64,000 nt of DNA from positions 4,352,001 through 4,416,000 of the forward strand of contig OZ242260.1 of NCBI GenBank assembly GCA_965207065.1, in the 5' to 3' direction. This stretch comes from a bacterium. Its GTDB lineage: Bacteria > UBA8248. Shown here in pieces: positions 1 through 64,000 of the stretch (positions within the stretch are counted from its first letter, which is position 1; each line of letters begins with the position of its first letter). Below the pieces are notes generated by a model. That model was not told the origin of the DNA. It ran no database searches and saw only the letters and a program-made list of their open reading frames with translations. The translations under genes and the position numbers were made by a program.

Positions 1-662
1 TTGCCCCAGAGCGAAGTCAGCCGTCCGGGATCGGCCTTCCAGATGTCCTCGAGCGTCGCTATCCCGCCGCGTTTCAAACGCGCGCGCATGCGCTCCCCGA
101 CCCCGGGCAGCGCATCCAGCCCGAGGTGGAGCAGAGGGCCCGGCAGGTCGCCGGGGAGCAGCACCTTGAGGCCGTCGGGCTTGTCCAGGCCGGCGGCGAT
201 CTTGGCGAGCCACCTGTTGGGCGCGCAGCCGATGGAGCAGGTGATGCGCTCCCCGACGGCTGCCCGTATGCTGTGCTTGATTCTTCCGGCGATCTCCTCG
301 GGGCGGTCCCGCTCCCCCAGAACGGCGGCGAGTTCATCTATCGAGCAGACGACGTCGACCGGCAGCACGGAGAGCACCGCGGCGATGATCCGGTGGTGGA
401 TACGGACGTAGAGGTCCGGACGCTGCGGCGAGAGCGTTATCCGGGGGCACAACCGGCCGGCCTCGGCGATCGGCGTCCCGGTCTTGACGCCGAACTTCTT
501 GGCCGCGGCGTTGGCGGCGATGACGCAGCTGTTGCGGGCCCCCGCAAAGGGTATGACGCCGACGGGGCGGCCGTGCAGGCCGGGGTCCGCCTGCTCCTCG
601 CAGGACGCGAAAAAGCCGTCGAAATCAATATAGAGCCGCTTCGGTTTGGTCGGGTGTCGCAT
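1..662 (-). CDS. Y-family DNA polymerase (DinB/Pol IV-like), N-terminal part, runs off window
   Basis: Manual translation from ATG at 662: MRHPTKPKRLYIDFDGFFASCEEQADPGLHGRPVGV...VIAANAAAKKFGVKTG...SIDE, matching Y-family motifs. Not in the ORF track because it has no stop within the window. Confidence 0.9.
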   Translation of the reverse strand, partial: MRHPTKPKRLYIDFDGFFASCEEQADPGLHGRPVGVIPFAGARNSCVIAANAAAKKFGVKTGTPIAEAGRLCPRITLSPQRPDLYVRIHHRIIAAVLSVLPVDVVCSIDELAAVLGERDRPEEIAGRIKHSIRAAVGERITCSIGCAPNRWLAKIAAGLDKPDGLKVLLPGDLPGPLLHLGLDALPGVGERMRARLKRGGIATLEDIWKADPGRLTSLWG

Positions 663-837
663 GGCCCACTCATACGAATAAAATACGAAAATACCACACC
701 ATGAACGGCCCATGCAAGATGAAAATCGGCCGGGCGCACGAGACGATTGCCACCGGCTCGCCCCCGAGCCGCCTTGCGGCGTTATCGCCGCCGGCCCGTC
801 AGTTGATGGGCGACGCCTGACGCATTAGGCTTGAGCA

Positions 838-930
838 ATGACCGCGTCTTTCAAACATCGGGGCCTGAAAGCACTCCAGGATGGCCGGACGCCTTGCGGC
901 GCTCGCAGTCGACCGATCCGAATCCAAGCG
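838..930 (+). pseudogene. Remnant of a HigB/plasmid-maintenance-killer toxin gene
   Basis: MTASFKHRGLKAL resembles the HigB N-terminus (MIxSFKHKGLK.L); similarity is lost afterwards and no antitoxin follows. Confidence 0.45.
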
Positions 931-1009
931 TCAACACCCGAAAACCCGCGGTCTGACAGGGAGATAACCAATACAGGCAGGCGACCGCGAAAGCAGGAGG
1001 AGAGAGCGG

Positions 1010-1477
1010 ATGAAACCCGAAATCGCGCACGAATTGCAAACCACCGACTGGCTCAACACCGACAACCCGGTCACGCTTGAAACGTTGCGCGGCAAGATTG
1101 TGCTGGTTGAAGCCTTCCAGATGCTTTGCCCGGGATGCGTCTCCCACGCCTTGCCGCAGGCGATGCGCGTGCGGCAGACATTCAGCGCAGACGATGTCGC
1201 CGTGATCGGTTTGCATACGGTGTTCGAGCACCATGCCGCGCAGGGAACCCGCGAGGCGCTGGCCGCGTTCCTCCATGAATACAGGATCGCGTTCCCGGTG
1301 GGCATCGATGCGCCATCGGACGGCGCGGGTCCGCCGAAAACGATGGCCCGCTACGCCATGCAAGGCACGCCGACCATGCTCCTCATCGATCGGGAGGGGC
1401 GCCTGCGCAAGCAGAAGTTCGGTGGCGTGGAAGACCTCACTCTCGGCGCCGAGATCATGTCGCTCCTGCGCGAATGA
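1010..1477 (+). CDS. Redoxin/TlpA-like thioredoxin-fold protein
   Basis: LRGKIVLVEAFQMLCPGC (CxxC) and QGTPT motifs; GGAG SD. Confidence 0.85.
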   Translation: MKPEIAHELQTTDWLNTDNPVTLETLRGKIVLVEAFQMLCPGCVSHALPQAMRVRQTFSADDVAVIGLHTVFEHHAAQGTREALAAFLHEYRIAFPVGIDAPSDGAGPPKTMARYAMQGTPTMLLIDREGRLRKQKFGGVEDLTLGAEIMSLLRE

Positions 1478-1514
1478 GCGGCGCGACGCCGACGGGAAAA
1501 CCGCGCCAGGAGGG

Positions 1515-1982
1515 CTAGGGACGAATCTGCAGGGTGAGGATGGTTTCCACCGGCGCGTCGTAGGTGAGTTCGTTGATGTTCAAGGCCGCGCGCGCGTGCT
1601 TTCCCCGCTCCTCGCCGAGTACCTCGACGAGGAGGTCGCTCTCCCCGTTCACCACCCAGGGCGCTTCTGTAAAACCGGGCGCGCTGTTCACGTAGCCTTC
1701 GAGGCGCACGGCCCGGACGATGCGATCGAGATCGCCGCCCAGGCAATGTTTCGCCATGGCGAAGTGGTTCAAGCCGCACAGGCGCGCCGACTGGTAGCCC
1801 TGCTCGACGGTGACTCCGTCGCCGAGCTTCCCCCGGATGGGTATCTCTCCGTTGTACTGGCCGATGGTGCCCGCGAGGAAAAGCACCTCGCCCACCGCGA
1901 CGCCGGGTATGTAGTTCGCCACGGCGGGCGGGACTTCGGGAAGTTCGATGCCGAGTTCTTCCAGCCTCTTTTCAATGCTCAT
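1515..1982 (-). CDS. RidA/YjgF family protein
   Basis: MSIEKRLEELGIELP...ANYIP...NGESDLLVEVLGEERGKHARAA; start moved to ATG 1982. Confidence 0.85.
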   Translation of the reverse strand: MSIEKRLEELGIELPEVPPAVANYIPGVAVGEVLFLAGTIGQYNGEIPIRGKLGDGVTVEQGYQSARLCGLNHFAMAKHCLGGDLDRIVRAVRLEGYVNSAPGFTEAPWVVNGESDLLVEVLGEERGKHARAALNINELTYDAPVETILTLQIRP

Positions 1983-2272
1983 ATGCGCGCTCCATGCCTG
2001 ATGAGGATACGATTCGGGGAGGCGACCCCGACGCCGGGGCGAATCTCCCGAACCCGCGCCGGGACGCCGAGACAATGGTAGCACAACTTCTCCTGCCTTC
2101 TCTCATATTCTTCGATGAAACCGAGCGCCCGGCGCAAGGGACGGGAATCGAGCACCGTAAAGCAGAGTGGGGACCGGCGGTTCCCGGACAGCCCCTACAT
2201 CAGCCGTGGTTTCGGCATTTCAGCAAGGCAGGGACTGCCCCTCCTCGGGGCCGTCCCACAGGTCGCGACTTC

Positions 2273-2298
2273 GGACAGGCACGGGGACCTGTCCCTAC
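2273..2298. repeat. GTAG-type REP-like palindrome
   Basis: GGACAGGCACGGGGACCTGTCCCTAC; same family as copies at 6037, 11114 and 60318. Confidence 0.7.
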
Positions 2299-2435
2299 TT
2301 TCTTGTAACCTGTGTTCATTCGAGAAGAATATACGAATCTGTTGGAACTTACCCCACGCAGGCTGGAGGTGGAGGCGTGGTTCTGAGAGAATGCGCGCGG
2401 AGACGAATTTAACCTGACATTCATGGAGATGACGC

Positions 2436-3122
2436 ATGGCAATCCTCAAGGCACGGCCCCAGGAGGTGGAAATCGACTTGGGGCGAACCGCTTTCATCGT
2501 GGTGGACATGCAGAACGCTTATGCCAAGAAGGGCGGAATGCTCGACCTGGGCGCAGGCATCGACGAATCGCGCACGAACCCCGTCATCGCGGCCAACCAG
2601 CGCCTGCTCACCGCGGCACGCGCGGCCGGCGTGCAAGTATTCTATCTCCAGTTCGGGTACCAGCCTGACTTGAGCGACGCGGGCGGGCCGCAATCGCCCA
2701 ACATCCGCAAGCAGATGGCCATCCGGATGATCAAGGAACGCCCGGCGGACCGCGAGAAGCTCATCATCGAGGGAACGTGGGGGTGGGAGATCATCGACGA
2801 GCTCAAGCCCGAGCCGGACGACCTGGTAGTCAAGAAAGCCCGCTACAGCGGCTTCGCCGGCACGACGCTGGAAAACCAGCTCAACGGCCTCGACATCCGG
2901 CACATTCTCTTCACCGGCGTGGCCACGAACGTCTGCGTGGAGAGCACGGCGCGCGAGGCCTTTTTCCGCGAGTTCTGGCCCATCCTCATCGAGGATGCGA
3001 TGGACCACACCGGGCCGGACTTCACGCGAGAGGCAACGCTCTTCAACTTCGAATCAAAATTCGGCTGGGTGACGAAAACCGAAGACGTGCTGGACATGCT
3101 GGAGCGCAACCAGGCCACCTAG
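2436..3122 (+). CDS. Isochorismatase/cysteine hydrolase family protein (RutB-like)
   Basis: TAFIVVDMQNAY, KARYSGFAGT and GVATNVCVEST motifs. Confidence 0.85.
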   Translation: MAILKARPQEVEIDLGRTAFIVVDMQNAYAKKGGMLDLGAGIDESRTNPVIAANQRLLTAARAAGVQVFYLQFGYQPDLSDAGGPQSPNIRKQMAIRMIKERPADREKLIIEGTWGWEIIDELKPEPDDLVVKKARYSGFAGTTLENQLNGLDIRHILFTGVATNVCVESTAREAFFREFWPILIEDAMDHTGPDFTREATLFNFESKFGWVTKTEDVLDMLERNQAT

Positions 3123-3478
3123 AATATTTCCCGCAAGACAAATCGGCAAGCCCGTCGAGATGGAAGGCGCCTGGTTCTCGTTTCCATGGCAAGCGCCCGC
3201 CTTCATGAAATACCCGGGATGAACATCACTTAGTCCATATGGATAAAGAGTGCTCTGGTCCGAATTTCAGGTGCTACGCCACTACGCATGCCATCGAGCC
3301 GATGAACGGATTTCCCTGATCCAGGCAGAGAATTACAATCAATCAGGCTCGTTGGAATCCCTCTTCCCGTCTCTTTATCAGGAGCGCATTTTTCCCCGCA
3401 TATCGGAGGCGGGACACCTATGCTACGATGGATATAGCAGGGAGGAATTCTCCTCCCTCAAAGGGAAAAGGATCCCCT

Positions 3479-3868
3479 ATGAAAACGCCTTCGTTTTTGG
3501 CACCCCTGGTTGAAGGAAACTCTTTGAAAAGACTGTTTCAAGGTTTTGCGGCAGGCGCAATTTGCACGGTGATCATCGGCTTTGGTTGGGGCGGATGGGT
3601 ACTCGGCAGCGCTGCTGAGAAAATGGTGGATACAGCAACCGAAACAGCCATGGTCGCGGCTTTGGCGCCCATCTGCGCCGATAAGTTTGAGCGGGCGGTT
3701 AATACCGATAACGGTTTGGTTCCTAAACTCGCAGCGGTCGATTCATGGGAACGGGGCAATCATTTGCTGAAAGCCGGCTGGGCAACTTCACCGGGCGGAG
3801 CAAAGCCGGACAACAATGTGGCGGAAGCGTGCGCCAACTTGCTCAACAAGACATTTAAACTGAAGTAG
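3479..3868 (+). CDS. Hypothetical membrane-anchored protein
   Basis: Hydrophobic segment GAICTVIIGFGWGGWV, two Cys; ATG at 3479. Confidence 0.7.
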   Translation: MKTPSFLAPLVEGNSLKRLFQGFAAGAICTVIIGFGWGGWVLGSAAEKMVDTATETAMVAALAPICADKFERAVNTDNGLVPKLAAVDSWERGNHLLKAGWATSPGGAKPDNNVAEACANLLNKTFKLK

Positions 3869-3941
3869 GTCGACAAAACCGGCATCTAGCGGAAACCGCC
3901 CCCCGTACGCCCCGGCCCTCGTGGGCCGGGGCGGCGCGTCT

Positions 3942-4553
3942 TCAGTTTTGCTTGGGGATGCCCTTGAAGGCGTGCTCGCCCCAGAGGTTCTTGAGCCTCT
4001 TGTCGCGGCCGCACCTGAAGCGATAGTAGCGGTAGCGGACCGAGTTATTCTGATAATAGTTCTGGTGATAATACTCGGCGGGGTAGAACGTGGCGGCGGC
4101 GAGTATCGGGGTGACGATCGGTTTGTCGAGCAACTTTTGCGCCGCTTTCTTCGAGGCCTCGGCCGCCTTGCGCTGCTTCTCGTTCAGGGCGAAGACGGCT
4201 GTTTTGTAGGAATCGCCCCGGTCGCAGAACTGGCCGCCGTCATCGGTCGGGTCGACCGAATGCCAGAAGGCGGTGAGCAGCGCATCGTAGCTTACCTTCG
4301 CCGGATCGTAGGTGATCTCGACCGCCTCGTAGTGACCCGTGTCGCCATAGGTGACTTGTTTGTAGGTCGGGTTTTTGGTCTTGCCGCCGGTATAGCCCGA
4401 AGTCGTCGAGACCACGCCCGGCACCTTGTCGAAATCAGACTCCACGCACCAGAAGCAGCCGCCGGCGAAAATCGCCTTCTCGAGCTTCTGTGCGCTTGCG
4501 GTGTGAGCGCAGAGTAAAAACACGGCGGCTACCAATAGCATGGTCCGTTTCAT
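3942..4553 (-). CDS. msrA: Peptide-methionine (S)-S-oxide reductase with signal peptide
   Basis: FAGGCFWCVE motif and AEYYHQNYY. Confidence 0.95.
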   Translation of the reverse strand: MKRTMLLVAAVFLLCAHTASAQKLEKAIFAGGCFWCVESDFDKVPGVVSTTSGYTGGKTKNPTYKQVTYGDTGHYEAVEITYDPAKVSYDALLTAFWHSVDPTDDGGQFCDRGDSYKTAVFALNEKQRKAAEASKKAAQKLLDKPIVTPILAAATFYPAEYYHQNYYQNNSVRYRYYRFRCGRDKRLKNLWGEHAFKGIPKQN

Positions 4554-4780
4554 GATGTGTCTCCAAATTGTTGTGGTTCGACCCAGAAATAACTACTCAT
4601 CCGTATCGTCTGTCCCAAACGCAAACCGGCGTCGACTACGCTGCTTTCGTCAGCCGGCGAGTGGGGTCGCCCATGTGAAGTTCATCGATGGCGGCTATGA
4701 AAGTGTGAAAGGCAGGTAATCCACTGGATTCAGGACACCTATGCAACAGAAGTAATAGTAGCCTTACGCCACGCTTCAGA

Positions 4781-5056
4781 TCAACGTCGCGCATAGCCCT
4801 GCCCGCTCAAAGTCGTCTCGAAGGCGAAGCTCTCTCCCTTGCGGACGTGTTCCCTGATTTGGTTCAACACCAGCCTGCCCGCCTGAAAACCGACCAGATG
4901 AGGCCCGGAAGGATTCAGTTTCGCCGCGATGATGTCCGCATTGATGAAAAGCGGGCAGTTCGCCTCATTCGGCAGAAATTCCGTGGCGAACGTCGTCTTT
5001 CCCGCGCCGTTCGGCCCGGCGATGATGTATATCCGCTTCTCGTCCGTATCCGCCAA
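4781..5056 (-). pseudogene. Truncated zeta-toxin-like/AAA P-loop ATPase
   Basis: IIAGPNGAGKTT, FINADIIA and SFAFETTLSG motifs; stop at 91 aa, roughly half the usual family length. Confidence 0.7.
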
Positions 5057-5275
5057 TGTCAGTCCGCTTCCTTGTAAATACCTTCATACGCAGCGGCGAT
5101 TTTCTCGTCATCCTCATTGTCTCCGCGCCCCGCTCGACATGCAAGGCCGGCCAAAAGCGCATCGGTCATCCCCTGTGGTATATATAACCGCCGAGGGGTT
5201 CATGCGCGGAAATTGTGAGCCTGTGAAAACACGCAAAATTTAGTGATTTCCCTGTAAAGACCGAACGAGGCTGCG

Positions 5276-5761
5276 ATGAAAAAAACGGTTTTGTTGCTGA
5301 GTGTGTTCACGCTCGCCATCGTCATGAGTACACCCGCCTCAGGAGCCGAGCCACGAAAACGCCTCAAAGCGCGCGTCACCAAGGTGTACGACGGGGCGAG
5401 CTTTCAACTCGGCGGCGGCCTGCGCTCCGCCCTGATCGGCGTGGCCGCCCCCGCGCCCGGCGCGCCCGGCTCCGAGCAGGCCCATGCGCTCCTGAAGCGC
5501 CTCATCGAGAACAGGACCGTAACCCTCGAAATCGACGAAAAACCCGTGGACGGCTCCGGGCAGACGCTTTATTACGTTTTCCTGGAAGAAGGCGGCCTCG
5601 TGAACGCCCTCATGGTGCTGCGGGGGCTGGGCCGCGCCCTCGTGAAACACCCCAACGTGCGCTACCGCAAGGAGCTGATAGAGGCCGAAAACCTCGCCAA
5701 GCGATACCGCCGCGGCGTGTGGGGCAGCGAATTCGACCCGCGGGATCCGATAGACCGCTAA
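5276..5761 (+). CDS. Thermonuclease (SNase) family exported protein
   Basis: Signal peptide; VTKVYDG...LIGVAAP...LVNALMVLRGLG...AKRYRRGVW. Confidence 0.8.
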   Translation: MKKTVLLLSVFTLAIVMSTPASGAEPRKRLKARVTKVYDGASFQLGGGLRSALIGVAAPAPGAPGSEQAHALLKRLIENRTVTLEIDEKPVDGSGQTLYYVFLEEGGLVNALMVLRGLGRALVKHPNVRYRKELIEAENLAKRYRRGVWGSEFDPRDPIDR

Positions 5762-6036
5762 ATTTCATACGGGCAGGTTTTCATACGGGCAGTCTCGGTG
5801 ACGCACCCGAATCCTGTGCAGCCGTTTTGAGAAGGAGTTGTTGACAAACCCCCTCGCGAGAAAAACGCCTGCGGCGCATTCACCTCCCTGACGCGCAATT
5901 CCTCCCTCGTCCCGGAAAGGCCCGAAAACCCGCGCTGAAGAATTCCTCCTTCCTCAGTCGGATTTCACCACTACCGTCATTCCGCCGAAAGCCGGAATGA
6001 CAATGCCTTTGCTCGGTCGATAAACAAGAATATAGC

Positions 6037-6063
6037 GGACAGGTCCCTGTGCCTGTCCTCTAC
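6037..6063. repeat. GTAG-type REP-like palindrome
   Basis: GGACAGGTCCCTGTGCCTGTCCTCTAC; core is a near reverse complement of the 2273 copy. Confidence 0.65.
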
Positions 6064-6168
6064 GGACCCCTCTTCCCGGTTGGCCCCATTCGCCGATTCA
6101 TGAATTTCGGACTTTTCAACAATCCCCTCCTCACGCTTCCCTTCCTCAAAGGCGCGCCGTGGCGAGGT

Positions 6169-6206
6169 TCTTTACGGAATCTTTACGATCTTTACACAAT
6201 CTTTAC
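6169..6206. promoter_or_regulatory. Four phased TCTTTAC direct repeats (candidate response-regulator boxes)
   Basis: TCTTTAC at 6169, 6180, 6189 and 6200 (spacings 11/9/11), upstream of the autotransporter. Confidence 0.45.
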
Positions 6207-6362
6207 ATTCACTCGCAGCTTCCGCTGATACCATTTTCTTGCCCATTCGGGCCTCGCCGGACGTTCCTGGACGCGAAGGCGAGCCTGCCGCCGGTCTCGA
6301 AATTCCAAACCTGCCGCCTCCTTCCACATCCGCCGCCGCAACAACAGGAAGGGGAACAGACC

Positions 6363-9300
6363 ATGAAAACAGAATGTGGCGACACATCCGACGACGAACC
6401 TGGCGACCAAACCCGGAACAACACCACTTACCAAACACCACACCATCTGCGCATCACCCGGCGCGGCGGCCGTCTCAAGACGGCGCTGCTCGCGTTGCTC
6501 ACCATTTTCTTCTTCATGTCACCCGCCACGCCCGCCACGGCGGAGAAACAAGTCTGGTCCGGGACTCTGACCGCCAAGGAACTCCCCGGCGGCATCCTGG
6601 GCTGCAGCAACGACGTGCTGGCGGGCAGCAGGTGCTCCGAAAGCGCCGTTCTCACGGAGGACGAATTCACCGAAGGCGACGCCACCTACGCCGTTCATGC
6701 GGTCTTCGTCCGCAGCAACGGAAGACTCGAATTTTCCGTCCGGCCCATTCTTCCGGACAACCTGCGCTCGCTCGTCCTGTACGTCGGCGAGAAGACTTAC
6801 GACTTCGACAGCGCGGACATCGCCAACCATGGGTCGGGAACAAGCAGGTGGGCCTGGGACGGCTCCGCCCTCTCCTGGTCCGCGGGCGAAACCATTTCGC
6901 TCCGGCTGACGGACCCCACCTCTGCGTCGAGCGACGCGACCCTGAACACGCTGGGGATTAGCACAGGTTCTCTTAACGAGACGTTCGAGTCGACGACCAC
7001 GAGCTACACCGCCTCGGTGGAGAGCGGCGTCTCGCGAATCACGGTGACGCCGGCGGCGACCGACTCAAGCGCCACCATCTCCTGGCTCGATTCGAACGGC
7101 AGTCCGCTCGCCGACGCGGACGGGAGCACCGAGGGGTTTCAGGTCGATCTCTCGACTGGCGAAAAAGTCGTCAAGATCAAGGTGACCGCCGAGGATACCA
7201 CCACGACGCAGACCTATACGCTCACGATCGTGCGCCAGTCGGAACAAGGCGCAACGCCGACGGTCTCTATCGAGGCGGTGCACGCCAAGGCGGCGCCCAG
7301 GATCGCGCACCCCGAGTTCCGCGTGACGCGCTCTGCGTCTTCCGCCTCCCCCCTCACGGTCAACCTCTCGATAACCCAGGCGGCGAGTTATCTCTCGAAC
7401 ACTTCGCCGAGCGTCACCATTCCGGCGAACGAGACCTCGGCGACGGTGAAGCTCAGAAGCACTTACAGCGGCTCGACGAGCGGGGACATCACGGCGAGTA
7501 TCGCCGCGGGGACGGGCTACGAGGCGGCCGCCGCTCCCGACGACTCGGCGAACGTGGCGATGGTGGCGGCGGACCCGCTCCTCATCGTCAGCTGGGCGCA
7601 GAACGACTACAAGGTGAGAGAGGGCGAGAGCCTGGACGTCGCTATAAAGGCCACGACCGGCGCGAACGTGCCGCAGCCGAGGGAAACCCTAATTTATTCG
7701 GTGAGCGCCCGGGCGGATACAGCGGGAAGCCCCGACGACTATGCGGCGATTTCAGAAATACTGCGCGTCGAACCGGGCGACTATTCGGCGGACGGTAACA
7801 CCTTCTCGGCGACGAAGACGGTGACCGTGCAGACTGTTGCCGACGCCGAAGACGAGGGTGACGAGCAGTTTGGCGTTGTACTCGAAATATTGCCCGGTTC
7901 CCTGATTTCCCCGACCTGCCCCTGCCGCGCATCCGTCATCATCACAGAAGAAGATATCTCCGACGCGACCCTGAGCGCGCTTGCGATAAGCCCCGGTTCG
8001 CTCAACGAGGCGTTCGCGCCCGAGACAACGAGCTACACCGCCTCGGTGGAGAGCGGCGTCGCGCGGGTTACGGTGACGCCGACGACGAGCGACCCGGACG
8101 CGAGCATGGCGTTTTTCGCGTCGGACAATACGGCGCTTACCGACGCGGATACGAGCAGCCCGAACACCTTCGAGGTCGACCTTGCCACGGGCGAGAACGT
8201 CGTCAAGATCAAGGTGACCGCCGAGGATACCACCACGACGCAAACCTATACCCTGCGGGTGACCCGCATCGACGGTGGAATGCTGCGACTGGTGGACGGA
8301 AATACGCCCCATGAGGGCCGCCTCGAGTTATTCCACGGTGGCCAGTGGGGAACGATCTGCGACGACTATTGGACAGATAGCGACGCAGATGTTGCGTGCC
8401 GGCAACTCGGCTTCCCGGAGGGCTCGGTAGGCAACGGCGGTCGTTTCCTCCGGGCGCATTTCGGCGAGGGCGCCGGGCCGATCCATCTGGACGACTTGCT
8501 GTGCCGGGGCAACGAGACAAGCCTGATCGACTGTCCACGCGCGAACAACAATGCGGTGGGCGTCCACAACTGCCGCCACAGCGAGGACGTCGGGGTGCGG
8601 TGCTCGGTCGGCGGGCCGAGAATCTCAGGCGCGCCTTCCTTGAGCGCGCCTGATGCGAACGGGCGCTGGGGGTCGGGCGAGACGCTCGAAGTCACGGTGA
8701 CCTTCAGCATGGCAGTGGAGGTCGACACGACTCGCGGCGTACCGGGCGTCGGGGTACGGCTCGGAGATTCTACAGAGCGCCTCGCCACCTACGACCGGGG
8801 CGGCGGTACGATGGAGCTCGTGTTCGCCTATGCGCTTCGCCCGGATGACGGCGCGCATACGTCCGTGCACGTGAGCGGCGACAGCCTCGATCTCCGTGGC
8901 GGACAGATCCGAAGCGTGGCGTCCGGACGCGACGCGCTGCTCGACCACACAGGCGCGAGCCGCGCAGGAGTGGCGGGCGCTTCGCCCGCCCTCACCGCGG
9001 AGCTCAGGAACCTGCCGGATTCGCACAAGGGACGGGGGAACACGTTCAAATTCGAACTCCACTTCAGCGCCGAGATCCAGATGAACGCCGAGGCGGTGCG
9101 TGAACACCTGCAGCTGAGGAGAGCCCGTGTTTCCGAGGCGCAGAAGCTCTCGCCGCCGAGCAACACGGGCTGGGAAATAACGGTGTCACCCGATTCGTTC
9201 GACGACGTCGTCATCACGCTTCCCGCGACCGCCGACTGCACATCCCCGAACGCGGTTTGCACCCCTGACGGACAGAAACTCGAATCCGGCGTTTCGGCGT

Positions 9301-11087
9301 TGGTGCCGGGAGTTCCGGCGGTCTCGGTGTCCGATACGCAGGTGCAGGAAGGGCCGGGGGCCACACTCGACTTCCTGGTGACCGCCAGCCGGGCGCCTGA
9401 CCGGTTGGTGGCGGTGCGCTATCGCACGGTCGACGGGACGGCGCGGGCGGGGAGCGACTACACGGCGAGTTCGGGACACGTTTTCTTCCGTCCCGGGGTG
9501 ACGACGCGTACGGTGTCGATCCCGGTGCTCGACGACTCGCACGACGAAGGCAGCGAGACGATGCGCCTCGAGCTGTCTCAGGGGTCACATGCAGGCAGCC
9601 ATCGCTTGCGGATCGACGATGGCGAGGCGACGGGGACAATCACGAACACCGACCCGATGCCGAAGGCGTGGCTCGCGCGCTTCGGGCGCGAGGCGGCGGA
9701 GCACGTGACCGACGCGATTGCCGAGCGGCTGCGCGGCGCGCGCACGGGCGTTGTGCTGGGCGGGCAGAGCCTGGCGTTGGGCCGGGACCCTCTCCTCCCG
9801 GCGGACCCGAACGCCCGCCTCGCCTTGGGCGATTACGGAATCGGTAGAGATGGCGCAGGTAATGCTTTCGGCAGCCCAGGCGGCGTTTCGGGTGAGGACG
9901 CTGAAGCTAAGTGGCGCGAAATCGAGATGAGCGAGATGTTGCTCGCTAGTTCGTTCCACATGGCGTCCGCCGAGAAAATGGAGTCAGGACCACGCTGGTC
10001 GGTCTGGGGCCGGGGTGCGCGTTCGAACTTCCAGGGCGCAGAGGACAACCTCACGCTCGACGGCGAGGTGACGACGGCGACGCTGGGCGTGGACTATGAG
10101 CGCGACCGGTGGCTCGTCGGCGTGGCGCTTGCGCGAAGCGCGGGCGATGGTTCGTTCCGCACGAGCGGGGCGTGCACGACCGGCTGCGCGGGCGAGGTGG
10201 AGAGCACACTCATGGGCGTCTACCCCTACGCCCGCTACAGGGTGAGCGAGCGGCTCTCGCTCTGGGGCGCGCTCGGACAGGGGCAAGGCGATCTGACGCT
10301 CTCGCCAGAGGGCGCGCGGCACATCGAGACCGAGGTCGAGATGCGCATGGCGGCGGCGGGAGCGCGCGGCGTGCTCCTGCCCGCCTCCGTGACGGGCGGG
10401 TACGAACTCGCCCTGCGCGCGGACTTGCTCGTGACGCGGACGACCTCGGACGCGGCGGCTGGCCTCGCCGAGGCCGAAGCGGAGACAAGCCGCATCCGCG
10501 TGCTGCTCGAAGGCTCGCGCGCATTCAAGCTGGGAAGCGGTGTGCTCACGCCCTCGCTGGAAGTCGGCCTTCGCTACGACGGGGGCGACGCGGAGACGGG
10601 AAGCGGCCTCGAAGTCGGCGGCTCGATGCGCTATTCGTCAGGAAGCCTCTCGGTGGAGGTGAGCGCGAGCGGCCTCCTCGCCCACGCCGATAACGACTAT
10701 GAGGAATGGGGCGTGAGCGGCTCGGTGCTCTACGCGCCGGGCGCCGACGGGCGCGGGCTGTCCGTGCGCGTGGGCTCCGGCTGGGGAGCGGATTCGGGGA
10801 GCGCGGAGAACCTCTGGGCACAGCGATACGGCGGCATACCCACTGGCGTGTTCGACCCCGAAACGCGGCTCGACGCCGAGGTGGGCTACGGTTTCGACGC
10901 CAGGCGCGGCCTGCTCACGCCCTACGCGGGCGTGGCGATGTCGGATAGCGGAGAGATCTGGCGCGCGGGCGCGCGCTGGCGGATTGCGCACGCCTTCGAC
11001 GTGAGTTTGGAGGCCTCGCTCAAGGAGTCGGAATACGACGAAAAACCCGAAAGCGGCGTGCTGCTGCGCTGTTCGAGGCGGTGGTGA
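6363..11087 (+). CDS. Large autotransporter-like surface protein: cadherin-like beta-sandwich x2, Calx-beta, SRCR domain, C-terminal beta-barrel
   Basis: Signal-like hydrophobic stretch; SDATL..L.IS.GSLNE.F repeats; SRCR LRLVDG..PHEGRLE...WGTICDD...CRQLG...HNCRHSEDVGVRC; YRTVDGTARAGSDY; DPMPKAWLARFGR linker then barrel ending in W. ATG 6363 preferred over GTG 6159. Confidence 0.85.
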   Translation: MKTECGDTSDDEPGDQTRNNTTYQTPHHLRITRRGGRLKTALLALLTIFFFMSPATPATAEKQVWSGTLTAKELPGGILGCSNDVLAGSRCSESAVLTEDEFTEGDATYAVHAVFVRSNGRLEFSVRPILPDNLRSLVLYVGEKTYDFDSADIANHGSGTSRWAWDGSALSWSAGETISLRLTDPTSASSDATLNTLGISTGSLNETFESTTTSYTASVESGVSRITVTPAATDSSATISWLDSNGSPLADADGSTEGFQVDLSTGEKVVKIKVTAEDTTTTQTYTLTIVRQSEQGATPTVSIEAVHAKAAPRIAHPEFRVTRSASSASPLTVNLSITQAASYLSNTSPSVTIPANETSATVKLRSTYSGSTSGDITASIAAGTGYEAAAAPDDSANVAMVAADPLLIVSWAQNDYKVREGESLDVAIKATTGANVPQPRETLIYSVSARADTAGSPDDYAAISEILRVEPGDYSADGNTFSATKTVTVQTVADAEDEGDEQFGVVLEILPGSLISPTCPCRASVIITEEDISDATLSALAISPGSLNEAFAPETTSYTASVESGVARVTVTPTTSDPDASMAFFASDNTALTDADTSSPNTFEVDLATGENVVKIKVTAEDTTTTQTYTLRVTRIDGGMLRLVDGNTPHEGRLELFHGGQWGTICDDYWTDSDADVACRQLGFPEGSVGNGGRFLRAHFGEGAGPIHLDDLLCRGNETSLIDCPRANNNAVGVHNCRHSEDVGVRCSVGGPRISGAPSLSAPDANGRWGSGETLEVTVTFSMAVEVDTTRGVPGVGVRLGDSTERLATYDRGGGTMELVFAYALRPDDGAHTSVHVSGDSLDLRGGQIRSVASGRDALLDHTGASRAGVAGASPALTAELRNLPDSHKGRGNTFKFELHFSAEIQMNAEAVREHLQLRRARVSEAQKLSPPSNTGWEITVSPDSFDDVVITLPATADCTSPNAVCTPDGQKLESGVSALVPGVPAVSVSDTQVQEGPGATLDFLVTASRAPDRLVAVRYRTVDGTARAGSDYTASSGHVFFRPGVTTRTVSIPVLDDSHDEGSETMRLELSQGSHAGSHRLRIDDGEATGTITNTDPMPKAWLARFGREAAEHVTDAIAERLRGARTGVVLGGQSLALGRDPLLPADPNARLALGDYGIGRDGAGNAFGSPGGVSGEDAEAKWREIEMSEMLLASSFHMASAEKMESGPRWSVWGRGARSNFQGAEDNLTLDGEVTTATLGVDYERDRWLVGVALARSAGDGSFRTSGACTTGCAGEVESTLMGVYPYARYRVSERLSLWGALGQGQGDLTLSPEGARHIETEVEMRMAAAGARGVLLPASVTGGYELALRADLLVTRTTSDAAAGLAEAEAETSRIRVLLEGSRAFKLGSGVLTPSLEVGLRYDGGDAETGSGLEVGGSMRYSSGSLSVEVSASGLLAHADNDYEEWGVSGSVLYAPGADGRGLSVRVGSGWGADSGSAENLWAQRYGGIPTGVFDPETRLDAEVGYGFDARRGLLTPYAGVAMSDSGEIWRAGARWRIAHAFDVSLEASLKESEYDEKPESGVLLRCSRRW

Positions 11088-11113
11088 TCCATCCTTCGAG
11101 GGGGGGGCCGCAA

Positions 11114-11137
11114 GGACAGGTCGCGACCTGTCCCTAC
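11114..11137. repeat. GTAG-type REP-like palindrome
   Basis: GGACAGGTCGCGACCTGTCCCTAC. Confidence 0.75.
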
Positions 11138-12002
11138 AAGAAATGCGGTTGGCCTGCCGCATCAGAGAGGACGCATCGGCCCTCCCCTGGAAAAATCTTC
11201 CGTCGTTCCCGAGATGCGGGGACAGGCCCCGGCCTCGAAGAAGCACGGACTGACTCCCCCTCAAGGGGGGAGTGAACTTCAAAAGCATCCGCGCAACTCA
11301 AAATCGCTTCCAGAGGGTTTTTCAGCAGCCCCTCCTCGCTCGCGTTTGACACGCATTTCCCCGCATTTGCCGTATCCCTGCATTTTCGGAGATTCGGTAT
11401 CGTGCGCGCGGCGCGGGGGAAAGCGAACCCTCCTTCATCAGTCGGGTTCGACCTCTCGCGTTGGTCGGGCAAACCCTCGCTCGGGTTCGACCCCAAGGGA
11501 AAAGAGGCTTACCCATGGAATCAGGCATTCGGGAGAAATTGAAGACGGTGATAACTGCATTCTTCGCCGGAGCGGCCCGTCCATCTTCAGAAGAACACGG
11601 GCAGCCTCGTTCGAACTCCCCCGCTTCGGGGATTTTCGATACCCTCTACAAAAGCGCACACCTGCTCTCCTTACTCCGGTTCGATAATCTCGAAGAGAGG
11701 AACTGCACGGATGGATTCGAGGAAGGCGCAGAAATGAAAATAATCATATTTCCCGTAAATATAGATAAATTCACGGGGTTTTTCGATAAATTCCTGAAAG
11801 GGATGCGCCCTGTAAATGATTGTATTCGAAAGAGTTACCATACAAATCTGAGCGATGAACATTCAGATACGGCGATAAAAATAGTTTCCGGGTTCCCCCG
11901 CATTTGCCCGCAACCGCCCGCATTTCCTCTTGCCCCACATTACGCCGCAAACCCTCCCTCCTCGGTCGGGTTTGACCCCCGCATTTGCCCGCAATTGCGC
12001 GC

Positions 12003-12788
12003 TTAAGCGTCGCCGCCTTCTATCTCTCCTTTGGGCGCGTCGTCCACGCTCGCCTCGATGAAGGGTCTGATCAGGTCGAGCGGCAAGGGGAAGACGATGG
12101 TGGAGTTGTTCTCGGTGGCGACTTCGGAAAGCGTCTGCAGGAAGCGAAGCTGGAGCGCGCCCGGGGCCGTGGCGATGGTGGTGGCGGCCTGGGCCAGCCG
12201 CTCGCTCGCCTGGTATTCGCCCTCCGCGTGAATGACCTTGGCGCGACGCTCACGCTCGGCCTCGGCCTGGCGGGCGATGGCGCGCTGCATCTCGTGGGGA
12301 AGGTCCACGTGCTTGAGCTCCACGTTGGTGACCTTGATGCCCCACGGGTCGGTGGCGTGATCGAGGAGTTCCTGGAGCTGGGAGTTGATCTTCTCGCGCT
12401 CGGAGAGCAGATCGTCCAAATCCATCTGGCCGAGCACGCTCCGGAGCGTCGTCTGGCTCAACTGGCCCGTGGCGTAGAGGAAATCCTCCACCTCGATGAT
12501 AGCGCGCTCGGGATTCAGTACGCGGAAGTAGACCACGGCGTTCACCTTCACCGACACGTTGTCCTTCGTGACGATATCCTGCGGCGGCACGTCCATCGTC
12601 ACCAGCCGCAAGCCTACGCGGGTCATGCGGTCGATCACCGGAAGCACGATGATGAGGCCGGGCCCTTTCGTGGAAAGGAAGCGCCCCAGCCGGAAGATGA
12701 CGCCGCGCTCGTATTCGTTCAGCACCCGGATGGCGCTCGCGAAGAACAACAAGATGATGATGGCGGCAATTATCAAGCTCCAATTCAT
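12003..12788 (-). CDS. SPFH/stomatin (slipin) family protein
   Basis: [26 protein letters not shown] and [12 protein letters not shown] motifs. Confidence 0.95.
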
Positions 12789-14117
12789 TTATCCACCCTC
12801 CTTCTCGACGCGGAGCCTGAGGCCCTCCACCGAGACTACGCGGACTTTGTCCCCGATTTCCAGGGGTTCTCGAGAATCCGCCATCCATATCTCGCCGTGC
12901 ACCCGAACCTGGGCCGGCGATCCTACCCCGGGCGAAGCACTCACAATCCCGGACTGATCGAGCATTCCCTCCGAACCCGAAACCGGCCGCACCCGCTGGG
13001 CGCGGAAACCCATTCCCACGAGCCAGACGAAGAACATGGCCGTGGCGGCGACCGCGGGCAGAATCACTTTCAGGCTGATTTGCAGGTAGGGGTCCGGAGA
13101 ATCGATGAGCATGACCGAACCCAGCGTCATGGCGATGATGCCGCCGATGGTCAGACCCCCGTAGCTGACCACCTTTATCTCCAGGAGAAACATGATGAGG
13201 GCGAGCCCCATCAGGAGAAGCCCCACATAGTTCACCGGCAAGACTTTAAGGGCATAGAGCGCCAGAAGGAGGCTGATGGCCCCCACCACGCCGGGAAGAA
13301 TCGAGCCGGGATTCGAGAGCTCGAAAAACAGCCCATACATGCCCAGCAGCATCAGGATATAGGCGATGTTGGGATCGCTCAAAAGGGTGAGCACTTTCTG
13401 GCGCCAGCTGCGCTCGAGCACGATTTGCGCAGCGCCCCTGGTCGAGAGGGTGACGGTATCGCCGCTGGCGAGCTTTATCTTTTTCCCGTGAACCGCCAGA
13501 AGAAGGGAGCGCACGTCCGCCGCCACCAGGTCGATGACCTTTTGCTTCAGGGCCTCGGCCTCATCCACGGATATCGCCTCGCGGACCGCGCTCTCCGCCC
13601 ATTCGATGTTGCGACCGGTGCGGGAGGCCACCGCGCGCGCGAAAGCGGCCACGTCGTTCATCGCCTTTTTTCGCATATCGCCCTGAATCTGCTTTCCACC
13701 ACCCGAGACAGGAGAAGCGGCGCCGATGTTCGTGCCCGGCGCCATGGCGGCGATGTGGGCCGACATGGTGATGAACGTTCCCGCGGAGGCGGCCCGCGCC
13801 CCTCCCGGAGCGACGTATACAGCCACAGGGACATTCGCGCCGAAAATTTCCTTCACGATATCGCGCGTGCTGGTAACCAGACCGCCAGGGGTATCGAGAC
13901 GAATGACGAGAAGCTGCGCCTGCCTTCGTGTAGCTTCTTCGATGCCGAATGCGATGTATTCCGAAGTGCCGGGCGATATGGCGTCCGCCACGTCCAGCAC
14001 AATGACGGGAGGCGTTTTCTGGGCGGCAGTGGCATGGTAGATGGTCAGTATCGCACCGACAGCCACCAGAGCCAACAGAACCGCCAAATGGATTTTTTTG
14101 TAAAGCTTCCTCCGCAT
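12789..14117 (-). CDS. nfeD: NfeD membrane-bound serine protease (long form)
   Basis: LDTPGGL, AASAG, APGTNIGAA and VHGEIW; adjacent to the slipin gene. Confidence 0.9.
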   Translation of the reverse strand: MRRKLYKKIHLAVLLALVAVGAILTIYHATAAQKTPPVIVLDVADAISPGTSEYIAFGIEEATRRQAQLLVIRLDTPGGLVTSTRDIVKEIFGANVPVAVYVAPGGARAASAGTFITMSAHIAAMAPGTNIGAASPVSGGGKQIQGDMRKKAMNDVAAFARAVASRTGRNIEWAESAVREAISVDEAEALKQKVIDLVAADVRSLLLAVHGKKIKLASGDTVTLSTRGAAQIVLERSWRQKVLTLLSDPNIAYILMLLGMYGLFFELSNPGSILPGVVGAISLLLALYALKVLPVNYVGLLLMGLALIMFLLEIKVVSYGGLTIGGIIAMTLGSVMLIDSPDPYLQISLKVILPAVAATAMFFVWLVGMGFRAQRVRPVSGSEGMLDQSGIVSASPGVGSPAQVRVHGEIWMADSREPLEIGDKVRVVSVEGLRLRVEKEGG

Positions 14118-14198
14118 TCCATACCTCAAAAGCAACTAGATCAATTAAGCTATCTTAACACAAAGGAGAATCTTTTATCGCCCGCCCGATCGAGTCCA

Positions 14199-15542
14199 TT
14201 ATTGTTGCACATCCAGTTCGAGCAACACCTCATCCAAGATGCCCACGGCCGTATCGACCTGCGCTTTATTGATAATCAGAGGAGGCAAAAACGCCAGGAC
14301 GTTCCCGTGGTGTCCTCCCGGATAGATGAGAAGACCTTTTTTCAAGGACATGTCACTCGCCTTCTTGGCGACGCTCAAGGGTTCGCGCGTCGCCCGGTCG
14401 GAAACCAACTCGGCCGCTATCATCAGCCCGCGCCCTCGAACCTCCCCGACGATGGAATGGCGCTCCGACAGCTCCTCCAGCCTTCTCAGGAAATACGAGC
14501 CCATCTCCAGGGAGCGTTCGGAGAGATTCTCCTCCTCATACACCTCGATGGAAGCCAGGCCGGCGGCGCATGCCATGACGTTTCCGGCATAGGTGCTGCT
14601 TTCGGTTCCGGGATTCGAAGCATCCGCGATTTCTTTTTTCGCGACGCAGGCGGCAAGAGGCAATCCGCCTGAAATCGATTTTCCCATCACGATCAGATCG
14701 GGCTCGATATCTTCATACTGGTAGGCGAACATCTTTCCCGTACGGCAAAACCCGCTCATCACTTCATCGATGATGAGCAGCACCCCGTACCGATCACAGA
14801 TATCGCGGAGCGCCTTCAAAAACCCGATGGGGGCCGGAATCATGCCGCCGTTTCCCTGAACCGGCTCGATGATGACGGCGGCCACATCGCCCCAGCCGCT
14901 CACCGGATTCTCAAGAAATTCATTGATGTAACGAATCGTCCCCTCTGTGCATTTCTCCGGACCATCACCAAAGGGGTTCCGATATGGGTATGGATATGGG
15001 ACGTGATGAATGCCCGGAACCAGGGTTCCCAGCCCCTCTCTTTGGTTCTTTCTTCCCATCAGGGCCACGGCCCCTAATGTCCTGCCGTGGAACGCGCCTG
15101 TAAATGCGACGATTTCATTGCGCCCTGTCGCCCGGCGGGCCATCTTGAGGGCGATCTCGGCCGCTTCGCTGCCCGAAGTACCGAGAATCATGCTCTTGGG
15201 AGTTGCGCCCGAATGCAGGGAGAGAACTTTTTCTAGAAATTCATTTCTTGTCCTCGAACCCAGCGACATGGCCTGATGGATCTGCTCCGCTTGTCTTTGC
15301 ATCGCCGAAACAACTTTGGGATGACAATGACCCGCGTTCAAGGATCCAAAACCGGAGACAAAATCCAGAAACAAATTGCCGTCAACGTCTTCGATCACCG
15401 CCCCTTGCGCACGCTCGACAACGACGGTTTCGGGGCTCATCCCGAAGCTGAGGGCAGCGCGGCTCTCCGCCTTCCTGAGACGTTCAAGTTCCTTACGGGT
15501 TTCGGGGCCGGGATGGGGAACCACAATTTTCGGCGCTTCCAA
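14199..15542 (-). CDS. Class III PLP aminotransferase (GabT-like)
   Basis: DVDGN..LDF, SGSEA, FHGRT, DEVMSGFCRTG and GKSISGGLP; TTG start after GAGGAGG. Confidence 0.9.
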   Translation of the reverse strand: MEAPKIVVPHPGPETRKELERLRKAESRAALSFGMSPETVVVERAQGAVIEDVDGNLFLDFVSGFGSLNAGHCHPKVVSAMQRQAEQIHQAMSLGSRTRNEFLEKVLSLHSGATPKSMILGTSGSEAAEIALKMARRATGRNEIVAFTGAFHGRTLGAVALMGRKNQREGLGTLVPGIHHVPYPYPYRNPFGDGPEKCTEGTIRYINEFLENPVSGWGDVAAVIIEPVQGNGGMIPAPIGFLKALRDICDRYGVLLIIDEVMSGFCRTGKMFAYQYEDIEPDLIVMGKSISGGLPLAACVAKKEIADASNPGTESSTYAGNVMACAAGLASIEVYEEENLSERSLEMGSYFLRRLEELSERHSIVGEVRGRGLMIAAELVSDRATREPLSVAKKASDMSLKKGLLIYPGGHHGNVLAFLPPLIINKAQVDTAVGILDEVLLELDVQQ

Positions 15543-15711
15543 GAGAAACCCTCCTCGTCTTTCACTAACATATCCCTCATGTTTTGAAAAACATGGGGTC
15601 TGCGCGGCGCATTTCGTGCAAATGCGCTCTGGAGCGTGTCTTTCATCTTCGAATGTTATAAACTCTGGCGCAAATGCAAGCCACCCACATCCTACGGATA
15701 CCGAGGCGCCA

Positions 15712-16965
15712 GTGAGCCAAGACGATTCTCCCAAAAAGATATATTACGGCTGGTACATTCTGGCCGGCTGTTTCTTTATGATGTTTTTGGGATTGGCGAC
15801 CAGAAATTCATTCGGTCTTTTCTTAAAACCGATGATTGCGGATTTCAACATCAGCCGCGCCTCATTGTCGCTCCCCTTTTCTCTTTGCCTGATTCTATAC
15901 GGCGCGTCCCAGCCCTTGGGCGGGCTCTTGATGCGCCGCTGGGACCCCAAGACGGTCATCATCTGGGGCTCGGCGTTGACGACCATCGCCATGCTGGGAA
16001 TTTACCAAGTCGACTCCCTTTGGGGCGTGTATCTGTTTTTCGGCATCCTGTTGGGAATCGGCGGAATCGGCAACAGCGTGACGGCCTTCACCCCCTTGGT
16101 GTCGAACTGGTTCCCGGACAGGCGGGGGCTGGGCATGTCCATCATCAGCGCAGGCTCGAGTATGGGTCAGCTCATATTGCTTCCCGTCTTCGCGTATATG
16201 ATCGGCTTTCTGGACTGGAGGACGACCTCGCTCGTCATCGGCATCATTTTCGTGTTCACGCTGATGCCCATTTCGATATTCCTTGTCAAAAACTCCCCCT
16301 CGTCCAAGGATGTCCCCCCGAGCGCGCCCAATTCCGGCAACGGCGTTAAGATGGTCGTCCCGTATGATCTGCACTGGGTCCAGTGCCTTCACAAAATGCC
16401 GTTCGTCCTGTTGCTCACGAGCTTTTTCACCTGCGGCTTCACCGTGACCGTCGTTTCCGTGCACTGGGTGCCGTTTGCGACGGACGTAGGATTTTCCGCA
16501 ACCGTCGCGGCTACATCATTCGCCCTGGGCGGCGGACTCAACACCCTGGGCGTTCTGGCCGTCGGTCCACTATCGGACAAAATCGGCAGGAAAATCCCTT
16601 TGAGCCTGATTTACGCGTTCAGAGGGCTCGGATTTGTCCTGTTCATTTTCTTCAAAAATGATTTCACCGTCTGGGCCACGCCCATGATCATCGGCCTCTC
16701 CTGGATTGCGACCGTTCCGCTCACTTCGGCGCTGACGGGTGATTTCTTCGGCTCCAGAAACGTGGCGATTCTGTTCGGTCTCATCACGTTCAGCCACCAA
16801 CTCGGCTCGGGTTTGAGCGCCTGGCTGAGCGGATACATCTATGACGTGACAGGAAGCTACAACCTCGCATTCGCACTGGCCGCCTACCTTTGCCTGCAGG
16901 CTGCCGTGATAGTCACTTTCATCAACGAAAAAGAGGTCCGAATCACTCAAGTGGCAACTACGTAG
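15712..16965 (+). CDS. MFS transporter
   Basis: YYGW N-terminus, WFPDRRG, LSDKIGRK and about 12 hydrophobic segments; GTG start 15712. Confidence 0.9.
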   Translation: MSQDDSPKKIYYGWYILAGCFFMMFLGLATRNSFGLFLKPMIADFNISRASLSLPFSLCLILYGASQPLGGLLMRRWDPKTVIIWGSALTTIAMLGIYQVDSLWGVYLFFGILLGIGGIGNSVTAFTPLVSNWFPDRRGLGMSIISAGSSMGQLILLPVFAYMIGFLDWRTTSLVIGIIFVFTLMPISIFLVKNSPSSKDVPPSAPNSGNGVKMVVPYDLHWVQCLHKMPFVLLLTSFFTCGFTVTVVSVHWVPFATDVGFSATVAATSFALGGGLNTLGVLAVGPLSDKIGRKIPLSLIYAFRGLGFVLFIFFKNDFTVWATPMIIGLSWIATVPLTSALTGDFFGSRNVAILFGLITFSHQLGSGLSAWLSGYIYDVTGSYNLAFALAAYLCLQAAVIVTFINEKEVRITQVATT

Positions 16966-17099
16966 CGCTATTGGAATGGAATTCAGAAAACCGCACAACA
17001 TGAAGTAAATATACAGATTTGCCACCTTAGGTTTCCTTTGCAATAATTCCAACTCCTTCAGGCGAAGCTGGGCTTCGCCTTTAATCTTTTGGTGATGAA

Positions 17100-18443
17100 A
17101 TGGATTGCAACTGCTGGTTCCAATGCATAAACCCAGAATGCGAAGCGACATACTCCATTTTCGACTCCGTTTATCTGTGTCGCGAATGTGAGAGCCTCCT
17201 CGAAGTCACGCACGATCTGGAAACACTGCGGATGCGGAGCGCGTCGGAGTGGCGTCATCTGTTCGACGACCGTTACCAGCGCAACATATGGCCGTACGGC
17301 AGCGGCGTGTGGGGCAAGAAAGAGTGGGTTTGCCCACTGATTGGTGATGAGAACATCATCTCCTTCTACGAAGGGGGGACGAACCTATTCTGGGCGAATC
17401 GTCTGGGCCGAGAACTCGGAATCGGTGAGTTGTGGATCAAGCAATGCGGAAACAGCCATACCGGATCTTTCAAGGACCTCGGCATGACGGTTCTCGTATC
17501 CGCCGCGCAGCAGATGATGGCCGACGGGAGAAAACTTCGCGCCGTCGCCTGCGCATCGACGGGCGATACCTCCGCCGCATTGGCCGCGTACGCAGCAGCG
17601 GCCGATATCCCTTCAATCGTTTTTCTGCCGCGAGAGAAGGTCTCGGTGGCGCAACTCATTCAACCCATCACGAACGGCGCCGTGGTGCTCGCTATCGATA
17701 CGGATTTCGATGGTTGCATGCGGATCGTGAAACAAGTGTGCGAGGAGCAGGGAATTTACCTCGCCAACAGTATGAATTCTCTTCGGATCGAGGGTCAGAA
17801 AACCATCAGTATAGAACTCGTCCAGCAGTTCGACTGGGAGGTTCCCGACTTAATCATCATTCCAGGCGGAAACCTGGGAAACGTGAGCGCGCTGGGCAAG
17901 GGTTTCATGCAGATGCGAGATTTGGGACTTATCGACAAGCTGCCCCGCATCGTTTGCGCCCAGACGGAAAAGGCCAATCCCCTCTATAGGAGTTTCATGA
18001 CCGGATTCCGCGAATTCCAACCCATAGAGGCCGAATCGACGTTGGCGACGGCCATCCAAATCGGGAATCCGGTGAGTATCGAAAGAGCCATCAGGACCCT
18101 GAAAGCATTCGAGGGTTCCGTGGAACAGGCGAGCGAGGAGGAATTATCCAACGCGGCTGCCCGCGCGGATAGAACCGGGATGTACAATTGCCCACAAACC
18201 GGCGTGGCATTGGCTGCTCTCGAAAAAATCATCTCACGCGGAGAAATTAACCCCCAAGACCGAGTGGTGGTCATCTCTACGGCTCATGGGCTGAAGTTCA
18301 CCGAATTCAAGGTTAATTACCATCAAAAAGAAATTCCGGGCGTTGACAGCCGCTTCGCCAACACTCCCATCGAGCTTCCTGAAGACATCAACATGGTTCA
18401 AGATGCCATTGAGAAGAAACTGGGCGCACTATCCGTAGGCTAG
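17100..18443 (+). CDS. thrC: Threonine synthase
   Basis: [26 protein letters not shown] and STAHGLKF; N-terminal CxxxxC/CxxC. Confidence 0.92.
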
Positions 18444-18475
18444 CATTCGTTCAGTTTCTTTTTTTCGCTCTGCTC

Positions 18476-19651
18476 ATGAAACAGGAGATGAGTGCATTGT
18501 CGAAAAACATGAGAAGAGACGAGCGAAATCAGGCGAATAAGTCGCTCGCCCCGCCAATCTTCCAGACCGCAACGTTCACTTTTGATGGTTCGGACGATCT
18601 GGCCGCCTTCCACAGCGGCGAGACGGGCGCGTTTTTCTATTCTCGATACGGAAATCCGACGAACGAAGCCGCCGAACGCAGGCTCGCCCTCATCGAAGGC
18701 GCGGAAGCCTCTTTGTTGTATGCCAGCGGCATGGCGGCCGTCTCATCTGTATTTCTCTCGCTCCTGGCCCCTAATGCGCGAATCGTCATCCCGCAGGAAA
18801 GCTACAGACACACAAGGGACATCGCGGAGGGTCTCCTCACTCGCTACGGTGTACGCGTCGATATTCCGGCGGAGAATACAGCGGTATCTCTCGAAGCCCT
18901 TCCGGACGGGCCAGTCCGTGTTCTGTTCGCGGAAATTCCATCCAACCCCACGCTCCGCATACCGGACATCGCGAAAATGGCCGAATGGGCCCGGCTAAGA
19001 AACGCCAGGTTTATCGTTGATTCGACCATCGCAACTCCCGCTCTGTTTCGCCCGCTGGAGCACGGGGCCGATCTAGCGATTCAAAGTGCGACGAAATACA
19101 TCGGCGGCCACAACGACGTCGTGGCAGGCGCGGTTTCAGGCGGCCGGGACATCATCGACGCACTGCGCGAGCAACAAGCATTACTGGGCTCCATTCTCGG
19201 GCCGCAGGAAGCGTTTCTGGTAGATCGGGGACTCAAAACGCTCGAACTACGCGTCCGCCGCATCAGCGACACGGCTCTCAAACTGGCCGAATTTCTCGAA
19301 GGCCACTCCAGGGTCTCCCGGGTTTACTACCCCGGCCTAGAATCCCACCCGGACCACGCGCGGGCAACCGAGTACATGTCGGCGTTTGGCGGGATAATCA
19401 GCTTTGAGCTTGATGGCGACCCCGAGATAGCCGACGAGTTGGTGAATGTCCTCCAAATTCCCGTATTCGCTCCCGGCTTCGGCGGAACGGAGAGTCAAGT
19501 GGAGCATCACGTGAAGATGGCGTATGCGGACATCGGAACAGAAGGCGCCGAGATCCGGGGCGTTTCAGCCGGGCTGATTCGATATTCGGTGGGGCTCGAA
19601 GATTTCGAGGTGTTGAGAGACGACCTCGGCGAGGGACTCAAAAAACTATAG
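18476..19651 (+). CDS. Cys/Met metabolism PLP enzyme (cystathionine gamma-synthase-like)
   Basis: YSRYGNPT, SGMAA, SATKYIGGH and RGLKTL. Confidence 0.88.
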   Translation: MKQEMSALSKNMRRDERNQANKSLAPPIFQTATFTFDGSDDLAAFHSGETGAFFYSRYGNPTNEAAERRLALIEGAEASLLYASGMAAVSSVFLSLLAPNARIVIPQESYRHTRDIAEGLLTRYGVRVDIPAENTAVSLEALPDGPVRVLFAEIPSNPTLRIPDIAKMAEWARLRNARFIVDSTIATPALFRPLEHGADLAIQSATKYIGGHNDVVAGAVSGGRDIIDALREQQALLGSILGPQEAFLVDRGLKTLELRVRRISDTALKLAEFLEGHSRVSRVYYPGLESHPDHARATEYMSAFGGIISFELDGDPEIADELVNVLQIPVFAPGFGGTESQVEHHVKMAYADIGTEGAEIRGVSAGLIRYSVGLEDFEVLRDDLGEGLKKL

Positions 19652-19653
19652 CG

Positions 19654-20262
19654 TCAACTTTTGCCGCCCGTTGCGCGCTTAGGATTCTGCGTCGTAAGCC
19701 AGCGGGTGCGCACCCACATTTTCTTTCCCGCCCATCGGCCCGATTTGACCTCCACACGAGTAAAACCGCGACGGTCGCCGGAAATGACGGTTACACGCGT
19801 TCCTGGTTCCAGCCTGTAGGGATAGCGGGAGCCGCGCGGCACGTCATAGCCACCCGCATAACTCAGTGACAACCCCCGATACGTGCGGCGGATGTATCTC
19901 TCGCCCGCAAATCTTTCGCTTTGACGGACAGGTTTCAAGGCGGATTCCTTTACGCGCGCCGCCTTTGGTGAAACCATCGTCGCCTTGGGTTTCGCCTTTA
20001 CTTCATTCACCGCTTTCTCAAAATTCGATACCGCGTCACGAAGCTGCAATTTGAACTCGTTCAATGACTTTCCATGGTTCGCCAGGATTTGCGTGTGCGC
20101 GAGAAGCTGGCCGCGAATCGACTCGACTTTCTTTTTGCTTTCCTCTTTTTCCTCCTGGTAGTCGGCTTGCATCACCACCAAGCTGCATCCGGAGAGAGCG
20201 GCAATCAGGACGCTAAAGCACACCATGCGCCATGCAAAATACCTTATGCCCGGTGATTTCAT
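19654..20262 (-). CDS. Hypothetical lipoprotein with coiled coil and SH3-like C-terminus
   Basis: Lipobox LSGC; PGTRVTV...FTRVEV..G...WV. Confidence 0.6.
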   Translation of the reverse strand: MKSPGIRYFAWRMVCFSVLIAALSGCSLVVMQADYQEEKEESKKKVESIRGQLLAHTQILANHGKSLNEFKLQLRDAVSNFEKAVNEVKAKPKATMVSPKAARVKESALKPVRQSERFAGERYIRRTYRGLSLSYAGGYDVPRGSRYPYRLEPGTRVTVISGDRRGFTRVEVKSGRWAGKKMWVRTRWLTTQNPKRATGGKS

Positions 20263-20282
20263 TTTCCGCTCACGCATCCAGC

Positions 20283-21116
20283 TCATACCGGATACCATCC
20301 TTCAATAGGCGGCATTACGACCAACTCGCTGCTCAACGCGACGACTCCATCATATTCTCCGGAAATTGATTCAGCCAATTCTTTTTCTTCATCGCTGTTG
20401 ACGCGCCCGTGCAAGAACAGTTCTCCCGGTCCGAGACACTCTACGACAATACCGCTCGCATCGATTCGCTCATCCGTCATGATTGTAGCTTTGATCTTTT
20501 GCGCAAAAGCCAGATTCTTGAGCTTTTGAGAATCCGATGGCCTTACTTGCGAAAATTGCTCGCTTTTCAGAATGTTCACCAGCAAACGAACCGACGTATC
20601 TTCGTCGAACAGTCCGGTATTCAATATGATGTCGAAGTGGCTCGGCTCTCCCCACCTGACATCGAAAAAATGCCGCGTATAAGCCATTCTTTCATCGTCA
20701 TTGTGGCGTATGAACTGCTCCGCCATAGAAGGAGTTATCCCCTCATTCTTCACCAGCGTCCGTTGGCGATAATCTCTTGGAGCCACGATACGCGCCCGGA
20801 ATATGCCCTCGATTCCCTCCAGGAGGATATGGGAGCCGCGGCCCAATATGACGAAATCATTTTTCAAGGCCGATTCATAAACGATGGCGCGCATGATATC
20901 GAGATACACCAGTTGCCTGTCACGGAAAAAGCGGTCTATCAAACCGGGCTTCCTCTCATCCACCTGCTCGAGTTCGGCTCGAACATAACCATATGATTGC
21001 GCGGCATCGGCAAATCCGTCGTTGTCCAACAAGGCCCATCCCAATTTTTGGGCGATTTTCTTCGCAATAACATCACCACCGCTTCCAAGCTCTCTCGAGA
21101 TTGTCAGAATTCCCAT
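20283..21116 (-). CDS. Cytidylate kinase-like protein with C-terminal BON domain
   Basis: ILTISRELGSGG, VILGRG and HFDIILNT; C-terminal L.G.V.S.EEK..AE.I. Confidence 0.8.
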   Translation of the reverse strand: MGILTISRELGSGGDVIAKKIAQKLGWALLDNDGFADAAQSYGYVRAELEQVDERKPGLIDRFFRDRQLVYLDIMRAIVYESALKNDFVILGRGSHILLEGIEGIFRARIVAPRDYRQRTLVKNEGITPSMAEQFIRHNDDERMAYTRHFFDVRWGEPSHFDIILNTGLFDEDTSVRLLVNILKSEQFSQVRPSDSQKLKNLAFAQKIKATIMTDERIDASGIVVECLGPGELFLHGRVNSDEEKELAESISGEYDGVVALSSELVVMPPIEGWYPV

Positions 21117-21300
21117 TTTCAGCCCTCCAGACTAAGGGTGGCGACTACTAGAGGCGGGATGGTCACGCATCACCATCCATTCATATCATTTGCTTACAAT
21201 TATTACATACAACACTTTTATTCATGGCAGGACAAGTGTTCAGTTGTTCAAGCCATGAAGATGCGGCGAATATACACATTCATCCGATCGCTTTCGGGCA

Positions 21301-23043
21301 TCATTTGCGGCTCGCCCTCTTGAATTTTTCCAATTGCAGACGAAAATAGCGACTTCCGGGATCTAATTCAATCGCCCTTTGAATGAGCGGAAGCGCCTTC
21401 ACCGATTCTCCGTTGCGATAATATAACTCCGCCAGCGTATCGAGATACGCCGGCGTATCAGGTTGGAGTTCTAGCGAGCGTTTCGAAAGTTTGATCGCAT
21501 GAACCAAACTTTCCTTATCCTTTCTGTGAAACCACGCCAACCGATTCAACGCTGGCGCTGAATTCTTATCTATCTCAAGCACCTGCATGAACACCTTCTT
21601 CGATTCTTCAGGCTTCCCGGCTTCCCAAAGGAAAACACCTAGTTCCACCAAAACGCGAGACGAACGGGGGTTCTTCTCCAACAAATCCACAAGTATTTTA
21701 TGAGCGAGTTCTTTCCGTTCCCTCGATTTATGAAGATTTGCGATGCGGATTTTCATCTCGATGTCGTTCAAGTCCAGTTGGCCCGCCTTTTCATATAGCG
21801 CAATCGCATCCTTGTCTCGACCCTTGGATTCCAAAAGGGCACCCAAACGTATATATCCATCCAGCCAATCGGGCGATAAAGAAACAACTTTCTTATAAGC
21901 GCGTATTGCTTCGTTCCTACGGTTCATTTGAACCAGGGCGGCGCCCAGCAAGAAATGGAACCTCGCATTTTCCGGTGTTTTTTCGATAGCGCCCCTGAGC
22001 AGGTTCACTGCCCTCGTCGGCTCTTTTCCGGATACAAAGCGCTCTGCATTGATTAAAACCTGGGTTGGATCCAATGCCTCTTGCGCAGGTACGACCGAAT
22101 CGGGCCGTACCGTTCTGACACGGGATTCGACGATTTGGAGCCGCCTTTTCAGGACGATGTCTTCGGGTTCACGCAGAAAAGCTTCTCTGTATATTTCCAG
22201 TGCTTTTGAGAGTTGCCCACTGCGAACATACAAATCACCAAGCAGGATCATCCCTTCGATGTGCCCCGGAGTACGTTGGAGCAGAGATTTTATTTCACGT
22301 ATGGACTCAGCAGTATGATTTTGCTGCGCTAGTATTTTCGCCAAGCGGTACCGGGCCAAATTCTGGCGGCTGCTCTTGAGCGCCAAAGCTTTTCTCAGAC
22401 TGTCTGCAGCTTTTTCGAATTCCCCTTTGCTTTGGTGCCGAGTCGCCTCTGCAATGTATCTTCTTTGTTGTTCTTCTAACTGAAGCTTCGGATTGTTCGG
22501 TTCGCTGGAACCCAGCCAGTCACTAACTCTCGCTTCCCACATTGTGTCGAGGCGCTGCCAGATGTAACGAAAATAATCTGGAGATTCGCGAGAAATCGCC
22601 GTAGTGGCAACACCAGCGGCCAGAAACAACACCAATCCAGCCGCAAGTTGCAGGCGCCTTTTCGATATCCACGGTTTGGGCACAGGGGTCGCAGCGACTT
22701 CGGGCATCATCAATCTACCCTCAAAGCTTGCTTCTGGATCAATATATACTTTACGGGCCGTCACATTCCCCTCATGAAAGCACCCGGCTTTGAATTCAAC
22801 ACGATTCGCCACGAAAATAGAACCTTTGGTATGGCCTTGATTCACCAATTCTTTCGTATGTATCTCACCCGCGGCTTTACCCGTCTCCGTAATCTCAAGA
22901 TGACCATCACCATGGAGTTCGCCTTTGAACTCGCCTGCCACGAGAACTTTGCCCGTGAAAAGCAGCGAGCCTTCCAGGCACACATTCGCTCCGATGAAAG
23001 AGAGATTCGACTGTGGCCTGCCATAGATGCGTTGGTTTTGCAC
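21301..23043 (-). CDS. Bactofilin domain - TM - TPR repeat protein
   Basis: N-terminal SFIG....LEGSL.F.G.V...G.F.G beta-helix pattern; one TM; multiple TPRs ending with YLDTLAELYY. Confidence 0.75.
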   Translation of the reverse strand: MQNQRIYGRPQSNLSFIGANVCLEGSLLFTGKVLVAGEFKGELHGDGHLEITETGKAAGEIHTKELVNQGHTKGSIFVANRVEFKAGCFHEGNVTARKVYIDPEASFEGRLMMPEVAATPVPKPWISKRRLQLAAGLVLFLAAGVATTAISRESPDYFRYIWQRLDTMWEARVSDWLGSSEPNNPKLQLEEQQRRYIAEATRHQSKGEFEKAADSLRKALALKSSRQNLARYRLAKILAQQNHTAESIREIKSLLQRTPGHIEGMILLGDLYVRSGQLSKALEIYREAFLREPEDIVLKRRLQIVESRVRTVRPDSVVPAQEALDPTQVLINAERFVSGKEPTRAVNLLRGAIEKTPENARFHFLLGAALVQMNRRNEAIRAYKKVVSLSPDWLDGYIRLGALLESKGRDKDAIALYEKAGQLDLNDIEMKIRIANLHKSRERKELAHKILVDLLEKNPRSSRVLVELGVFLWEAGKPEESKKVFMQVLEIDKNSAPALNRLAWFHRKDKESLVHAIKLSKRSLELQPDTPAYLDTLAELYYRNGESVKALPLIQRAIELDPGSRYFRLQLEKFKRASRK

Positions 23044-23239
23044 GAGTTCTTCTCATAAAAAGTGTGATTGAAAAGTTCTCAATCAATCCACACGTATCAA
23101 TATATTACCAAAATGTTGAAAACTTGCGCCAATTCATATTTGACGCCTACCCATGATTTTGTCTGTGTGAAATATGACCAGGAGCGAGCAGCAAACGAGC
23201 GAAACTTATGACGTAGGGATGATCAGACGAATCGAAACT

Positions 23240-24073
23240 CTATTGTACGCCGAGGCGCGCAGAATCTATCGCCCGCAACGAGGCGAGAAGAGAATCAAGG
23301 TCTTCGATATCCATCATGTTTGGGCCATCGGATAATGCCTCATCCGGCTTGGGGTGACATTCAATGAAAAATGCGTCGACGCCCACGGCGGCAGCGGCGC
23401 GAGCAAGATGAGGAACCATGCTTCGATCCCCTCCCGAGCTTTCCCCGAGTCCGCCCGGCGACTGAACGCTGTGCGTCGCATCGTAAACGACGGGATATCC
23501 CGATTCACGCATCTTCACGAGCGAACGCATATCGGAGACCAAATTGTGGTAGCCGAAGCTGGTCCCTCTTTCAGTAAGAAGTATCTGGCGGCAATTCACT
23601 TCTTCGAGCTTGCCTACGACGTTTCTCATGTCCTCGGGCGCCATGAACTGTCCTTTCTTGACGTTCACGGGTTTACCCGTTACTCCTGCGGCATGAAGGA
23701 GGTCCGTCTGACGGCATAAAAAAGCAGGAATCTGAAGCGCGTCCAGCACATGTGACGCTCTTTCGGCTTCTTCAGAGCTATGAACGTCCGATATCACCGG
23801 AAGCCCTGTCTCACGTCTTACTAGATCAAGTATTTCCAATCCCTTCTCGATACCGGGTCCACGCGGTGATTTTCCTGAGCTGCGATTTGCCTTGTCATAA
23901 GAAGCCTTGAATACTCCACCGATACCGCATTTTTCTGTCGCTTCTTTTACTTTGTCAGCGCATTTTCTGGTTAATTCCTCATTTTCGATCACACAAGGCC
24001 CTGCGATGACACATATCGTTCCCGGCTCGCCGAAGGCCACATCTCCGATTTTTACTATCTTCTTTTCCGACAT
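23240..24073 (-). CDS. kdsA: KDO-8-phosphate synthase
   Basis: IAGPCVIE, KASYDKANRSS, IPAFLCRQTD and DATHSVQ. Confidence 0.97.
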   Translation of the reverse strand: MSEKKIVKIGDVAFGEPGTICVIAGPCVIENEELTRKCADKVKEATEKCGIGGVFKASYDKANRSSGKSPRGPGIEKGLEILDLVRRETGLPVISDVHSSEEAERASHVLDALQIPAFLCRQTDLLHAAGVTGKPVNVKKGQFMAPEDMRNVVGKLEEVNCRQILLTERGTSFGYHNLVSDMRSLVKMRESGYPVVYDATHSVQSPGGLGESSGGDRSMVPHLARAAAAVGVDAFFIECHPKPDEALSDGPNMMDIEDLDSLLASLRAIDSARLGVQ

Positions 24074-24123
24074 TCTTTATCTTTTCCGAGCCTGATGCCG
24101 CATGAACGGCAAGAAAGAACGCA

Positions 24124-26555
<2,432 letters not shown>

Positions 26556-26567
26556 CCATGACGCCGT

Positions 26568-27956
26568 CTAATACGCATTGTTGTTTATCAGCCCTTTCCA
26601 GAGGGTAAGCCATAATATCTTGAAATCGAAACCCAAGGACCAGTTCTTGATATAGTGTAAATCGAATTCGATTCTTTTTTCTATTGACGTGTTTCCGCGC
26701 CATCCATTCACCTGCGCCCAGCCCGTTATTCCGGATTTCATCTTGTGGCGCAGCATGTAATCGGGAACGGACGCTCTGAATTTCTCCACGAAAACCGGAC
26801 GCTCGGGTCTCGGACCCACGAGGCTCATTTCACCGCGCAATACGTTGAATAATTGCGGCAACTCATCAAGACTCGTCTTTCTCAGGAATGCGCCGAACCG
26901 AGTGCGCCGCTCATCGTCTTTCCTCGTCCAGACCTCACCTGATTCCGCTTCCGCATCTATCCTCATCGAGCGAAACTTGTACATGCGAAACTGCACGCCG
27001 TCCAGCCCCATTCTTTCCTGCTGATACAGAGCGGGCCCTCGACTCGTACACTTCACGACGAGCGCAATGACCACCATGAGCGGACTGAATGCGAGCAACG
27101 CAAGGGTTCCCAGGAAGTAATCCACCACCACCTTAATCCAGCGATTCCAGCCAGCAAGAGGTGTCTGTGACAAGAGGACCACCGGCAGTCCGTCGAGTTC
27201 CTCGACCCCGGCGTTCAGCCGCATGTGTTCGACGATATCAGGCACCAGGCGGACGTCAACACTGGAGTCCGCCAGGGCTCCCAGCAATTTCTCCTGCGAG
27301 GCGTGCAAATTTGGGGGAAGCGCCACGTATATTTCATGGATTCTCTCTTGCGCTACGACTTCGCGCACCTCCTCAAGTTTCCCGAGCACGGGCGCGACTT
27401 CTGCATCGTCTCCTTCACCCAGATGCCCCACAACCTGAAAACCGAGAAATCGATACATCTCCAAATGAGCAGCGACCCTGCGGGCGATAGGCTTTGTTCC
27501 GGCGATAAGGATGCGCCGCGCGTCCACGCCCCGATTCCTCAAGCGTCGAATAAAGGACCAGGCCAGACGCCGGACCGAAAAAAGAAAAACAGGCCCCAAG
27601 ACAATGAAAAGAACAACAAACAAACGGCTGTAGCTTTGTTCGCGATAGAAAAACGTGAAGAAGGCGAACAACAATATTGTCCAAGCCAACGTGCCTGTGA
27701 GCCGAATGACCTCCTGAGGGCGATTGAGGCCTGCCCTGCAATGGTACAGACGCGTTATGCCAGAAGCGATGAGCCAAATGGGCAGTATCACGAAAAGTGA
27801 GACGAGATAGACACTGAAATCGGGATATCCGGAGTGAACGGGAATTATTTCCGCGACGAAACGCAGCCAATACGCCATGAACCAGGCCGCAATCAGCGCG
27901 ATGACGTCTGCCCCGAACAGAAAAAGCACGTTCAATTGACCGTATTTACGCAACAC
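26568..27956 (-). CDS. Undecaprenyl-phosphate glucose phosphotransferase (WcaJ-like)
   Basis: KFRSM, SLDELPQL, SLVGPRPERP and GITGWAQVNG. Confidence 0.92.
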   Translation of the reverse strand: MLRKYGQLNVLFLFGADVIALIAAWFMAYWLRFVAEIIPVHSGYPDFSVYLVSLFVILPIWLIASGITRLYHCRAGLNRPQEVIRLTGTLAWTILLFAFFTFFYREQSYSRLFVVLFIVLGPVFLFSVRRLAWSFIRRLRNRGVDARRILIAGTKPIARRVAAHLEMYRFLGFQVVGHLGEGDDAEVAPVLGKLEEVREVVAQERIHEIYVALPPNLHASQEKLLGALADSSVDVRLVPDIVEHMRLNAGVEELDGLPVVLLSQTPLAGWNRWIKVVVDYFLGTLALLAFSPLMVVIALVVKCTSRGPALYQQERMGLDGVQFRMYKFRSMRIDAEAESGEVWTRKDDERRTRFGAFLRKTSLDELPQLFNVLRGEMSLVGPRPERPVFVEKFRASVPDYMLRHKMKSGITGWAQVNGWRGNTSIEKRIEFDLHYIKNWSLGFDFKILWLTLWKGLINNNAY

Positions 27957-28044
27957 GACGTGATGTTCCTTGTCGGGTCCGGCCAATAGTTCCTCGTGCA
28001 ATGCACTTTCAAGCAATCTTAGCTTATCAGTACCATTCTATTTC

Positions 28045-29241
28045 TCAGTATGTTTCTCCAGATTTTTCCAGTTGCTCACGGTGATTCAACCAACCCTGCC
28101 GAAAACGCTCCGCCGCCGCCTTTTTGAAATTCTCGCAAGCGAATCGCTCCGCTTGTCTGCGCGCGGCCTCAGGCGAGAATCGATGCTCTATCTTCTCAAA
28201 CGCCAAGACAGCCTCTTCGATATGCTTCGACTCAGAACTGGAGAAAAACATTCCCGTAGGCGCAACTTCCTCGCCTTCCGCCCCATTCCATGGTGTGAAG
28301 CCCAGCGGCGCTTCATATTCCTGCGCATTCACGCCCACGACGGTTTCGAGCGCGCCGCCCTTGCCCAGAGCGAGAACAGGACGACCGCATGCCTGCGCCT
28401 CGAGCGGGGTGATGCCGAAGTCTTCTTCTCCCGGCAGGATGAAGGCGCGGCATCCGGCATAAAGCTCACGGATGGTATCATCATCTTGCCAACCCAAAAA
28501 CTCCACGTTCGATTTCCCTGTCTCGCGGATGCGATCAAAATCCTGCCCCTCTCCCACCACCTTCAGCGGACGGCCAAGCCCCCCGAACGCCTCGACCGCC
28601 GCATCGACACGCTTATAGGGCGCGAACGCCGTGACCATTAGATAGTAGTCCGAGACGCGCTCGTTACGGGATCGATAGAACTCTGTATCCACCGGCGGGT
28701 AAAGCACCTCCGCCTGCCTGCCGTAATAGATGCGGATGCGTTCTGCTACCGTATGGCTGTTGGCGATAAAATCATGCACCCCCCTGTTGGCTTCGTTATC
28801 CCATTTTCTCAGGTATTCGACGAAGCGGGGGAAAAACCATCTGGCCGCACCATTCAGACGTGCGAGATACTCCTCGTATCCGCTCCAGGCGTAGCGCATC
28901 GGCGTATGGCAATAACTGAGGTGGTAGGTTCCATAACCACCCCTTGCCCCTTTCGCAACGCAATGCGAACTCGACAGAATAAAATCGTATTCCCTGAGGG
29001 AGAACATCCGCACGGCCGTAGGCATGAAGGGAAGCATATAGCGGTAGTGGCGCCTGGCGCCGGGTATCCGCTGCAAGGGGCTGGTATAGATGCGGTGACG
29101 CTCGATAGCCTCAGAAACCGAACCCGGCTGGTGAAACAGCGTGAAGATATCCGCCTCCGGGTATATCTCGCAAAACACCTCGAGACATTTCTCCCCACCT
29201 CTCATGCCCGTGAGCCAATCATGCACGATCGCAACCCGCAT
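28045..29241 (-). CDS. Glycosyltransferase family 4
   Basis: VAIVHDWL..RGGEK and EDFGITPLEAQACG. Confidence 0.9.
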   Translation of the reverse strand: MRVAIVHDWLTGMRGGEKCLEVFCEIYPEADIFTLFHQPGSVSEAIERHRIYTSPLQRIPGARRHYRYMLPFMPTAVRMFSLREYDFILSSSHCVAKGARGGYGTYHLSYCHTPMRYAWSGYEEYLARLNGAARWFFPRFVEYLRKWDNEANRGVHDFIANSHTVAERIRIYYGRQAEVLYPPVDTEFYRSRNERVSDYYLMVTAFAPYKRVDAAVEAFGGLGRPLKVVGEGQDFDRIRETGKSNVEFLGWQDDDTIRELYAGCRAFILPGEEDFGITPLEAQACGRPVLALGKGGALETVVGVNAQEYEAPLGFTPWNGAEGEEVAPTGMFFSSSESKHIEEAVLAFEKIEHRFSPEAARRQAERFACENFKKAAAERFRQGWLNHREQLEKSGETY

Positions 29242-29257
29242 ATTCGCTCCTAAAGTT

Positions 29258-30388
29258 TCACGATCTGGATACGGACGGCGAAGCGGGAATCCTCCCGGGC
29301 GAATATAAAAGGGCGTCATGGTAGGCGCGTAGCGTTTCAGCGGCAAGTTTTTCCCAGTGAAAAAATCGCGCCCTATCTTTCGATTTTTCCACCAGAACGT
29401 TTCTCAGGCCCGGCTCCCTCAGAACGCGCAACATCGCGTTACGCAGGGCGTCCTTATCCCCTCGCGGAACAATCAGACCGGCATCCCCGACCACCTCTGG
29501 CAGGGAGGCCGCGTCTGAAACAATCGGCGGCACACCGCACGCCATGGCCTCCAGGGGAGGATAGCCGAAACCCTCGTAATGGGAGGGAAACACCAATGCC
29601 AGCGCGGAGCGGTAGACACTCGGCAACGCCTCCAGTGGGATATGCCCCAGAAACACCACCTCCTCGCCGAGTCCCAAAAAGCGCAAATCACTCTCGAGAC
29701 TACTCCGCTCACCCGTCATGACAAGGCGAACACCACTCGTCTCTTTCAGCAAATCCGCAAAGGCATCGAGCAGCAGTGGCAGGTTCTTGTGGCGCTTGTG
29801 GTTTCCCACATACAGAAAATAAGGTGCATTACCGAGCCGCTCCAGGGCCTCTGACCTGGGCGCGCGCCCATCCTCCCAGCCGGGCGGCAGTGCGTTGTAC
29901 GTCACGCGTATCTTTTCATCCGCGACACCCACGTGCTCTATGATGTCCCTTTTCGTGTGTTCGGAAACGGTGAGAATAACACGCGCCCGCCGCGCCGTTC
30001 TTGCGATCACCCATTTGGAAACGCGCCAATGCAGCGGTGAGGGGCATAGCAACGGAAACAACTGATGGATTAAGTCGTGAATCGTAGCCACCATGGGCGT
30101 CTTGCCAAAGAAAGGAGCGAAGTAATGCGGATGGTGGATCAGGTCCAGACGTTCGCGCCGCAAGAGACGGGGCAGCGTCATCTGCTCGGCAAGTGAGTAG
30201 GGCGGCGCTGCGCAATCCACCCTCTTGAAATTACTACCCAGACCGGCGCAAGAATCCATGTCCCTTCCCTGCAGGAACACGACGTATTCCGCATCGTCAC
30301 CGAGTTTGCCCAGCCCGGCGAGCAGGCTTTTCAGATAAGTTCCGATGCCGCCCATCGAGATCATCCGGGCGTCAATTCCTATACGCAT
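29258..30388 (-). CDS. Glycosyltransferase family 4 (mannosyltransferase-like)
   Basis: MRIGIDAR and EGFGYPPLEAMACG. Confidence 0.9.
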   Translation of the reverse strand: MRIGIDARMISMGGIGTYLKSLLAGLGKLGDDAEYVVFLQGRDMDSCAGLGSNFKRVDCAAPPYSLAEQMTLPRLLRRERLDLIHHPHYFAPFFGKTPMVATIHDLIHQLFPLLCPSPLHWRVSKWVIARTARRARVILTVSEHTKRDIIEHVGVADEKIRVTYNALPPGWEDGRAPRSEALERLGNAPYFLYVGNHKRHKNLPLLLDAFADLLKETSGVRLVMTGERSSLESDLRFLGLGEEVVFLGHIPLEALPSVYRSALALVFPSHYEGFGYPPLEAMACGVPPIVSDAASLPEVVGDAGLIVPRGDKDALRNAMLRVLREPGLRNVLVEKSKDRARFFHWEKLAAETLRAYHDALLYSPGRIPASPSVSRS

Positions 30389-31686
30389 CTCTTCACCGCC
30401 TCATAGACGCGTTCTAGTTCGCGGTTCAACCCGTCCGTACGGATGCTGTGCCCGGAAACGGTACGTTTTCGCAACACCACCACATTCGGGCCACGCGGCC
30501 CCCATACACTCGGCTCGGCCGGCCCCTGGAAAATGCAAATCACGGGAACCCCGAGCGCCGCAGCGATATGGGTGGGGCCCGAGTCGTTGCCGATGAACAA
30601 GCGGCAGGCCTTCATCACCCCCATGAGCGAACGGAGATCCTGAACTTCTTCACACATGTCCAAAATCGTGCCCCGAACACGGACGCCCTTCATGGATTTG
30701 AGTGTCTCATCGACAATTGGCCGATCATCCGGCCCACCAAGCAACAGGACCCTGGCGGGAAGCGTGGAAACGATCCGGCTGATCAACTCTCCATAAAGTT
30801 TCGGACTCCAGATTCTCTCCACTCCCCCAGCTCCCGGATGAATCCCGATGAAAGAGCCCGAGTGATCCTCTGTGTGAGAGGCTATGCACGTTCGCCCTTC
30901 TTCCAACTCTTCTTCAGAGAGCGAAAGCGCGGGGTTTTTCGTATCAAACGGACCCAACCCTGCGTATTCGAGCATATCCAGATTAAATTCCACCTGGTGA
31001 CGTTTAGGGAACTCCGCGACCTCCGCGTCCAGACCGAAGCCGAATCCCCTGATGCCCCGCCCGACCAAATAGCGCACGCCAGCGAGTCTGGCCGTAATTA
31101 TTGACTGAAAATCGCCCGCAAAATCCACCGCCAGATCGTAAGGTCCATCGATTTCCTCGGCTCTGAGTCTCAGCAACCGCCTCAGACGCCGCATCGAACG
31201 AAAACCGAATTTCTTCCTCTTCGGCCTGTCACGCCAGGACGCATTGAAAACGAGAAAATCCACTCCCGCCAATTCTTCGTCGAACTCCCTGAACAAAGAA
31301 CGAGCGGACGAGCGAATAAGGAGGTCGATTTGCGCATCCGGCAGACTGTCACGAAGCGCACGGATTGCGGGCAGCGTGCAGACGACGTCCCCGATATGAT
31401 CGGGGCGCATCAAAAGAACGCGGCGAATTGAAGGGGGTCGTTTTCTCGTCTTGCGAAAAAAAGTCTCCCCCAGCAGGTCGATCGCACGAAACGCCCATCT
31501 AGCCGGAAATCTCTCATAGTGATAGTTGCGCTCGAAAACGGAAAGTTTGCGGCCCCCCTCTGGCCTGAGCGCCTCTCTCATCAAGGGCGAAACAGCTTTG
31601 GGAGGCACGCGCAAGCGAGCCTCATTGATAAAACGCGCCGCATCATGGGACGACTCGCGCATTCCAGCGTTTTCCGAACTGTTCAT
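30379..31686 (-). CDS. Glycosyltransferase family 9 (heptosyltransferase-like)
   Basis: DHIGDVV, IHPGAG and GNDSGPTHIAAA. Confidence 0.9.
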   Translation of the reverse strand: MNSSENAGMRESSHDAARFINEARLRVPPKAVSPLMREALRPEGGRKLSVFERNYHYERFPARWAFRAIDLLGETFFRKTRKRPPSIRRVLLMRPDHIGDVVCTLPAIRALRDSLPDAQIDLLIRSSARSLFREFDEELAGVDFLVFNASWRDRPKRKKFGFRSMRRLRRLLRLRAEEIDGPYDLAVDFAGDFQSIITARLAGVRYLVGRGIRGFGFGLDAEVAEFPKRHQVEFNLDMLEYAGLGPFDTKNPALSLSEEELEEGRTCIASHTEDHSGSFIGIHPGAGGVERIWSPKLYGELISRIVSTLPARVLLLGGPDDRPIVDETLKSMKGVRVRGTILDMCEEVQDLRSLMGVMKACRLFIGNDSGPTHIAAALGVPVICIFQGPAEPSVWGPRGPNVVVLRKRTVSGHSIRTDGLNRELERVYEAVKRCV

Positions 31687-31803
31687 TGTGCGCTCTCAAA
31701 AAAATTCAACCCAACAGATTTCAAAGAATATAACGCGCTTCGCTCCCTAGCGAAATTTCCGCTCCTACCTGCTACTTTCGCGATATTTGCACCACCGCTC
31801 GCA

Positions 31804-32919
31804 TCACCCTGCAAGAATATCTCCATAGAGACAATGGGCCTTATCAGCCAGCACGTCCCAGGTGAATTCCTCGAGCGCTCTTTTGCGGCCCGCTTCCGCC
31901 AGTCGTTCGCGCTCGCGAAGTTCGTTTTGCAGTTTCTGAAGAATTGCTTGCAGAATTTCCACATTATCTTCTGGAAATACGAATCCCTCCGAACCGATGA
32001 CGTACGGAATTTCTCCCGTGGCCGCTCCCACGGGAATCACGCCGCATCCCATCGCCTCAATCAGCACCCGGCCGAACTGCTCTCTCCAGTGCGCGGTCGT
32101 TCTCGATGGAAGCGCCAGCGCATGCCACCCCCGCAAATATCCGGGGACGTCAGAGTAATCGACCCAGCCGACGAATTCCACACGTTTCTCAATTCCGAGG
32201 GCTCGCGCCAGCCGCTTAAGCGTTTCACGCTCAGCCCCATCCCCCACGATCTGCGCTCTCCATTCTCCCGATAGTCCCGCAAGCGCTCTCAGGAGAACGT
32301 CTACGCCTTTCGAATGAACGAGCCTCCCCAGGTACCCTACGCTGAACACATCGCCGCGCTCACTCATTTCAGGGGGACGAAAAAGATCCGGATCCAGTCC
32401 AAACTGGGGTAGCGTCCGCACTTTTTCCGGCTGCGCGCCGAGGCGCAACAACCTTTCCCTGGCGGTACGGGCAAAGACCAAAAGCGCGTCCGCGCGGCGA
32501 CAAACGACCTTTTCAATCTTCCGAGAGCGCCAGGGGAGAGCGATGTCGAAATTCTCCGAATTGTTGACCATGAACTTCGGACGCGCTCTAAGCATAGAGA
32601 GGCAAAGCAACACCTGGGCTGCGGCGAAACTGTATGACTCCTCTTCCATGTGAACAATATCGGGTTGCGCTTCCTTAAGCGCCTTCCATAGTCCACTGCC
32701 GTAGATGTGACCGCCCACCCTGCCGTTGAAAATCAGAGAACCGGTGAAAATCCTGTAGTCCTCTTCCTCGCCTTCTCGGCAAGTGAGCAACCGCACGCCT
32801 TCTCTCCACTCCGCAGGTACGAGCAGAGAAACTTCTAATCTAGGCTGCCGGGCGAGCGCGGCGATCTTCGCCCGATAAACCGGTGACGCGCAGAAACGGG
32901 AAATGACAATAACGCGCAT
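31804..32919 (-). CDS. Glycosyltransferase family 4
   Basis: EQFGRVLIEAMGCG. Confidence 0.88.
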   Translation of the reverse strand: MRVIVISRFCASPVYRAKIAALARQPRLEVSLLVPAEWREGVRLLTCREGEEEDYRIFTGSLIFNGRVGGHIYGSGLWKALKEAQPDIVHMEEESYSFAAAQVLLCLSMLRARPKFMVNNSENFDIALPWRSRKIEKVVCRRADALLVFARTARERLLRLGAQPEKVRTLPQFGLDPDLFRPPEMSERGDVFSVGYLGRLVHSKGVDVLLRALAGLSGEWRAQIVGDGAERETLKRLARALGIEKRVEFVGWVDYSDVPGYLRGWHALALPSRTTAHWREQFGRVLIEAMGCGVIPVGAATGEIPYVIGSEGFVFPEDNVEILQAILQKLQNELRERERLAEAGRKRALEEFTWDVLADKAHCLYGDILAG

Positions 32920-33168
32920 GATGACCAATCCATGTTGATAGCGCATGCCTCGCGTCACGCCCGCTACCTAACTGCCATATTTCGAAAACCCTGGAATTTC
33001 CTTTTGCTCTAATTTCAGAAAATTAGTGGGTCCTATGAGCGCAGATATACCAGTAAAACGGCCTCTCAAGAAAAGCGCAAGACGTATGCGGCACTTTTGA
33101 GGCAATCAAGTCTCTCGCTTAAAATCATCCAAACGCCACGCCGGTTGACTCTGCCTTTCCATCCATCC

Positions 33169-33945
33169 TCACGACAGGCGCACAAATGCGCCTTCGACGA
33201 CCCCGCTCAACCAGGAAACGGGAGGAATTCTCGATAGCAGGGCCTCCGTACCCAACCACAGGCGTGGATGCGCTCCCAGCAATTGCCTGAGTCTTTCCGG
33301 CAAAGGGGTGAAATTCTTCGGCAAGGTGTTCGAATACCATGTCCTGATTGCCCGAAACCCGAACCGGGAAAGGAGGCGACACATTATTATTATAGAATAG
33401 AGCCGGTCGTGAGCGCTCGCCTTGAAAATGTTTCTCGCGATGAACTCCGCATAGCTCCATTCGTTGGGAAGCATCATCACGACGAACAACCCCCCGGGGC
33501 GCAAAATGCGCCGTATTTCCGTGAGTGAGCCGCTCTCGTCTTCCACGTGCTCCAGAACGCCGCAGGACAAAACGACGTCGAACGTCTCATCCTCGAAAGG
33601 AAGCCGAACGGGGTCTTCACCATAAACGACATCGAGTGCATGCTCGCGTAGAAAGGAATTCCAAGGAGAGGGATATTGTGACTCGATGGTATAGGAGACG
33701 ACGTTAAAACCCCGGTTTCTCAGCAAATAAGACATTTGCCCATAGCCGCATCCCCAATCCAGCAATCTGCCGCCATCCAATTTCAGGTCACTCACGATAT
33801 CCGCTTTGCACTGGTAATTGGCGCGTCCCAGCGGCGTGGACAAGTGATTCAGACCGGCGCAGCCTTCGGCCAGCGAACGCTCGACGGCACGGGCGAGGGC
33901 CGCCATCTCTTCGGACTCAGCTCGAGAAGAGCGTTTCTTCCGCAT
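33169..33945 (-). CDS. Class I SAM-dependent methyltransferase
   Basis: LLDWGCGYG, LPFEDETFD and LRPGG. Confidence 0.9.
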   Translation of the reverse strand: MRKKRSSRAESEEMAALARAVERSLAEGCAGLNHLSTPLGRANYQCKADIVSDLKLDGGRLLDWGCGYGQMSYLLRNRGFNVVSYTIESQYPSPWNSFLREHALDVVYGEDPVRLPFEDETFDVVLSCGVLEHVEDESGSLTEIRRILRPGGLFVVMMLPNEWSYAEFIARNIFKASAHDRLYSIIIMCRLLSRFGFRAIRTWYSNTLPKNFTPLPERLRQLLGAHPRLWLGTEALLSRIPPVSWLSGVVEGAFVRLS

Positions 33946-34085
33946 GGAGTGTAGATCCTGTTTTTTCGTGGAGGCAAGATTACTCTAACTCCAGGGCCAC
34001 GTGGAACACAATGCTCGCTTGACACGGGGCCGGTGGTGGGAGAACTTCCGAATAACTTGATCTCCACTTATACGAGGGAAACGCC

Positions 34086-34952
34086 ATGAACGATCGTGGT
34101 GCGCGCCTTCGGGCGCTTCTGGAAGAAAACCGACCCGTTCTCGCTCCCGCCTGCATCGACGCTTTCAGCGCGCGCATGGTGGAGCAGGCGGGGTTCGAGG
34201 TGAACTATCTGACGGGCAACGGCGCCTCGGCGGCGCTCCTCGGCAAGCCCGACGTGGGCTTCATGACGCTGCGCGAGGTGGCTGACGTCTGCCGGAACAT
34301 CGTACAAGCCACTTCCATTCCCCTCATCGCGGACGCCGACACCGGCTACGGCAACGCCGTGAACATGATCCGCACCGTCCGCGAACTCGAATCGGCGGGC
34401 GTCGCCTGCATCCAGATCGAGGATCAGATTACCCCAAAAAGGTGCGGCTTCCTGCCCGGCTCGGTACCCGTCATTTCGCTGGAAGAACAACTCGGCAAGC
34501 TCAAGGCGGCACTCGACGCGCGCGAGAGCGAGGATTTCCTCATCCTCGCCCGCACGGACGCAGCCGCCGATCACGGTCTGGATGAGGCGATCCGCCGGGC
34601 CGTCGCCTATAAGGAAGCCGGAGCCGACCTCACCTTTATCGAGGTGGAAGGCACCGAAGAGGAACTCAGAAAAATCGGAGCGGAAGTCCCCCCGCCCCAC
34701 GTCACCACGCTGGATGAATCGAGGCGCGAGGCGGCACTCAGCGTGGATGAACTCGGAGAACTCGGCTTCGGCGTCATCATCTACCCGGGCATCGTGCGCT
34801 GCACGTATCTCAAAGCGGTGAACGACGTGCTGCGCATCTTGAAAGAAGAAGGCTCTACGCGCTCGGCGCGCGACATGATGGCCACATTTCAGGAATACAA
34901 CGACGCCCTGGGCATCTCGGAAATTCAGACGTGGGAGCGCGAATACCTCTAG
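34086..34952 (+). CDS. Isocitrate lyase/PEP mutase family protein
   Basis: DADTGYG, IEDQ..PKRCG and ARTDA. Confidence 0.92.
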   Translation: MNDRGARLRALLEENRPVLAPACIDAFSARMVEQAGFEVNYLTGNGASAALLGKPDVGFMTLREVADVCRNIVQATSIPLIADADTGYGNAVNMIRTVRELESAGVACIQIEDQITPKRCGFLPGSVPVISLEEQLGKLKAALDARESEDFLILARTDAAADHGLDEAIRRAVAYKEAGADLTFIEVEGTEEELRKIGAEVPPPHVTTLDESRREAALSVDELGELGFGVIIYPGIVRCTYLKAVNDVLRILKEEGSTRSARDMMATFQEYNDALGISEIQTWEREYL

Positions 34953-34983
34953 CGCCTCACCGGCGTCATGCAAGGAGCGTAAG

Positions 34984-35283
34984 ATGATCACCGTAGGGAT
35001 GTATTACGAAGTGCTGCCGGGCAAGGAAAAAGAGTTCGAAGAGAAATTCGAGGCCGTGGCCGGCGCCCTCGAAGGTCAGACCGGCCACGTGCAGAGCCTT
35101 TTGTATCAGCAGGTGAAAAACCCGAATTCCTACACCATCCTCTCGGAGTGGGGCTCCCAGGAAGACTTCATGGCCTTCATCAGGAGCGATGCCTTTCGCG
35201 CCGTCACGGACTGGGGAAAGGCGGAGATTTTAGCGGGAAGACCTCGCCACAAGCTCTATGGCCGCGAGGGCGACCTCCACTAG
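34984..35283 (+). CDS. Antibiotic biosynthesis monooxygenase (ABM) family protein
   Basis: V.PGKEKEFE...Y.ILSEW.S..DF..F..S..F pattern. Confidence 0.8.
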   Translation: MITVGMYYEVLPGKEKEFEEKFEAVAGALEGQTGHVQSLLYQQVKNPNSYTILSEWGSQEDFMAFIRSDAFRAVTDWGKAEILAGRPRHKLYGREGDLH

Positions 35284-35294
35284 AGGGAAATTGA

Positions 35295-36173
35295 ATGCCG
35301 GATATGCTCCCCTGCCCGCCACCGGACCCCCAACCCAGAGCGCCTCGTTTCAAGCTCCCCCCCGGCGCCTGGGATACCCATGGGCACATCTTCGGCCCCG
35401 AGAGCAAATACGCCTACTCCCCCAAAAGGGGCTACACGCCTCCCGACGCCCTGCTCGATGCGTACGAAACCCTCCACCGGACGCTCGGCGTAGAGGGCGG
35501 CGTTCTCACCCAGCCGAGCGTCTACGGTGTCGACAACACCGCCATGCTCGACGCCATGGCCCACTCGGGCGGGCGGCTCATGGGCGTGGCCTCCGTGGAC
35601 AAGGAGGTGAACGAGGCGGAATTGACGCGCCTCCACGACGCGGGCGTTCGCGGCTTGCGGATCAACCTGGCGGACAAGGGCGGGAATCCCTTCGACTCGT
35701 TCGCAGACGTTCAGGCGATGGGCGAGCGCATCGCGGACATGGGCTGGCACATGGAGTTTCTGATCCACGTGCATGAATTCCCAGAACTCAGGAAAACCTT
35801 CTCCTCCCTGCCCGTCCACAGCGTTTTCGGGCACATGGGATACGTACCGGCGGGCGAGGGTCTGGGCCCTCTCCAGGAATTCATGGACTTGCTCAAAGAA
35901 GGACGAACGTGGGTGAAACTCACGGGCGCCTACCGCATCACGGGCCTCGAGCGGACGCCCTATACAGACGTAGACCTCATCGCCAGCACCCTCATCGAAA
36001 CGGCGCCCGAACGCGTCATATGGGGCACGGACTGGCCGCATCCCGTCTGCAAGATACCGATGCCCAACGACGGCGACTTGCTGGATCAACTGTTCGACTG
36101 GGCGCCTGATGAAAACATCCGCAAAAAGATTCTCGTGGAAAACCCCTTGAAACTGCTCGGGCTTGAAAGATAG
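35295..36173 (+). CDS. Amidohydrolase_2 (LigI/PDC lactonase-like)
   Basis: DTHGHIFGP, QPSVYG.DN and WGTDWPHP. Confidence 0.88.
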   Translation: MPDMLPCPPPDPQPRAPRFKLPPGAWDTHGHIFGPESKYAYSPKRGYTPPDALLDAYETLHRTLGVEGGVLTQPSVYGVDNTAMLDAMAHSGGRLMGVASVDKEVNEAELTRLHDAGVRGLRINLADKGGNPFDSFADVQAMGERIADMGWHMEFLIHVHEFPELRKTFSSLPVHSVFGHMGYVPAGEGLGPLQEFMDLLKEGRTWVKLTGAYRITGLERTPYTDVDLIASTLIETAPERVIWGTDWPHPVCKIPMPNDGDLLDQLFDWAPDENIRKKILVENPLKLLGLER

Positions 36174-36181
36174 GAGAGAAA

Positions 36182-37087
36182 ATGGCGCGCAAGGCAACGA
36201 AAAAAATCGCATTCCTGGGTTTGGGCCGCATGGGCGGATTAATGACGAAACACCAGGTCGATGCCGGCTTTCCCGTCACGGGCTACGACCCCGTGCCCAA
36301 AGCCGTCGCGGCGGCCAAGAAAAACGGAGCCAAAACCGCCAGAACCGTCGCAGCGGCGGTGAAGGGCGCCGATGTGGTGTGCAGTTCGCTCCCCTCTCCC
36401 GCCGTCGTCAGAAGCGTATACCTGGGACCCAAGGGCGTGATCGAGACGGCGCGCCGCGGCGCGGTCTGCTTTGAGCTTTCGACGAGCACCGTCAGCCTGG
36501 CGAAGGAGATCGCCGAGGCGGCGAAGAAAAAGGGAATCGCCTTTCTGGACGCGCCCGTGAGCGGGAGCATTCCGCACCTGGAACGCAAGGAAGTCGCCGC
36601 CATCGTGGGCGGAGACCAGGCCGCACTCAAAGAACACCGCGACGTGCTCGACGCCTTCAGCAAATCCATCACCTACATGGGAAAATCCGGAAACGGCCTG
36701 ATCATGAAACTGGTGACCAACCACATCCTGAACATCCAGCATTCCGGCATGGCCGAGGGTCTCGCTTTCGGTATGAAGGCGGGACTGACTGCCCCCAAGA
36801 TGATGAAATTTTTGCAGGGAAGCGTGATTCCCCTGCTCATCCACTACAAGGGTACTACGATGGCGGCGCGCGATTATTCCGACGTCATCGCGAACCTGGG
36901 GATAAGCTTCAAGGATTTGGGACTCAGCATCAACGAGGCGAACGATCTGGGCGCCCCCGTTCCCCTGGGCGCCGCCGCGCGCCAGCAATACACCTCCGCC
37001 ATGGCGTTAGGCCTCGAAGATGCGGATTTCAACGCCGTTTTCGAGTCGTTCCTGAACGCCATGGGCACGAAGCCGAAGAGAAAATAA
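36182..37087 (+). CDS. 3-hydroxyisobutyrate dehydrogenase-family oxidoreductase (copy 1)
   Basis: GLGRMG, DAPVSG and MKLVTN. Confidence 0.9.
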   Translation: MARKATKKIAFLGLGRMGGLMTKHQVDAGFPVTGYDPVPKAVAAAKKNGAKTARTVAAAVKGADVVCSSLPSPAVVRSVYLGPKGVIETARRGAVCFELSTSTVSLAKEIAEAAKKKGIAFLDAPVSGSIPHLERKEVAAIVGGDQAALKEHRDVLDAFSKSITYMGKSGNGLIMKLVTNHILNIQHSGMAEGLAFGMKAGLTAPKMMKFLQGSVIPLLIHYKGTTMAARDYSDVIANLGISFKDLGLSINEANDLGAPVPLGAAARQQYTSAMALGLEDADFNAVFESFLNAMGTKPKRK

Positions 37088-37216
37088 TTTTACAGGGGCA
37101 AGCGGAGGTAGGCGCTCGCGTCCGAAGACGCCTCATTCGATTTTTGAGAGAAGGCCCCAACGTTCTCAACCATTATCGTAGAACGATGGCGCAAGAAACT
37201 TCAGGAGTCTGAAGGT

Positions 37217-38122
37217 ATGGCGCGCAAGGCAAAGAAGAAGATCGCATTTCTCGGCCTGGGCCGCATGGGCGGACTGATGGCGAAACACCTGGTTGACGCT
37301 GGCTTCGACGTCACCGGTTACGACCCTGAACCAAAGGCCGTCGCGACGGCAAAGAGGAACGGCGCGAAAATCGCGAAAACAGTTGCGGCGACCGTCACAG
37401 GCGCGGAAGTGGTGTGCAGTTCGCTTCCCAAAACCGATATCGTGAGGAACGTCTACCTGGGCAAAGGCGGCGCGCTCAAGGCCATGCGGCGGGGCGCGGT
37501 CTGTTTCGATCTTTCGACGAGCAGCGTCGCCCTGGCGAAAGAGATCGCCGCTGAAGCCAAGAAGAAAGGAATCGCCTTCCTGGACGCTCCCGTGCTCGGA
37601 AGCGTTCCGCACCTGGAGCAAAAGGGAGTCTCTGCCATCGTGGGCGGAGACGAGTCCGCTCTCAAGGAACACCGCGACGTGCTCGACGCTTTCAGCAAGT
37701 CGGTCACCTATATGGGGAAATCCGGAAACGGCCTGCTCATGAAGCTGGTGTCGAACCACATCATCTTTATTCAGCACGCCGGCATGGCCGAAGGCCTGGC
37801 GTTCGGGGTGAAGGCGGGTCTCACGGCCCGGAAAATGATGAAATTCCTGCAAGGGAGCGTGATTCCGGACCTGATCCACTACAAAGGCCCAGAGATGGCG
37901 GCGCGCGATTATTCCAACGTCATCGGGCACCTGGGGCTGAGTTACAAGGATATGGGTATCAGCGTCAACGAGGCGAACGATTTGGGCGTCCCTGTCCCTA
38001 TTGGCGCCGCCGCGCGACAGCAACACACCTCCGCCATGGCGCTCGGTTTCGAGCACGCGGACTTGAACGCGGTTTTCGAGGCTTTCCTGAACGCCATGGG
38101 AATGAAGCCGATGAGAATATAA
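37217..38122 (+). CDS. 3-hydroxyisobutyrate dehydrogenase-family oxidoreductase (copy 2)
   Basis: GLGRMG, DAPVLG and MKLVSN; close paralogue of copy 1. Confidence 0.9.
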   Translation: MARKAKKKIAFLGLGRMGGLMAKHLVDAGFDVTGYDPEPKAVATAKRNGAKIAKTVAATVTGAEVVCSSLPKTDIVRNVYLGKGGALKAMRRGAVCFDLSTSSVALAKEIAAEAKKKGIAFLDAPVLGSVPHLEQKGVSAIVGGDESALKEHRDVLDAFSKSVTYMGKSGNGLLMKLVSNHIIFIQHAGMAEGLAFGVKAGLTARKMMKFLQGSVIPDLIHYKGPEMAARDYSNVIGHLGLSYKDMGISVNEANDLGVPVPIGAAARQQHTSAMALGFEHADLNAVFEAFLNAMGMKPMRI

Positions 38123-38255
38123 TTTTCATAGGGGCAGTACAGGTATCCCCATACGAGGCGGGAGAAGCCCCTCCTTTTTTTTACGGGATTGGCCTGTCCA
38201 CCGATTCGCAAGCGCGGGCGTCGCGAGACGCCTTATTCAACAGGAGTGATGAGAA

Positions 38256-39134
38256 ATGGCGAAAGTGGTTGCTTTTCTGGGTCTCGGCAACATGGGTTCG
38301 GGCATGTCGGACAATCTGGTGAAGGCGGGTTTCGAAGTCCGGGGCTTCGACCCCGTCCCCGCCGCGCGCGAGCGGGCGGCCTCGGCTGGTCTCGCAGTCT
38401 TCGAGACGGCGGCGGAAGCCGCTACGGGCGCAGAGGTCATCTGCAGTTCGGTGCCCGAAGTCGAGCACGCGATAGAAGCCTATCTGGGTGAGACCGGTGC
38501 GCTCACCACTGCTGCCGATGGCGCGGTCTGCTTCGACCTGTCGACACTGACGGTCGAGGGCAGCCAGGAACTCGCCGGGGAGGCGAAAAAACTAGGCGTC
38601 CAGTTTCTCGACACCCCCGTGAGCGGGAGCGTGCCCCACGCGAGGGCGGGAACCTTGGCCATCATGGTGGGGGGCGATGAAGCTTCGCTCGAGGCCCACC
38701 GCGACGTTCTGGAGGCCTTCAGCGCCTCGATCCACTACTTCGGCGCGAACGGGGCGGGCCTCCAGATGAAGCTGGTGACGAATCACATCTTTGCGATCCA
38801 TATCTCCGCCATCGCCGAGGCGCTGACCATGGGGACGAAGGGGGGCCTGGACCCCGAGCTGATGGTCGAGTTCCTGAAGGCGAGCGTGATCCCGAAAATT
38901 CTCGAGTACAAGGCCTCACCCATGATTGCCAAGAACTACACGCCCACGTTCACGATAAACCTGATGCTCAAGGATCTGCGCATCATCGCTGCGATGGCCG
39001 ACGGCATCGGGACGCCGATCCCGCTGGGGACGATGGCGCGGCAGGTCTATATGAGCGCGGCCGCCCTGGGCCACGGGGACGCGGACCAGAACGCCATTTT
39101 AGAGTTTTTTGAAAAAGGTGCTGGGATGGATTAG
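38256..39134 (+). CDS. 3-hydroxyisobutyrate dehydrogenase-family oxidoreductase (copy 3)
   Basis: GLGNMG, DTPVSG and MKLVTN. Confidence 0.9.
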   Translation: MAKVVAFLGLGNMGSGMSDNLVKAGFEVRGFDPVPAARERAASAGLAVFETAAEAATGAEVICSSVPEVEHAIEAYLGETGALTTAADGAVCFDLSTLTVEGSQELAGEAKKLGVQFLDTPVSGSVPHARAGTLAIMVGGDEASLEAHRDVLEAFSASIHYFGANGAGLQMKLVTNHIFAIHISAIAEALTMGTKGGLDPELMVEFLKASVIPKILEYKASPMIAKNYTPTFTINLMLKDLRIIAAMADGIGTPIPLGTMARQVYMSAAALGHGDADQNAILEFFEKGAGMD

Positions 39135-39405
39135 CGCTTCGAGTGAGCGTTTGTCGTGCAGTCGGCTCCAGAGGCTATTGCAAGCGCAGCGCTCTCCCGG
39201 CATGGCGCTTGGGCGAATTCTTCGGGATAATGACTCGATTATCATGTTTGAAGAGATGGACTTGCTATTCTTGAGTAAATTAGTTTAGTATTCGAAAGAA
39301 TTATGGACGGGCGCTGCGCGCTCTTTCATTCCGACAACTTACGCGATACGATTCTCCAATCCATATCCCTTTTCAGCGAACGCTGGCAGCAAAGGAGATC
39401 AAGAA

Positions 39406-40605
39406 ATGTCAAAGACAGGACGGGACCTGCTCGAGGCCGCGCGGGGCGATGTTCCTGAGATCACGGCGGAAGAAGTGAAGACCGCTATCGATTCGGGCGC
39501 CGAGGTGGCGCTCATCGACGTGCGCGAACCCGACGAGTTCCGGGGCGGCTACCTGCCGGGCGCCGAGCACGTGAGCCGCGGATTCCTGGAACTCAAGATC
39601 GAACAGGTCGTTCCCGATAGGACGACGCCCATCGTCGCTTACTGCGCGGGCGGCGTGCGCTCGCTGCTCGCGGGCCAGGCGCTGCAATCCATGGGCTATC
39701 AGAACGTGAAATCCATGGCCGGCGGATACGGGAAGTGGAAAGACCTGGCCTTTCCCGTGCAAGTGGACAAGCAGATGAGCGCCGAGCAGTTAAACCGCTA
39801 CAGCCGCCACTTCCTGCTCTCCCAGATCGGGGAAAAAGGCCAGTCCAAACTCCTGGACGCCAAGGTCGTCCTGATAGGCGCGGGAGGTCTGGGCTCTCCC
39901 ACCGGTCTTTACCTGACCGCCATGGGGGTGGGCAACATCGGCATCGTGGACCTGGACGTCGTGGACATGAGCAACCTGCAGCGCCAGATCGTCCACACGA
40001 ACGACCGCGTGGGAATCTCCAAGGTCGAGAGCGCGACAGCTACCCTCACCGCGCTGAACCCGGACGTGAACGTCATCGCGCACGAAGATAGAATCAACCG
40101 CGACAACGCGCTCGACATCCTCAAAGACTACGACGTCATCGTGAACGGGGCGGACAACTTCCCGACGCGCTACCTCGTGAACGACGCGGCGGTATTTCTC
40201 GGGAAACCCATCGTCGACGCCTCCATCTTCAAGTTCGAGGGCCAGGCCACCGTCTATCATCCCGGAGAGGGCGGCCCCTGCTACCGCTGCCTCTACCCCG
40301 AACCGCCGCCACCCGGCATGGTGCCCTCCTGTCAGGACGCAGGCGTGCTCGGCGCGCTTTGCGGCACCATGGGATCCATCCAGGCGACGGAGACGGCCAA
40401 ACTCATCGTTGGCTTCGGCGAACCGCTGATCGGCAAGCTGCTGATGTACGACGCGCTCAAGTCGCAGTTCAGGACGCTCAAGATCAGGCGCGACCCCGCC
40501 TGCCCGGTGTGCGGAGACAGCCCCTCCATCACCGAGCTCATCGACTATGAGTTCTTCTGCGGCCTCACGGAAGCACCCGCCGGCGGCGCCGCCAACGGTC
40601 ATTGA
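39406..40605 (+). CDS. moeB: Rhodanese-MoeB/ThiF adenylyltransferase (MoeZ-like)
   Basis: N-terminal rhodanese (DVREPDE, YCAGGVRS), RYSRH, GAGGLG, SNLQRQ and two CxxC. Confidence 0.9.
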   Translation: MSKTGRDLLEAARGDVPEITAEEVKTAIDSGAEVALIDVREPDEFRGGYLPGAEHVSRGFLELKIEQVVPDRTTPIVAYCAGGVRSLLAGQALQSMGYQNVKSMAGGYGKWKDLAFPVQVDKQMSAEQLNRYSRHFLLSQIGEKGQSKLLDAKVVLIGAGGLGSPTGLYLTAMGVGNIGIVDLDVVDMSNLQRQIVHTNDRVGISKVESATATLTALNPDVNVIAHEDRINRDNALDILKDYDVIVNGADNFPTRYLVNDAAVFLGKPIVDASIFKFEGQATVYHPGEGGPCYRCLYPEPPPPGMVPSCQDAGVLGALCGTMGSIQATETAKLIVGFGEPLIGKLLMYDALKSQFRTLKIRRDPACPVCGDSPSITELIDYEFFCGLTEAPAGGAANGH

Positions 40606-40666
40606 TGGGAACTAAACAGGCCGTCAAGCAGATATAGGGAATCAACGAAAGCCGAACCATAATACA

Positions 40667-40697
40667 CCCCCGGGGCGAAATGTTCCGGGGGTTTTTC
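40667..40697 (+). terminator. Rho-independent terminator after moeB
   Basis: CCCCCGGGGC-GAAAT-GTTCCGGGGG followed by TTTTT. Confidence 0.8.
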
Positions 40698-40714
40698 TAA
40701 GTCCTACATGAAAA

Positions 40715-40757
40715 TCAAAAAATATTTCTTGCAAAACAATAATTTTTGACTTATAGT
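40715..40757 (+). promoter_or_regulatory. Sigma70-like promoter of the RT cassette with flanking inverted repeat
   Basis: TTGCAA (40729-34), 17 bp, TATAGT (40752-57); inverted repeat 40715-26/40738-49 (11 of 12 bp). Confidence 0.6.
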
Positions 40758-40763
40758 TAGAAA

Positions 40764-41455
40764 AGATGTGGCAGGGTGATTCGCCCTGTATGTTCTTTGA
40801 CAATCCATCTTCGGGTATGGTGTTTAGGCCTACCATCTGACGCCTCTCCAAGCGTTCGTTTTTCTGGGTGCTTGCTCTTGAAATTTAGGCAATGCCTAAA
40901 ATCCAGTGTAAAACTCCGAACACTGTGATTACCCGTTTTATGCAGCCTGAGACATATCGATGCTTCAGCCCTTTCTTGGGGAGCATCGGTTCTTTGGTCA
41001 GTAAGCATTTGAAAATGAAGTATGCATATAACGGGCGTTCGCTCTATTGATGGACATTATAGGCGGGCTAACGAATGAGGGGTCTTAAGGGAGACTCCGC
41101 CAGTTTCTAGTCGAGAACAGAGGAGGTGAACAGATGAAAATAACTTAAGCACCAATAAATTCCGCCCGCCTGATTTATCCACAGAATAGGAAAATAAAAA
41201 AATGGATAAAAATCGAAACTCGAAGATGGGCCTTGAGAGGGCCGCAAAAGACATTATCAAAGTCGGTTACAAACTTCTTCGACAACAAAGCGACCCTCTC
41301 ATGGCGGGGACTTCAAAAGTAGTTCGTCGCCGACTCAAGCAGTTGGAACGTCAGCTACAAAATAAGCGAGTTCCACTTCCACAAAAAGAATTGGACAAAA
41401 TCGCTACAGAAGTCGCTGACACGATTAGCTGTCTTATGAAGTCCCTCATTCGTTA
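40764..41455 (+). ncRNA. Putative retron msr/msd-containing structured (hybrid) RNA overlapping the small ORF
   Basis: Many stems, e.g. 40884-40900, 40932-44/41023-35, 40958-88, 41061-68/41164-71, 41069-81/41443-55, 41230-45/41290-305 and 41306-15/41437-46; lies upstream of a retron RT. Boundaries inferred. Confidence 0.6.
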
Positions 41456-41522
41456 CTTATTTTCCGCAATCCACCATTGCGAGTTATTCATAGTATGGAA
41501 ACTAAAATTGGCAACACATTAA
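41202..41522 (+). CDS. Small orphan protein, putative retron effector
   Basis: 106 aa, basic and helical with hydrophobic C-terminus; AGGA SD; overlaps the HTH start by 28 nt. Confidence 0.55.
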   Translation: MDKNRNSKMGLERAAKDIIKVGYKLLRQQSDPLMAGTSKVVRRRLKQLERQLQNKRVPLPQKELDKIATEVADTISCLMKSLIRYLFSAIHHCELFIVWKLKLATH

Positions 41523-41800
41523 AAGTATTAAGGGTGGCTGCAGGCATAAACCAAGCGACCATGGCAAAAAGGCTAGAAATTACCCAAAATTATTTATCAC
41601 TTGTCGAAAATAACCACAAAGAACCAAGTCTCTCTTTTCTAAAAAAGTTCGCCGGCAATTTTGACATTCCCCTCGGGTATTTTTTGTGGCTCGCATTGGA
41701 TAAACAAGAAAATAACGAGGAAGAAGAGTTACGTGAAAAAATGGACTTGTTGCTAGAGCAAATATTGGTAGGCAGAAGAAAAAAAAATGCCTGGAAATAA
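41495..41800 (+). CDS. XRE/Cro-C1 family HTH protein (retron-associated)
   Basis: IGNTLKVLR..AGINQ..MA..L.ITQNYLS.VENN.KEPSL..L; ATG 41495. Confidence 0.9.
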   Translation: METKIGNTLKVLRVAAGINQATMAKRLEITQNYLSLVENNHKEPSLSFLKKFAGNFDIPLGYFLWLALDKQENNEEEELREKMDLLLEQILVGRRKKNAWK

Positions 41801-42734
41801 AAAGGCAAAATTAAAATCATTCTGGAACATACGAACGTCGAAAGATTTGTCACGCCTGCTCGGTGTAAAAGAAGAAATCTTAAACAAGATTTCGCAATCA
41901 GCACATTTGATGTACCGATCGCGAAATGAGCCTAAGAAAACTGGAGGGACTAGGCCAATAGACAGTCCTAGTAGTCATCTAAAATGGATACAATCAAAGA
42001 TTAACAAGTGTTTATTGCAAAGAACTCGCGTCCATAAATCTGCAATGGGAGGTATCCGCGGTAAAAGATTGAAAGACAATGCGGAAAAACATGTAGGAAA
42101 AAATTTAGTTGGCAAATTCGATTTAGAAAATTACTTTACTAACATTTCTCATAAGCAAGTCTATAATCGATTTTGCTCTATGGGGTGCTCCCCAGATGTG
42201 GCTAGAATTCTCACTAAACTAACAACATATAAAGGAAGAATTCCCCAAGGAGCGCCAACAAGTACTATGCTTGCGAATTTAGTAGCTGCTTATGCAAGAG
42301 ACAATCATAGTTTCAATGCAAGGATTGATTCGCTGGCTAGAAAACGTAATGCAACCGCTACTACCTGGGTTGATGATGTCACAATCTCGGGCCCATGTTA
42401 TATCCAAAAAGAAGCCAATACTTTCGAGAAAATTGCCAGGCAAAGTGGTTTCATTCCAAACACTGATAAAAATGAATTCATAAACAGCAACCAGCAACAA
42501 TTCGTCACTGGGGCAGTTGTCAATCAAAAAGTAAGCGCCTCAAAAGACTACAGAAAAGCTATACGAGCCGAACTCCATCAACTAAAAGTCCATGGTCCAA
42601 GCAACATTTGCAAAGAACCAATCAAAAAAGTAAAGGCGAAGCTTCGGAGCAAAATTGCACATGTAGACAATCTGAACCACGAACAAGGTGAAAAACTTCT
42701 AAAAGAATTCAACGCTATCGACTGGGACTCTTAA
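41787..42734 (+). CDS. Retron-type reverse transcriptase
   Basis: PKKTGGTRPI, LKWIQ, NAEKH (region X NAxxH), FDLENYF, IPQGAPTS, WVDD, FVTGAVVN (region Y VTG); 315 aa with no fused domain. Confidence 0.93.
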   Translation: MPGNKKAKLKSFWNIRTSKDLSRLLGVKEEILNKISQSAHLMYRSRNEPKKTGGTRPIDSPSSHLKWIQSKINKCLLQRTRVHKSAMGGIRGKRLKDNAEKHVGKNLVGKFDLENYFTNISHKQVYNRFCSMGCSPDVARILTKLTTYKGRIPQGAPTSTMLANLVAAYARDNHSFNARIDSLARKRNATATTWVDDVTISGPCYIQKEANTFEKIARQSGFIPNTDKNEFINSNQQQFVTGAVVNQKVSASKDYRKAIRAELHQLKVHGPSNICKEPIKKVKAKLRSKIAHVDNLNHEQGEKLLKEFNAIDWDS

Positions 42735-42813
42735 AAGTCGCCAAACATAAGAAATATCTAAACAAAAACACTGAGAAACTTAAAAAAACTAACTCCTCCA
42801 ATCAGAAAAATCC

Positions 42814-43170
42814 CTACCCAACCTCCTCCAGCCTGGCCGCATCCATCACCGGTCTTATGGGGTATTGGCCCCGCAGGAGTTCGGCGAGAAAACCCAGGTG
42901 TTCGGCGAGGGCCGACATGTGCGCGGCGGCGTAGCGGGCGGATAGCGCACCGGCCTCTTGCGCCAGGGCTTCGCGCGCATCTGTGGCGGGAGCCTCCTGG
43001 GCGGCCAGGGCGTTAAAGGCATCAAGCAGGGCGCAGATGTCTTCATGCGCTCCCGCATATTCCGTCTTCAGCGCATAGGGGCTTCTCAGGATGAGGTGCA
43101 CGGGGTTTTGCGTGTTCGATGACTGATCGAGCATGCAGCGGCTTCGTCTCTGGTCGTAGTTTTCGGGCAT
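42814..43170 (-). CDS. Hypothetical protein
   Basis: ATG 43170 with GAGG SD directly downstream of the MBL gene; host-like GC. Confidence 0.5.
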   Translation of the reverse strand: MPENYDQRRSRCMLDQSSNTQNPVHLILRSPYALKTEYAGAHEDICALLDAFNALAAQEAPATDAREALAQEAGALSARYAAAHMSALAEHLGFLAELLRGQYPIRPVMDAARLEEVG

Positions 43171-43178
43171 CGTCCTCT

Positions 43179-44093
43179 TCAACCTCCCCGCGCGTCGTGG
43201 AGCGATATCCCCTGCTCGCCACGGCCTTTGAACTCGTTGTAGAGCTTCATCACGGCCTGCTCGACGCGGTCGGGCTTCATCCACTCCGTATACCTGCCCA
43301 GAGGAATCTCGCGCGCGGCGCGCTTGGCGGGCACACCTTTTTCGAAGCGTTTTTTCGCCTCCCGGCGCACGAGCCGGAGGTAGCTTAAAGTTTTCTCGAG
43401 CGCGCGCTTATCCCCAGGCGGCCCGTGCCCCGGAACAATAGTATCGACCGAAAAAGTTTTGAGTATCTTGTCCGCGATCCGTATCCACCCGCCGATATGG
43501 GCGTCGAAGGTGGCGGGCGTAACGTAGTGAAAGCAGATATCGCCTGTGAAGAGAACACGCTCCTCAGGCAGATAGACGACTGTGTCGCCTTTAGAATGCG
43601 CGTGGCCCAGGTGGTGGAGTTCCACGACGCGCTTGCCCAGGCGAAGCGTCATACCGCCCTCGTAGGTGACGTCGGGAAAGCGTGGCTTAAGCCTTTTGAG
43701 TTCGCCTGCGTATTCGGGGTTCACGCCCCGGTAGTGCGCGAGGTCGAGCCCCGTCTCTATCATCCGCTCGCGCATGTAGCGGTGCGCGATGACGGGGATG
43801 TCCTTATCGAACCATGTAAGCCCCAGGGTGTGATCCGCATGGTGGTGGGTGCAGACGATTTTGCGCACCGGCTTTCGGGTCGCCTTTCGGATCGATTCCT
43901 GAAAAGCCTGCGTCATGGGCCGCACGTACAGAGAATCGATGACCAAGGCCTCGCTGTCCCCCACGATGAGGCCTGCGTTCGAGACGTTCAGCCCGCCCCC
44001 CTGAATGTAGGCGTAGACGCCCGGGGCCATGCGCTGAAGCCCCGTCTTCCAGCTTGCGGGTATTTTCCGGGTCTCGACCATACGTACCTCCAT
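43179..44093 (-). CDS. MBL-fold metallo-hydrolase (cyclase-like)
   Basis: THHHADH, HSKGD, FTGD and VPGHG. Confidence 0.9.
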   Translation of the reverse strand: MEVRMVETRKIPASWKTGLQRMAPGVYAYIQGGGLNVSNAGLIVGDSEALVIDSLYVRPMTQAFQESIRKATRKPVRKIVCTHHHADHTLGLTWFDKDIPVIAHRYMRERMIETGLDLAHYRGVNPEYAGELKRLKPRFPDVTYEGGMTLRLGKRVVELHHLGHAHSKGDTVVYLPEERVLFTGDICFHYVTPATFDAHIGGWIRIADKILKTFSVDTIVPGHGPPGDKRALEKTLSYLRLVRREAKKRFEKGVPAKRAAREIPLGRYTEWMKPDRVEQAVMKLYNEFKGRGEQGISLHDARGG

Positions 44094-44205
44094 TTCGGGT
44101 AATCCATTCTACACGATGGGAGCAATTGACCACACGCCCCCGAACGGGCGACATTAGCGCGAATTCAAAGCTTAAGTTTCAGCCGTTCACGCAAAGGGGG
44201 AGCAA

Positions 44206-44616
44206 ATGCAATTATCGTTCGATCATGTGCACATCATCTGCAAGGATTTGGGAAAGATGGTTGCCTTCTTTGAAGACATCTTCGGCGGCGAGGTCATTTA
44301 CCAGGAAGATAATTTCCATGGCGCGCCCAACGCCGTCGTCCGCGTCGGCGAGGCAAGGCTTTTCCTGAGAGGCGTGCGGCCGGGTGAGCGCATCGGGGAA
44401 AACCACCAAGAAGCCGTGATGGGGCTCGACCATTTCTCATTCGCCGTGGACGACATCCACGGACTCGCCGCGCAGATGAAAGAAGCGGGCGCGGACTTTA
44501 TCCGCGACCCTTCTCCTTCGGGCATGGGGGGCAGGACGACGGCCTACATCCGGGGACCCGAGGACGTGCGGATAGAGCTTTCAGAACGCGCGGGAGAGAC
44601 CTACGGAGACGGTTGA
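44206..44616 (+). CDS. VOC/glyoxalase family protein
   Basis: FDHVHI, LDHFSFAVDD and GPEDVRIEL. Confidence 0.88.
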   Translation: MQLSFDHVHIICKDLGKMVAFFEDIFGGEVIYQEDNFHGAPNAVVRVGEARLFLRGVRPGERIGENHQEAVMGLDHFSFAVDDIHGLAAQMKEAGADFIRDPSPSGMGGRTTAYIRGPEDVRIELSERAGETYGDG

Positions 44617-44642
44617 AGCGCCCTCCCCCTTCCGGGCCAAAC

Positions 44643-44671
44643 AAAAACCCCCGGGCGTCAAACCCGGGGGT
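44643..44671 (-). terminator. Terminator hairpin between convergent genes
   Basis: AAAAA-CCCCCGGG-CGTCAAA-CCCGGGGG; U-tract on the minus strand. Confidence 0.75.
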
Positions 44672-44693
44672 GTAATGTTCCGAAGTGTAGTCG

Positions 44694-45839
44694 TTATTTG
44701 TGGTCGTAGCGCGCGGGCAGGCCGTTGCCGTTGAACTCGGCATGGTCGCTCGCGCGCAGGTCGCCCGCGATGAACTCGTCGATCATGATCCGCGAGACGG
44801 AATCGGGCACCTGCACCGGGGGGTGTTTCATCAGATAGGCGCTCACCGGGTAGAGCGGGCCCGCCTCGCCCCTGTCGCGGGCGATGCGCGCGAGGCGAAT
44901 CGCGTCGATGACGACGCCGCCCGAGTTTGGAGAATCCTCCACCGAGAGGCGCGCCTCGATCTCGAGCGGCACGCCGCCGAAGCCCTCCGCCTCGATTCTC
45001 AGGAAACAAATCTTGTTGTCGTCCTGCCAGGGCACGTAGTCAGACGGGCCGATGTGGATGTTGTCCGAATCCAGGGGTTCGGGAAGCTGACTCTGCACGG
45101 CGTCCGTTTTCGATATTTTCTTTGATTTGAGACGTGAACGCTCCAGCATGTTCAGAAAATCGGTGTTTCCCCCCGTGTTCAACTGGTAGGTGCGCTTCAG
45201 CTTCACGCCCCTGTCCGCGCACAGCCTGGCGAGCGTGCGGTGGAGTATTGTGGCGCCGAGCTGGGCCTTCACGTCGTCTCCCACTACCGGTATGCCCGCA
45301 TCGGTGAAACGGCCCGCCCATTCGGGGTCAGACACGATGAAGACCGGCATGCAGTTAATGAAGGAAACGCCCGCCGCAAGGGACGCTTCCGCGTAATGGC
45401 GCGCCGCCTGCTCCGAGCCCACCGGCATGAAGTTCAATAAAATTTCCGCGCCGCTCTCTCGAAGCTCCGCCGCCACGTCGCAGGGTTCGGCCTCAGCGGG
45501 GAGAAAAGAGCGATCGGAAGCGTATTCCGCCATGTGGGACGCCACGCCGTCCAGGATGGGCCCCATCAGCACGTTCACGCCGTAGTCGGGCAGGTTCTCC
45601 CAGATGGTTTTCGTGCAGTTGGGCTTGGCGAAGGCCGCTACATGAAGCGGCTGCCCCACCTTGCGGACGTCGATGTCGAAAGCCGCCACAACCTCGATGT
45701 CCTCCGGCTCGTAGCCGCCCAGTTCCCGGTGCATGAGACCCAATTCCTCTTCGGGATGGTGGCGGTAATACTCGATGCCCTGGAGCAGGGAACTTGCGCA
45801 GTTCCCCACGCCGGCGATGGCGATGCGAATCGGCGACAT
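44694..45839 (-). CDS. ino1: Myo-inositol-1-phosphate synthase
   Basis: GVGNCASSL, GDDVKAQLGAT, GGNTDFLNM and DSPNSGG. Confidence 0.93.
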   Translation of the reverse strand: MSPIRIAIAGVGNCASSLLQGIEYYRHHPEEELGLMHRELGGYEPEDIEVVAAFDIDVRKVGQPLHVAAFAKPNCTKTIWENLPDYGVNVLMGPILDGVASHMAEYASDRSFLPAEAEPCDVAAELRESGAEILLNFMPVGSEQAARHYAEASLAAGVSFINCMPVFIVSDPEWAGRFTDAGIPVVGDDVKAQLGATILHRTLARLCADRGVKLKRTYQLNTGGNTDFLNMLERSRLKSKKISKTDAVQSQLPEPLDSDNIHIGPSDYVPWQDDNKICFLRIEAEGFGGVPLEIEARLSVEDSPNSGGVVIDAIRLARIARDRGEAGPLYPVSAYLMKHPPVQVPDSVSRIMIDEFIAGDLRASDHAEFNGNGLPARYDHK

Positions 45840-46074
45840 ATATGCGTTTCCTTTCCTGCCTTTGCAGTGGCTGCGGCCTCAAGAGGCGGAACCGAAGTCA
45901 GGTCCACCGGTCGGATTTCTCGCCGCAGGCCACGCATGTGCGGATTTAATTTCAGGTCAATCGGTGCGAACGCTTACGTCCACAGAAAGGCGACTATATC
46001 CCAAAATTCACATTTTCTCCAAGAGAGGAGGAGAGAAAATGATTCCGGGCGGCCTCAGGGCGGGAAAGCCGGCT

Positions 46075-47073
<999 letters not shown>

Positions 47074-47181
47074 GGATAACCTCCGGATTGCGGGCTAAGC
47101 CTCAAAGAGCAAAGTAGAAGATAGGCGATTATAAGGACTCGCAAATCAGGTTGTCCAGTCGACCGCGGAAATCCCCGGAAA

Positions 47182-47823
47182 TTATCCGCCCGAAAGTGAT
47201 TCGCGCCCATGCGGGCAGCCTTTCAGGATCGTGCAATCCGCGCAAAGGGGCTTTCTCGCCGAACAGCAGTTTCTCCCGTGATGGATCAGGAGAAGCGTGA
47301 CGCGGCCCCACCATTTCTTCGGCACGGCGTCCAGAAGCTGAAACTCGGCCTTCACCGGGTCTCGCGTCGATATCCAGCCCAGCCGGTTGGCGGTGCGAAG
47401 AACGTGCGTATCCACTGCGATGGCGGGCTCCCCGTATACCTCGTTCAAGACGACGTTCGCCGTCTTGCGCCCCACACCGGGGAGACTCACCAAATGCTCC
47501 ATCTCGGCGGGCACCTCGCCGCTGAATTCATCGGCGAGGCGGCGGCAGCACGCGCGGATGGACTTCGCCTTCTGGCGGTAGAAGCCGCACGAATGGATTA
47601 ACTTCTCGAGTTCGGCAGGCTCGGCCTCCGCAAACGAGGCGGCGTCGGGGTAACGTGCGAAAAGAGCGGGGGTCACCATGTTCACCCGCTCATCGGTGCA
47701 CTGGGCGGAGAGCATCGTCGCCACGAGCAGTTCGAGGGAGTTTCGGTAGTTGAGCGCACAACGCGCATCGGGGTAGGTCTGCTCCAGTATGCGTAGCAGA
47801 CGCCCGGGCGAGGATGTGGGCAT
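47182..47823 (-). CDS. nth: Endonuclease III
   Basis: LSAQCTD, LPGVGRKTANV, VDTH and C-terminal 4Fe-4S cysteines. Confidence 0.95.
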   Translation of the reverse strand: MPTSSPGRLLRILEQTYPDARCALNYRNSLELLVATMLSAQCTDERVNMVTPALFARYPDAASFAEAEPAELEKLIHSCGFYRQKAKSIRACCRRLADEFSGEVPAEMEHLVSLPGVGRKTANVVLNEVYGEPAIAVDTHVLRTANRLGWISTRDPVKAEFQLLDAVPKKWWGRVTLLLIHHGRNCCSARKPLCADCTILKGCPHGRESLSGG

Positions 47824-47983
47824 CGGGTCTCCGTTTCATTCAAGAACAGGCGTTTCGCCCGCTCCCGCAGGACGCGGCGGCCATGCGGGACATCGTTCTT
47901 TTCATGGGCGGTGATTCGGACTAGAATAGCGAACCTGATTCATATCGCCTACCGCATCGAGACAGACAAAGGAGAACGAACCG

Positions 47984-48223
47984 ATGGCCGACCCAAAAGT
48001 GGCCCAGAAAGCGCCCTATATCTATAAACCGGAAAAAGACGAGAAAGTCGCCTGGTGCGCCTGCGGCCTGAGCAAATCGCAGCCTTTCTGCGACGGCTCG
48101 CACAAGGGATCGGAGTTCCGCCCCATCGTTCTCGACGTGCAGGCGGGGAAACCTTGCGCCTTTTGCGGCTGCAAGCAGACGGGCAACGCGCCCATGTGCG
48201 ACGGCACGCACTCCATGCTATAG
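47984..48223 (+). CDS. CDGSH iron-sulfur domain protein (two motifs)
   Basis: WCACGLSKSQPFCDGSH and CGCKQT..PMCDGTH. Confidence 0.92.
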   Translation: MADPKVAQKAPYIYKPEKDEKVAWCACGLSKSQPFCDGSHKGSEFRPIVLDVQAGKPCAFCGCKQTGNAPMCDGTHSML

Positions 48224-48253
48224 GTGTTAGGCTCATAAGCGGTTGATGAATAT

Positions 48254-48329
48254 GCGCGTGTAGCTCAGAGGATAGAGCGCCTGCCTCCGGAGCAGGAAGT
48301 CGCAGGTTCGACTCCTGCCACGCGCACCA
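48254..48329 (+). tRNA. tRNA-Arg (CCG)
   Basis: GCGCGTG/CACGCGC acceptor stem, CCTGC-CTCCGGA-GCAGG anticodon arm, GGTTCGACTCC T-arm, encoded CCA. Confidence 0.96.
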
Positions 48330-48563
48330 AGTTTACTATTCCCTCTCACCACTCCTAAATGCATTAATAATCAATTTATTCAATAGGTTAGACTGCATAT
48401 TGCAAGCCCTATAGCATTGAGGATTTCCTTCCTTCTCCCTTTTCGACAGATGCAGTTCGCCGATGCAGAAAACCACCAAACCGGCATCTGTTCCCCGAAC
48501 GATTTTTTTTTGCCTGAGCGGGCGGCGGTGCTAGAATATGGGGTCGGTTTTGTTCGAGGAGGA

Positions 48564-49154
48564 ATGAAAATGAAGAATGCCGAGCTTGTCGAATCGAACG
48601 GGACTGCCGCCGCCCGGACGCCGGAGGGAAAAGCGATCTTCTGGGATCGGAAATTCCAGGCGTCGTACAAATCTACGATTGAAGCCGCCTGGAGGTGTGG
48701 ACGCGCACTGCTGGAAGTGAGAAAGAAACAAGCGCACGGACAATGGATGAACTGGCTCCAAAACGTCGGAATCAGCTACACGAGGGCGAGCCGGTGCATG
48801 GCCCTGGCAGGTGTTGAACTGTCGCGCGTACTCAATTTTCCCACGATGACCCAGGCGCTTGCTGCCGTTTCATCCGTACCGAGATTCACAGACTTCCAAT
48901 CCCCGGAGAAAGAAAAAGCGCGCATCAAGAAGGCTCCCACTCCACTCAAGAAGCCGAAAGTTCCCACTCGCGAGGAATTCGAGCAACTCCGGGCGCGGGT
49001 GAACGAACTCGAATCCAGTGAGAAAAACCTGCGCGGCGAACTGAAGCGATCGAAACTGGCCGTCAACCGGTACAAGAAAGCTCTGGACGAGAAGAACAGG
49101 CGCATCGAAGAGCTGGAAGCGAATCTTGCGCATACAAATGGCCACTTCGAGTAG
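48564..49154 (+). CDS. DUF3102-like phage-associated protein with C-terminal coiled coil
   Basis: AWRCGRALLEVRK..AHGQW.NWL...GISY..A.R.M pattern; GAGGAGG SD. Confidence 0.65.
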   Translation: MKMKNAELVESNGTAAARTPEGKAIFWDRKFQASYKSTIEAAWRCGRALLEVRKKQAHGQWMNWLQNVGISYTRASRCMALAGVELSRVLNFPTMTQALAAVSSVPRFTDFQSPEKEKARIKKAPTPLKKPKVPTREEFEQLRARVNELESSEKNLRGELKRSKLAVNRYKKALDEKNRRIEELEANLAHTNGHFE

Positions 49155-49308
49155 GCACGCAAGGCGGCTTCCCGCGCCCAGGCGAACCGACCGCTGGAGC
49201 GAGCAAAGTCTTCTCCTACATTCCGCCCGATGGACAATTCCCCCTTGACCGCCGGGGGCCATGCGGATAGGTTGACCCCCAAAGCATCCAACCAGCGGAG
49301 AGGGTCCG

Positions 49309-50202
49309 GTGTTCGGCGAATACATCGACAGCCACAACCACATGCACGCCCTGAACTGGGACGAGTGGGAACTGCTCGGCACGACGGGCATGCGCGCGGC
49401 GGTGCTCTCCTGCGGCAACCCCCACCTCTACCGAGAGGTGTGGGAGGAAGCGCCGGGTTACGACGACATCATGCGCTTCTGGGAAGGCCCCCTCGATATG
49501 GTCCGGGCGCTCGAGGCGCAGCACTTCATCCAAATCAGTTGCGCGGTCGGCATCAGCTCGATGACACGGGTGACCGACTGGGAAAAGCTGCTCGAGGAGA
49601 TGCCCGGTTTTCTCGAAGACGAAAGCATTGTCGCCCTGGGCGAAATCGGCCTGGACCCCACGCAGTATTTCTCTCTCACCTGGCCGATGGAAGAACAAGC
49701 CGCGTGTCTCGAAGCGCAGGCGGAGCTTGCGAAAAAATACGATAAACCCATCATCCTACATACGCCGACGCCCAAGAAGAGCAAGGATTTTCTTGGCGAC
49801 GTCGCCGTGCAGGCGGACGTGCCGCCCGAGCAGATCCGGCTCCACTACATGCAACAAGACCTGGAAATCATCTGCAAGACCGGCTTCGATGAAGCCCGAG
49901 TGGCCGTCGACCACACCGACGCCACGACGGTCGAATACATCCACGAGCACACGCGCGCGATGTGCGCCATCAGCATCGGCAGCGCACTCAGGCCCTTACA
50001 GCCCGCCCAGGTCATCGAGTGGGTGGAGAGGTTCGGGCCGGACCGGATCATGATCAACTCTGACCACCTGGGCTACCGGCCCATCGACATCCTCTCGGTT
50101 CCCAAGACGCTGCGCGCCATGCGGAACGCAGGGTTATCGGAGGAGGCGATCCGCAAGGTATCGTTCGAGAACGCGAGAAAGTTCTATAATCTCACCCTGT
50201 AA
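49309..50202 (+). CDS. TatD-family metal-dependent hydrolase
   Basis: IDSHNH, ALGEIGLD, ILHTP, DH, INSD and ENARKFY. Confidence 0.85.
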   Translation: MFGEYIDSHNHMHALNWDEWELLGTTGMRAAVLSCGNPHLYREVWEEAPGYDDIMRFWEGPLDMVRALEAQHFIQISCAVGISSMTRVTDWEKLLEEMPGFLEDESIVALGEIGLDPTQYFSLTWPMEEQAACLEAQAELAKKYDKPIILHTPTPKKSKDFLGDVAVQADVPPEQIRLHYMQQDLEIICKTGFDEARVAVDHTDATTVEYIHEHTRAMCAISIGSALRPLQPAQVIEWVERFGPDRIMINSDHLGYRPIDILSVPKTLRAMRNAGLSEEAIRKVSFENARKFYNLTL

Positions 50203-50211
50203 GGACACACG

Positions 50212-51243
50212 ATGAACGAAACGCAAGACCCATTCGAGTATTTCTTCGAGATGCCCTGGTCAGACGGACTGCCCGTGGTGACGCCCACGCCCGAACGCCT
50301 CGCCTGGATGCTGGGCGGCACGAGCAGAGACGCAGGCAATGTATTAGGAGACATCCCCCCCGCGCTGAACACGGCGACGGTGGAGAGCGTCGCCCTACAC
50401 GCGCTGATGGCGGGGTGCAAACCCGACTATCTGCCCGTGGTGCTCGGAGCGGTTGAGGCCATGCTTATCGAGCGCTTCAACCTCGTGGGTATTCAGGCCA
50501 CCATGTTCACCGGCGGGCCTTTGCTGATACTGAACGGCCCCTATGCCCGGGAGATCGGCGTCCATGGGGGTTCGGGATGCTTCGGCCCCGGTTTTCGGGC
50601 GAACGCCGCCATCGGCCGCGCAATCAGGCTCATCATGATGAACCTGGGCGGGGGAATCCCCGGCGTCTCTGACATGAGCACCTTCGGCAGTCCATCCAAA
50701 TTCACCTACTGCGTGCGTGAGAACGAGGAACAAAGCCCCTGGGAGCCGATGCCGGGTGATTTCGGCTTCGGCCCGGATGCGGACGTACTCACCGTCTGCA
50801 ACGCCGAGGCGCCTCGCATGGCGATGGACGACGTGAGCGCCAAGCCCGAGGGTGTTCTCACCACGCTCTCGAACACCATGTGCGCGATGGGCGCCACGAC
50901 GGCCTACACGCAGACGAACTGGGTGATCGTCGTCGCCCCCGATCACGCCGACATCCTCGCGAGAGGGGGCCTGAGCCGCGCGGACGTGAAAGGAGAACTC
51001 TTCGAGCGGGCGAGAATGCCCGTGGGCGTCCTCAAAAAAGGCGGGCGCTACCGGGGACCCGAACTCTCGCGCTGGCCGGACTGGGTGGATCACGAAGACG
51101 ACGATTCTCTCGCCCCCATGGTGCACGAACCGGAAGACATACTCCTGATCGTCGCGGGCGGCATCCCCGGCCCGTCTTGCCTCGTTATTCCCGGCTGGAA
51201 CACCTCGAGCCAGGCCATCACGCAAGCCTATCGAACGGATTGA
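50212..51243 (+). CDS. Conserved hypothetical protein (DGLPVV.PT family)
   Basis: WSDGLPVVTPT, MAGCKP and RANAAIGRA motifs. Confidence 0.75.
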   Translation: MNETQDPFEYFFEMPWSDGLPVVTPTPERLAWMLGGTSRDAGNVLGDIPPALNTATVESVALHALMAGCKPDYLPVVLGAVEAMLIERFNLVGIQATMFTGGPLLILNGPYAREIGVHGGSGCFGPGFRANAAIGRAIRLIMMNLGGGIPGVSDMSTFGSPSKFTYCVRENEEQSPWEPMPGDFGFGPDADVLTVCNAEAPRMAMDDVSAKPEGVLTTLSNTMCAMGATTAYTQTNWVIVVAPDHADILARGGLSRADVKGELFERARMPVGVLKKGGRYRGPELSRWPDWVDHEDDDSLAPMVHEPEDILLIVAGGIPGPSCLVIPGWNTSSQAITQAYRTD

Positions 51244-51319
51244 AGACCGTTTTTTCTTCTCGAAAAAGAACGGCCACCAACACGATACCGGTGTCAATTC
51301 CGACTGATGCAGGAGAGCT

Positions 51320-52642
51320 ATGATGGGTGGCGCAGACTCCTCTGGTGGAGACGTGCACCTGGAATCAGACTTCACGTGGCGACGGATGTTCGCCGTTTTC
51401 TGGCGCATCGGGATACTGTCCTTCGGCGGCCCGGCGGCGCAGATAGCGGTCATGCACCGAATCCTGGTCGAGGAGGAAGAGTTGCTCGACGAGGAAAGGT
51501 TCCTGGGCGCGCTCAGTTTCTGCATGCTGCTGCCCGGCCCCGAGGCCATGCAACTCGCCACCTACGCGGGGTGGCGGCTTCGCGGTGTGCCCGGCGGTTT
51601 GCTGGCGGGCCTCTTGTTCGTGGTTCCGGGCGCGTTGGTGGTGCTCGGGCTGGCGATGCTGTACATGGCCGTGGGCCACCTGCCGATAATGGCCGCGCTG
51701 TTTCTGGGGATCAAGGGCGCGGTCCTGATCATCGTGATGGAGGCTTTGCTGAGGGTGGCGAAGAGGGCGCTGCATTCAGCCGTGCACTGGATTATCGCCG
51801 GACTGGCCTTCGTGGCCATCTTCTTTCTCTCGGTCCCGTTCCCTATCCTTATCCTGATATCCGCCCTGGCCGGGTTTTTCCTGCTGGGCGGCCAGAACAC
51901 TGAAAATAGTGAACCCGGGCGGGGTGGCGGGTCGACCTCCGGCACGGTGAGAACGGTTGCCTTGTGGATGGTTGTCTGGTGGACGCCTGTGTTTGTGTTG
52001 ATGGCTGTGGGCGGATACGAGGTTCTGGTGCAGATCGGCAATTTCTTCTCCCGTCTCGCGGTGGTCACGTTCGGCGGCGCCTACGCGGTGCTCGCCTACC
52101 TGGCGCAGGACGTGGTGACCCATAAGGGCTGGATGAGCGCAGGTGAAATGATGGACGGCCTGGGGCTGGCGGAAACCACCCCGGGGCCGCTGATACTGGT
52201 CACGGAGTTCGTCGGCTATGTCGCAGGATACCGGGCGGGCGGCGTGAGCATGGGAATCGCCGGCGCGCTGGTCACGCTCTGGGTCACGTTCGCGCCCTGT
52301 TTCCTGTGGATATTCGCAGGCGCGCCCTATATCGAGCAGCTCACGGCCCAGCCTCGGCTGAAGGGCGCCCTGGAGGCGATTACAGCGGCGGTAGTGGGCG
52401 TCATTCTCAACCTCTCCATCTGGTTCAGTCTGCACGTCCTGTTCGCCGAACTGCCTTCCTTGCAAGTCGGCCCGGTGAAACTCCTGACGCCGGTATGGCA
52501 CTCCCTGGACTGGCGGGTCCTGCTCATCGGCGGCGTAAGCGCGATCATGCTTCTGTGGCGGCACCAGTCTCTCATGAGAACCCTGGGCGTTGCAGCGCTG
52601 ATGGGCGTCGGATTCGCTGCGATGGAGCACTTCTCCGGATAA
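51320..52642 (+). CDS. chrA: Chromate efflux transporter
   Basis: SFGGPAAQI, LPGPEA, TFGGAY and TTPGP. Confidence 0.93.
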   Translation: MMGGADSSGGDVHLESDFTWRRMFAVFWRIGILSFGGPAAQIAVMHRILVEEEELLDEERFLGALSFCMLLPGPEAMQLATYAGWRLRGVPGGLLAGLLFVVPGALVVLGLAMLYMAVGHLPIMAALFLGIKGAVLIIVMEALLRVAKRALHSAVHWIIAGLAFVAIFFLSVPFPILILISALAGFFLLGGQNTENSEPGRGGGSTSGTVRTVALWMVVWWTPVFVLMAVGGYEVLVQIGNFFSRLAVVTFGGAYAVLAYLAQDVVTHKGWMSAGEMMDGLGLAETTPGPLILVTEFVGYVAGYRAGGVSMGIAGALVTLWVTFAPCFLWIFAGAPYIEQLTAQPRLKGALEAITAAVVGVILNLSIWFSLHVLFAELPSLQVGPVKLLTPVWHSLDWRVLLIGGVSAIMLLWRHQSLMRTLGVAALMGVGFAAMEHFSG

Positions 52643-52857
52643 CGGAACAGGGAGATGACGCTGCCGCATGACGACCCGATAATGTGGCGCGCGTGAAGAG
52701 GCCATAGATCATCGAGAAAACAACCTCCCTATCTGGATCATGAGGCGCAAGGCGGCTATAATCGCCGCGTTCACCGATACGACAATCAAAATTTTCAGGG
52801 TGGTCGCTCGCGCCGCCTGCACTCAAACATCTTTGATGAGCCGAGGAGAAAGACCGA

Positions 52858-54612
52858 ATGAGCGATTACAAAACCGAAGACAGAGACGGAATGCGCATCG
52901 ACTGGGACGTGCCCATCCCCATGGAAGACGGCGTCGTCCTGCGGTGCGACGTCTACCGGCCCCAGGACGATGAAGGGAAATACCCCGTCATCCTGACGTA
53001 CGGCCCGTATGGAAAGTATCTGCATTTCGAAGACTTGTATGAGACATGCTGGACGCGCATGGTCGAGCAACACCCCGACGTGCCCGCAGGCTCCACCAAC
53101 AAATACCAGAACTGGGAGGTGGTGGACCCCGAAAAATGGGTGCCGGACGGCTACATCTGCATCCGCGTGGATTCGCGCGGCGCCGGCCGCTCGCCTGGCG
53201 TCATCGACATCTGGTCGGCGCGCGAGGCGCAGGATTTGTACGAGTGCATCGAATGGGCGGCGGTGCAACCCTGGAGTACTGGCAAGATCGGGCTGAACGG
53301 CATCTCTTATTACGGCATGAACCAGTGGCAGGTGGGCTCGCTCCAGCCTCCGCATCTGAGCGCCATGTGCGTCTGGGAGGGAGCCGCCGATTATTACCGC
53401 GAGATGGCCCACCACGGCGGCATCTTCTGCAACGGCTTCGCGCGCAACTGGTCCGAGATGCAGGTCTACACCGTCCAGCACGGCCTCGGCGAGCGCGGCT
53501 TCAAGAGCCGCTTCACGGGCGACTGGGTCTCCGGCCCCATCACCCTCACCGAGGAGGAACTCGGTGCGAACCGCAACGATTTCGGCGAGGATTGCTTTTC
53601 CCACAAGCTCGACACCGACGAATACTGGCAGTCGCGTATGCCCGATTTCAGCAAAATCCAGGTGCCGCTCCTCTCCTCGGCCAACTGGGGCGGGCAGGGC
53701 CTGCACCCGCGCGGGAACTTCGAGGGCTTTCTCGAGACAGGCTGCGAGGAAAAATGGCTCGAAGTCCACGGCATCGAGCACTGGACGGAGTTTTACACCG
53801 ACTACGGCGTCAACATGCAGAAGAAATTCTTCGGCCATTACCTGAAGGGCGAGGACACCGGCTGGCCGGACCAGCCACGTGTGCTGCTCCAGGTGCGTCA
53901 CCCCGGCGAGCGCTTCGTCGAGCGGCACGAGAGCGAATGGCCGCTGGCGCGCACGCAGTGGACGAAATACTACCTGAACGCAAAGACCCACTCGCTCGAA
54001 GATGCGCCCGTAGCAGAGGCGGCGACCACCACCTATGCCGGCTTCAGCGAGGGCGTCACCTTCGTCACGCCGCCCATATCGGAAGATACGGAAGTCACCG
54101 GCCCCATCGCAGCCAAGCTTTTCGTCTCATCCGAAACGAAGGATGCGGACATGTTCCTGATCGTGCGCGTGTTCACGCCGGACATGGAAGAAGTCGTCTT
54201 CCAGGGCGCGCTCGACCCGCACACGCCCATCGCGCAGGGCTGGCTGCGAGCCTCGCACAGAAAACTGGATCCGGAAAAGACCCTGCCCTACAGGCCCTAC
54301 CACACCCACGATGAAGAACAGCCTCTGACGCCGGGCGATATCTATGAACTCGACATCGAGGTATGGCCGACCTGCATCGTGATTCCCGAGGGCTACCGGG
54401 TTGCCTTCACGGTGCGCGGAAAGGACTACGTGTACCCCGGCGGTTCTGGCGGCGGTCTTTCGAACATGAAAAACGAGTTCACCGGCTGCGGATGCTTCAT
54501 TCACAACGATCCCAAGGACAGGCCCCCCGATGTGTTCGGCAAGAACGTGACGCTCCACTGCGGCGGGGCGCACGAGGCCTACGTGATGCTGCCGGTGATC
54601 CCCGAGAAATAG
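52858..54612 (+). CDS. CocE/NonD family hydrolase (copy 1)
   Basis: PYGK, DSRGAGRSPG, GISYYG and GWLRASHR. Confidence 0.92.
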   Translation: MSDYKTEDRDGMRIDWDVPIPMEDGVVLRCDVYRPQDDEGKYPVILTYGPYGKYLHFEDLYETCWTRMVEQHPDVPAGSTNKYQNWEVVDPEKWVPDGYICIRVDSRGAGRSPGVIDIWSAREAQDLYECIEWAAVQPWSTGKIGLNGISYYGMNQWQVGSLQPPHLSAMCVWEGAADYYREMAHHGGIFCNGFARNWSEMQVYTVQHGLGERGFKSRFTGDWVSGPITLTEEELGANRNDFGEDCFSHKLDTDEYWQSRMPDFSKIQVPLLSSANWGGQGLHPRGNFEGFLETGCEEKWLEVHGIEHWTEFYTDYGVNMQKKFFGHYLKGEDTGWPDQPRVLLQVRHPGERFVERHESEWPLARTQWTKYYLNAKTHSLEDAPVAEAATTTYAGFSEGVTFVTPPISEDTEVTGPIAAKLFVSSETKDADMFLIVRVFTPDMEEVVFQGALDPHTPIAQGWLRASHRKLDPEKTLPYRPYHTHDEEQPLTPGDIYELDIEVWPTCIVIPEGYRVAFTVRGKDYVYPGGSGGGLSNMKNEFTGCGCFIHNDPKDRPPDVFGKNVTLHCGGAHEAYVMLPVIPEK

Positions 54613-54652
54613 AGCGGAAGATGACACTTCCCACTGACGAGATGAGGTGAAC

Positions 54653-56422
54653 ATGAGCGACATCGACCTGAGCACGGACCCTCAATACCGAACTGAAAAA
54701 ATGCACGGCTTTATCATCGAATGGGACGTTCCCATCCGGATGGAAGACGGCCTGGTGCTGCGGGCGAACGTCTACCGCCCCGATGACGACGGCGAATACC
54801 CGGTCATCCTGAGCTACGGCCCCTATGCGAAGGACCTGGCATGGCAGGACGGCTACGAGACGGCGTGGGAGCTTTTCGCCACCGCGCACCCCGACGCCAT
54901 CGCGGGCTCTTCGAACATCCACCAGAGCTGGGAGGTCGTGGACCCGGAAAAATGGGTGCCGGACGGCTACATCTGCGTGCGCGTGGATTCGCGCGGCGCC
55001 GGCCGCTCGCCGGGCTACATCGACCATTTCTCCCCGCGCGAAACGAAGGATTTCGCCATCTGCATCGAGTGGGCGGGCGAGCAGCCCTGGTGCAACGGCA
55101 AGGTGGGCCTCACGGGCATATCGTATTACGCCATCAACCAGTGGCACGTGGCGGGTCTGCAGCCCAAGTACCTGGAAGCCATGTGCGTCTGGGAGGGCGC
55201 GGCGGACTTCTACCGCGACATGAGCCACCAGGGCGGCATTCTCACGACGTTCCTCGCGAACTGGTACGACATGCAGGTCAAAAGCGTGCAGTACGGCCTC
55301 GGGGAGAACGGCCCGAAAAGCCGCGTCCACGGCGGTCTGGCCTGCGGCCCCGAGACCCTGAGCGAGGAGGAGATGGCGAAAAACCGCTCGGACTACGGGG
55401 GCGACATTCTCGAGCGTCCGCTGGACGGGGAGTGGTATCAGGATCGCTCCGCCCACTGGGAGAAGATAAAGACGCCCTTCATCTCGGCGGCGAGCTGGGG
55501 CGGGCAGGGACTGCACCCGAGGGGGAATTACGAGGGCTTCATGCGCGCGGCCTCCACGGAGAAATGGCTGGAAGTCCACGGCTTCGAGCACTGGACAGAG
55601 TTCTACACCCCCTACGGGGAGAAGCTCCAGAAGCAGTTCTTCGGCCACTACCTGAAGGGCGAGGACACCGGCTGGATGGAGAAGCCGCCCGTCATGCTCA
55701 AGGTGCGCCACGTCGGGGAAAAGTTCGTCGAACGCGGCGAGAACGAGTGGCCCCTCGCGCGCACGAAGTGGACGAAGTTCTACTTGAACCCCGAATACAT
55801 GAGCCTCGATTCCGCACCTATCGTTCGCAATCAGAACATCACCTACGGGGGATTCAGCGACGGCGTGACGTTCATGCTGCCGCCATTCGAGAAAGAGACG
55901 GAGATTACCGGGCCCATTGCGTCCAAACTTTTCGTCTCATCCGAAACCCAGGATGCGGACCTGTTCCTCGTACTGCGCCTGTTCACGCCCGACATGAAGG
56001 AGATCACCTTCCAGGGCACACTCGACCCGAACACGCCCATCGCGCAAGGCTGGCTCCGGGCTTCGCACCGAAAGCTCGTGCCCGAACTATCGACGGAGTG
56101 GAAACCCTACCAGGCGCATGACGAGAAGCAATACCTGACGCCTAGCGTGATATACGAGCTCGACATCGAGGTCTGGCCCACCTGCATCGTGGTGCCGCCC
56201 GGTTACAGGCTGGCGCTCAGCGTGCGCGGCAAGGACTATGAATACAGCTGCGTCACTACGCACAAGCTCTCGAACATGAAGAACGTGTTCCGGGGCTGCG
56301 GGCCGTTTTTGCACGACGACCCGGTGGACAGGCCCGAGGAGATTTTCGGCAAGAACGTGACGCTACACTGCGGACCCGAGAATGCGTCCTACATCATGCT
56401 ACCCGTGGTGCCGGGGAAGTAA
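54653..56422 (+). CDS. CocE/NonD family hydrolase (copy 2)
   Basis: PYAK, DSRGAGRSPG, GISYYA and GWLRASHR. Confidence 0.92.
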   Translation: MSDIDLSTDPQYRTEKMHGFIIEWDVPIRMEDGLVLRANVYRPDDDGEYPVILSYGPYAKDLAWQDGYETAWELFATAHPDAIAGSSNIHQSWEVVDPEKWVPDGYICVRVDSRGAGRSPGYIDHFSPRETKDFAICIEWAGEQPWCNGKVGLTGISYYAINQWHVAGLQPKYLEAMCVWEGAADFYRDMSHQGGILTTFLANWYDMQVKSVQYGLGENGPKSRVHGGLACGPETLSEEEMAKNRSDYGGDILERPLDGEWYQDRSAHWEKIKTPFISAASWGGQGLHPRGNYEGFMRAASTEKWLEVHGFEHWTEFYTPYGEKLQKQFFGHYLKGEDTGWMEKPPVMLKVRHVGEKFVERGENEWPLARTKWTKFYLNPEYMSLDSAPIVRNQNITYGGFSDGVTFMLPPFEKETEITGPIASKLFVSSETQDADLFLVLRLFTPDMKEITFQGTLDPNTPIAQGWLRASHRKLVPELSTEWKPYQAHDEKQYLTPSVIYELDIEVWPTCIVVPPGYRLALSVRGKDYEYSCVTTHKLSNMKNVFRGCGPFLHDDPVDRPEEIFGKNVTLHCGPENASYIMLPVVPGK

Positions 56423-56478
56423 GCGGTCTCTTCTGAGGAGGGGAAGCCGCGAGGTGTTCGTAATGGAAGAGCGCTCTT

Positions 56479-56506
56479 GTAGGGGCGGACACAGGTCTGC
56501 CCCTAC
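56479..56506. repeat. GTAG-type REP-like palindrome (second subfamily)
   Basis: GTAGGGGCGGAC-ACAG-GTCTGCCCCTAC. Confidence 0.7.
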
Positions 56507-56671
56507 AAACGCCGTTGCTCTCAGGTTGAAAATCACACCAGAATGACGATGACCTCCGGCAGAAGCTAAAATTTCATTAAATGATAAGCAGCGAGCCTGC
56601 CCTGCTTCGTAGAAATTTTGTAATAATATCCTGACTGCACTTCCGAGGCGTCTGCATCCGATTTAAACTTC

Positions 56672-57247
56672 TTAACGAAAAATTCTTATCCACCAAGGTC
56701 TTTTTCTCTTCTTCTTTTTAGATGCTGCCTCAATAACGGCGTGCAAATCTTCTTGCAAAAACGGCTGAGTTGCAGCGTAAGCGTTCTCAAAGATTGTGAA
56801 ACGGCTTCCCGTTTTCTCCTTCTGGATCAGTTCTGTTGGTTTCTTTTTCTCTTCCTCCTTTTGGGTCTGTTTAGTTGGTTTCTCTTCCTTCGAATTTATC
56901 TGTTGGTCTTTTATGCTTTCTTTTCCAAATGTAAAAGATACAAAAACCGCAGGGGCGATCATCCCGAATTGTAAAGCACGCTTACGATCATACTCGGGCA
57001 TATTGACAAAAGCCCATATTCCTCCAAGGAACGCACCTATTATTGCACTGCCCACGAAATCAAATAGGTCTGTAAAACTTAGTTCTGATAATTCTAGAAC
57101 AACAATACCAGGGTGCGCGATTAGATTTGCAATAATTCCACCTATTGCACCCAACAAGATAACTTCATGAGTGTTCAGAAACTTTACTTTTGGGTGATCA
57201 TGCGCCGATGCATTCGGATTTCTAGGGGTGGAGTCGATATCACTCAT
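56672..57247 (-). CDS. Hypothetical membrane protein (about 3 TM, charged C-terminus), AT-rich
   Basis: GGAGG SD; hydrophobic GAIGG/GAFLGG/ALQFGMIAPA segments. Confidence 0.7.
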   Translation of the reverse strand: MSDIDSTPRNPNASAHDHPKVKFLNTHEVILLGAIGGIIANLIAHPGIVVLELSELSFTDLFDFVGSAIIGAFLGGIWAFVNMPEYDRKRALQFGMIAPAVFVSFTFGKESIKDQQINSKEEKPTKQTQKEEEKKKPTELIQKEKTGSRFTIFENAYAATQPFLQEDLHAVIEAASKKKKRKRPWWIRIFR

Positions 57248-57296
57248 TACAGTTACCTCCTATATTCTAATTGTTGACCCTAATGTGGAATCCCAA

Positions 57297-57770
57297 CTAA
57301 ACATGATGCTCAAGTCTCCTGCTGACCCATGATGACCAGTTGTTTTCTTTGTGGCGCAAAGTCAAAATCATGCACTTTTTAGCCACATAGGCTTCCAACT
57401 TGGTCACACAGTTTTTAGGAGTCGAAGATTTCGAGTTCTCCATCCAATACTCATCAACTGGCCATTTGTAACGCGCTCCTGGATTGAGTTTCATCACCCG
57501 CCAAAAACTAGTAAAATCCGCACTTCGTCCTTCGCATAATTCTCCCCACAACCACTCTTCAGGCTCTTCCCATTGCTTCTTATTCTCATCAGGGATTTCA
57601 CATTTCCTTTCCAGCACGGTCATGCCGGACTCGGACTTTTCAGGTGCTTCCGCCGTCTGGGTGCGTGGGAAAGGGGCGCTACCGAACAAGATGCCTATCG
57701 AAATGAAGAGTGTAGATGCGCACATCACGAACTTCGCCGTTCGGATATTTTTTAAGAATCGATTACGCAT
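57297..57770 (-). CDS. Hypothetical exported protein, possibly truncated
   Basis: Signal-like N-terminus and WEEPEEWLWGELCEG..ADF segment; ends abruptly. Confidence 0.45.
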   Translation of the reverse strand: MRNRFLKNIRTAKFVMCASTLFISIGILFGSAPFPRTQTAEAPEKSESGMTVLERKCEIPDENKKQWEEPEEWLWGELCEGRSADFTSFWRVMKLNPGARYKWPVDEYWMENSKSSTPKNCVTKLEAYVAKKCMILTLRHKENNWSSWVSRRLEHHV

Positions 57771-58037
57771 ACCCGGAGGTTCTCCCTAGAAGGGTTCCAT
57801 AATGGCCGAGTAGTCACGCGTGCGTAATGCCGAATTTCTTGTGCTCCAGTTGACATTCAATAGAATTATATGACATCTAATGACATTTTACAAACTCCAT
57901 AAGAATTATCAAGCATGATATCGGCTTGGGGCATTCATTCTCATCACGGCCTTATGGCTAGAGTATCGTCGGTAGAATCCCAACTCGATATCGGATGTTT
58001 CTTAGCGTATTCACTCAGAAAATAAAGAGATGACCAA

Positions 58038-59453
58038 ATGGAGGACCCAATGTCTGAACGCCCGATTGTCATCCTGCACGGATGGAGCGATACGTCTGAG
58101 AGCTTCGAGCCACTCGCAAGGCTATTGCAGGAGAAGCTGCAAGGACAAAACGTCTCGATTTTCTCGCTGGCCGACTACATCAGCATGGAAGACGAGGTCC
58201 GCTTCGATGATGTTGCATCAGCCATGGAAACAGCCTGGGACATCCACAACCTGCCGAAGGATAAGGGCAGCGTAGACGCTATCGTGCACAGCACCGGTGG
58301 CCTCGTGATTCGAGACTGGCTTCAGCGCTACTACGAACCCGGAAACACTCCCATCAAGCATCTGCTCATGCTCGCACCGGCGAATTTCGGCTCCCCGCTT
58401 GCCCACAAGGGACGATCGTTTCTCGGCCGCGTCTGGAAAGGCTACTTCACAAAGCAGCCGGAAGGCGAAGCCTTCGAGACCGGAACCCAAATTCTCAAGG
58501 GGTTGGAACTCGCGAGTCCATATACCTGGCGGTTGGCAGAACGCGACCGCTTCGGCGAGGGCGGCGAGATGTATCAGCCAGGCAACGTGCTGTGCACGGT
58601 GCTGGTCGGCAACACCGGTTATCGCGGGATCAGCGCCATCGCCAACGAAGACGGGTCGGACGGCACGGTGCGGATTTCAACGGCCAACATGGAATGCGTG
58701 CGCATACATGCGGAATTCCCGGCCAACCCCGACGAGGCAGGACACGACGTCAACTACCTTATAGACCCTTCATCTGGAACAACGGCGTTCGGCGTGATGG
58801 ACGGCCATGATCACAGCTCGGTCAAGCTGTTCCACCGCAGTTCCAGTTCCCTGCGACAGGTCGAGAGAACCAAGCGTGACGGCGGTTTGTTTGCAGATAT
58901 CGTCAAAGCGTTGACCATCGAAGACGATGAGTTCGGCGCGTGGTGCGATTCACTTGCAAAACGCAACGATGCGCTGTCGCCCAAGACCGTAACGAGCAAC
59001 AGCAAGAAACACGGCTTTCAGAACACCGTCGTTCGTGTTGTGGACCAGTACGGGGTCGGCGTCGATGACTACCTCCTCGAGTTCTACGAAAAAGATGACG
59101 ACGTGGAGGATGCCGTTGCCGAAACGTTCCACACCTCGGCCATCCGAGGCGTCCACAAATATTCGGACGACGCATCCTATCGAAGCGTCAACGTCGACTG
59201 TACGCGGCTGCGCGAGACCATCGACAAGGTCGATGAGCACCTAAGTGTAAGCGTCACCGCCTATCCCGAGATGAGCGAGCGAACGCCAGCTGGTTTCAAG
59301 ACTCTCGGAAGCGACGGAATCGGCGGCATCCGCATCAATCATGACGACATCAAGGATTTCTTTGTTCCTCATCGTACGGCGTTTGTCACCTTGCAGCTCA
59401 CGCGACAGCAGTTGGATAGAACTTTCCGCTTCCAGGACCATTCAAATTCATAG
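58038..59453 (+). CDS. Alpha/beta-fold hydrolase (lipase/esterase-like)
   Basis: IVILHGWSD, VHSTGG nucleophile elbow, APANFGSPLA, SDGTV and DHSS. Confidence 0.85.
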   Translation: MEDPMSERPIVILHGWSDTSESFEPLARLLQEKLQGQNVSIFSLADYISMEDEVRFDDVASAMETAWDIHNLPKDKGSVDAIVHSTGGLVIRDWLQRYYEPGNTPIKHLLMLAPANFGSPLAHKGRSFLGRVWKGYFTKQPEGEAFETGTQILKGLELASPYTWRLAERDRFGEGGEMYQPGNVLCTVLVGNTGYRGISAIANEDGSDGTVRISTANMECVRIHAEFPANPDEAGHDVNYLIDPSSGTTAFGVMDGHDHSSVKLFHRSSSSLRQVERTKRDGGLFADIVKALTIEDDEFGAWCDSLAKRNDALSPKTVTSNSKKHGFQNTVVRVVDQYGVGVDDYLLEFYEKDDDVEDAVAETFHTSAIRGVHKYSDDASYRSVNVDCTRLRETIDKVDEHLSVSVTAYPEMSERTPAGFKTLGSDGIGGIRINHDDIKDFFVPHRTAFVTLQLTRQQLDRTFRFQDHSNS

Positions 59454-59576
59454 GTTCATCCTCATGTATGGATGCCCGCCCCGCTCTTGTCATGAAACTT
59501 CGTTTTGACTAAAATTCCGCGTTTGTTATTCTCGTTTTCATACGTCATCGTTTTGTAAAAGGATACGCCCGTAACC

Positions 59577-60299
59577 ATGTCCGTCTGCATCGGCGTCGTT
59601 CATGCGACGCGCGTCGCGGTTTCGCCCATCGAAGCCGCGTTCGAAAACCATTGGCCGGAAGCCGAGGTCGTCCAACTCATCGATGAGTCCCTGGCCCGCG
59701 ACCTGGAAGCGGTCGGGCACCTCACGCCTGCGCTTTTCGAGCGCGTGGACAGTCTTGCCGAGTTCGCGCATCGGGGCGGTGCAGAGGCGATCCTCTTCTC
59801 ATGCTCGGCCTTCGGCCCGGCGATTGAGGCCGTCCAGTCGAGGCTCCCGATACCCGTATTCAAGCCGAACCAGGCGATGCTCGATGAGGCGCTACGGCTC
59901 GGGACGCGTATCCAGGTCCTCTCGACGTTCCGGCCCTCTGGCCCCTCGATACGAAAAGAGCTGGAAGCCCTGGCGGCGCAGAAAAAGATTGCGCTTAAAA
60001 TCGAGGTATCTTACGTCGCAGACGCTTTAGAAGCGCTTCAGGCGGGTGATCCACAGACGCACGACGCGCTCATCGAGGAAGCCGCCGCAAACGCGCCCCA
60101 CGCCGATGTCGTCCTCCTCGCGCAGTTCTCCATGGCGCGGGCGCTGGATGCGGTATCCCGCCGCGTCGATGCGAGCGTGCTCAGCAGCCCCGAGAACGCG
60201 GTCCTGACGCTCAAGCGGATGATGCGCGCGCCTGCGAACGGCCACGCCCCTGCGGCGAACGGAGCGGCAAGAATCATTTCCGAGCAACACATCGTGTAG
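59577..60299 (+). CDS. Aspartate/glutamate racemase family protein
   Basis: ILFSCSAFG and LAQFSMA. Confidence 0.8.
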   Translation: MSVCIGVVHATRVAVSPIEAAFENHWPEAEVVQLIDESLARDLEAVGHLTPALFERVDSLAEFAHRGGAEAILFSCSAFGPAIEAVQSRLPIPVFKPNQAMLDEALRLGTRIQVLSTFRPSGPSIRKELEALAAQKKIALKIEVSYVADALEALQAGDPQTHDALIEEAAANAPHADVVLLAQFSMARALDAVSRRVDASVLSSPENAVLTLKRMMRAPANGHAPAANGAARIISEQHIV

Positions 60300-60317
60300 C
60301 CTCTCGGCCTTTTTCTA

Positions 60318-60345
60318 GTAGGGACAGGTCGCGACCTGTCCCTAC
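60318..60345. repeat. GTAG-type REP, perfect 28-bp palindrome
   Basis: GTAGGGACAGGTCGCGACCTGTCCCTAC. Confidence 0.8.
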
Positions 60346-60466
60346 GGCCGGAACATTCCTCTCATCCGTTGGGCATCACTCCCCTCCCCGCTCGAAACCG
60401 CCCCCGCCTTGCCGTCTCTTCTCCGCGGGTGGATAATGGCGTTTTCTCTTGCCCTGAGTTTTACGC

Positions 60467-61351
60467 TTGCTCGAATCCTTTCATCCCAACGTGATGGCGC
60501 TTCTCTCGGCGTTTTTCATCTCCGTCGCCAGGACGCTCTACCGGGGCGCGCTCATGAGCCTGAGCCCGCTCGTGACGACGGTGATCGCGACGATCATCAC
60601 CACCATTCTGGCGCTCGGCCTCTATGCGATGGGCGAGGGACTCGACCACTGGCCGCTCTACGGGGTCCTGTGGTTCGTCCTCGTGGGAACCGTCGGCGGA
60701 CTCGGCGGTCGCTACATGGGGATGATATCCATCAAGCTGATAGGTTTGGCCCGCACGCCCATACTGACGCAGACGGGCCTCATCTGGTCCTCGGGCCTTG
60801 CGGTGATTCTTTTGGGCGAGACGCTCACTCCGCTGGTGACGGTGGGTACGCTGGGCATCATGGCGGGAGGCATCCTGCTCCTGTACGACAAGAAAGCCAC
60901 CCAGAGGCGGGTTCCCCTCACCTATTACCTCATACCGGTGGCGGGTGCGGCGTTTGCGAGCATCTCCCACATCGTGCGCAAATACGGCTTCGTCCACATC
61001 CCCTCGGTCACGCTGGGGATGGGCGTCTCGAACATGACGACGCTCACGCTCCTGCTCGCCAGCGCCTTTTTCTTCCCGACACTCCAGATGAAAAGCAGCC
61101 CTTTCACGCGACACTCGCTCCTCATCACGTCGCTGGGCGCGGCGTGCAACTTCCTGGCCGCGTTCTTCTTCTGGTGGGCAATCAAGGACGGCGAGGTAAT
61201 CCAGGTGGTTCCCATCAACCGGCTCTCGATCCTGATCGTCATCTTCTTCTCCTGGCTTTTTTTCAGGAAACAGGAGCGCGTGAGCGCGCAGGTCATCATC
61301 GGCGGGGCGTGCTCGGTCCTCGGCGCCTGGGCCGTCGTGTGGGGCAAGTGA
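60467..61351 (+). CDS. DMT/EamA family transporter
   Basis: About 10 TMs in two repeats; LLGETL and VVPINRLS. Confidence 0.85.
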   Translation: MLESFHPNVMALLSAFFISVARTLYRGALMSLSPLVTTVIATIITTILALGLYAMGEGLDHWPLYGVLWFVLVGTVGGLGGRYMGMISIKLIGLARTPILTQTGLIWSSGLAVILLGETLTPLVTVGTLGIMAGGILLLYDKKATQRRVPLTYYLIPVAGAAFASISHIVRKYGFVHIPSVTLGMGVSNMTTLTLLLASAFFFPTLQMKSSPFTRHSLLITSLGAACNFLAAFFFWWAIKDGEVIQVVPINRLSILIVIFFSWLFFRKQERVSAQVIIGGACSVLGAWAVVWGK

Positions 61352-61398
61352 ATTTTCAGGTTCCTGCAGATGAGGCGAATTATTCTCGGTCGACCATT

Positions 61399-62415
61399 TC
61401 AGGGCGATTCCACGCACGTCCATCCTCCCGTCTTCGATGATTCGAGCATGGCCGAGAGCAGCGCGACGAGGGAGGCTCCCTCGCGCCCGTCGGTGAACGG
61501 GGGCGCATCGCCGCGCACGCTCTTCGCGAAAGAAGCCATGTGGCTGGTGATCATGTCGGTATTCTCGACCGTAACGATCTCCGGCTCCACTTCGCCCTTT
61601 CGGTGGATGACGAGTCCAGGCGCGGCGGGCGTTCCCCCTCCCGGATCCGCGTTCACGTAGAGATTCGCCTCGGTTCCGAACAGAGAAAGCTGGTAGCGGC
61701 GCTGCGTCACGAAGCTCGAACTCACCTGGGCGGTCACGCCCGAGGCGAACCGGAGCGCGCCCGAGGCGGTATCCGGAATGCGCCCCGCCGCCATCTTCCG
61801 CTCCAGCACGACGAAGGCCTCCTCCACCGGACCCAGGAGGTAATTCAGGATGTCGAGCAGGTGAAATCCCGGCCCGGTGAACGGGCCGAGAGGCGATTCT
61901 GCGGGGTCGTCGCGCCAGATTTCCCTGCCGTAGTTCTGCGCCCGCGCGTTGCCGAAGTGCCCCGCCGCCTGCGTCACCTCCCCGAGGGCGCCTGCACCTA
62001 TCAGCGCCTTCGCCTTCTGGACCGAGGCCACCCAGCGCCAGCAATGCCCCACCATCAGGACGACGCCCGCTCGCTCACACGCTTCCACGCAGGTGCGGGC
62101 GTCAGCCAAGGTGACGGCAATCGGCTTTTCGACGAACACGTGCTTGCCCGCCCGGGCCGCCGCGCAGACCTGATCCTTATGCGCGCTGTGAGGCGTTGTG
62201 AGGATCACGGCGTCGATGCGCGGATCTTCCAATATGGCCGCATAGTCAGGGTAAGGCTTGCAACCGTATTTTCGCGCGAAATCTTCTTTCCGCTCGTCCG
62301 ACCGCGTATGGCAGGCGGTGATCTGAAGTCCCGGCGTTTTCCGGACCCCCTCCGCCAGCACGCCGGCCCAGCGGCCCAGCCCGACGCAAGCTGCGCGAAT
62401 GTTTTCTCCACTCAT
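61399..62415 (-). CDS. Gfo/Idh/MocA family oxidoreductase
   Basis: VGLGRW, TPHSAH and AGKHVFVEKP; ATG 62415. Confidence 0.9.
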   Translation of the reverse strand: MSGENIRAACVGLGRWAGVLAEGVRKTPGLQITACHTRSDERKEDFARKYGCKPYPDYAAILEDPRIDAVILTTPHSAHKDQVCAAARAGKHVFVEKPIAVTLADARTCVEACERAGVVLMVGHCWRWVASVQKAKALIGAGALGEVTQAAGHFGNARAQNYGREIWRDDPAESPLGPFTGPGFHLLDILNYLLGPVEEAFVVLERKMAAGRIPDTASGALRFASGVTAQVSSSFVTQRRYQLSLFGTEANLYVNADPGGGTPAAPGLVIHRKGEVEPEIVTVENTDMITSHMASFAKSVRGDAPPFTDGREGASLVALLSAMLESSKTGGWTCVESP

Positions 62416-62526
62416 GGCGGGCAATATACCACCACGATCCTGAAACGATAAAATTCCCTGCCGCGACTGCCCATCTCGCGGCGCATGAATTAGGATGTGC
62501 CTTTCACATTCCCGGGGGGCGCGGCG

Positions 62527-63264
62527 TTGTCGCCAGAAAGTATTCATGGAAAGACCTGCATCGTCACTGGCGCGAGCCGGGGCATCGGGCGCGGATGCGC
62601 GGTGGCGCTGGGGAGCGAAGGCTGCCGCGTGGCTGTGAACTACCGCGAGCGCGCGGACGAGGCGGAGGAGACCCGCCGCGAGATAGAAGAGGCGGGCGGG
62701 GAGGCCTTCACCATCCAGGCGGACGTATCGGTCGCCGGCGACGTGCGCCGCCTCGTGCACGAGACGAGGGAGCGCTTCGGCCCCGTCTCGATACTCGTCA
62801 ACAACGCAGGTATCGCCATCATGAAACCATTTGACGACCTCACCGAAGCCGATTGGAACGCCACGCTCGACGTGAACCTCAAATCCGCGTTCCTGCTCTC
62901 GCAGGCCGTGTTGCCCGACATGCGGGAGGCGCGGTGGGGCAGGATCGTGAACGTCTCATCGAACGCCGCCTTCACGGGCGGGCGCGTCGGGCCGCACTAC
63001 GCGGCGTCCAAGGCGGGCATGCACGGACTTACTCACGGTTACGCCGCGGCCCTGGTGAAAGAAGGCGTCACGGTGAACAGCGTGGCGCCCGCCCTCATCG
63101 ACACCGACATGACGACGCAGGACCTGCGCACCTCCACGCCGAACACGCCGATGGAGCGCTTCGGGACGGTGGAGGAGACGGTCGACGCCGTCATGATGAT
63201 GATCCGAAACGCCTTCATCACGGGCCAGACCCTCCTGGTGAACGGCGGCAATTACTTCCACTAA
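62527..63264 (+). CDS. SDR family oxidoreductase (FabG-like)
   Basis: TGASRGIG, NNAG and YAASK; start uncertain (62497 or 62527). Confidence 0.9.
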   Translation: MSPESIHGKTCIVTGASRGIGRGCAVALGSEGCRVAVNYRERADEAEETRREIEEAGGEAFTIQADVSVAGDVRRLVHETRERFGPVSILVNNAGIAIMKPFDDLTEADWNATLDVNLKSAFLLSQAVLPDMREARWGRIVNVSSNAAFTGGRVGPHYAASKAGMHGLTHGYAAALVKEGVTVNSVAPALIDTDMTTQDLRTSTPNTPMERFGTVEETVDAVMMMIRNAFITGQTLLVNGGNYFH

Positions 63265-63301
63265 CTCATATCTTATCCACCAATACCCAGAGGCCAGATA
63301 G

Positions 63302-64000
63302 ATGAGAAACGCAAACGGCGCATGCTTGCTGCTCGAAACCCTGCTCGACGAGGGAGTCACGCACCTGTTCGGGAACCCGGGCACGACGGAGCTTCCCCTG
63401 ATGGACGCGCTGGTGAACGAGGAGCGGCTCGAGTTCATCCTAACGCTGCACGAGGGCGTGGCCATATCGGCGGCTGAAGGATACGGCCTGAGCACGGGGA
63501 GACCGGCGGCCATCAACCTCCATGTGGCGCCCGGCCTCGGCAACGCGATGGGCCTTCTCTACAACGCCAAGCGCTCGGGCGCGCCCATGCTCGTCACCGC
63601 CGGGAACCAGCCCCAGAGCGGACATTTTCAGGAAATCATCCTCTACGACGACCTCGCGCGCATGGCGGAGCCCCTCGTGAAGTGGTCGTACGAGGTGCGC
63701 CGCGTCGAGGACCTGGAACAGGCCGTGCGGCGCGCCGTCAAGGTGTCCATGACGCCGCCGACGGGGCCGGTCTTCCTCTCCCTGCCCGGAGACGTCATGC
63801 TGGCCGCAGCCTCAGAATTGCAGGAAAAGCCCACGCGCATCCACACGCGCTTCGCCGCGTCGGCGGAGTCCATCGAGGCGGCGGCCGCGCTCATCGCAAA
63901 AGCCGAGCGGCCCTGCATCGTCGCGGGTTCCGGCGTCGCGCACTCGGGTGCGCTGGAGGAAGCGGCGCGCTTCGCCGAGCAAATCGGCGCCAAAGCGTAT
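63302..64000 (+). CDS. Thiamine pyrophosphate-binding protein (benzoylformate decarboxylase-like), runs off window
   Basis: Manual translation: MRNANG..LLETLLDEGVTHLFGNPGTTELP...LHEGVA...LHVAPGLGN. Confidence 0.9.
   Translation, partial: MRNANGACLLLETLLDEGVTHLFGNPGTTELPLMDALVNEERLEFILTLHEGVAISAAEGYGLSTGRPAAINLHVAPGLGNAMGLLYNAKRSGAPMLVTAGNQPQSGHFQEIILYDDLARMAEPLVKWSYEVRRVEDLEQAVRRAVKVSMTPPTGPVFLSLPGDVMLAAASELQEKPTRIHTRFAASAESIEAAAALIAKAERPCIVAGSGVAHSGALEEAARFAEQIGAKAY

What the first reader, a model, noticed from the sequence alone, without database searches (positions are those of the whole stretch)
40700..42810. AT-rich retron cassette: structured RNA - small orphan ORF - XRE HTH - RT (type VI-like), likely anti-phage
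Seen: an abruptly AT-rich block between the moeB terminator and GC-rich host genes. It has its own promoter and three overlapping ORFs (41202-41522, 41495-41800, 41787-42734). The RT has the retron-diagnostic NAxxH (NAEKH) and VTG motifs. Known: retrons are RT + msr/msd RNA + effector defence units, and a small-protein/XRE-HTH/RT arrangement characterises type VI retrons. Inference: a horizontally acquired, apparently intact defence system with an orphan effector and an unusually long RNA component, possibly a new variant. No integrase or flanking repeats were seen.
Basis: partly seen in the sequence, partly recalled or inferred. Interest (0 to 1): 0.92.

Follow-up and report, generated by a model that had tools for sequence, protein, structure and literature searches.

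The report
Type VI retron defence cassette
This 2.1-kb AT-rich insert is a complete type VI retron, an anti-phage system built from a reverse transcriptase, a small DNA-binding protein, a small toxin and a long folded RNA; the kind is already described, but this copy belongs to a little-studied branch with its own toxin family.

Summary
Window 40701-42823 is a 2.1-kb AT-rich insertion. Its ends are fixed by 13 same-genus genomes whose site is empty. It carries a promoter, a ~440-nt structured leader and three overlapping ORFs exactly as reported.

PADLOC names the RT RT_VI and the HTH HTH_VI. The 106-aa "orphan" ORF belongs to a small, unnamed family of helical proteins. That family sits upstream of HTH-RT in 26 of 26 related loci that reach far enough upstream.

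The leader and the small-protein coding sequence form one conserved RNA fold. 92.5% of cells are paired, against 39-52% in slid controls. 37 of 78 pairs show compensatory changes.

- One long-range helix pairs the 5' region with codons 6-10 of the small protein.
- Another pairs the leader with the KSLIRY codons.

This matches the "hybrid RNA" of Retron-Vpa2 and the extended transcript of Retron-Sen3, both described in 2025-26 preprints. A complex prediction supports HTH binding the small protein (0.65, best control 0.00).

Verdict: a new member of a known kind, from a separate sublineage in a probable Nitrospinota host. msDNA and defence are untested. The scan has already found type VI retrons on other DNA. 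In three sister genomes the same site holds a restriction-modification cassette.

The parts
40701..42823 (+). Inserted AT-rich cassette (whole retron unit). Its last ~10 nt supply the final two codons and the stop of the convergent downstream gene.
   Evidence: Empty sites in 13 same-genus loci join the terminator directly to the downstream gene. GC profile.
40729..40757 (+). Promoter: -35 TTGCAA, 17-nt spacer, -10 TATAGT.
   Evidence: The same layout (TTGACA-type -35, TATAGT-type -10) appears in the related loci printed.
40771..40789 (+). 5' stem-loop of the RNA (GCAGGGTG/CGCCCTGT), followed by the conserved box TTCTTTGA at 40793-40800.
   Evidence: Helix 1: 100% of cells paired and 3 of 8 pairs changed on both sides. 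Box invariant or nearly so.
40805..40816 (+). 5' arm of long-range helix P-A.
   Evidence: Pairs with 41218-41229. 7 of 9 aligned pairs changed on both sides and 96.1% of cells paired. It is part of the minimum-free-energy fold of the window RNA.
40932..41035 (+). Long imperfect hairpin in the length-variable middle of the leader. Candidate reverse-transcription template (msd), not shown.
   Evidence: Folds of the window RNA. The region is variable in length and sequence across loci. The analogy to the variable SL3 of Retron-Sen3 is inference.
41069..41082 (+). IR1, 5' arm of the second long-range helix.
   Evidence: 13 of 13 perfect complement to 41443-41455 (I14). Helix 8: 96.8% paired. One pair occurs as U-A in 9, C-G in 8 and G-C in 2 sequences.
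41121..41129 (+). Invariant Shine-Dalgarno-like box AGGAGGTGA. It repeats the small-protein ribosome-binding sequence seen in the relatives.
   Evidence: Invariant in 20 of 20 sequences. Its pairing to a 5' CCUCC-type stretch is possible but not supported by covariation (helix 4).
41202..41522 (+). Small protein (SP), 106 aa, predicted three-helix protein; putative toxin. The 3' arm of P-A (41218-41229) covers codons 6-10.
41442..41455 (+). IR2, 3' arm of the second long-range helix. It lies inside the SP coding sequence on the codons of the conserved SLIRY motif.
41495..41800 (+). Cro/C1-type HTH protein, 101 aa; putative antitoxin and repressor.
   Evidence: PADLOC HTH_VI 4.1e-25. Pfam HTH_3 4e-11. 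Alignment. Complex prediction with SP.
41787..42734 (+). Retron reverse transcriptase, 315 aa, with NAEKH, WVDD catalytic box and VTG.
   Evidence: PADLOC RT_VI 3.2e-67. Pfam RVT_1. Only retron RTs match in the PDB. Alignment.
42735..42823 (+). A-rich 3' tail of the cassette up to the right junction.
   Evidence: The tail is about 45 nt shorter in the sister genome L001.

Best explanation
This is a type VI retron, an abortive-infection-type anti-phage unit. One promoter drives a long transcript. Its ~440-nt leader and the coding sequence of a ~100-aa helical toxin (SP) fold together into one 'hybrid RNA'. The overlapping genes for a Cro/C1 HTH protein and a retron reverse transcriptase follow. 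Shown here: the gene order, the family assignments, the insertion, the conserved RNA fold with two long-range helices that reach into the SP coding sequence, and a predicted HTH-SP interface. Inferred by analogy with Retron-Vpa2 and Retron-Sen3: (1) in uninfected cells SP is held in check twice, by RNA structure around its start region and by HTH binding to SP; (2) HTH also restrains the RT; (3) a phage cue, in the studied systems a phage recombination or RecBCD-inhibiting function, lets the RT copy part of the leader into single-stranded DNA and/or releases SP from HTH; (4) free SP stops growth of the infected cell.
For: PADLOC best hits are RT_VI (3.2e-67, 224.8 bits) and HTH_VI (4.1e-25); the next HTH hit is 2.8e-07. 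All 12 PDB sequence matches of the RT are retron RTs, led by Ec86 at 5.4e-26. SP-HTH-RT is kept in 26 of 26 loci of this RT clade whose contig reaches upstream; 6 further contigs end within 111 nt of the RT start. RTs with this SP form one clade of 22 rows, SH-aLRT 98, in a quick tree. SP shows a coding signature: column entropy by codon position is 0.86, 0.75 and 1.17. SP is a confident three-helix model, pLDDT 81. RNA fold: 78 pairs, 92.5% of cells paired against 39.5-51.7% when slid, 37 pairs with changes on both sides against 7-17 when slid, and 0 of 500 shuffles reach the observed values. The window RNA folds at z = -4.9. HTH-SP complex score is 0.65 with best control 0.00. That mark was reached by 58 of 80 solved complexes and 2 of 110 mismatched pairs. 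The runs share at least 96% of contacts and the partner pLDDT is at least 73. My own alignments were used, so the calibration holds only roughly. The mechanism of the two studied systems was read (Vpa2; Sen3). The same chromosomal site holds a type II restriction-modification cassette in 3 sister genomes, as expected of a defence hot spot.
Against: No msDNA, toxicity or phage protection was or could be measured. RT_VI beats RT_III-A by only 0.8 bits, and no tree with reference type IV/V/VI RTs could be built. NCBIfam retron models score below their cut-offs: St85 family 155.8 bits against a cut-off of 235. Rfam has no matching family. The template region (msd) and the priming G are not identified. 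The two long-range helices cross each other, so they form a pseudoknot or alternative states. The anti-SD/SD helix has no covariation support (84.9% paired, 1 of 10 pairs changed on both sides). In the window and in L001 several inner hairpins do not align with those of the other loci. The window's own SP ribosome-binding site is weak. The catalytic box is WVDD, not the YADD reported for Vpa2. Evidence of transcription is limited to short contigs in two metatranscriptome runs of one study, and these may hold DNA.
Confidence: 0.8

Rival explanations
1. Sen3-like control only. SP is made all the time and is neutralised purely by HTH binding. The RNA structure serves the RT as template and scaffold and is not a translational switch.
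For: The complex prediction supports HTH-SP binding through the C-terminal helix of HTH. Retron-Sen3 works this way, and its SP coding region is also under RNA structural selection (abstract and section 28). The relatives carry a strong consensus RBS in front of SP.
Against: Helix P-A closes over SP codons 6-10 with 7 of 9 covarying pairs. In the window fold the start codon sits in a local hairpin, as in Vpa2, where translation is repressed. The two modes are not exclusive.
Confidence: 0.25
2. A selfish toxin-antitoxin addiction cassette or a decaying retron. SP-HTH maintains the insert and the RT no longer makes DNA or defends.
For: The Sen3 preprint reports that the HTH-SP module works without RT and ncRNA (abstract). 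The catalytic box is unusual, WVDD. The cassette is found in only 2 of 23 same-genus genomes searched.
Against: The RT is full length with D196 and D197 invariant across 34 sequences that share 37-88% identity with the window's RT. W[VI]DD is the rule in all 21 SP+HTH loci and in 13 of 19 other HTH-linked RTs, so it is a lineage trait and not decay. RT, HTH, SP and the RNA are all conserved together.
Confidence: 0.05
3. A different class of reverse transcriptase system (DRT/UG, Abi, group II intron) that merely sits next to an HTH gene.
For: NCBIfam gives weak sub-threshold hits to group II maturase (34.9 bits, cut-off 300) and Drt2 (20.6 bits, cut-off 390).
Against: Every strong hit is to a retron RT model or structure. 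The retron motifs NAxxH and VTG are conserved. There is no intron RNA, maturase or endonuclease domain in a 315-aa protein.
Confidence: 0.02
4. The 106-codon frame is not translated. It stays open only because the RNA structure is conserved.
For: Two conserved helices lie inside it. No protein family matches it. Nonsynonymous differences are frequent: 23 nonsynonymous against 16 synonymous codon changes between the window and L001.
Against: The frame is open at ~100 codons in 26 of 26 loci at 29-40% identity to the metagenomic copies. Third codon positions vary most. A consensus RBS precedes it in the relatives. It gives a confident helical model and a predicted interface with HTH.
Confidence: 0.03

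Closest known systems
Retron-Vpa2 (type VI retron of Vibrio parahaemolyticus; Zhang et al., bioRxiv 10.1101/2025.10.22.683967; abstract and sections 7, 8, 9, 25 read)
   Same: Structured RNA, small protein, HTH, then RT in one operon. The small-protein coding sequence is part of the structured transcript. The start region is sequestered. Inverted repeats tie the 3' part back to the leader. Repeated short boxes are present. The toxin is small and helical.
   Different: SP here is ~100 aa in three helices, against 55 aa. The RNA from the 5' stem-loop to IR2 spans ~690 nt here and up to ~790 nt in relatives, against ~470 nt. The 3' repeat arm lies inside the coding sequence on the SLIRY codons. 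The RT has WVDD, not YADD. The host is a probable Nitrospinota. msDNA, triggers and toxicity are unknown here. No sequence comparison with Vpa2 could be made, because no Vpa2 sequence was on hand.
Retron-Sen3 and the cl2075 lineage (Garcia-Rodriguez et al., bioRxiv 10.64898/2026.04.27.721009; abstract and sections 25, 27, 28, 29, 33 read)
   Same: SP-HTH-RT order. [quoted passage not shown] A length-variable inner stem-loop region. An IR1-IR2 long-range pairing that embeds SP in the RNA scaffold. Covarying pairs inside the SP coding sequence. RT clades that track SP families. HTH proposed to bind SP.
   Different: [quoted passage not shown] Here it lies ~65 nt before the stop and covaries. The ncRNA lies within ~280 nt of the SP start in Sen3, against ~440 nt here. 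SP is 79 aa there. The hosts are Beta- and Gammaproteobacteria.
Type VI retrons as classified by Mestre et al. 2020 (known to me only through the two preprints above; paper not read)
   Same: Retron RT with a Cro/C1 HTH gene upstream or overlapping, and in a subset a small accessory protein.
   Different: Whether this SP belongs to cl2075, cl2760, cl3272, cl3897 or the heterogeneous 'Large' lineage could not be checked. The cluster sequences are in supplements that were closed.
Type V retron (RT plus cold-shock protein), e.g. Hafnia paralvei plasmid pAVS0177-b
   Same: Retron RT of the related IV/V/VI group, about 30% identity.
   Different: The accessory gene is a cold-shock domain protein downstream of the RT. 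There is no HTH and no SP.

Membership tests
Type VI retron | Reverse transcriptase of the retron kind (RVT_1 core with the retron motifs NAxxH and VTG) | tested here: met
   Pfam RVT_1 1e-14. 48 PADLOC RT models match, nearly all of the 25 shown being retron RT models. All 12 PDB matches are retron RTs. N98, H102 and T241 are invariant or nearly so. That these motifs are retron-diagnostic is recalled, not from a call.
Type VI retron | RT falls in the type VI RT clade (RT-clade 3) in a phylogeny with type IV and V outgroups | tested here: inconclusive
   The best PADLOC model is RT_VI, but only 0.8 bits above RT_III-A. No reference RT set was on hand. My quick tree holds only metagenomic relatives and two plasmid RTs.
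Type VI retron | Cro/C1-type HTH gene directly upstream of, or overlapping, the RT gene | tested here: met
   PADLOC HTH_VI 4.1e-25 over positions 1-86 of 92. The genes overlap by 14 nt. The arrangement is kept in all related loci.
Type VI retron | Small accessory protein upstream of HTH (SP-HTH-RT; present in a subset) | tested here: met
   106-aa ORF overlapping HTH by 28 nt. Homologues are in the same place in 26 of 26 loci. Identity with a named SP cluster was not testable.
Type VI retron | Structured RNA upstream that continues into the SP coding sequence (hybrid RNA / extended transcript) | tested here: met
   Covariation-supported fold across 20 loci, including two helices with one arm in the SP coding sequence. 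No homology test with the published covariance models was possible.
Type VI retron | RT-dependent single-stranded DNA copied from the RNA | not testable with these tools
   Needs expression and nucleic-acid analysis. The template region is only guessed (40932-41035).
Type VI retron | Protection against phage through the SP toxin | not testable with these tools
   Only indirect: a predicted HTH-SP interface and a defence cassette at the same site in sister genomes.

The most novel reading that the evidence does not exclude
In this lineage the toxin message and the reverse-transcription template may be the same stretch of RNA. The strongly covarying P-A helix (5' region with SP codons 6-10) or the IR1-IR2 helix (leader with the SLIRY codons) would act as the a1/a2-like priming duplex. 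The RT would then copy the SP ribosome-binding region or the coding sequence itself. cDNA synthesis, with the twin invariant AGGAGGTGA boxes as decoy and real ribosome site, would directly rewire toxin translation. That would be a different wiring from Vpa2, where the msDNA maps to a separate stem-loop of the leader.
Probability: 0.12. Interest if true: 0.7.

Novelty: new member of a known kind. Interest (0 to 1): 0.4.

Why it matters
Type VI retrons were the last retron type without a known RNA or mechanism. Only two have been dissected, both from Gammaproteobacteria, and they disagree on how the toxin is controlled.

This cassette offers a compact third test case:
- It is cleanly delimited at 2.1 kb.
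- It comes from a distant host.
- It has a different, larger toxin family.
- Its RNA has well-supported helices inside the toxin coding sequence, so compensatory mutants can be designed directly.

It also marks a small intergenic hot spot, between a shared terminator and a stop codon, that takes up either a retron or a restriction-modification cassette without any recombinase gene.

Tried and rejected
- **Rfam** (evalue mode, 40000-43500): only a chance miRNA match at E = 9.
- **SP against known families:** no hit above threshold in Pfam, PADLOC or NCBIfam. PDB by profile gave only a chance hit at E = 2.6. Foldseek of the SP model against the PDB gave 0 matches at E<=0.001, only generic helical bundles.
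- **Anti-SD/SD helix** (alignment columns 61-70 with 543-552): 84.9% paired, but only 1 of 10 pairs changed on both sides. I do not claim it.
- **RNAalifold's alternative partners:** columns 61-68 with 478-484 for the 5' CCUCC stretch, and an inner partner for IR2 at columns 742-765. They show no or almost no change on both sides. I prepared structure strings for them but did not run the counts.
- **Named type VI comparators:** protein searches of the RT against plasmids and phages gave only ~23-34% identical retron RTs. The three records I opened were a type V retron, a Bacteroides RT with a 71-aa neighbour, and a lone Burkholderia RT. None gave an SP to compare.
- **Host name:** cluster look-ups of two flanking proteins returned no organism names. 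The Nitrospinota label rests on earlier AI notes and one partial hit named Nitrospinota.
- **Careful maximum-likelihood tree:** it did not finish in time; the quick tree is used.
- **RNA-library contigs:** they cover only parts of the cassette. Uncovered parts and the uncovered flanks prove nothing.
- **Pfam scan of the neighbouring R-M proteins:** it failed on a bad third reference of mine. PADLOC was used instead.
- **Flanking repeat CCTAC** at both ends of the insert: 5 nt, judged chance.
Full report
**1. The observation**

The region is as described.
- GC drops from 0.59-0.66 in the flanks to 0.36-0.46 between about 40650 and 42750.
- A ThiF/rhodanese (moeB-type) gene ends at 40605. It is followed by a G+C-rich hairpin with a T-run at 40666-40692.
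- Three same-strand ORFs follow: 41202-41522 (106 aa), 41495-41800 (101 aa) and 41787-42734 (315 aa). They overlap by 28 and 14 nt.
- A sigma-70-like site lies at 40729-40757. The scan itself is not above chance, with 3 sites found and 3.7 expected.

**2. It is an insertion with sharp ends**

The moeB-type gene is found in 22 of 23 same-genus genomes at 91-98% identity. I examined the other genomes' 21 loci.
- In 13 loci the terminator is followed within a few bases by the convergent downstream gene.
- Aligning these empty sites places the insert at 40701 to about 42823.
- The last ~10 nt of the insert replace about 7 nt of host sequence. They give the downstream gene a new two-codon tail and stop...LEEVG* here, against ...LEEIS*/LEEIT* in two empty sites I read (L014, L017).
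- There is no integrase gene and no target duplication, apart from a 5-nt CCTAC that I take as chance.
- Only one other same-genus genome, G011 (= L001), carries the cassette. It has the same right junction. Its RT is 84% identical in protein and the island 78% in DNA, while the moeB 3' end is 92% identical in DNA.
- Genomes whose moeB protein is closer (98%) have empty sites. This suggests transfer by flank recombination, or loss. One gene is not a species tree.

**3. Family assignment**

*RT.*
- Pfam RVT_1 1e-14.
- PADLOC RT_VI 3.2e-67 (224.8 bits), closely followed by RT_III-A (224.0 bits) and other retron RT models.
- NCBIfam retron models score below their cut-offs. Group II and Drt2 models are far below.
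- All 12 PDB matches are retron RTs: Ec86, Ec67, Kva2, Ec78, Ec83 and others.

*HTH.*
- Pfam HTH_3 4e-11.
- PADLOC HTH_VI 4.1e-25 over nearly the full model; the next hit is 2.8e-07.

*Small ORF.* It matches no family in Pfam, PADLOC or NCBIfam.

*RT motifs.*
- Across 34 RTs that share 37-88% identity with the window's RT, the NAxxH histidine, the two catalytic aspartates and the VTG threonine are invariant.
- The catalytic box is W[VI]DD. This holds in 21 of 21 loci with this small protein and in 13 of 19 other HTH-linked RTs among the fetched loci.
- RTs without an HTH neighbour mostly have YADD.
- It is therefore a lineage trait and not a defect.

**4. The small protein is a real, conserved gene**

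- A word-indexed search found 5 close homologues at 78-96% identity and 103-107 aa.
- A metagenome scan with an RT alignment returned 80 loci.
- 32 loci make up the RT clade at about 43-56% identity (the window, L001, L035-L064). 26 of them reach far enough upstream.
- All 26 have a homologue of the small protein directly upstream of the HTH gene. 24 were found by phmmer and 2 more by a profile.
- The other 6 contigs end within 111 nt of the RT start.
- In a quick tree these RTs form one clade: 22 rows, SH-aLRT 98. The careful search did not finish. This matches the published rule that type VI RT subclades track the small-protein family.
- A profile search of 1.84 billion representative proteins found only 26 proteins at E<=0.001, 24 of them at E<=1e-10. 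All but two are 81-137 aa (one of 62 aa and a repetitive 1115-aa protein). The family is rare and unnamed.
- Third codon positions vary most: entropy 0.86, 0.75 and 1.17 for positions 1, 2 and 3. The relatives have a consensus AAAGGAGGTGA ribosome-binding site.
- AlphaFold2 gives three helices (3-27, 32-53, 61-105) at mean pLDDT 81 and pTM 0.65. No informative PDB fold match was found.
- The conserved core ends in the motif KSLIRY, followed by a variable, often hydrophobic tail.
- The two studied type VI toxins are 55 aa (Vpa2) and 79 aa (Sen3) helical proteins with a hydrophobic C-terminal core.

**5. The RNA**

I aligned 20 non-redundant loci from the 5' stem-loop to just past the SLIRY codons.

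*Conserved elements.*
- The promoter.
- A 5' stem-loop at window 40771-40789.
- A CTCTTTGA box at 40793-40800.
- Several hairpins.
- A middle region that varies in length and sequence.
- An invariant AGGAGGTGA box at 41121-41129, which repeats the small protein's ribosome-binding sequence.

*Test of the structure.* I tested a structure of 78 pairs in 11 helices.

| Measure | Structure | 3' partners slid by 1-3 columns |
|---|---|---|
| Cells paired | 92.5% | 39.5-51.7% |
| Pairs changed on both sides | 37 | 7-17 |
| Covariation score | 0.371 | at most 0.134 |

No shuffle out of 500 reached any observed value. The caveats printed with that tool about related sequences apply.

*Two helices are long-range and reach into the coding sequence.*
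- **P-A** joins 40805-40816 to 41218-41229, which are codons 6-10 of the small protein. 7 of 9 aligned pairs changed on both sides.
- **IR1-IR2** joins 41069-41082 to 41442-41455, which are the SLIRY codons. It is a perfect 13-mer in the window.
  - The pair opposite the third position of the Leu codon occurs as U-A in 9 sequences, C-G in 8 and G-C in 2.
  - The pair opposite the second position of the Tyr/Cys codon switches from U-A to C-G.
  - By an ungapped-run test, 18 of 24 loci have at least 11 consecutive pairs.

*Window fold and open points.*
- The window RNA (40765-41500) folds at -246 kcal/mol, z = -4.9.
- P-A is part of the minimum-free-energy fold. In that fold the start codon sits in a local hairpin.
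- The two long-range helices cross, so they form a pseudoknot or alternative states.
- The window and L001 differ from the other loci in several inner hairpins. The inner structure of this particular copy rests on single-sequence folds.
- A long imperfect hairpin at about 40932-41035 in the variable region is my guess for the template (msd). Nothing shows it.

**6. Comparison with what is in print**

A full-text search for 'type VI retron' returned 4 papers. I read parts of two.

*Zhang et al. (abstract and sections 7, 8, 9, 25) on Retron-Vpa2.*
- A ~470-nt hybrid RNA holds both the msr-msd part and the coding sequence of a toxic small protein.
- The ribosome-binding site and start codon are in stem-loops.
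- The 3' end pairs back to the first arm.
- There are direct repeats in loops.
- HTH, RT and the RNA form a complex, and HTH represses reverse transcription.
- Phage recombination proteins trigger msDNA accumulation, and the msDNA is needed to derepress toxin translation.

*Garcia-Rodriguez et al. (abstract and sections 25, 27-29, 33) on Retron-Sen3.*
- It has the same parts: a conserved 5' stem-loop, a variable inner stem-loop, and an IR1-IR2 pairing around the small-protein gene. There are covarying pairs inside the coding sequence.
- ssDNA is constitutive, and control is post-translational by HTH. RecBCD inhibition is the trigger.

The cassette here has every architectural feature of these systems. 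Its differences are of degree and lineage:
- a larger toxin family;
- a longer RNA (about 690 nt from the stem-loop to IR2 here, and up to about 790 nt in relatives);
- IR2 inside the coding sequence, with covariation;
- WVDD in the RT;
- a different host group.

Mestre et al. 2020 and Khan et al. 2025 are known to me only as cited in these preprints. The supplements that hold the small-protein clusters and trees were closed. I cannot say whether this family is one of the four named clusters or part of the 'Large' lineage.

**7. HTH and the small protein**

- A complex prediction with my alignments of both proteins scored 0.65 (median of three runs), with best control 0.00.
- The mark was reached by 58 of 80 solved complexes and by 2 of 110 mismatched pairs in the tool's calibration. 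That calibration holds only roughly for user alignments.
- The runs share at least 96% of contacts, and the partner's pLDDT is at least 73.
- The interface uses HTH residues 57-97, the C-terminal helices beyond the DNA-binding domain. On the small protein it uses helices 1 and 3.
- This supports an antitoxin-like contact, as proposed for Sen3. It does not show one.

**8. Expression and context**

- Contigs from two metatranscriptome runs of one study hold near-identical pieces of the leader (40807-40949) and of the RT gene. Such libraries can contain DNA, so this is only a hint.
- Earlier notes of this scan call the genome a sponge-type Nitrospinota. I did not check this. One partial RT hit is named Nitrospinota.
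- The scan has already reported type VI retrons on other DNA. None resembles this one in sequence.

**9. A hot spot**

- In three other same-genus genomes (G008, G015, G022) the same gap holds a different 2.3-kb AT-rich insert on the opposite strand.
- That insert carries a type II methyltransferase (PADLOC MTase_II 1.4e-118) and an HNH-type restriction enzyme (1.8e-16).
- Its insertion point lies a few bases from that of the retron.
- So the gap is filled in 5 genomes, the retron in 2 of 23 and R-M in 3 of 23.
- 13 genomes have the gap empty and 4 are arranged differently. The moeB query found nothing in the 23rd genome (G018).

**10. Verdict**

- It is a complete type VI retron from a separate sublineage: a new member of a known kind.
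- The most useful new details are the exact insertion boundaries, the covariation-supported helices that tie the leader to the toxin coding sequence, the unnamed ~100-aa toxin family, the predicted HTH-toxin contact, and the recombinase-free defence hot spot.
- Function (msDNA, trigger, toxicity, protection) remains to be shown.

Noticed in passing
L118 (G008), L119 (G015), L120 (G022): about 195-2490 in reverse-complement coordinates; equivalent to the window site 40700/42824: The same gap between the moeB terminator and the downstream stop codon holds a 2.3-kb AT-rich type II restriction-modification cassette (methyltransferase plus HNH-type nuclease) in three sister genomes. No recombinase gene is present. 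This makes the site a small defence hot spot.
   Followed up: partly
window 42814-43284 (- strand): The convergent 156-aa gene has no Pfam family. It takes its last two codons and its stop codon from the end of the retron insert (...LEEVG* here, against ...LEEIS*/IT* in two empty sites read, L014 and L017).
   Followed up: partly
window 41121-41129, and alignment A3 columns 543-553 and 630-640: Two copies of an AAAGGAGGTGA box about 80 nt apart. The first is invariant in 20 of 20 loci and is not followed by a conserved ORF (in the window only a 4-codon frame). The second is the small protein's ribosome-binding site in the relatives but is degenerate in the window. A CCUCC-type stretch near the 5' end could pair with either.
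   Followed up: partly
L055, L057, L061 (sister clade of the RT tree): These loci carry a much more divergent small protein (~135 aa, motif FLIRY). It is detectable only with a profile in L055 and L057 and weakly by phmmer in L061. Their HTH proteins are nearly identical to each other.
   Followed up: partly
L122 (G001), L123 (G009), L124 (G007), L121 (G016): In four same-genus genomes the DNA after moeB is of normal GC content. The usual downstream genes lie 1.2-2 kb further on or were not found, so the locus is rearranged there. The contents were not examined.
   Followed up: no
G017:C15:275927-276895 (L011, L012): A distant RT match (~30% identity) in a sister genome is split in two pieces, with a TAG stop inside one match. 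It is possibly a broken RT gene.
   Followed up: no
G000:C1:1477175-1477786, 2509100-2509570, 914586-914999, 2318327-2318740 (L003-L006): The genome has four other weak RT-model matches in open frames of 449-1092 aa. Two look like copies (both 493 aa with the same score). They may be group II intron or other RT genes.
   Followed up: no

Follow-up and report, generated by a model that had tools for sequence, protein, structure and literature searches.

Gene content and setting of the cassette

The window, that is, the whole 64,000-nt stretch of bacterial DNA that was analysed, contains a GC-poor island at positions 40690-42760 with a GC content of 37-44% (about 62% in the genome). Three genes lie within it in the order SP-HTH-RT (Table 1). 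The product of the last gene is a reverse transcriptase (RT) of the retron clade: it matched Pfam RVT_1 (1e-14), and its top PADLOC model was RT_VI (3.2e-67), with RT_III-A just behind (6.5e-67). The HTH gene matched Pfam HTH_3 (4e-11) and PADLOC HTH_VI (4.1e-25); the latter model alone is unspecific as a probe for Type VI loci, as it matched 13 of 14 control genomes. SP, the ORF upstream of the HTH gene, belongs to no Pfam family; homologues of it are placed likewise in all relatives whose upstream sequence was long enough. Judged from its sequence and its SP-HTH-RT order, the cassette is a Type VI retron.

The leader upstream of SP is about 440 nt long and strongly structured, with a fold z-score of -9.3. 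An Rfam scan of positions 40500-43000 with E-values up to 10 returned no match beyond a chance miRNA-like one. One RNA-library contig from one run spans 40983-41154 and tells neither transcription nor strand; its end at about 41154, where it runs into adapter sequence, is a weak hint of RNA processing.

Table 1. Features of the retron cassette and its leader, in window coordinates
Feature	Position	Strand	Remarks
Promoter-like site TTGCAA-17-TATAGT	40729..40757	+	-10 region (TATAGTTA) at the same place in relatives
P0, 5' hairpin GCAGGGTG-ATT-CGCCCTGT	40771..40789	+	6/8 pairs change on both sides; 99.5% of cells paired; directly upstream of the 5' repeat
5' repeat GTTCTTTGA (a1-like)	40792..40800	+	G[CT]TCTTTGA in all relatives whose upstream sequence was long enough
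H5, 5' strand of long-range helix	40805..40815	+	10/12 pairs with H3 change on both sides; p 0.998 in the window
CU-rich 5' segment	40818..40847	+	Holds 40841-47 (CGCCTCT, 16S-like anti-SD)
Long variable hairpin, candidate reverse-transcription template (msd-like)	40932..41035	+	Mean p 0.88; variable block of alignment A2
5' arm of the initially annotated stem, AGGCGGGC	41061..41068	+	Exact 8-nt inverted repeat with 41164-71
3' repeat AGAACA (a2-like)	41114..41119	+	Complementary to TGTTCT 40791-96; TCAAAGAGC in most relatives
Invariant SD box AGGAGGTGA	41121..41129	+	23/23 aligned leaders; 9-nt complement of the 3' end of the host 16S rRNA
Mini-ORF ATG AAA ATA ACT TAA	41134..41148	+	2/25 leaders; variant ATA>AAA at 41141 in runs X4, X9
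3' arm of the initially annotated stem, GCCCGCCT	41164..41171	+	Unpaired in MFE
Hairpin with the SP ATG (41202) in the stem and AGGA (41188-91) in the loop	41171..41215	+	41174-81/41203-10 mean p 0.71; same arms in L001
SP ORF, putative toxic effector, 106 aa	41202..41522	+	Homologous SPs in all SP-HTH-RT relatives
H3, 3' strand of long-range helix, SP codons 6-10	41219..41229	+	Covariation with H5
HTH gene (Cro/C1 type)	41495..41800	+	Overlaps SP stop and RT start; HTH_3, HTH_VI
Retron reverse transcriptase	41787..42734	+	RVT_1, RT_VI

Conservation of the SD box

The initial annotation of this DNA had singled out a consensus Shine-Dalgarno (SD) sequence, AGGAGGTG at 41121-41128, which is followed by the 5 nt AACAG and by the ATG of a four-codon mini-ORF at 41134. 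The letters and coordinates of the SD, the spacer and ATG AAA ATA ACT TAA are correct, and the element lies inside the retron leader. Relatives were collected through the RT, which gave 116 matches at E 1e-20 or better, while a word search with SP gave only 5 close homologues. After alignment of 37 RTs, 52 genome loci and 80 metagenome loci were fetched. All loci with an RT identity of at least 43% and enough upstream DNA carried homologous SP and HTH genes. Leaders were extracted from 28 loci; 25 of them were distinct at the box site, and the 23 complete ones (RT identity 43-84%) made up alignment A2, which has a mean column identity of 52%.

The nine letters AGGAGGTGA were identical in all 23 leaders of A2 and formed the longest invariant run of the leader. 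This box starts 1-2 nt 3' of the a2-like repeat, and no indel separates the two in any of the 23. Four more leaders cover the site, with AGGAGGTGA in L082, GGGAGGTGA in L005, GGGGGTGA in L053 and AGGAGATGA in L079. The lineages that share the conserved box come from several phyla. The host 16S rRNA (G000:C1:1914131-1915682) ends with GGATCACCTCCTT and can form nine contiguous pairs with the box; the first genome match to the 16S pattern (L153) was rejected, as it is not a 16S gene, and the second match is one. No ATG, GTG or TTG was found 4-9 nt past the box in 19 of the 25 leaders. The box thus combines extended 16S complementarity with the lack of a conserved start codon, as a start-less ribosome-binding site (RBS) would. 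The alignment supports the view that the SD box genuinely belongs to the retron leader and is under strong selection.

The RBS of SP was less conserved than the box. It was decayed in the window, L001, L053, L054, L073 and L079; in most relatives it lies 38-76 nt beyond the box and has the same letters (AAAGGAGGTGA). The SD box and the SP RBS formed the only recurrent direct repeat of at least 7 nt when the pre-box region was compared with the SP start region: in 18 of the 23 leaders they share the 7-mers AAGGAGG and AGGAGGT. The window, L001 and L073 share no 7-mer between box and SP RBS under the same test. The window carries GAAAATAA at 41136-43 and again at 41190-97.

SD-like sequences are common in this DNA. 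Five occurrences of AGGAGGTG were counted in the window against 1.13 expected, and two of 100 shuffles had at least five. For AGGAGG-N4-9-ATG, 10 sites were found against 2.47 expected and none of 100 shuffles reached 10, which indicates that the host uses such sites. Among the GGAGG-N4-9-ATG sites of the window, 6 of 22 opened frames of at most 10 codons, so that an SD followed by an ATG and a short frame is by itself unremarkable. Farther away, 14 of 80 distant RT loci had one ordinary site of this kind (AGGAGGT or GGAGGTG) in the 1200 nt upstream, no locus had two, and the upstream SD box was absent from the 8 gammaproteobacterial SP-HTH-RT loci examined. Two pattern scans of viral contigs each returned more than 100 ordinary phage RBS sites. 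None of the 222 viral-contig loci that were filtered carried the retron leader, and the two that had an a1-like 9-mer upstream represented one phage gene start.

The mini-ORF and the SP start

Of the 25 distinct leaders, only two have the four-codon frame from ATG to stop, namely those of the window and of L001, its closest relative. A near-identical variant was present in contigs of run X4 (DNA) and run X9 (RNA library); it keeps the ATG and the TAA and has AAA for ATA. Contigs of runs X3 and X5 added no variation. At 4-9 nt past the box, four other leaders had TTG or GTG with frames of 16-37 codons, 11 had only CTG, and eight had none of ATG, GTG, TTG and CTG; the assignment of L062 to the CTG-only class was made by eye from the leader alignment. 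Such a frequency fits chance, since about one ATG-bearing lineage in ten is expected for a span of six positions. Among homologous leaders, then, the SD of the arrangement annotated initially is conserved (23 of 23), whereas the ATG, the four-codon length and the stop, which a regulatory uORF would be expected to keep, are not (2 of 25). The window and L001 are 74-80% identical, with 74% over the leader and 12 of 15 letters in the mini-ORF. At this identity the survival of the six fixed letters is not significant. The mini-ORF is limited to this lineage and is probably an incidental by-product of the conserved box. It may have a local role in the sublineage of the window, whose three members all retain the ATG and the TAA and in which the SP RBS is weakest. 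A neat SD-ATG-stop in a single sequence can thus be a by-product of a conserved box.

Two other candidate reading frames were considered. CTG occurs in 11 leaders, where the frames that it opens vary from 4 to 130 codons, and it was therefore rejected as a conserved start. It falls within CCUGA, whose pairing partner is UCAGG in the 5' segment. A conserved ORF through the box, suggested by spurious ORFs of the relatives that share '...NQRAKEV...', was also rejected because these ORFs agree neither in start and length nor in frame, and because their upstream portion corresponds to a covarying hairpin.

As annotated initially, the mini-ORF is out of frame with SP, whose ATG at 41202 lies about 53-54 nt past the TAA, and the SD of SP is only AGGA (41188-91), separated from the ATG by a 10-nt A-rich spacer. 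By eye, the starts of SP, HTH and RT all have a weak SD or none. The claim that the best RBS of the cassette serves a tetrapeptide is therefore right about the SD, which is the best by eye, and finds no support as regards the tetrapeptide as a functional unit, given its presence in 2 of 25 leaders. The SD of SP lies in a predicted hairpin loop in the window, where its unpaired probability is 0.83; across 19 relatives this probability ranged from 0.19 to 0.96.

Structure of the leader RNA

Support for helices was evaluated with RNAalifold and with pair counts on A2, and partition functions were calculated for 19 leaders (L073, L076 and L078 were left out). The 5' hairpin P0 and the long-range helix H5-H3 show compensatory changes as given in Table 1. 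Since 40805-15 covaries with SP codons at 41219-29, a single RNA that carries both the leader and SP is implied. The helix between the a1-like and a2-like repeats (GYTCTTTGA with TCAAAGAGC) was 96.6% paired, with a change from C-G to U-A in the window and L001. The leader thus has the conserved hairpin and the 5' and 3' inverted repeats that mark the structured ncRNA of Type VI retrons.

The 16S-like anti-SD in the CU-rich 5' segment can pair with the box (40841-47 with 41122-28). This helix was 87% paired across A2 and none of its pairs changed on both sides; because the box never varies, covariation cannot prove it. Its centre (column pair 85/586) was mismatched in 13 of the 23 leaders. GGGAG, which belongs to the template region, rivals the box as a partner of the CU-rich segment (columns 78-85 with 515-521); 89% of these pairs were formed and two pairs covaried. 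Because a1-a2 crosses H5-H3 as well as the anti-SD/box helix, the leader has at least two folds that cannot coexist as nested structures.

In the 19 folded leaders the unpaired probability of the box was 0.03-0.36, and its partner was the 5' CU-rich segment in 17 of them. For the window, the ensemble was calculated on a 787-nt RNA comprising the leader and SP. Here 41122-28 is predicted to pair with 40841-47 (p 0.59-1.0), CAGATG, which includes the start of the mini-ORF, with 40834-39, and 41144-54, which includes its stop, with 40818-28. The resulting unpaired probabilities were 0.00 for the ATG of the mini-ORF and 0.23 for the box. The stem 41061-68/41164-71, which had been proposed to close a loop around the mini-ORF, found no support: its eight pairs had a probability of 0.000, and both arms are changed in L001 without keeping complementarity.

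Duplexes between the 5' segment and the box with its flank had an average energy of -22.2 kcal/mol for cognate pairs and -19.5 kcal/mol for permuted ones (one representative per group), and only 100 of 20000 permutations were as good as the cognate set. The greater stability of cognate over cross-group duplexes indicates co-evolution of the flanks with the 5' segment, and this pairing largely explains the letters of the mini-ORF. When the a1-a2 helix was forced in silico in nine representatives, it cost 7-20 kcal/mol, and the unpaired probability of the box rose only to 0.18-0.66.

Proposed role of the SD box

The most conserved stretch of the leader in this lineage is a start-less perfect SD next to the priming repeat, with a 16S-like partner inside the same RNA. 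We propose, with a probability of about 0.5, that the box is a masked ribosome-landing site of the standby type, or a riboregulator site, in a hybrid leader RNA, and that the mini-ORF is a lineage-specific by-product. Here we purely infer that ribosomes would bind at the box. [quoted passage not shown] Refolding to a retron-like fold with a1-a2 pairing, possibly accompanied by reverse transcription, would expose the box, so that a 30S subunit could bind next to the SP start region and aid the translation of toxic SP. The ATG of the mini-ORF would stand at start distance by accident, in a stretch whose sequence is set by pairing. Its translation, if any, would do no more than let a landed ribosome start and stop, and the mechanism of the family would not need it. 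As forced a1-a2 pairing released the box to a small and variable extent, its exposure in the second fold is tentative. The box could also lie inside the reverse-transcribed template. The initial annotation had suggested a ribosome-loading or uORF element that gates translation of the effector. A role of the box in ribosome loading or in gating SP translation is plausible, as the box is conserved in 23 of 23 leaders, upstream of the SP start and embedded in long-range structure; the part of the proposal that concerns the mini-ORF is not supported, and both the box and the ATG are predicted to be paired.

The box might instead act without any ribosome, through RNA-RNA pairing only, as an anti-anti-SD, an additional copy of the SP RBS sequence that competes with the real one for the internal 16S-like anti-SD, or as a strand that closes the template domain. 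We regard this as rather improbable, although it would account for the predicted pairing of the box in all 19 folded leaders, for the co-evolution of its flanks with the 5' segment and for the 7-mers shared with the SP RBS in 18 of 23 leaders; conserved 7-nt direct repeats, whose letters stand outside the text of the preprint, also belong to a proposed riboregulator (10.1101/2025.10.22.683967). Pairing alone would, however, let the box drift as its flanks do, whereas it is invariant although its partner changes between leaders and, in 13 of 23, does not match it at the centre. Where the SP RBS has decayed and nothing is left to mimic (window, L001 and L073), the box is perfect all the same. 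The masked landing site is preferred for this reason: a variable and often mismatched internal partner cannot explain nine invariant letters, and a universal partner in trans can. A recognition by protein would be another way of fixing a sequence, since a co-evolving protein could do so as well. The a2-like repeat and the box might be read together by the RT or the HTH protein, or the box might belong to the true priming duplex at the edge of or inside the template. The rigid spacing of repeat and box in 23 of 23 leaders would suit such an element, and the text of the preprint on Retron-Vpa2 describes a complex of RT, HTH protein and hybrid RNA (10.1101/2025.10.22.683967). The exact match to the optimal 16S complement would then be a coincidence, and the box is unchanged while the RT and HTH proteins diverge to 43-50% identity; we consider this reading very unlikely.

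Translation of the mini-ORF in the window is the reading closest to the initial annotation. A ribosome starting at 41134 and stopping at 41146-48 would melt the helix with 40818-47 and hand over to, or unmask, the weak start of SP 54 nt farther on. Several features of the window agree with it. The spacing of SD and ATG is optimal, and ATG, TAA and the four-codon length are kept in the window, L001 and the variant of X4 and X9, even though the window and L001 differ at 3 of the 9 inner letters. The ORF has no indel, compared with 6 gap columns in the 53-nt linker behind it. The SP RBS of the window and L001 is only AGGA or AGGAG with a 10-nt A-rich spacer, and the mini-ORF of the window, ATGAAAATAA, nearly repeats the stretch around the SP RBS, AGGAAAATAA. 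However, 23 of 25 leaders lack the frame, chance alone would preserve six fixed letters in about one case in four at 74-80% identity, and the encoded peptide varies (MKIT, MKKT and MKKI). The predicted ensemble leaves the ATG fully paired and the box mostly so, the closing stem is unsupported, and L073, L079 and L053 also have a decayed SP RBS yet lack such an ORF. It is thus unlikely that the mini-ORF works as a uORF here. Least credible is that the box is a functionless relic left by an earlier SP start or a duplicated RBS, a view akin to the decayed longer gene start that had been offered initially as the alternative. It can point to L057 and L062, in which the frame from a GTG inside the box is open into SP. 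A relic would decay, whereas the box is the most conserved stretch of the leader in lineages from several phyla and is invariant across lineages sharing 43-50% RT identity.

A more elaborate form of the ribosome-landing proposal is tentative, and we hold it to be doubtful. In it the box would be part of a ribosome sensor: a start-less SD placed on the priming repeat and held by a 16S mimic would couple ribosome binding, the priming duplex and effector translation. The pair of box and SP RBS would be this lineage's version of the direct repeats of the proposed msDNA switch, and the sublineage of the window, whose effector RBS has decayed, would have moved initiation to the box and its four-codon start-stop frame. 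The box in any case offers a defined target for mutation and probing, in which compensatory changes can tell ribosome binding from RNA pairing.

Comparison with known systems

Ribosome-binding elements without a gene of their own are found in other leaders. The standby site of the type I toxin mRNA tisB (tisB/istR-1) is an unstructured stretch and not a perfect SD, and the STAB-SD 5' stabilisers (cryIIIA) act on RNA stability in Gram-positives; to our knowledge neither is part of a retron. By analogy with these, the box may be viewed as a gene-less ribosome-binding element upstream of a structured small-toxin start that is masked by pairing until it is remodelled or processed. The erm and cat leader peptides, which act through stalling, and start-stop elements resemble the window in having a strong SD and a very short frame before a poorly initiated gene in a structured leader. 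The frames of erm and cat leaders are conserved among homologues, whereas the frame of the window is present in only 2 of 25 leaders and its peptide varies.

Type VI is the one retron type whose reverse-transcribed DNA reportedly switches toxin translation on, rather than keeping the toxin in check. According to the text of the preprint on Retron-Vpa2, the template and the mRNA of toxic SP form one hybrid RNA (hyRNA) in which SP is translationally repressed, and msDNA switches it on (Zhang et al., 10.1101/2025.10.22.683967). Translational repression of SP in such an RNA and alternative conformations are also described in the texts of the two preprints on Type VI retrons (10.1101/2025.10.22.683967; 10.64898/2026.04.27.721009). 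The present lineage resembles the hyRNA, as described there, in several respects. Its operon has the order SP-HTH-RT, and its structured leader is apparently continuous with the SP coding sequence; the SP start codon falls in a predicted hairpin; repeats acting over a long range connect the 5' region with the SP region; and most of its leaders have direct repeats upstream of and at the SP start region. The repeat formed by box and SP RBS may correspond to the 7-nt direct repeats that Zhang et al. place in the template and in the riboregulator, one in each, and whose letters stand in the figures and supplements. The running text of that preprint names neither a start-less SD box nor an upstream mini-ORF, and Shine-Dalgarno sequences are not mentioned in it.

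The ncRNA of Retron-Sen3 (cl2075), as presented in the text of Garcia-Rodriguez et al. (10.64898/2026.04.27.721009), likewise contains an internal hairpin that is long and variable; the 3' strand of its basal stem carries an RBS-type sequence, and the SP region takes part in alternative long-range pairings. Retron-Sen3 sequesters the RBS of SP itself, whereas the box described here is an additional copy that lacks a start codon and precedes the SP start by 60-80 nt. The SP also belongs to a different family, given how few close homologues the word search with SP returned. The text of that preprint contains no mention of an SD, a uORF or a leader peptide, and it reports that SP of Retron-Sen3 is made constitutively (10.64898/2026.04.27.721009), which indicates that translational gating is not universal in Type VI.

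The eight gammaproteobacterial SP-HTH-RT loci have a recurrent repeat (C/G)ACTGG in place of a start-less SD box. P0 and GYTCTTTRA also occur in six of these Type VI loci, and in five of the six the best partner of the 5' repeat lies in the first SP codons, an arrangement that resembles the published architectures.

Long-range pairing and a direct repeat in the retron leader

The upstream part of the leader pairs with codons 6-10 of SP, the small protein that is the putative effector of this Type VI retron, and 10 of the 12 pairs of this helix covary among the 23 aligned homologous leaders. The coding sequence of the effector is constrained by the RNA structure of the leader–SP helix.

An exact 8-nt direct repeat, GAAAATAA, links the mini-ORF of the leader to the start of SP. 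One copy falls in a predicted internal loop, inside the mini-ORF, and the other occupies the loop of the predicted hairpin that holds the SP start codon, where it overlaps the spacer of the SP Shine-Dalgarno sequence. Comparison of the window with L001, its closest relative, revealed a looser likeness between the corresponding two places. The pair of GAAAATAA copies recalls the repeats of the msd loop and the riboregulator loop published for Retron-Vpa2 (10.1101/2025.10.22.683967).

A 5' hairpin and a GYTCTTTRA motif are common to this lineage and the distant gammaproteobacterial Type VI retrons (L144, L145, L146, L148, L149, and L150). The latter loci also carry (C/G)ACTGG as a recurrent direct repeat, copies of which are located about 95-125 and 30-45 nt upstream of the SP start.

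Candidate RNA end and operon structure

One contig assembled from a single run (X9) of a size-fractionated metatranscriptome reads into adapter letters beyond position 41154. This position is 6 nt beyond the mini-ORF stop and is the final paired base of a predicted helix with 40818; it may represent a discrete RNA end, as judged from this one contig. Downstream, the SP, HTH, and RT genes overlap successively by 28 and 14 nt, an arrangement compatible with translational coupling of the operon's genes.

Features of the retron and its surroundings (positions in the window)
Feature	Position	Remark
Tandem paralogous genes	36182-37087, 37217-38122, 38256-39134	~300 aa each; upstream of retron
ThiF/MoeB-like gene	39406-40605	rhodanese-like N-terminal part; one flank of island
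Retron island	40690-42760	GC 37-44% vs about 62%
Leader–SP helix	40805-40815 / 41219-41229	
X9 contig	40983-41154	exact extent
GAAAATAA copies	41136-41143, 41190-41197	mini-ORF; SP start hairpin
SP stop/HTH start overlap	41495-41522	
HTH stop/RT start overlap	41787-41800	
Convergent gene		other flank of island

Genomic setting

The retron forms a low-GC island. The L001 retron (L001 1530-3945) stands behind the same ThiF/MoeB-like gene, whose product is identical in the two loci except for the last residues, whereas identity drops to 78-84% in the proteins of the retron. The three tandem paralogues share an N-terminal GLGxMG dinucleotide-binding motif and, by visual inspection of their sequences, look like enzymes of the 3-hydroxyisobutyrate-dehydrogenase type.

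Elsewhere in the host genome, the exact letters of the 16S 3' end, GGATCACCTCCTT, occur a second time at G000:C1:1319152-1319164 (locus L153). No detected 16S gene of the host contains this copy, which lies ~150 nt upstream of a tRNA gene and may be what remains of an rRNA operon.

Follow-up and report, generated by a model that had tools for sequence, protein, structure and literature searches.

The two long, back-to-back hairpins present in a small open reading frame (ORF) of the window (the whole 64,000-nucleotide stretch of DNA that was analysed) very probably fall within a small toxin gene that belongs to a Type VI retron and whose mRNA doubles as a folded regulatory RNA. The retron context, with HTH and reverse transcriptase (RT) genes directly downstream, explains the whole hairpin feature. 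Since a toxin gene inside a retron RNA is an arrangement already described in preprints of 2025-2026, the locus adds a new example to a known kind.

Gene content and retron type

The operon has the order SP-HTH-RT with overlapping gene ends, and is located inside a low-GC island (GC 0.38-0.44 versus 0.60-0.66 in the flanks). Its genes are as follows:

41202..41522, + strand: SP gene, encoding a small helical protein of 106 aa that is presumed to be the toxin of the retron (ORF, homologs, dN/dS, structure model)
41495..41800, + strand: HTH gene, Cro/C1-type, presumed antitoxin/regulator (PADLOC HTH_VI, E 4.8e-25; Pfam HTH_3, E 4.8e-11)
41787..42734, + strand: retron reverse transcriptase, 315 aa (Pfam RVT_1, E 1e-14; PADLOC RT_VI, E 3.2e-67)

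The HTH gene shares 28 nt with the end of the SP gene and is itself overlapped by 14 nt by the start of the RT gene (41787). The matches of the two downstream neighbours to PADLOC HTH_VI (profile positions 1-86 of 92) and RT_VI thus identify a Type VI retron. The best PADLOC profile for the RT is RT_VI (224.8 bits, positions 3-278 of 279), with RT_III-A nearly tied (224.0 bits), and with these scores barely apart it is chiefly the HTH profile and the gene order that carry the typing. The SP-HTH-RT order, with SP upstream of HTH, is also found in three homologous loci (L001, L004 and L006), and is stated, in the part of the literature used here, for approximately 27% of HTH-bearing Type VI retron entries. 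All NCBIfam retron models scored the RT below their cut-offs, and a search of 40500-43000 with all Rfam families (E up to 10) returned a chance miRNA as the sole match (E 6.4). A toxin role is presumed for SP by analogy with Retron-Vpa2 and Retron-Sen3, whose SPs are described as experimentally toxic proteins (bioRxiv 10.1101/2025.10.22.683967 and bioRxiv 10.64898/2026.04.27.721009, respectively).

Stem-loops within the SP gene

The body of the SP gene contains two stem-loops:

41230..41305, + strand: stem-loop A, in which the L-E-R codons pair with the D-P-L codons (repeats, MFE fold, covariation)
41306..41446, + strand: stem-loop B, with a base of A-G-T codons paired with K-S-L codons (repeats, MFE fold, covariation)

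An earlier sequence-only reading of this DNA had described two back-to-back long hairpins in the small ORF, a description borne out by both the repeat arms and the MFE fold. The arms of stem A (41230-45/41290-305) are 16 nt in length and 88% complementary, those of stem B (41307-19/41433-45) are 13 nt in length and 92% complementary, and the 217-nt stretch folds as exactly these two hairpins with an MFE of -81.5 kcal/mol, compared to -47.7 +/- 4.1 for dinucleotide shuffles (n=200; z -8.23, 0/200 as good). A comparison with synonymous-codon controls, which the same reading had proposed as a check, was performed in two designs and upheld the excess folding in each: codons 10-82 (41229-41447) fold at -81.7, as against -51.1 +/- 4.2 upon synonymous permutation (z -7.28, 0/500) and -42.8 +/- 5.4 when codons were resampled from the usage of the island (z -7.28, 0/500). 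Six 219-nt windows in the neighbouring HTH and RT genes, assessed as a control, displayed z values of -1.67 to +1.17. The inner stems previously proposed for stem B (CGACT 41331-35/AGTCG 41411-15 and TGGAAC/GTTCCA) are indeed complementary, but they are absent from the MFE fold, and L001 favours the inner MFE helix 41350-58/41412-20, in which two pairs show two-sided compensatory changes, 41355/41415 from C-G to U-A and 41357/41413 from A-U to G-C.

Leader elements and long-range pairings

In the predicted RNA, approximately 760 nt in length, a 438-nt structured non-coding leader precedes the SP coding sequence. A single promoter-like site was identified, from which transcription would start near 40764, and the leader-SP interval is without a terminator. 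The following elements were recognised:

40729..40757, + strand: sigma-70-like promoter, TTGCAA-17-TATAGT; -35/-10 pair, with this spacing, also present in L001, L004 and L006
40771..40789, + strand: conserved 8-bp 5' hairpin, in independent MFE folds of 4/4 loci; one pair covaries (G-C/A-U)
40805..40816, + strand: 5' arm of IR-A (the leader domain's outer stem), with 41218-29 as its partner in the window MFE
40818..40847, + strand: 5' strands of two helices stacked on IR-A; pair with 41122-41154, with equivalents of differing sequence in 4/4 loci
40932..41035, + strand: long hairpin with a fast-diverging interior, candidate msd (template) (MFE fold; low identity to L001)
41069..41081, + strand: 5' arm of the long-range repeat IR-B, a perfect 13-nt complement of 41443-55
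41079..41098, + strand: hairpin directly after the IR-B 5' arm (MFE folds; helices 2-4 have two-sided changes)
41122..41129, + strand: invariant Shine-Dalgarno-like octamer GGAGGTGA in the basal stem, pairing with an upstream pyrimidine-rich strand in 4/4 MFE folds
41171..41215, + strand: start-codon hairpin (TATCCA/TGGATA) with the weak RBS AGGAAA (41188-93) in its loop (folds of the window and L001)
41218..41229, + strand: 3' arm of IR-A, running from the third base of SP codon 6 through codons 7-9 to the first base of codon 10 (MFE folds)
41443..41455, + strand: 3' arm of IR-B, inside the ORF (SP codons 81-85), encoding S-L-I-R-Y of the conserved K-S-L-I-R-Y motif
41465..41481, + strand: short hairpin near the SP 3' end, just before the HTH start, terminator-like without a T run; equivalent in 4/4 loci

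In all four loci (the window, L001, L004 and L006) the 5' hairpin stands 15 nt before IR-A and is followed by the invariant TCTTTGA (40794-40800). The octamer GGAGGTGA is the only 8-mer common to the four leaders; a conserved leader peptide driven by it was considered and rejected because the frames that follow it differ, the window and L001 having a 4-codon ORF, L004 an in-frame GTG and L006 nothing. In L004 and L006 another hairpin covers the RBS in place of the 41171-41215 type. Additionally, GCGG (41303-06), located between stems A and B, is a possible pairing partner of CCGC (41098-41101), which follows the 41079-41098 hairpin.

The interior of the long leader hairpin diverges fast: positions 40938-41026 are 0.47-0.60 identical to L001, versus 0.8-1.0 across most of the remaining RNA. 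By analogy with what is reported of Retron-Vpa2 and Retron-Sen3, the hairpin at 40932-41035 is the likelier reverse-transcription template and the best msd candidate. The label 'msd-like', which the sequence-only reading had attached to the two SP hairpins, is therefore probably wrong, given that the template described for Vpa2 is a stem-loop of the non-coding 5' arm and not the toxin coding sequence.

Equivalents of the IR-A arms pair in L001, L004 and L006, with differing sequences in L004 and L006, and the duplex energies range from -13.4 to -18.2 kcal/mol. In the MFE folds of 4/4 loci IR-A covers mRNA positions +17 to +28 and the start codon is paired. IR-B is found at the same relative place in 4/4 loci with two-sided changes in 3/10 pairs, and the region around its 3' arm (41432-61) is 100% identical to L001. 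This arm lies 67 nt before the SP stop codon (41520-22), and the equivalent arm is likewise within the ORF in L001, L004 and L006. IR-B is missing from the MFE folds, its imposition costs +8.5 to +19.4 kcal/mol, and IR-A and IR-B are mutually exclusive in nested folds. The folding z was -7.29 for 41069-41455 and -7.22 for 40740-41530. That the 3' arm of stem B shares CCC 41443-45 with the 13-nt long-range arm, as had been noted from the sequence, was found to be correct; the conformational switch suggested on that basis is plausible, with IR-B competing with stem B for this triplet and excluding IR-A.

Conservation among homologous loci

The structures recur in each of the loci compared. Both hairpins A and B were found in separate folds of all four, and in the four independent MFE folds the elements succeed one another identically: the 5' hairpin comes first, then IR-A, the stacked helices, the inner hairpins, the start-region hairpin, stem A, stem B and the 3' hairpin. 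Synonymous permutation of the whole coding sequence gave z values of -5.36 (window), -7.42 (L001), -7.62 (L004) and -3.26 (L006), with 0, 0, 0 and 2 of 300 permutations, respectively, being as stable as the real sequence. Among 46 chosen pairs, 92.9% of cells pair, compared to 41.6-53.3% with partners slid by 1-3 columns, and two-sided changes occur in 15 of the pairs as against 1-3 in the slid controls. The covariation values on these pairs were reached by 0/500 shuffles, a result based on four loci, two of which are close kin, and on a structure derived from the same alignment. Stem A (helix 5) contributes 7 pairs, with 100% of cells paired and two-sided changes in 2, while stem B (helix 6) contributes 17 pairs, with 88% of cells paired and two-sided changes in 5. 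In the codon-based alignment, which is not structure-aware, 33/69 inner pairs appear 'broken' in L004 and 30/69 in L006, which reflects misalignment of the hairpin interiors as much as real loss. Excess folding is not universal among SP genes of Type VI, as indicated by that of a Type VI-like operon on a Riemerella plasmid (z -0.63, 74/300 permutations as stable).

SP as a protein and as an RNA

The SP ORF is open in 4/4 loci (100-106 codons in AT-rich DNA, at amino-acid identities down to approximately 35%), and its ATG start codon and an upstream RBS are kept in the four. Between the window and L001, dN/dS is 0.28, and the differences number 14 at the first, 11 at the second and 23 at the third codon position. 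Judged from these comparisons, the SP ORF is a real, conserved gene under purifying selection. SP matched no family of Pfam, NCBIfam or PADLOC; it has five close homologs (78-96% identity) and 17 distant representatives at E<=1e-3 among 1.84 billion proteins (HMMER). Its 19-row alignment (A2) left out two near-duplicates of the query (P0001 and P0004) as well as P0015, a protein of 4364 aa with 16 short matched stretches that was judged to be a repeat/coiled-coil artefact. An ESM Atlas look-up of SP gave sub-threshold recognition with eukaryotic hypothetical clusters as matches, which were treated as chance.

The structure model of SP is a three-helix fold (pLDDT 79.8). A complex of HTH and SP is predicted with an ipSAE of 0.62, versus 0.01 for the best control, a mark that is attained by 116/157 solved complexes and by 2/215 mismatched pairs; three runs share at least 86% of contacts, the partner pLDDT is at least 72, and the predicted interface places the C-terminal helix of HTH against SP helices 1 and 3.

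SP residues encoded by helix strands are more conserved (0.65 versus 0.50, one-sided Mann-Whitney p 0.006, 16 distant family members), and the most conserved peptide motifs of the family are those that the RNA helix strands encode. With its gene body folded as RNA helices and tied to the leader, the SP gene is thus constrained twice, as a three-helix protein and as an RNA. The dual constraint put forward by the sequence-only reading is accordingly supported by purifying selection, by excess folding in 4/4 loci and by compensatory changes in the stems, the dN/dS and compensatory-substitution analyses being among the checks it had proposed. The locus is a clean natural example of double coding, in which L-E-R, D-P-L, A-G-T and K-S-L-I-R-Y are at once peptide motifs and the helix strands that make up stems A and B and the long-range repeat.

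Comparison with known systems

Canonical retron msr-msd ncRNAs (e.g. Ec86) are approximately 150-250 nt in length and non-coding, and their msDNA acts as an antitoxin. As in these, the RT is located downstream of a structured RNA with inverted-repeat bounds and a variable long hairpin as the likely template; in contrast to them, the RNA described here also encodes the effector. In type I toxin mRNAs such as hok, a compact fold together with leader-distal long-range pairing keeps a small toxin mRNA translationally inert. This likeness is one of analogy and not homology: there is no antisense RNA antitoxin here, and control, unlike that of hok, would lie with an HTH protein and with a reverse transcriptase and the DNA that it makes.

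Retron-Vpa2 is given as the only Type VI retron with mapped msDNA; this msDNA (63 or 86 nt) was assigned to a non-coding first-arm stem-loop by Spacer-seq and gel-band sequencing, the RBS and AUG of its hyRNA are sequestered, and the 3' end pairs back to the first arm (bioRxiv 10.1101/2025.10.22.683967). The present locus resembles it, as described, in that candidate template and toxin coding sequence share one predicted transcript with the coding sequence as its own arm, in that the start region is held in predicted stems, and in that an a1/a2-like repeat allows the 3' part to pair with the leader. It differs in the length of the predicted RNA (approximately 760 nt versus approximately 470 nt) and of SP (106 aa versus 55 aa). 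Furthermore, conserved 7-nt direct repeats in the msd loop and the riboregulator loop are proposed to link msDNA and riboregulator in Retron-Vpa2 (bioRxiv 10.1101/2025.10.22.683967); among the 7-mers common to the four leaders compared here (TCTTTGA, GGAGGTG and GAGGTGA), none occurs twice.

For the Sen3 lineage, the relevant sections describe repeats IR1-IR2 flanking the SP gene, 18 covarying base pairs in the SP coding sequence and a leader stem-loop, SL3, as candidate template (bioRxiv 10.64898/2026.04.27.721009). To the extent covered there, the Retron-Sen3/cl2075 lineage shares with our locus the SP-HTH-RT order, a conserved stem-loop just upstream of the 5' repeat, a leader closed by terminal repeats over the region where SP translation starts, a long internal stem-loop with a non-conserved core, a second long-range repeat from the leader to the far side of SP, and covariation within the sequence encoding SP. 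In both, HTH is predicted to contact SP helices 1 and 3 through its C-terminal helix. Unlike in Sen3, the distal repeat arm does not follow the stop codon but is inside the ORF (codons 81-85 of 106), SP has a length of 106 aa rather than 79 aa, the active-site box of the RT is W-V-D-D instead of Y-V-D-D, and the host belongs to an uncultured small phylum, whereas the Sen3 lineage is placed in Beta-/Gammaproteobacteria. The 'toxin gene inside retron RNA' design thereby reaches another SP family as well as an uncultured phylum of bacteria.

Proposed mechanism and alternative explanations

Taking these results jointly, we consider it highly likely that the locus is an anti-phage Type VI retron composed of SP toxin, HTH and RT, and that the hairpins are part of its long structured transcript. 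Gene content, the folds with their conservation and covariation, the coding constraint and the predicted HTH-SP interface were observed; from this model we infer the transcript ends, the msDNA, the toxicity, the trigger and the defence at this locus. The promoter at 40729-57 would drive an RNA from approximately 40764 through the leader and SP (41202-41522) and onward through HTH and RT, whose genes overlap. The leader would close via IR-A and the two stacked helices, burying the start codon and mRNA +17 to +28, the gene body would fold as stem-loops A and B, and IR-B would tie SP codons 81-85 to the leader. Such a fold could keep SP translation low and serve RT and HTH as a scaffold, while the RT would copy a leader hairpin to msDNA, most likely that at 40932-41035 and perhaps extending downstream to the IR-B 5' arm. 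Upon phage attack, msDNA build-up or RNA remodelling may shift the IR-A/IR-B balance so that SP is made, as in Retron-Vpa2; the C-terminal helix of HTH would hold any SP made early, in the manner of Retron-Sen3, and free SP would halt growth of the infected cell.

According to the sections of the preprints used here, control differs between the two published systems, being translational in Vpa2 and post-translational in Sen3, and the coupling of reverse transcription to toxin translation is the question that separates the two models. It is possible, if on the unlikely side, that the same retron makes SP constitutively and controls it only post-translationally through HTH, with the hairpins acting as a scaffold for RT and HTH or as a stabiliser against nucleases. 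Sen3 is indeed described to produce SP and ssDNA constitutively although its SP coding region is structured (bioRxiv 10.64898/2026.04.27.721009), the leader architecture of a 5' hairpin followed by the 5' repeat resembles that lineage, and the predicted HTH-SP complex passes its controls (0.62 versus 0.01). However, the paired start codon and the position of IR-A over +17 to +28 in 4/4 loci are expected of translational repression, and the RBS of SP in the window (AGGAAA) is weak; neither point is decisive. Under the preferred model, IR-A and IR-B, conserved yet mutually exclusive, are mutable targets for the coupling of reverse transcription to toxin translation.

It is improbable that IR-B constitutes the a1/a2 priming duplex, with G 41082 after its 5' arm as the branching residue and hairpins B and A as the msd, and it is just as doubtful that the RT, on that reading, makes an msDNA of approximately 200 nt antisense to the toxin mRNA. 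The IR-B conformation is laid out like a canonical retron ncRNA, in which a G, short stem-loops and long hairpins stand in this order between two repeat arms, and IR-B is kept with compensatory changes in 4/4 loci. Conversely, the mapped Vpa2 msDNA derives from the non-coding first arm and the Sen3 candidate is the leader SL3, as far as both are described, and it is the leader hairpin at 40932-41035 that has the variable interior typical of an msd, whereas the SP hairpins lie in coding sequence under purifying selection. If IR-B did prime the copying of stem-loops B and A, template and effector gene would be the same nucleotides, and reverse transcription with RNase H would destroy, mask or, on demand, unfold the toxin message.

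Finally, that SP is untranslated and its open frame a by-product of a conserved, purely non-coding RNA is hardly credible: the lack of a Pfam, NCBIfam or PADLOC match would fit this, as would the coincidence of the most conserved 'peptide' motifs with RNA helices, since some of what looks like conservation of the protein could then stem from the RNA, but the frame stays open with its ATG and RBS in four loci, dN/dS is low with an excess of third-position differences, 17 protein representatives exist, the three-helix model is confident and has a predicted HTH interface, and the SPs of Vpa2 and Sen3 are reported to be toxic as proteins.

Distribution of the locus

SP was found in 3/44 genomes of the order of the window and in 3/51 of its phylum, the window's own genome being counted in both. 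Searches of plasmids and phages with SP and of phages with HTH by tblastn returned no match. Pattern matches to the SP alignment A3 in metagenome contigs (220) and viral contigs (148), and to the RT alignment A7 in viral contigs (116), yielded no confirmed locus, while 98 pattern matches to the RT in genome contigs resolved to one locus. The HTH alignment A4 identified one locus in viral contigs (L008, a phage HTH without an RT) and three in metagenome contigs, among which the SP region is present in L006 only; L005 is without upstream DNA and L007 matches HTH at only 33% identity. Among metatranscriptome Logan contigs, X11 covers 40807-40949 and 41953-42096 and X5 covers three pieces of the RT, a presence that does not in itself show transcription. 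A variant contig, X4 (41106-41502), carries seven differences, five of which are located within 41229-41447; four of these five are at unpaired positions and one converts a C-G pair to U-G.

A Type VI retron in a low-GC island

The hairpins lie in a 2.1-kb low-GC island (GC 0.38–0.44 versus 0.60–0.66 on either flank) with three overlapping ORFs on the + strand.

Features of the low-GC island
40666–40692: terminator-like hairpin closing the upstream gene (left border)
41202–41522, +: SP ORF, 106 aa
41495–41800, +: Cro/C1-type HTH protein (Pfam HTH_3, E 4.8e-11; PADLOC HTH_VI, E 4.8e-25)
41787–42734, +: reverse transcriptase, RT (Pfam RVT_1, E 1e-14; PADLOC RT_VI, E 3.2e-67)
Downstream: convergent ORF (right border)

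The SP ORF matched no entry of Pfam, NCBIfam or PADLOC, and for the RT the PADLOC profile RT_III-A was nearly level with RT_VI (6.5e-67 versus 3.2e-67). On the basis of gene content and order the locus is assigned, at the sequence level, to the Type VI retrons, and the 'small ORF' of the sequence-only reading is the small accessory protein (SP) of this retron. The RT active-site box (window 42366–42377, residues 194–197) is W-V-D-D rather than the usual Y-x-D-D, and differs from the YVDD and YADD reported for the Type VI retrons Sen3 and Vpa2; it is W-I-D-D in a metagenome contig (L006) and F-I-D-D in a Riemerella plasmid RT. The island (window 40650–42800; L001 1850–3960) occupies the same insertion site between the same high-GC neighbours in the window genome and one congener, is absent from the genus's other 21 genomes (by SP search) and, phylum-wide, occurs in 3 of 51 genomes.

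The SP gene is under dual constraint

Five SP homologs (78–96% identity, 103–107 aa) were identified by word-indexed search, while exhaustive HMMER analysis of 1.84 billion representatives retrieved 17 proteins at E<=1e-3, one of which, a 4364-aa repeat protein, was left out. In the alignment, the conserved blocks read L-E-R, D-P-L-x-A-G-T-x-K, R-L-x-Q-L-E and K-S-L-I-R-Y; the tails after them are hydrophobic and variable. Four SP-HTH-RT DNA loci were compared: the window, its syntenic counterpart in a congeneric genome (L001 = L002; RT 84% identical), a locus from another genus of the family (L004) and L006. The reading frame, ATG and upstream RBS of SP are retained in all four; window and L001 differ at 14, 11 and 23 sites at codon positions 1, 2 and 3, respectively (dN/dS 0.28). 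The AlphaFold2 model (19-row alignment; mean pLDDT 79.8) comprises helices 3–27, 32–53 and 61–105. The SP ORF is a real gene.

A repeat search recovered stem A (41230–41305), stem B (41306–41446) and the perfect 13-nt long-range repeat 41069–41081/41443–41455 (IR-B), all described from sequence previously. As proposed, the fold of the 217-nt stretch consists of two hairpins side by side (-81.5 kcal/mol; z -8.23, 200 dinucleotide shuffles), and synonymous-codon controls, whether permuted with amino acids fixed or resampled from local usage, each gave z -7.28 with 0 of 500 as good. Six windows of the same size taken from the HTH and RT genes ranged from z -1.67 to +1.17. The innermost stem-B pairings originally drawn have to be replaced, as they are not those of the minimum free energy (MFE) fold, whose inner pairing is backed by two double compensatory changes in the ortholog.

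In stem A, L-E-R codons pair with D-P-L codons, while at the base of stem B A-G-T codons pair with K-S-L codons, and the IR-B 3' arm encodes S-L-I-R-Y; the sole 30-nt window 100% identical to L001 is 41432–41461. Among 16 distant family members, conservation is higher for helix-strand residues than for the remaining ones (0.65 versus 0.50, p 0.006). Together with the synonymous controls and the dN/dS value, this bears out the earlier proposal of a dual protein and RNA-structure constraint.

A conserved RNA architecture beyond the two hairpins

SP-gene folding outperformed synonymous permutations in all four loci, with z of -5.36 (window), -7.42 (L001), -7.62 (L004) and -3.26 (L006), and with 0, 0, 0 and 2 of 300 permutations, respectively, being as stable; hairpins A and B occur at the same codons in each SP-gene fold. 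The presumed transcripts (742–776 nt; predicted RNA ~760 nt), taken to begin 7 nt past the conserved -10 box and to end at the SP stop, were folded separately, and element order was identical in all four.

Elements of the transcript, in order (each in 4/4 MFE folds)
First element: 5' hairpin, then invariant TCTTTGA
40805–40816/41218–41229 (IR-A) plus two stacked helices, one containing invariant GGAGGTGA: long closing stem
Several inner hairpins, one long (40932–41035)
Hairpin across the start region
Last elements: stem A, stem B, 3' hairpin

The RNA structure is thus conserved and extends far past the two hairpins. The IR-A arms vary in sequence among loci while pairing is kept in each, and the 3' arm covers SP codons 6–10.

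Two leader elements may be mentioned separately. The Shine-Dalgarno-like, invariant GGAGGTGA (window 41122–41129), the sole 8-mer common to the four leaders, lies in the basal stem, the SP start following ~73 nt downstream; it is followed at ideal spacing by a 4-codon mini-ORF in the window (41134–41148) and L001, by a GTG in frame with SP in L004 and by nothing in L006, and may act as a strand of the structure, as a decoy or as a standby site for ribosomes. The near-perfect 13-bp hairpin 40879–40905 (arms 85% complementary) lies in a stretch (40878–40907) that is 97% identical to L001; the hairpin ranks among the best-conserved elements of the leader and could be a stem-loop for protein recognition.

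IR-B is missing from the MFE folds of all four transcripts, and imposing it carries a penalty of +8.5 to +19.4 kcal/mol (duplex alone, -18 to -20). RNAalifold, applied to the four sequences, selects IR-B and, along with it, both stems (A and B) and a helix pairing CCGC with GCGG. Among 46 RNAalifold-type pairs, 92.9% of cells pair versus 41.6–53.3% with partners slid, in a comparison of four loci, two of them kin, whose structure derives from the same alignment; in that four-locus alignment two-sided changes affect 15 of the 46 pairs versus 1–3 when partners are slid, and 0 of 500 shuffles did as well. IR-A and IR-B cross, and represent either alternative states or a pseudoknot. The conformational switch suggested earlier is plausible.

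Comparison with published Type VI retrons and the probable location of the msd

As described for Vpa2, a hybrid RNA of ~470 nt holds msr-msd and the coding sequence of the toxic SP, stems sequester the RBS and AUG, the first arm is paired by the 3' end, msDNA of 63 or 86 nt maps to a stem-loop within the arm that is non-coding, reverse transcription is repressed by HTH, SP translation needs msDNA, and conserved 7-nt direct repeats are stressed (Zhang et al., bioRxiv 10.1101/2025.10.22.683967). [quoted passage not shown] The sequence-only inference therefore rediscovers, with raw sequence as its starting point, something that preprints already describe.

Compared with these two systems, the window's IR-B distal arm is internal to the ORF and sits 67 nt ahead of the stop codon, whereas that of the Sen3 lineage (cl2075) follows the stop; SP is 106 aa versus 79 (Sen3) and 55 (Vpa2), and the predicted RNA is longer than that of Vpa2. 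No repeated 7-mer common to the four leaders was found, unlike the direct repeats of Vpa2.

The term 'msd-like' for hairpins A and B is probably wrong. While the IR-B state resembles a canonical msr-msd, both the mapped Vpa2 data and the conservation pattern at the window locus point to the leader as template, and the leader is therefore preferred; that the SP-gene hairpins are the literal msd is quite improbable.

Proposed mechanism

An HTH-SP complex was predicted with ipSAE 0.62 (best control 0.01); 116 of 157 solved complexes attain this value, as do 2 of 215 mismatched pairs; contacts agree by at least 86% among runs and partner pLDDT is at least 72. To our knowledge, similar complexes have been modelled only, none being solved. 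The predicted interface mirrors the Sen3 model.

We propose that the closed leader and stems A and B would keep SP translation low and serve as a scaffold for RT and HTH. The variable leader hairpin would be copied by RT, perhaps on through the IR-B 5' arm, in which case the msDNA would share the sequence of the IR-B coding arm, of which it could be a competitor. Phage-induced build-up of msDNA, or remodelling, would release translation; HTH would mop up basal SP, and free SP would arrest the cell. Control of SP may be mainly translational, as in Vpa2, or post-translational, as in Sen3.

Related modules

A Type VI-like SP-HTH-RT module with an unrelated 73-aa SP is present on Riemerella anatipestifer plasmid NZ_CP073240.1 (L009 2218–3629), annotated as a hypothetical 73-aa protein, HTH regulator and 'reverse transcriptase family protein', and has a florfenicol-resistance gene and an IS30-family element as neighbours. 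The SP gene of this module displays no excess RNA folding (z -0.63), and the strongly folded SP gene is therefore considered lineage-specific. On another metagenome contig (L005 80–859, 851–1747), a related HTH gene shows 59% identity in its best tblastn segment. The RT frame of this contig ends after ~112 residues, at which point a large ORF (at least 275 aa) starts on the opposite strand, conceivably a transposase insertion disrupting the RT.
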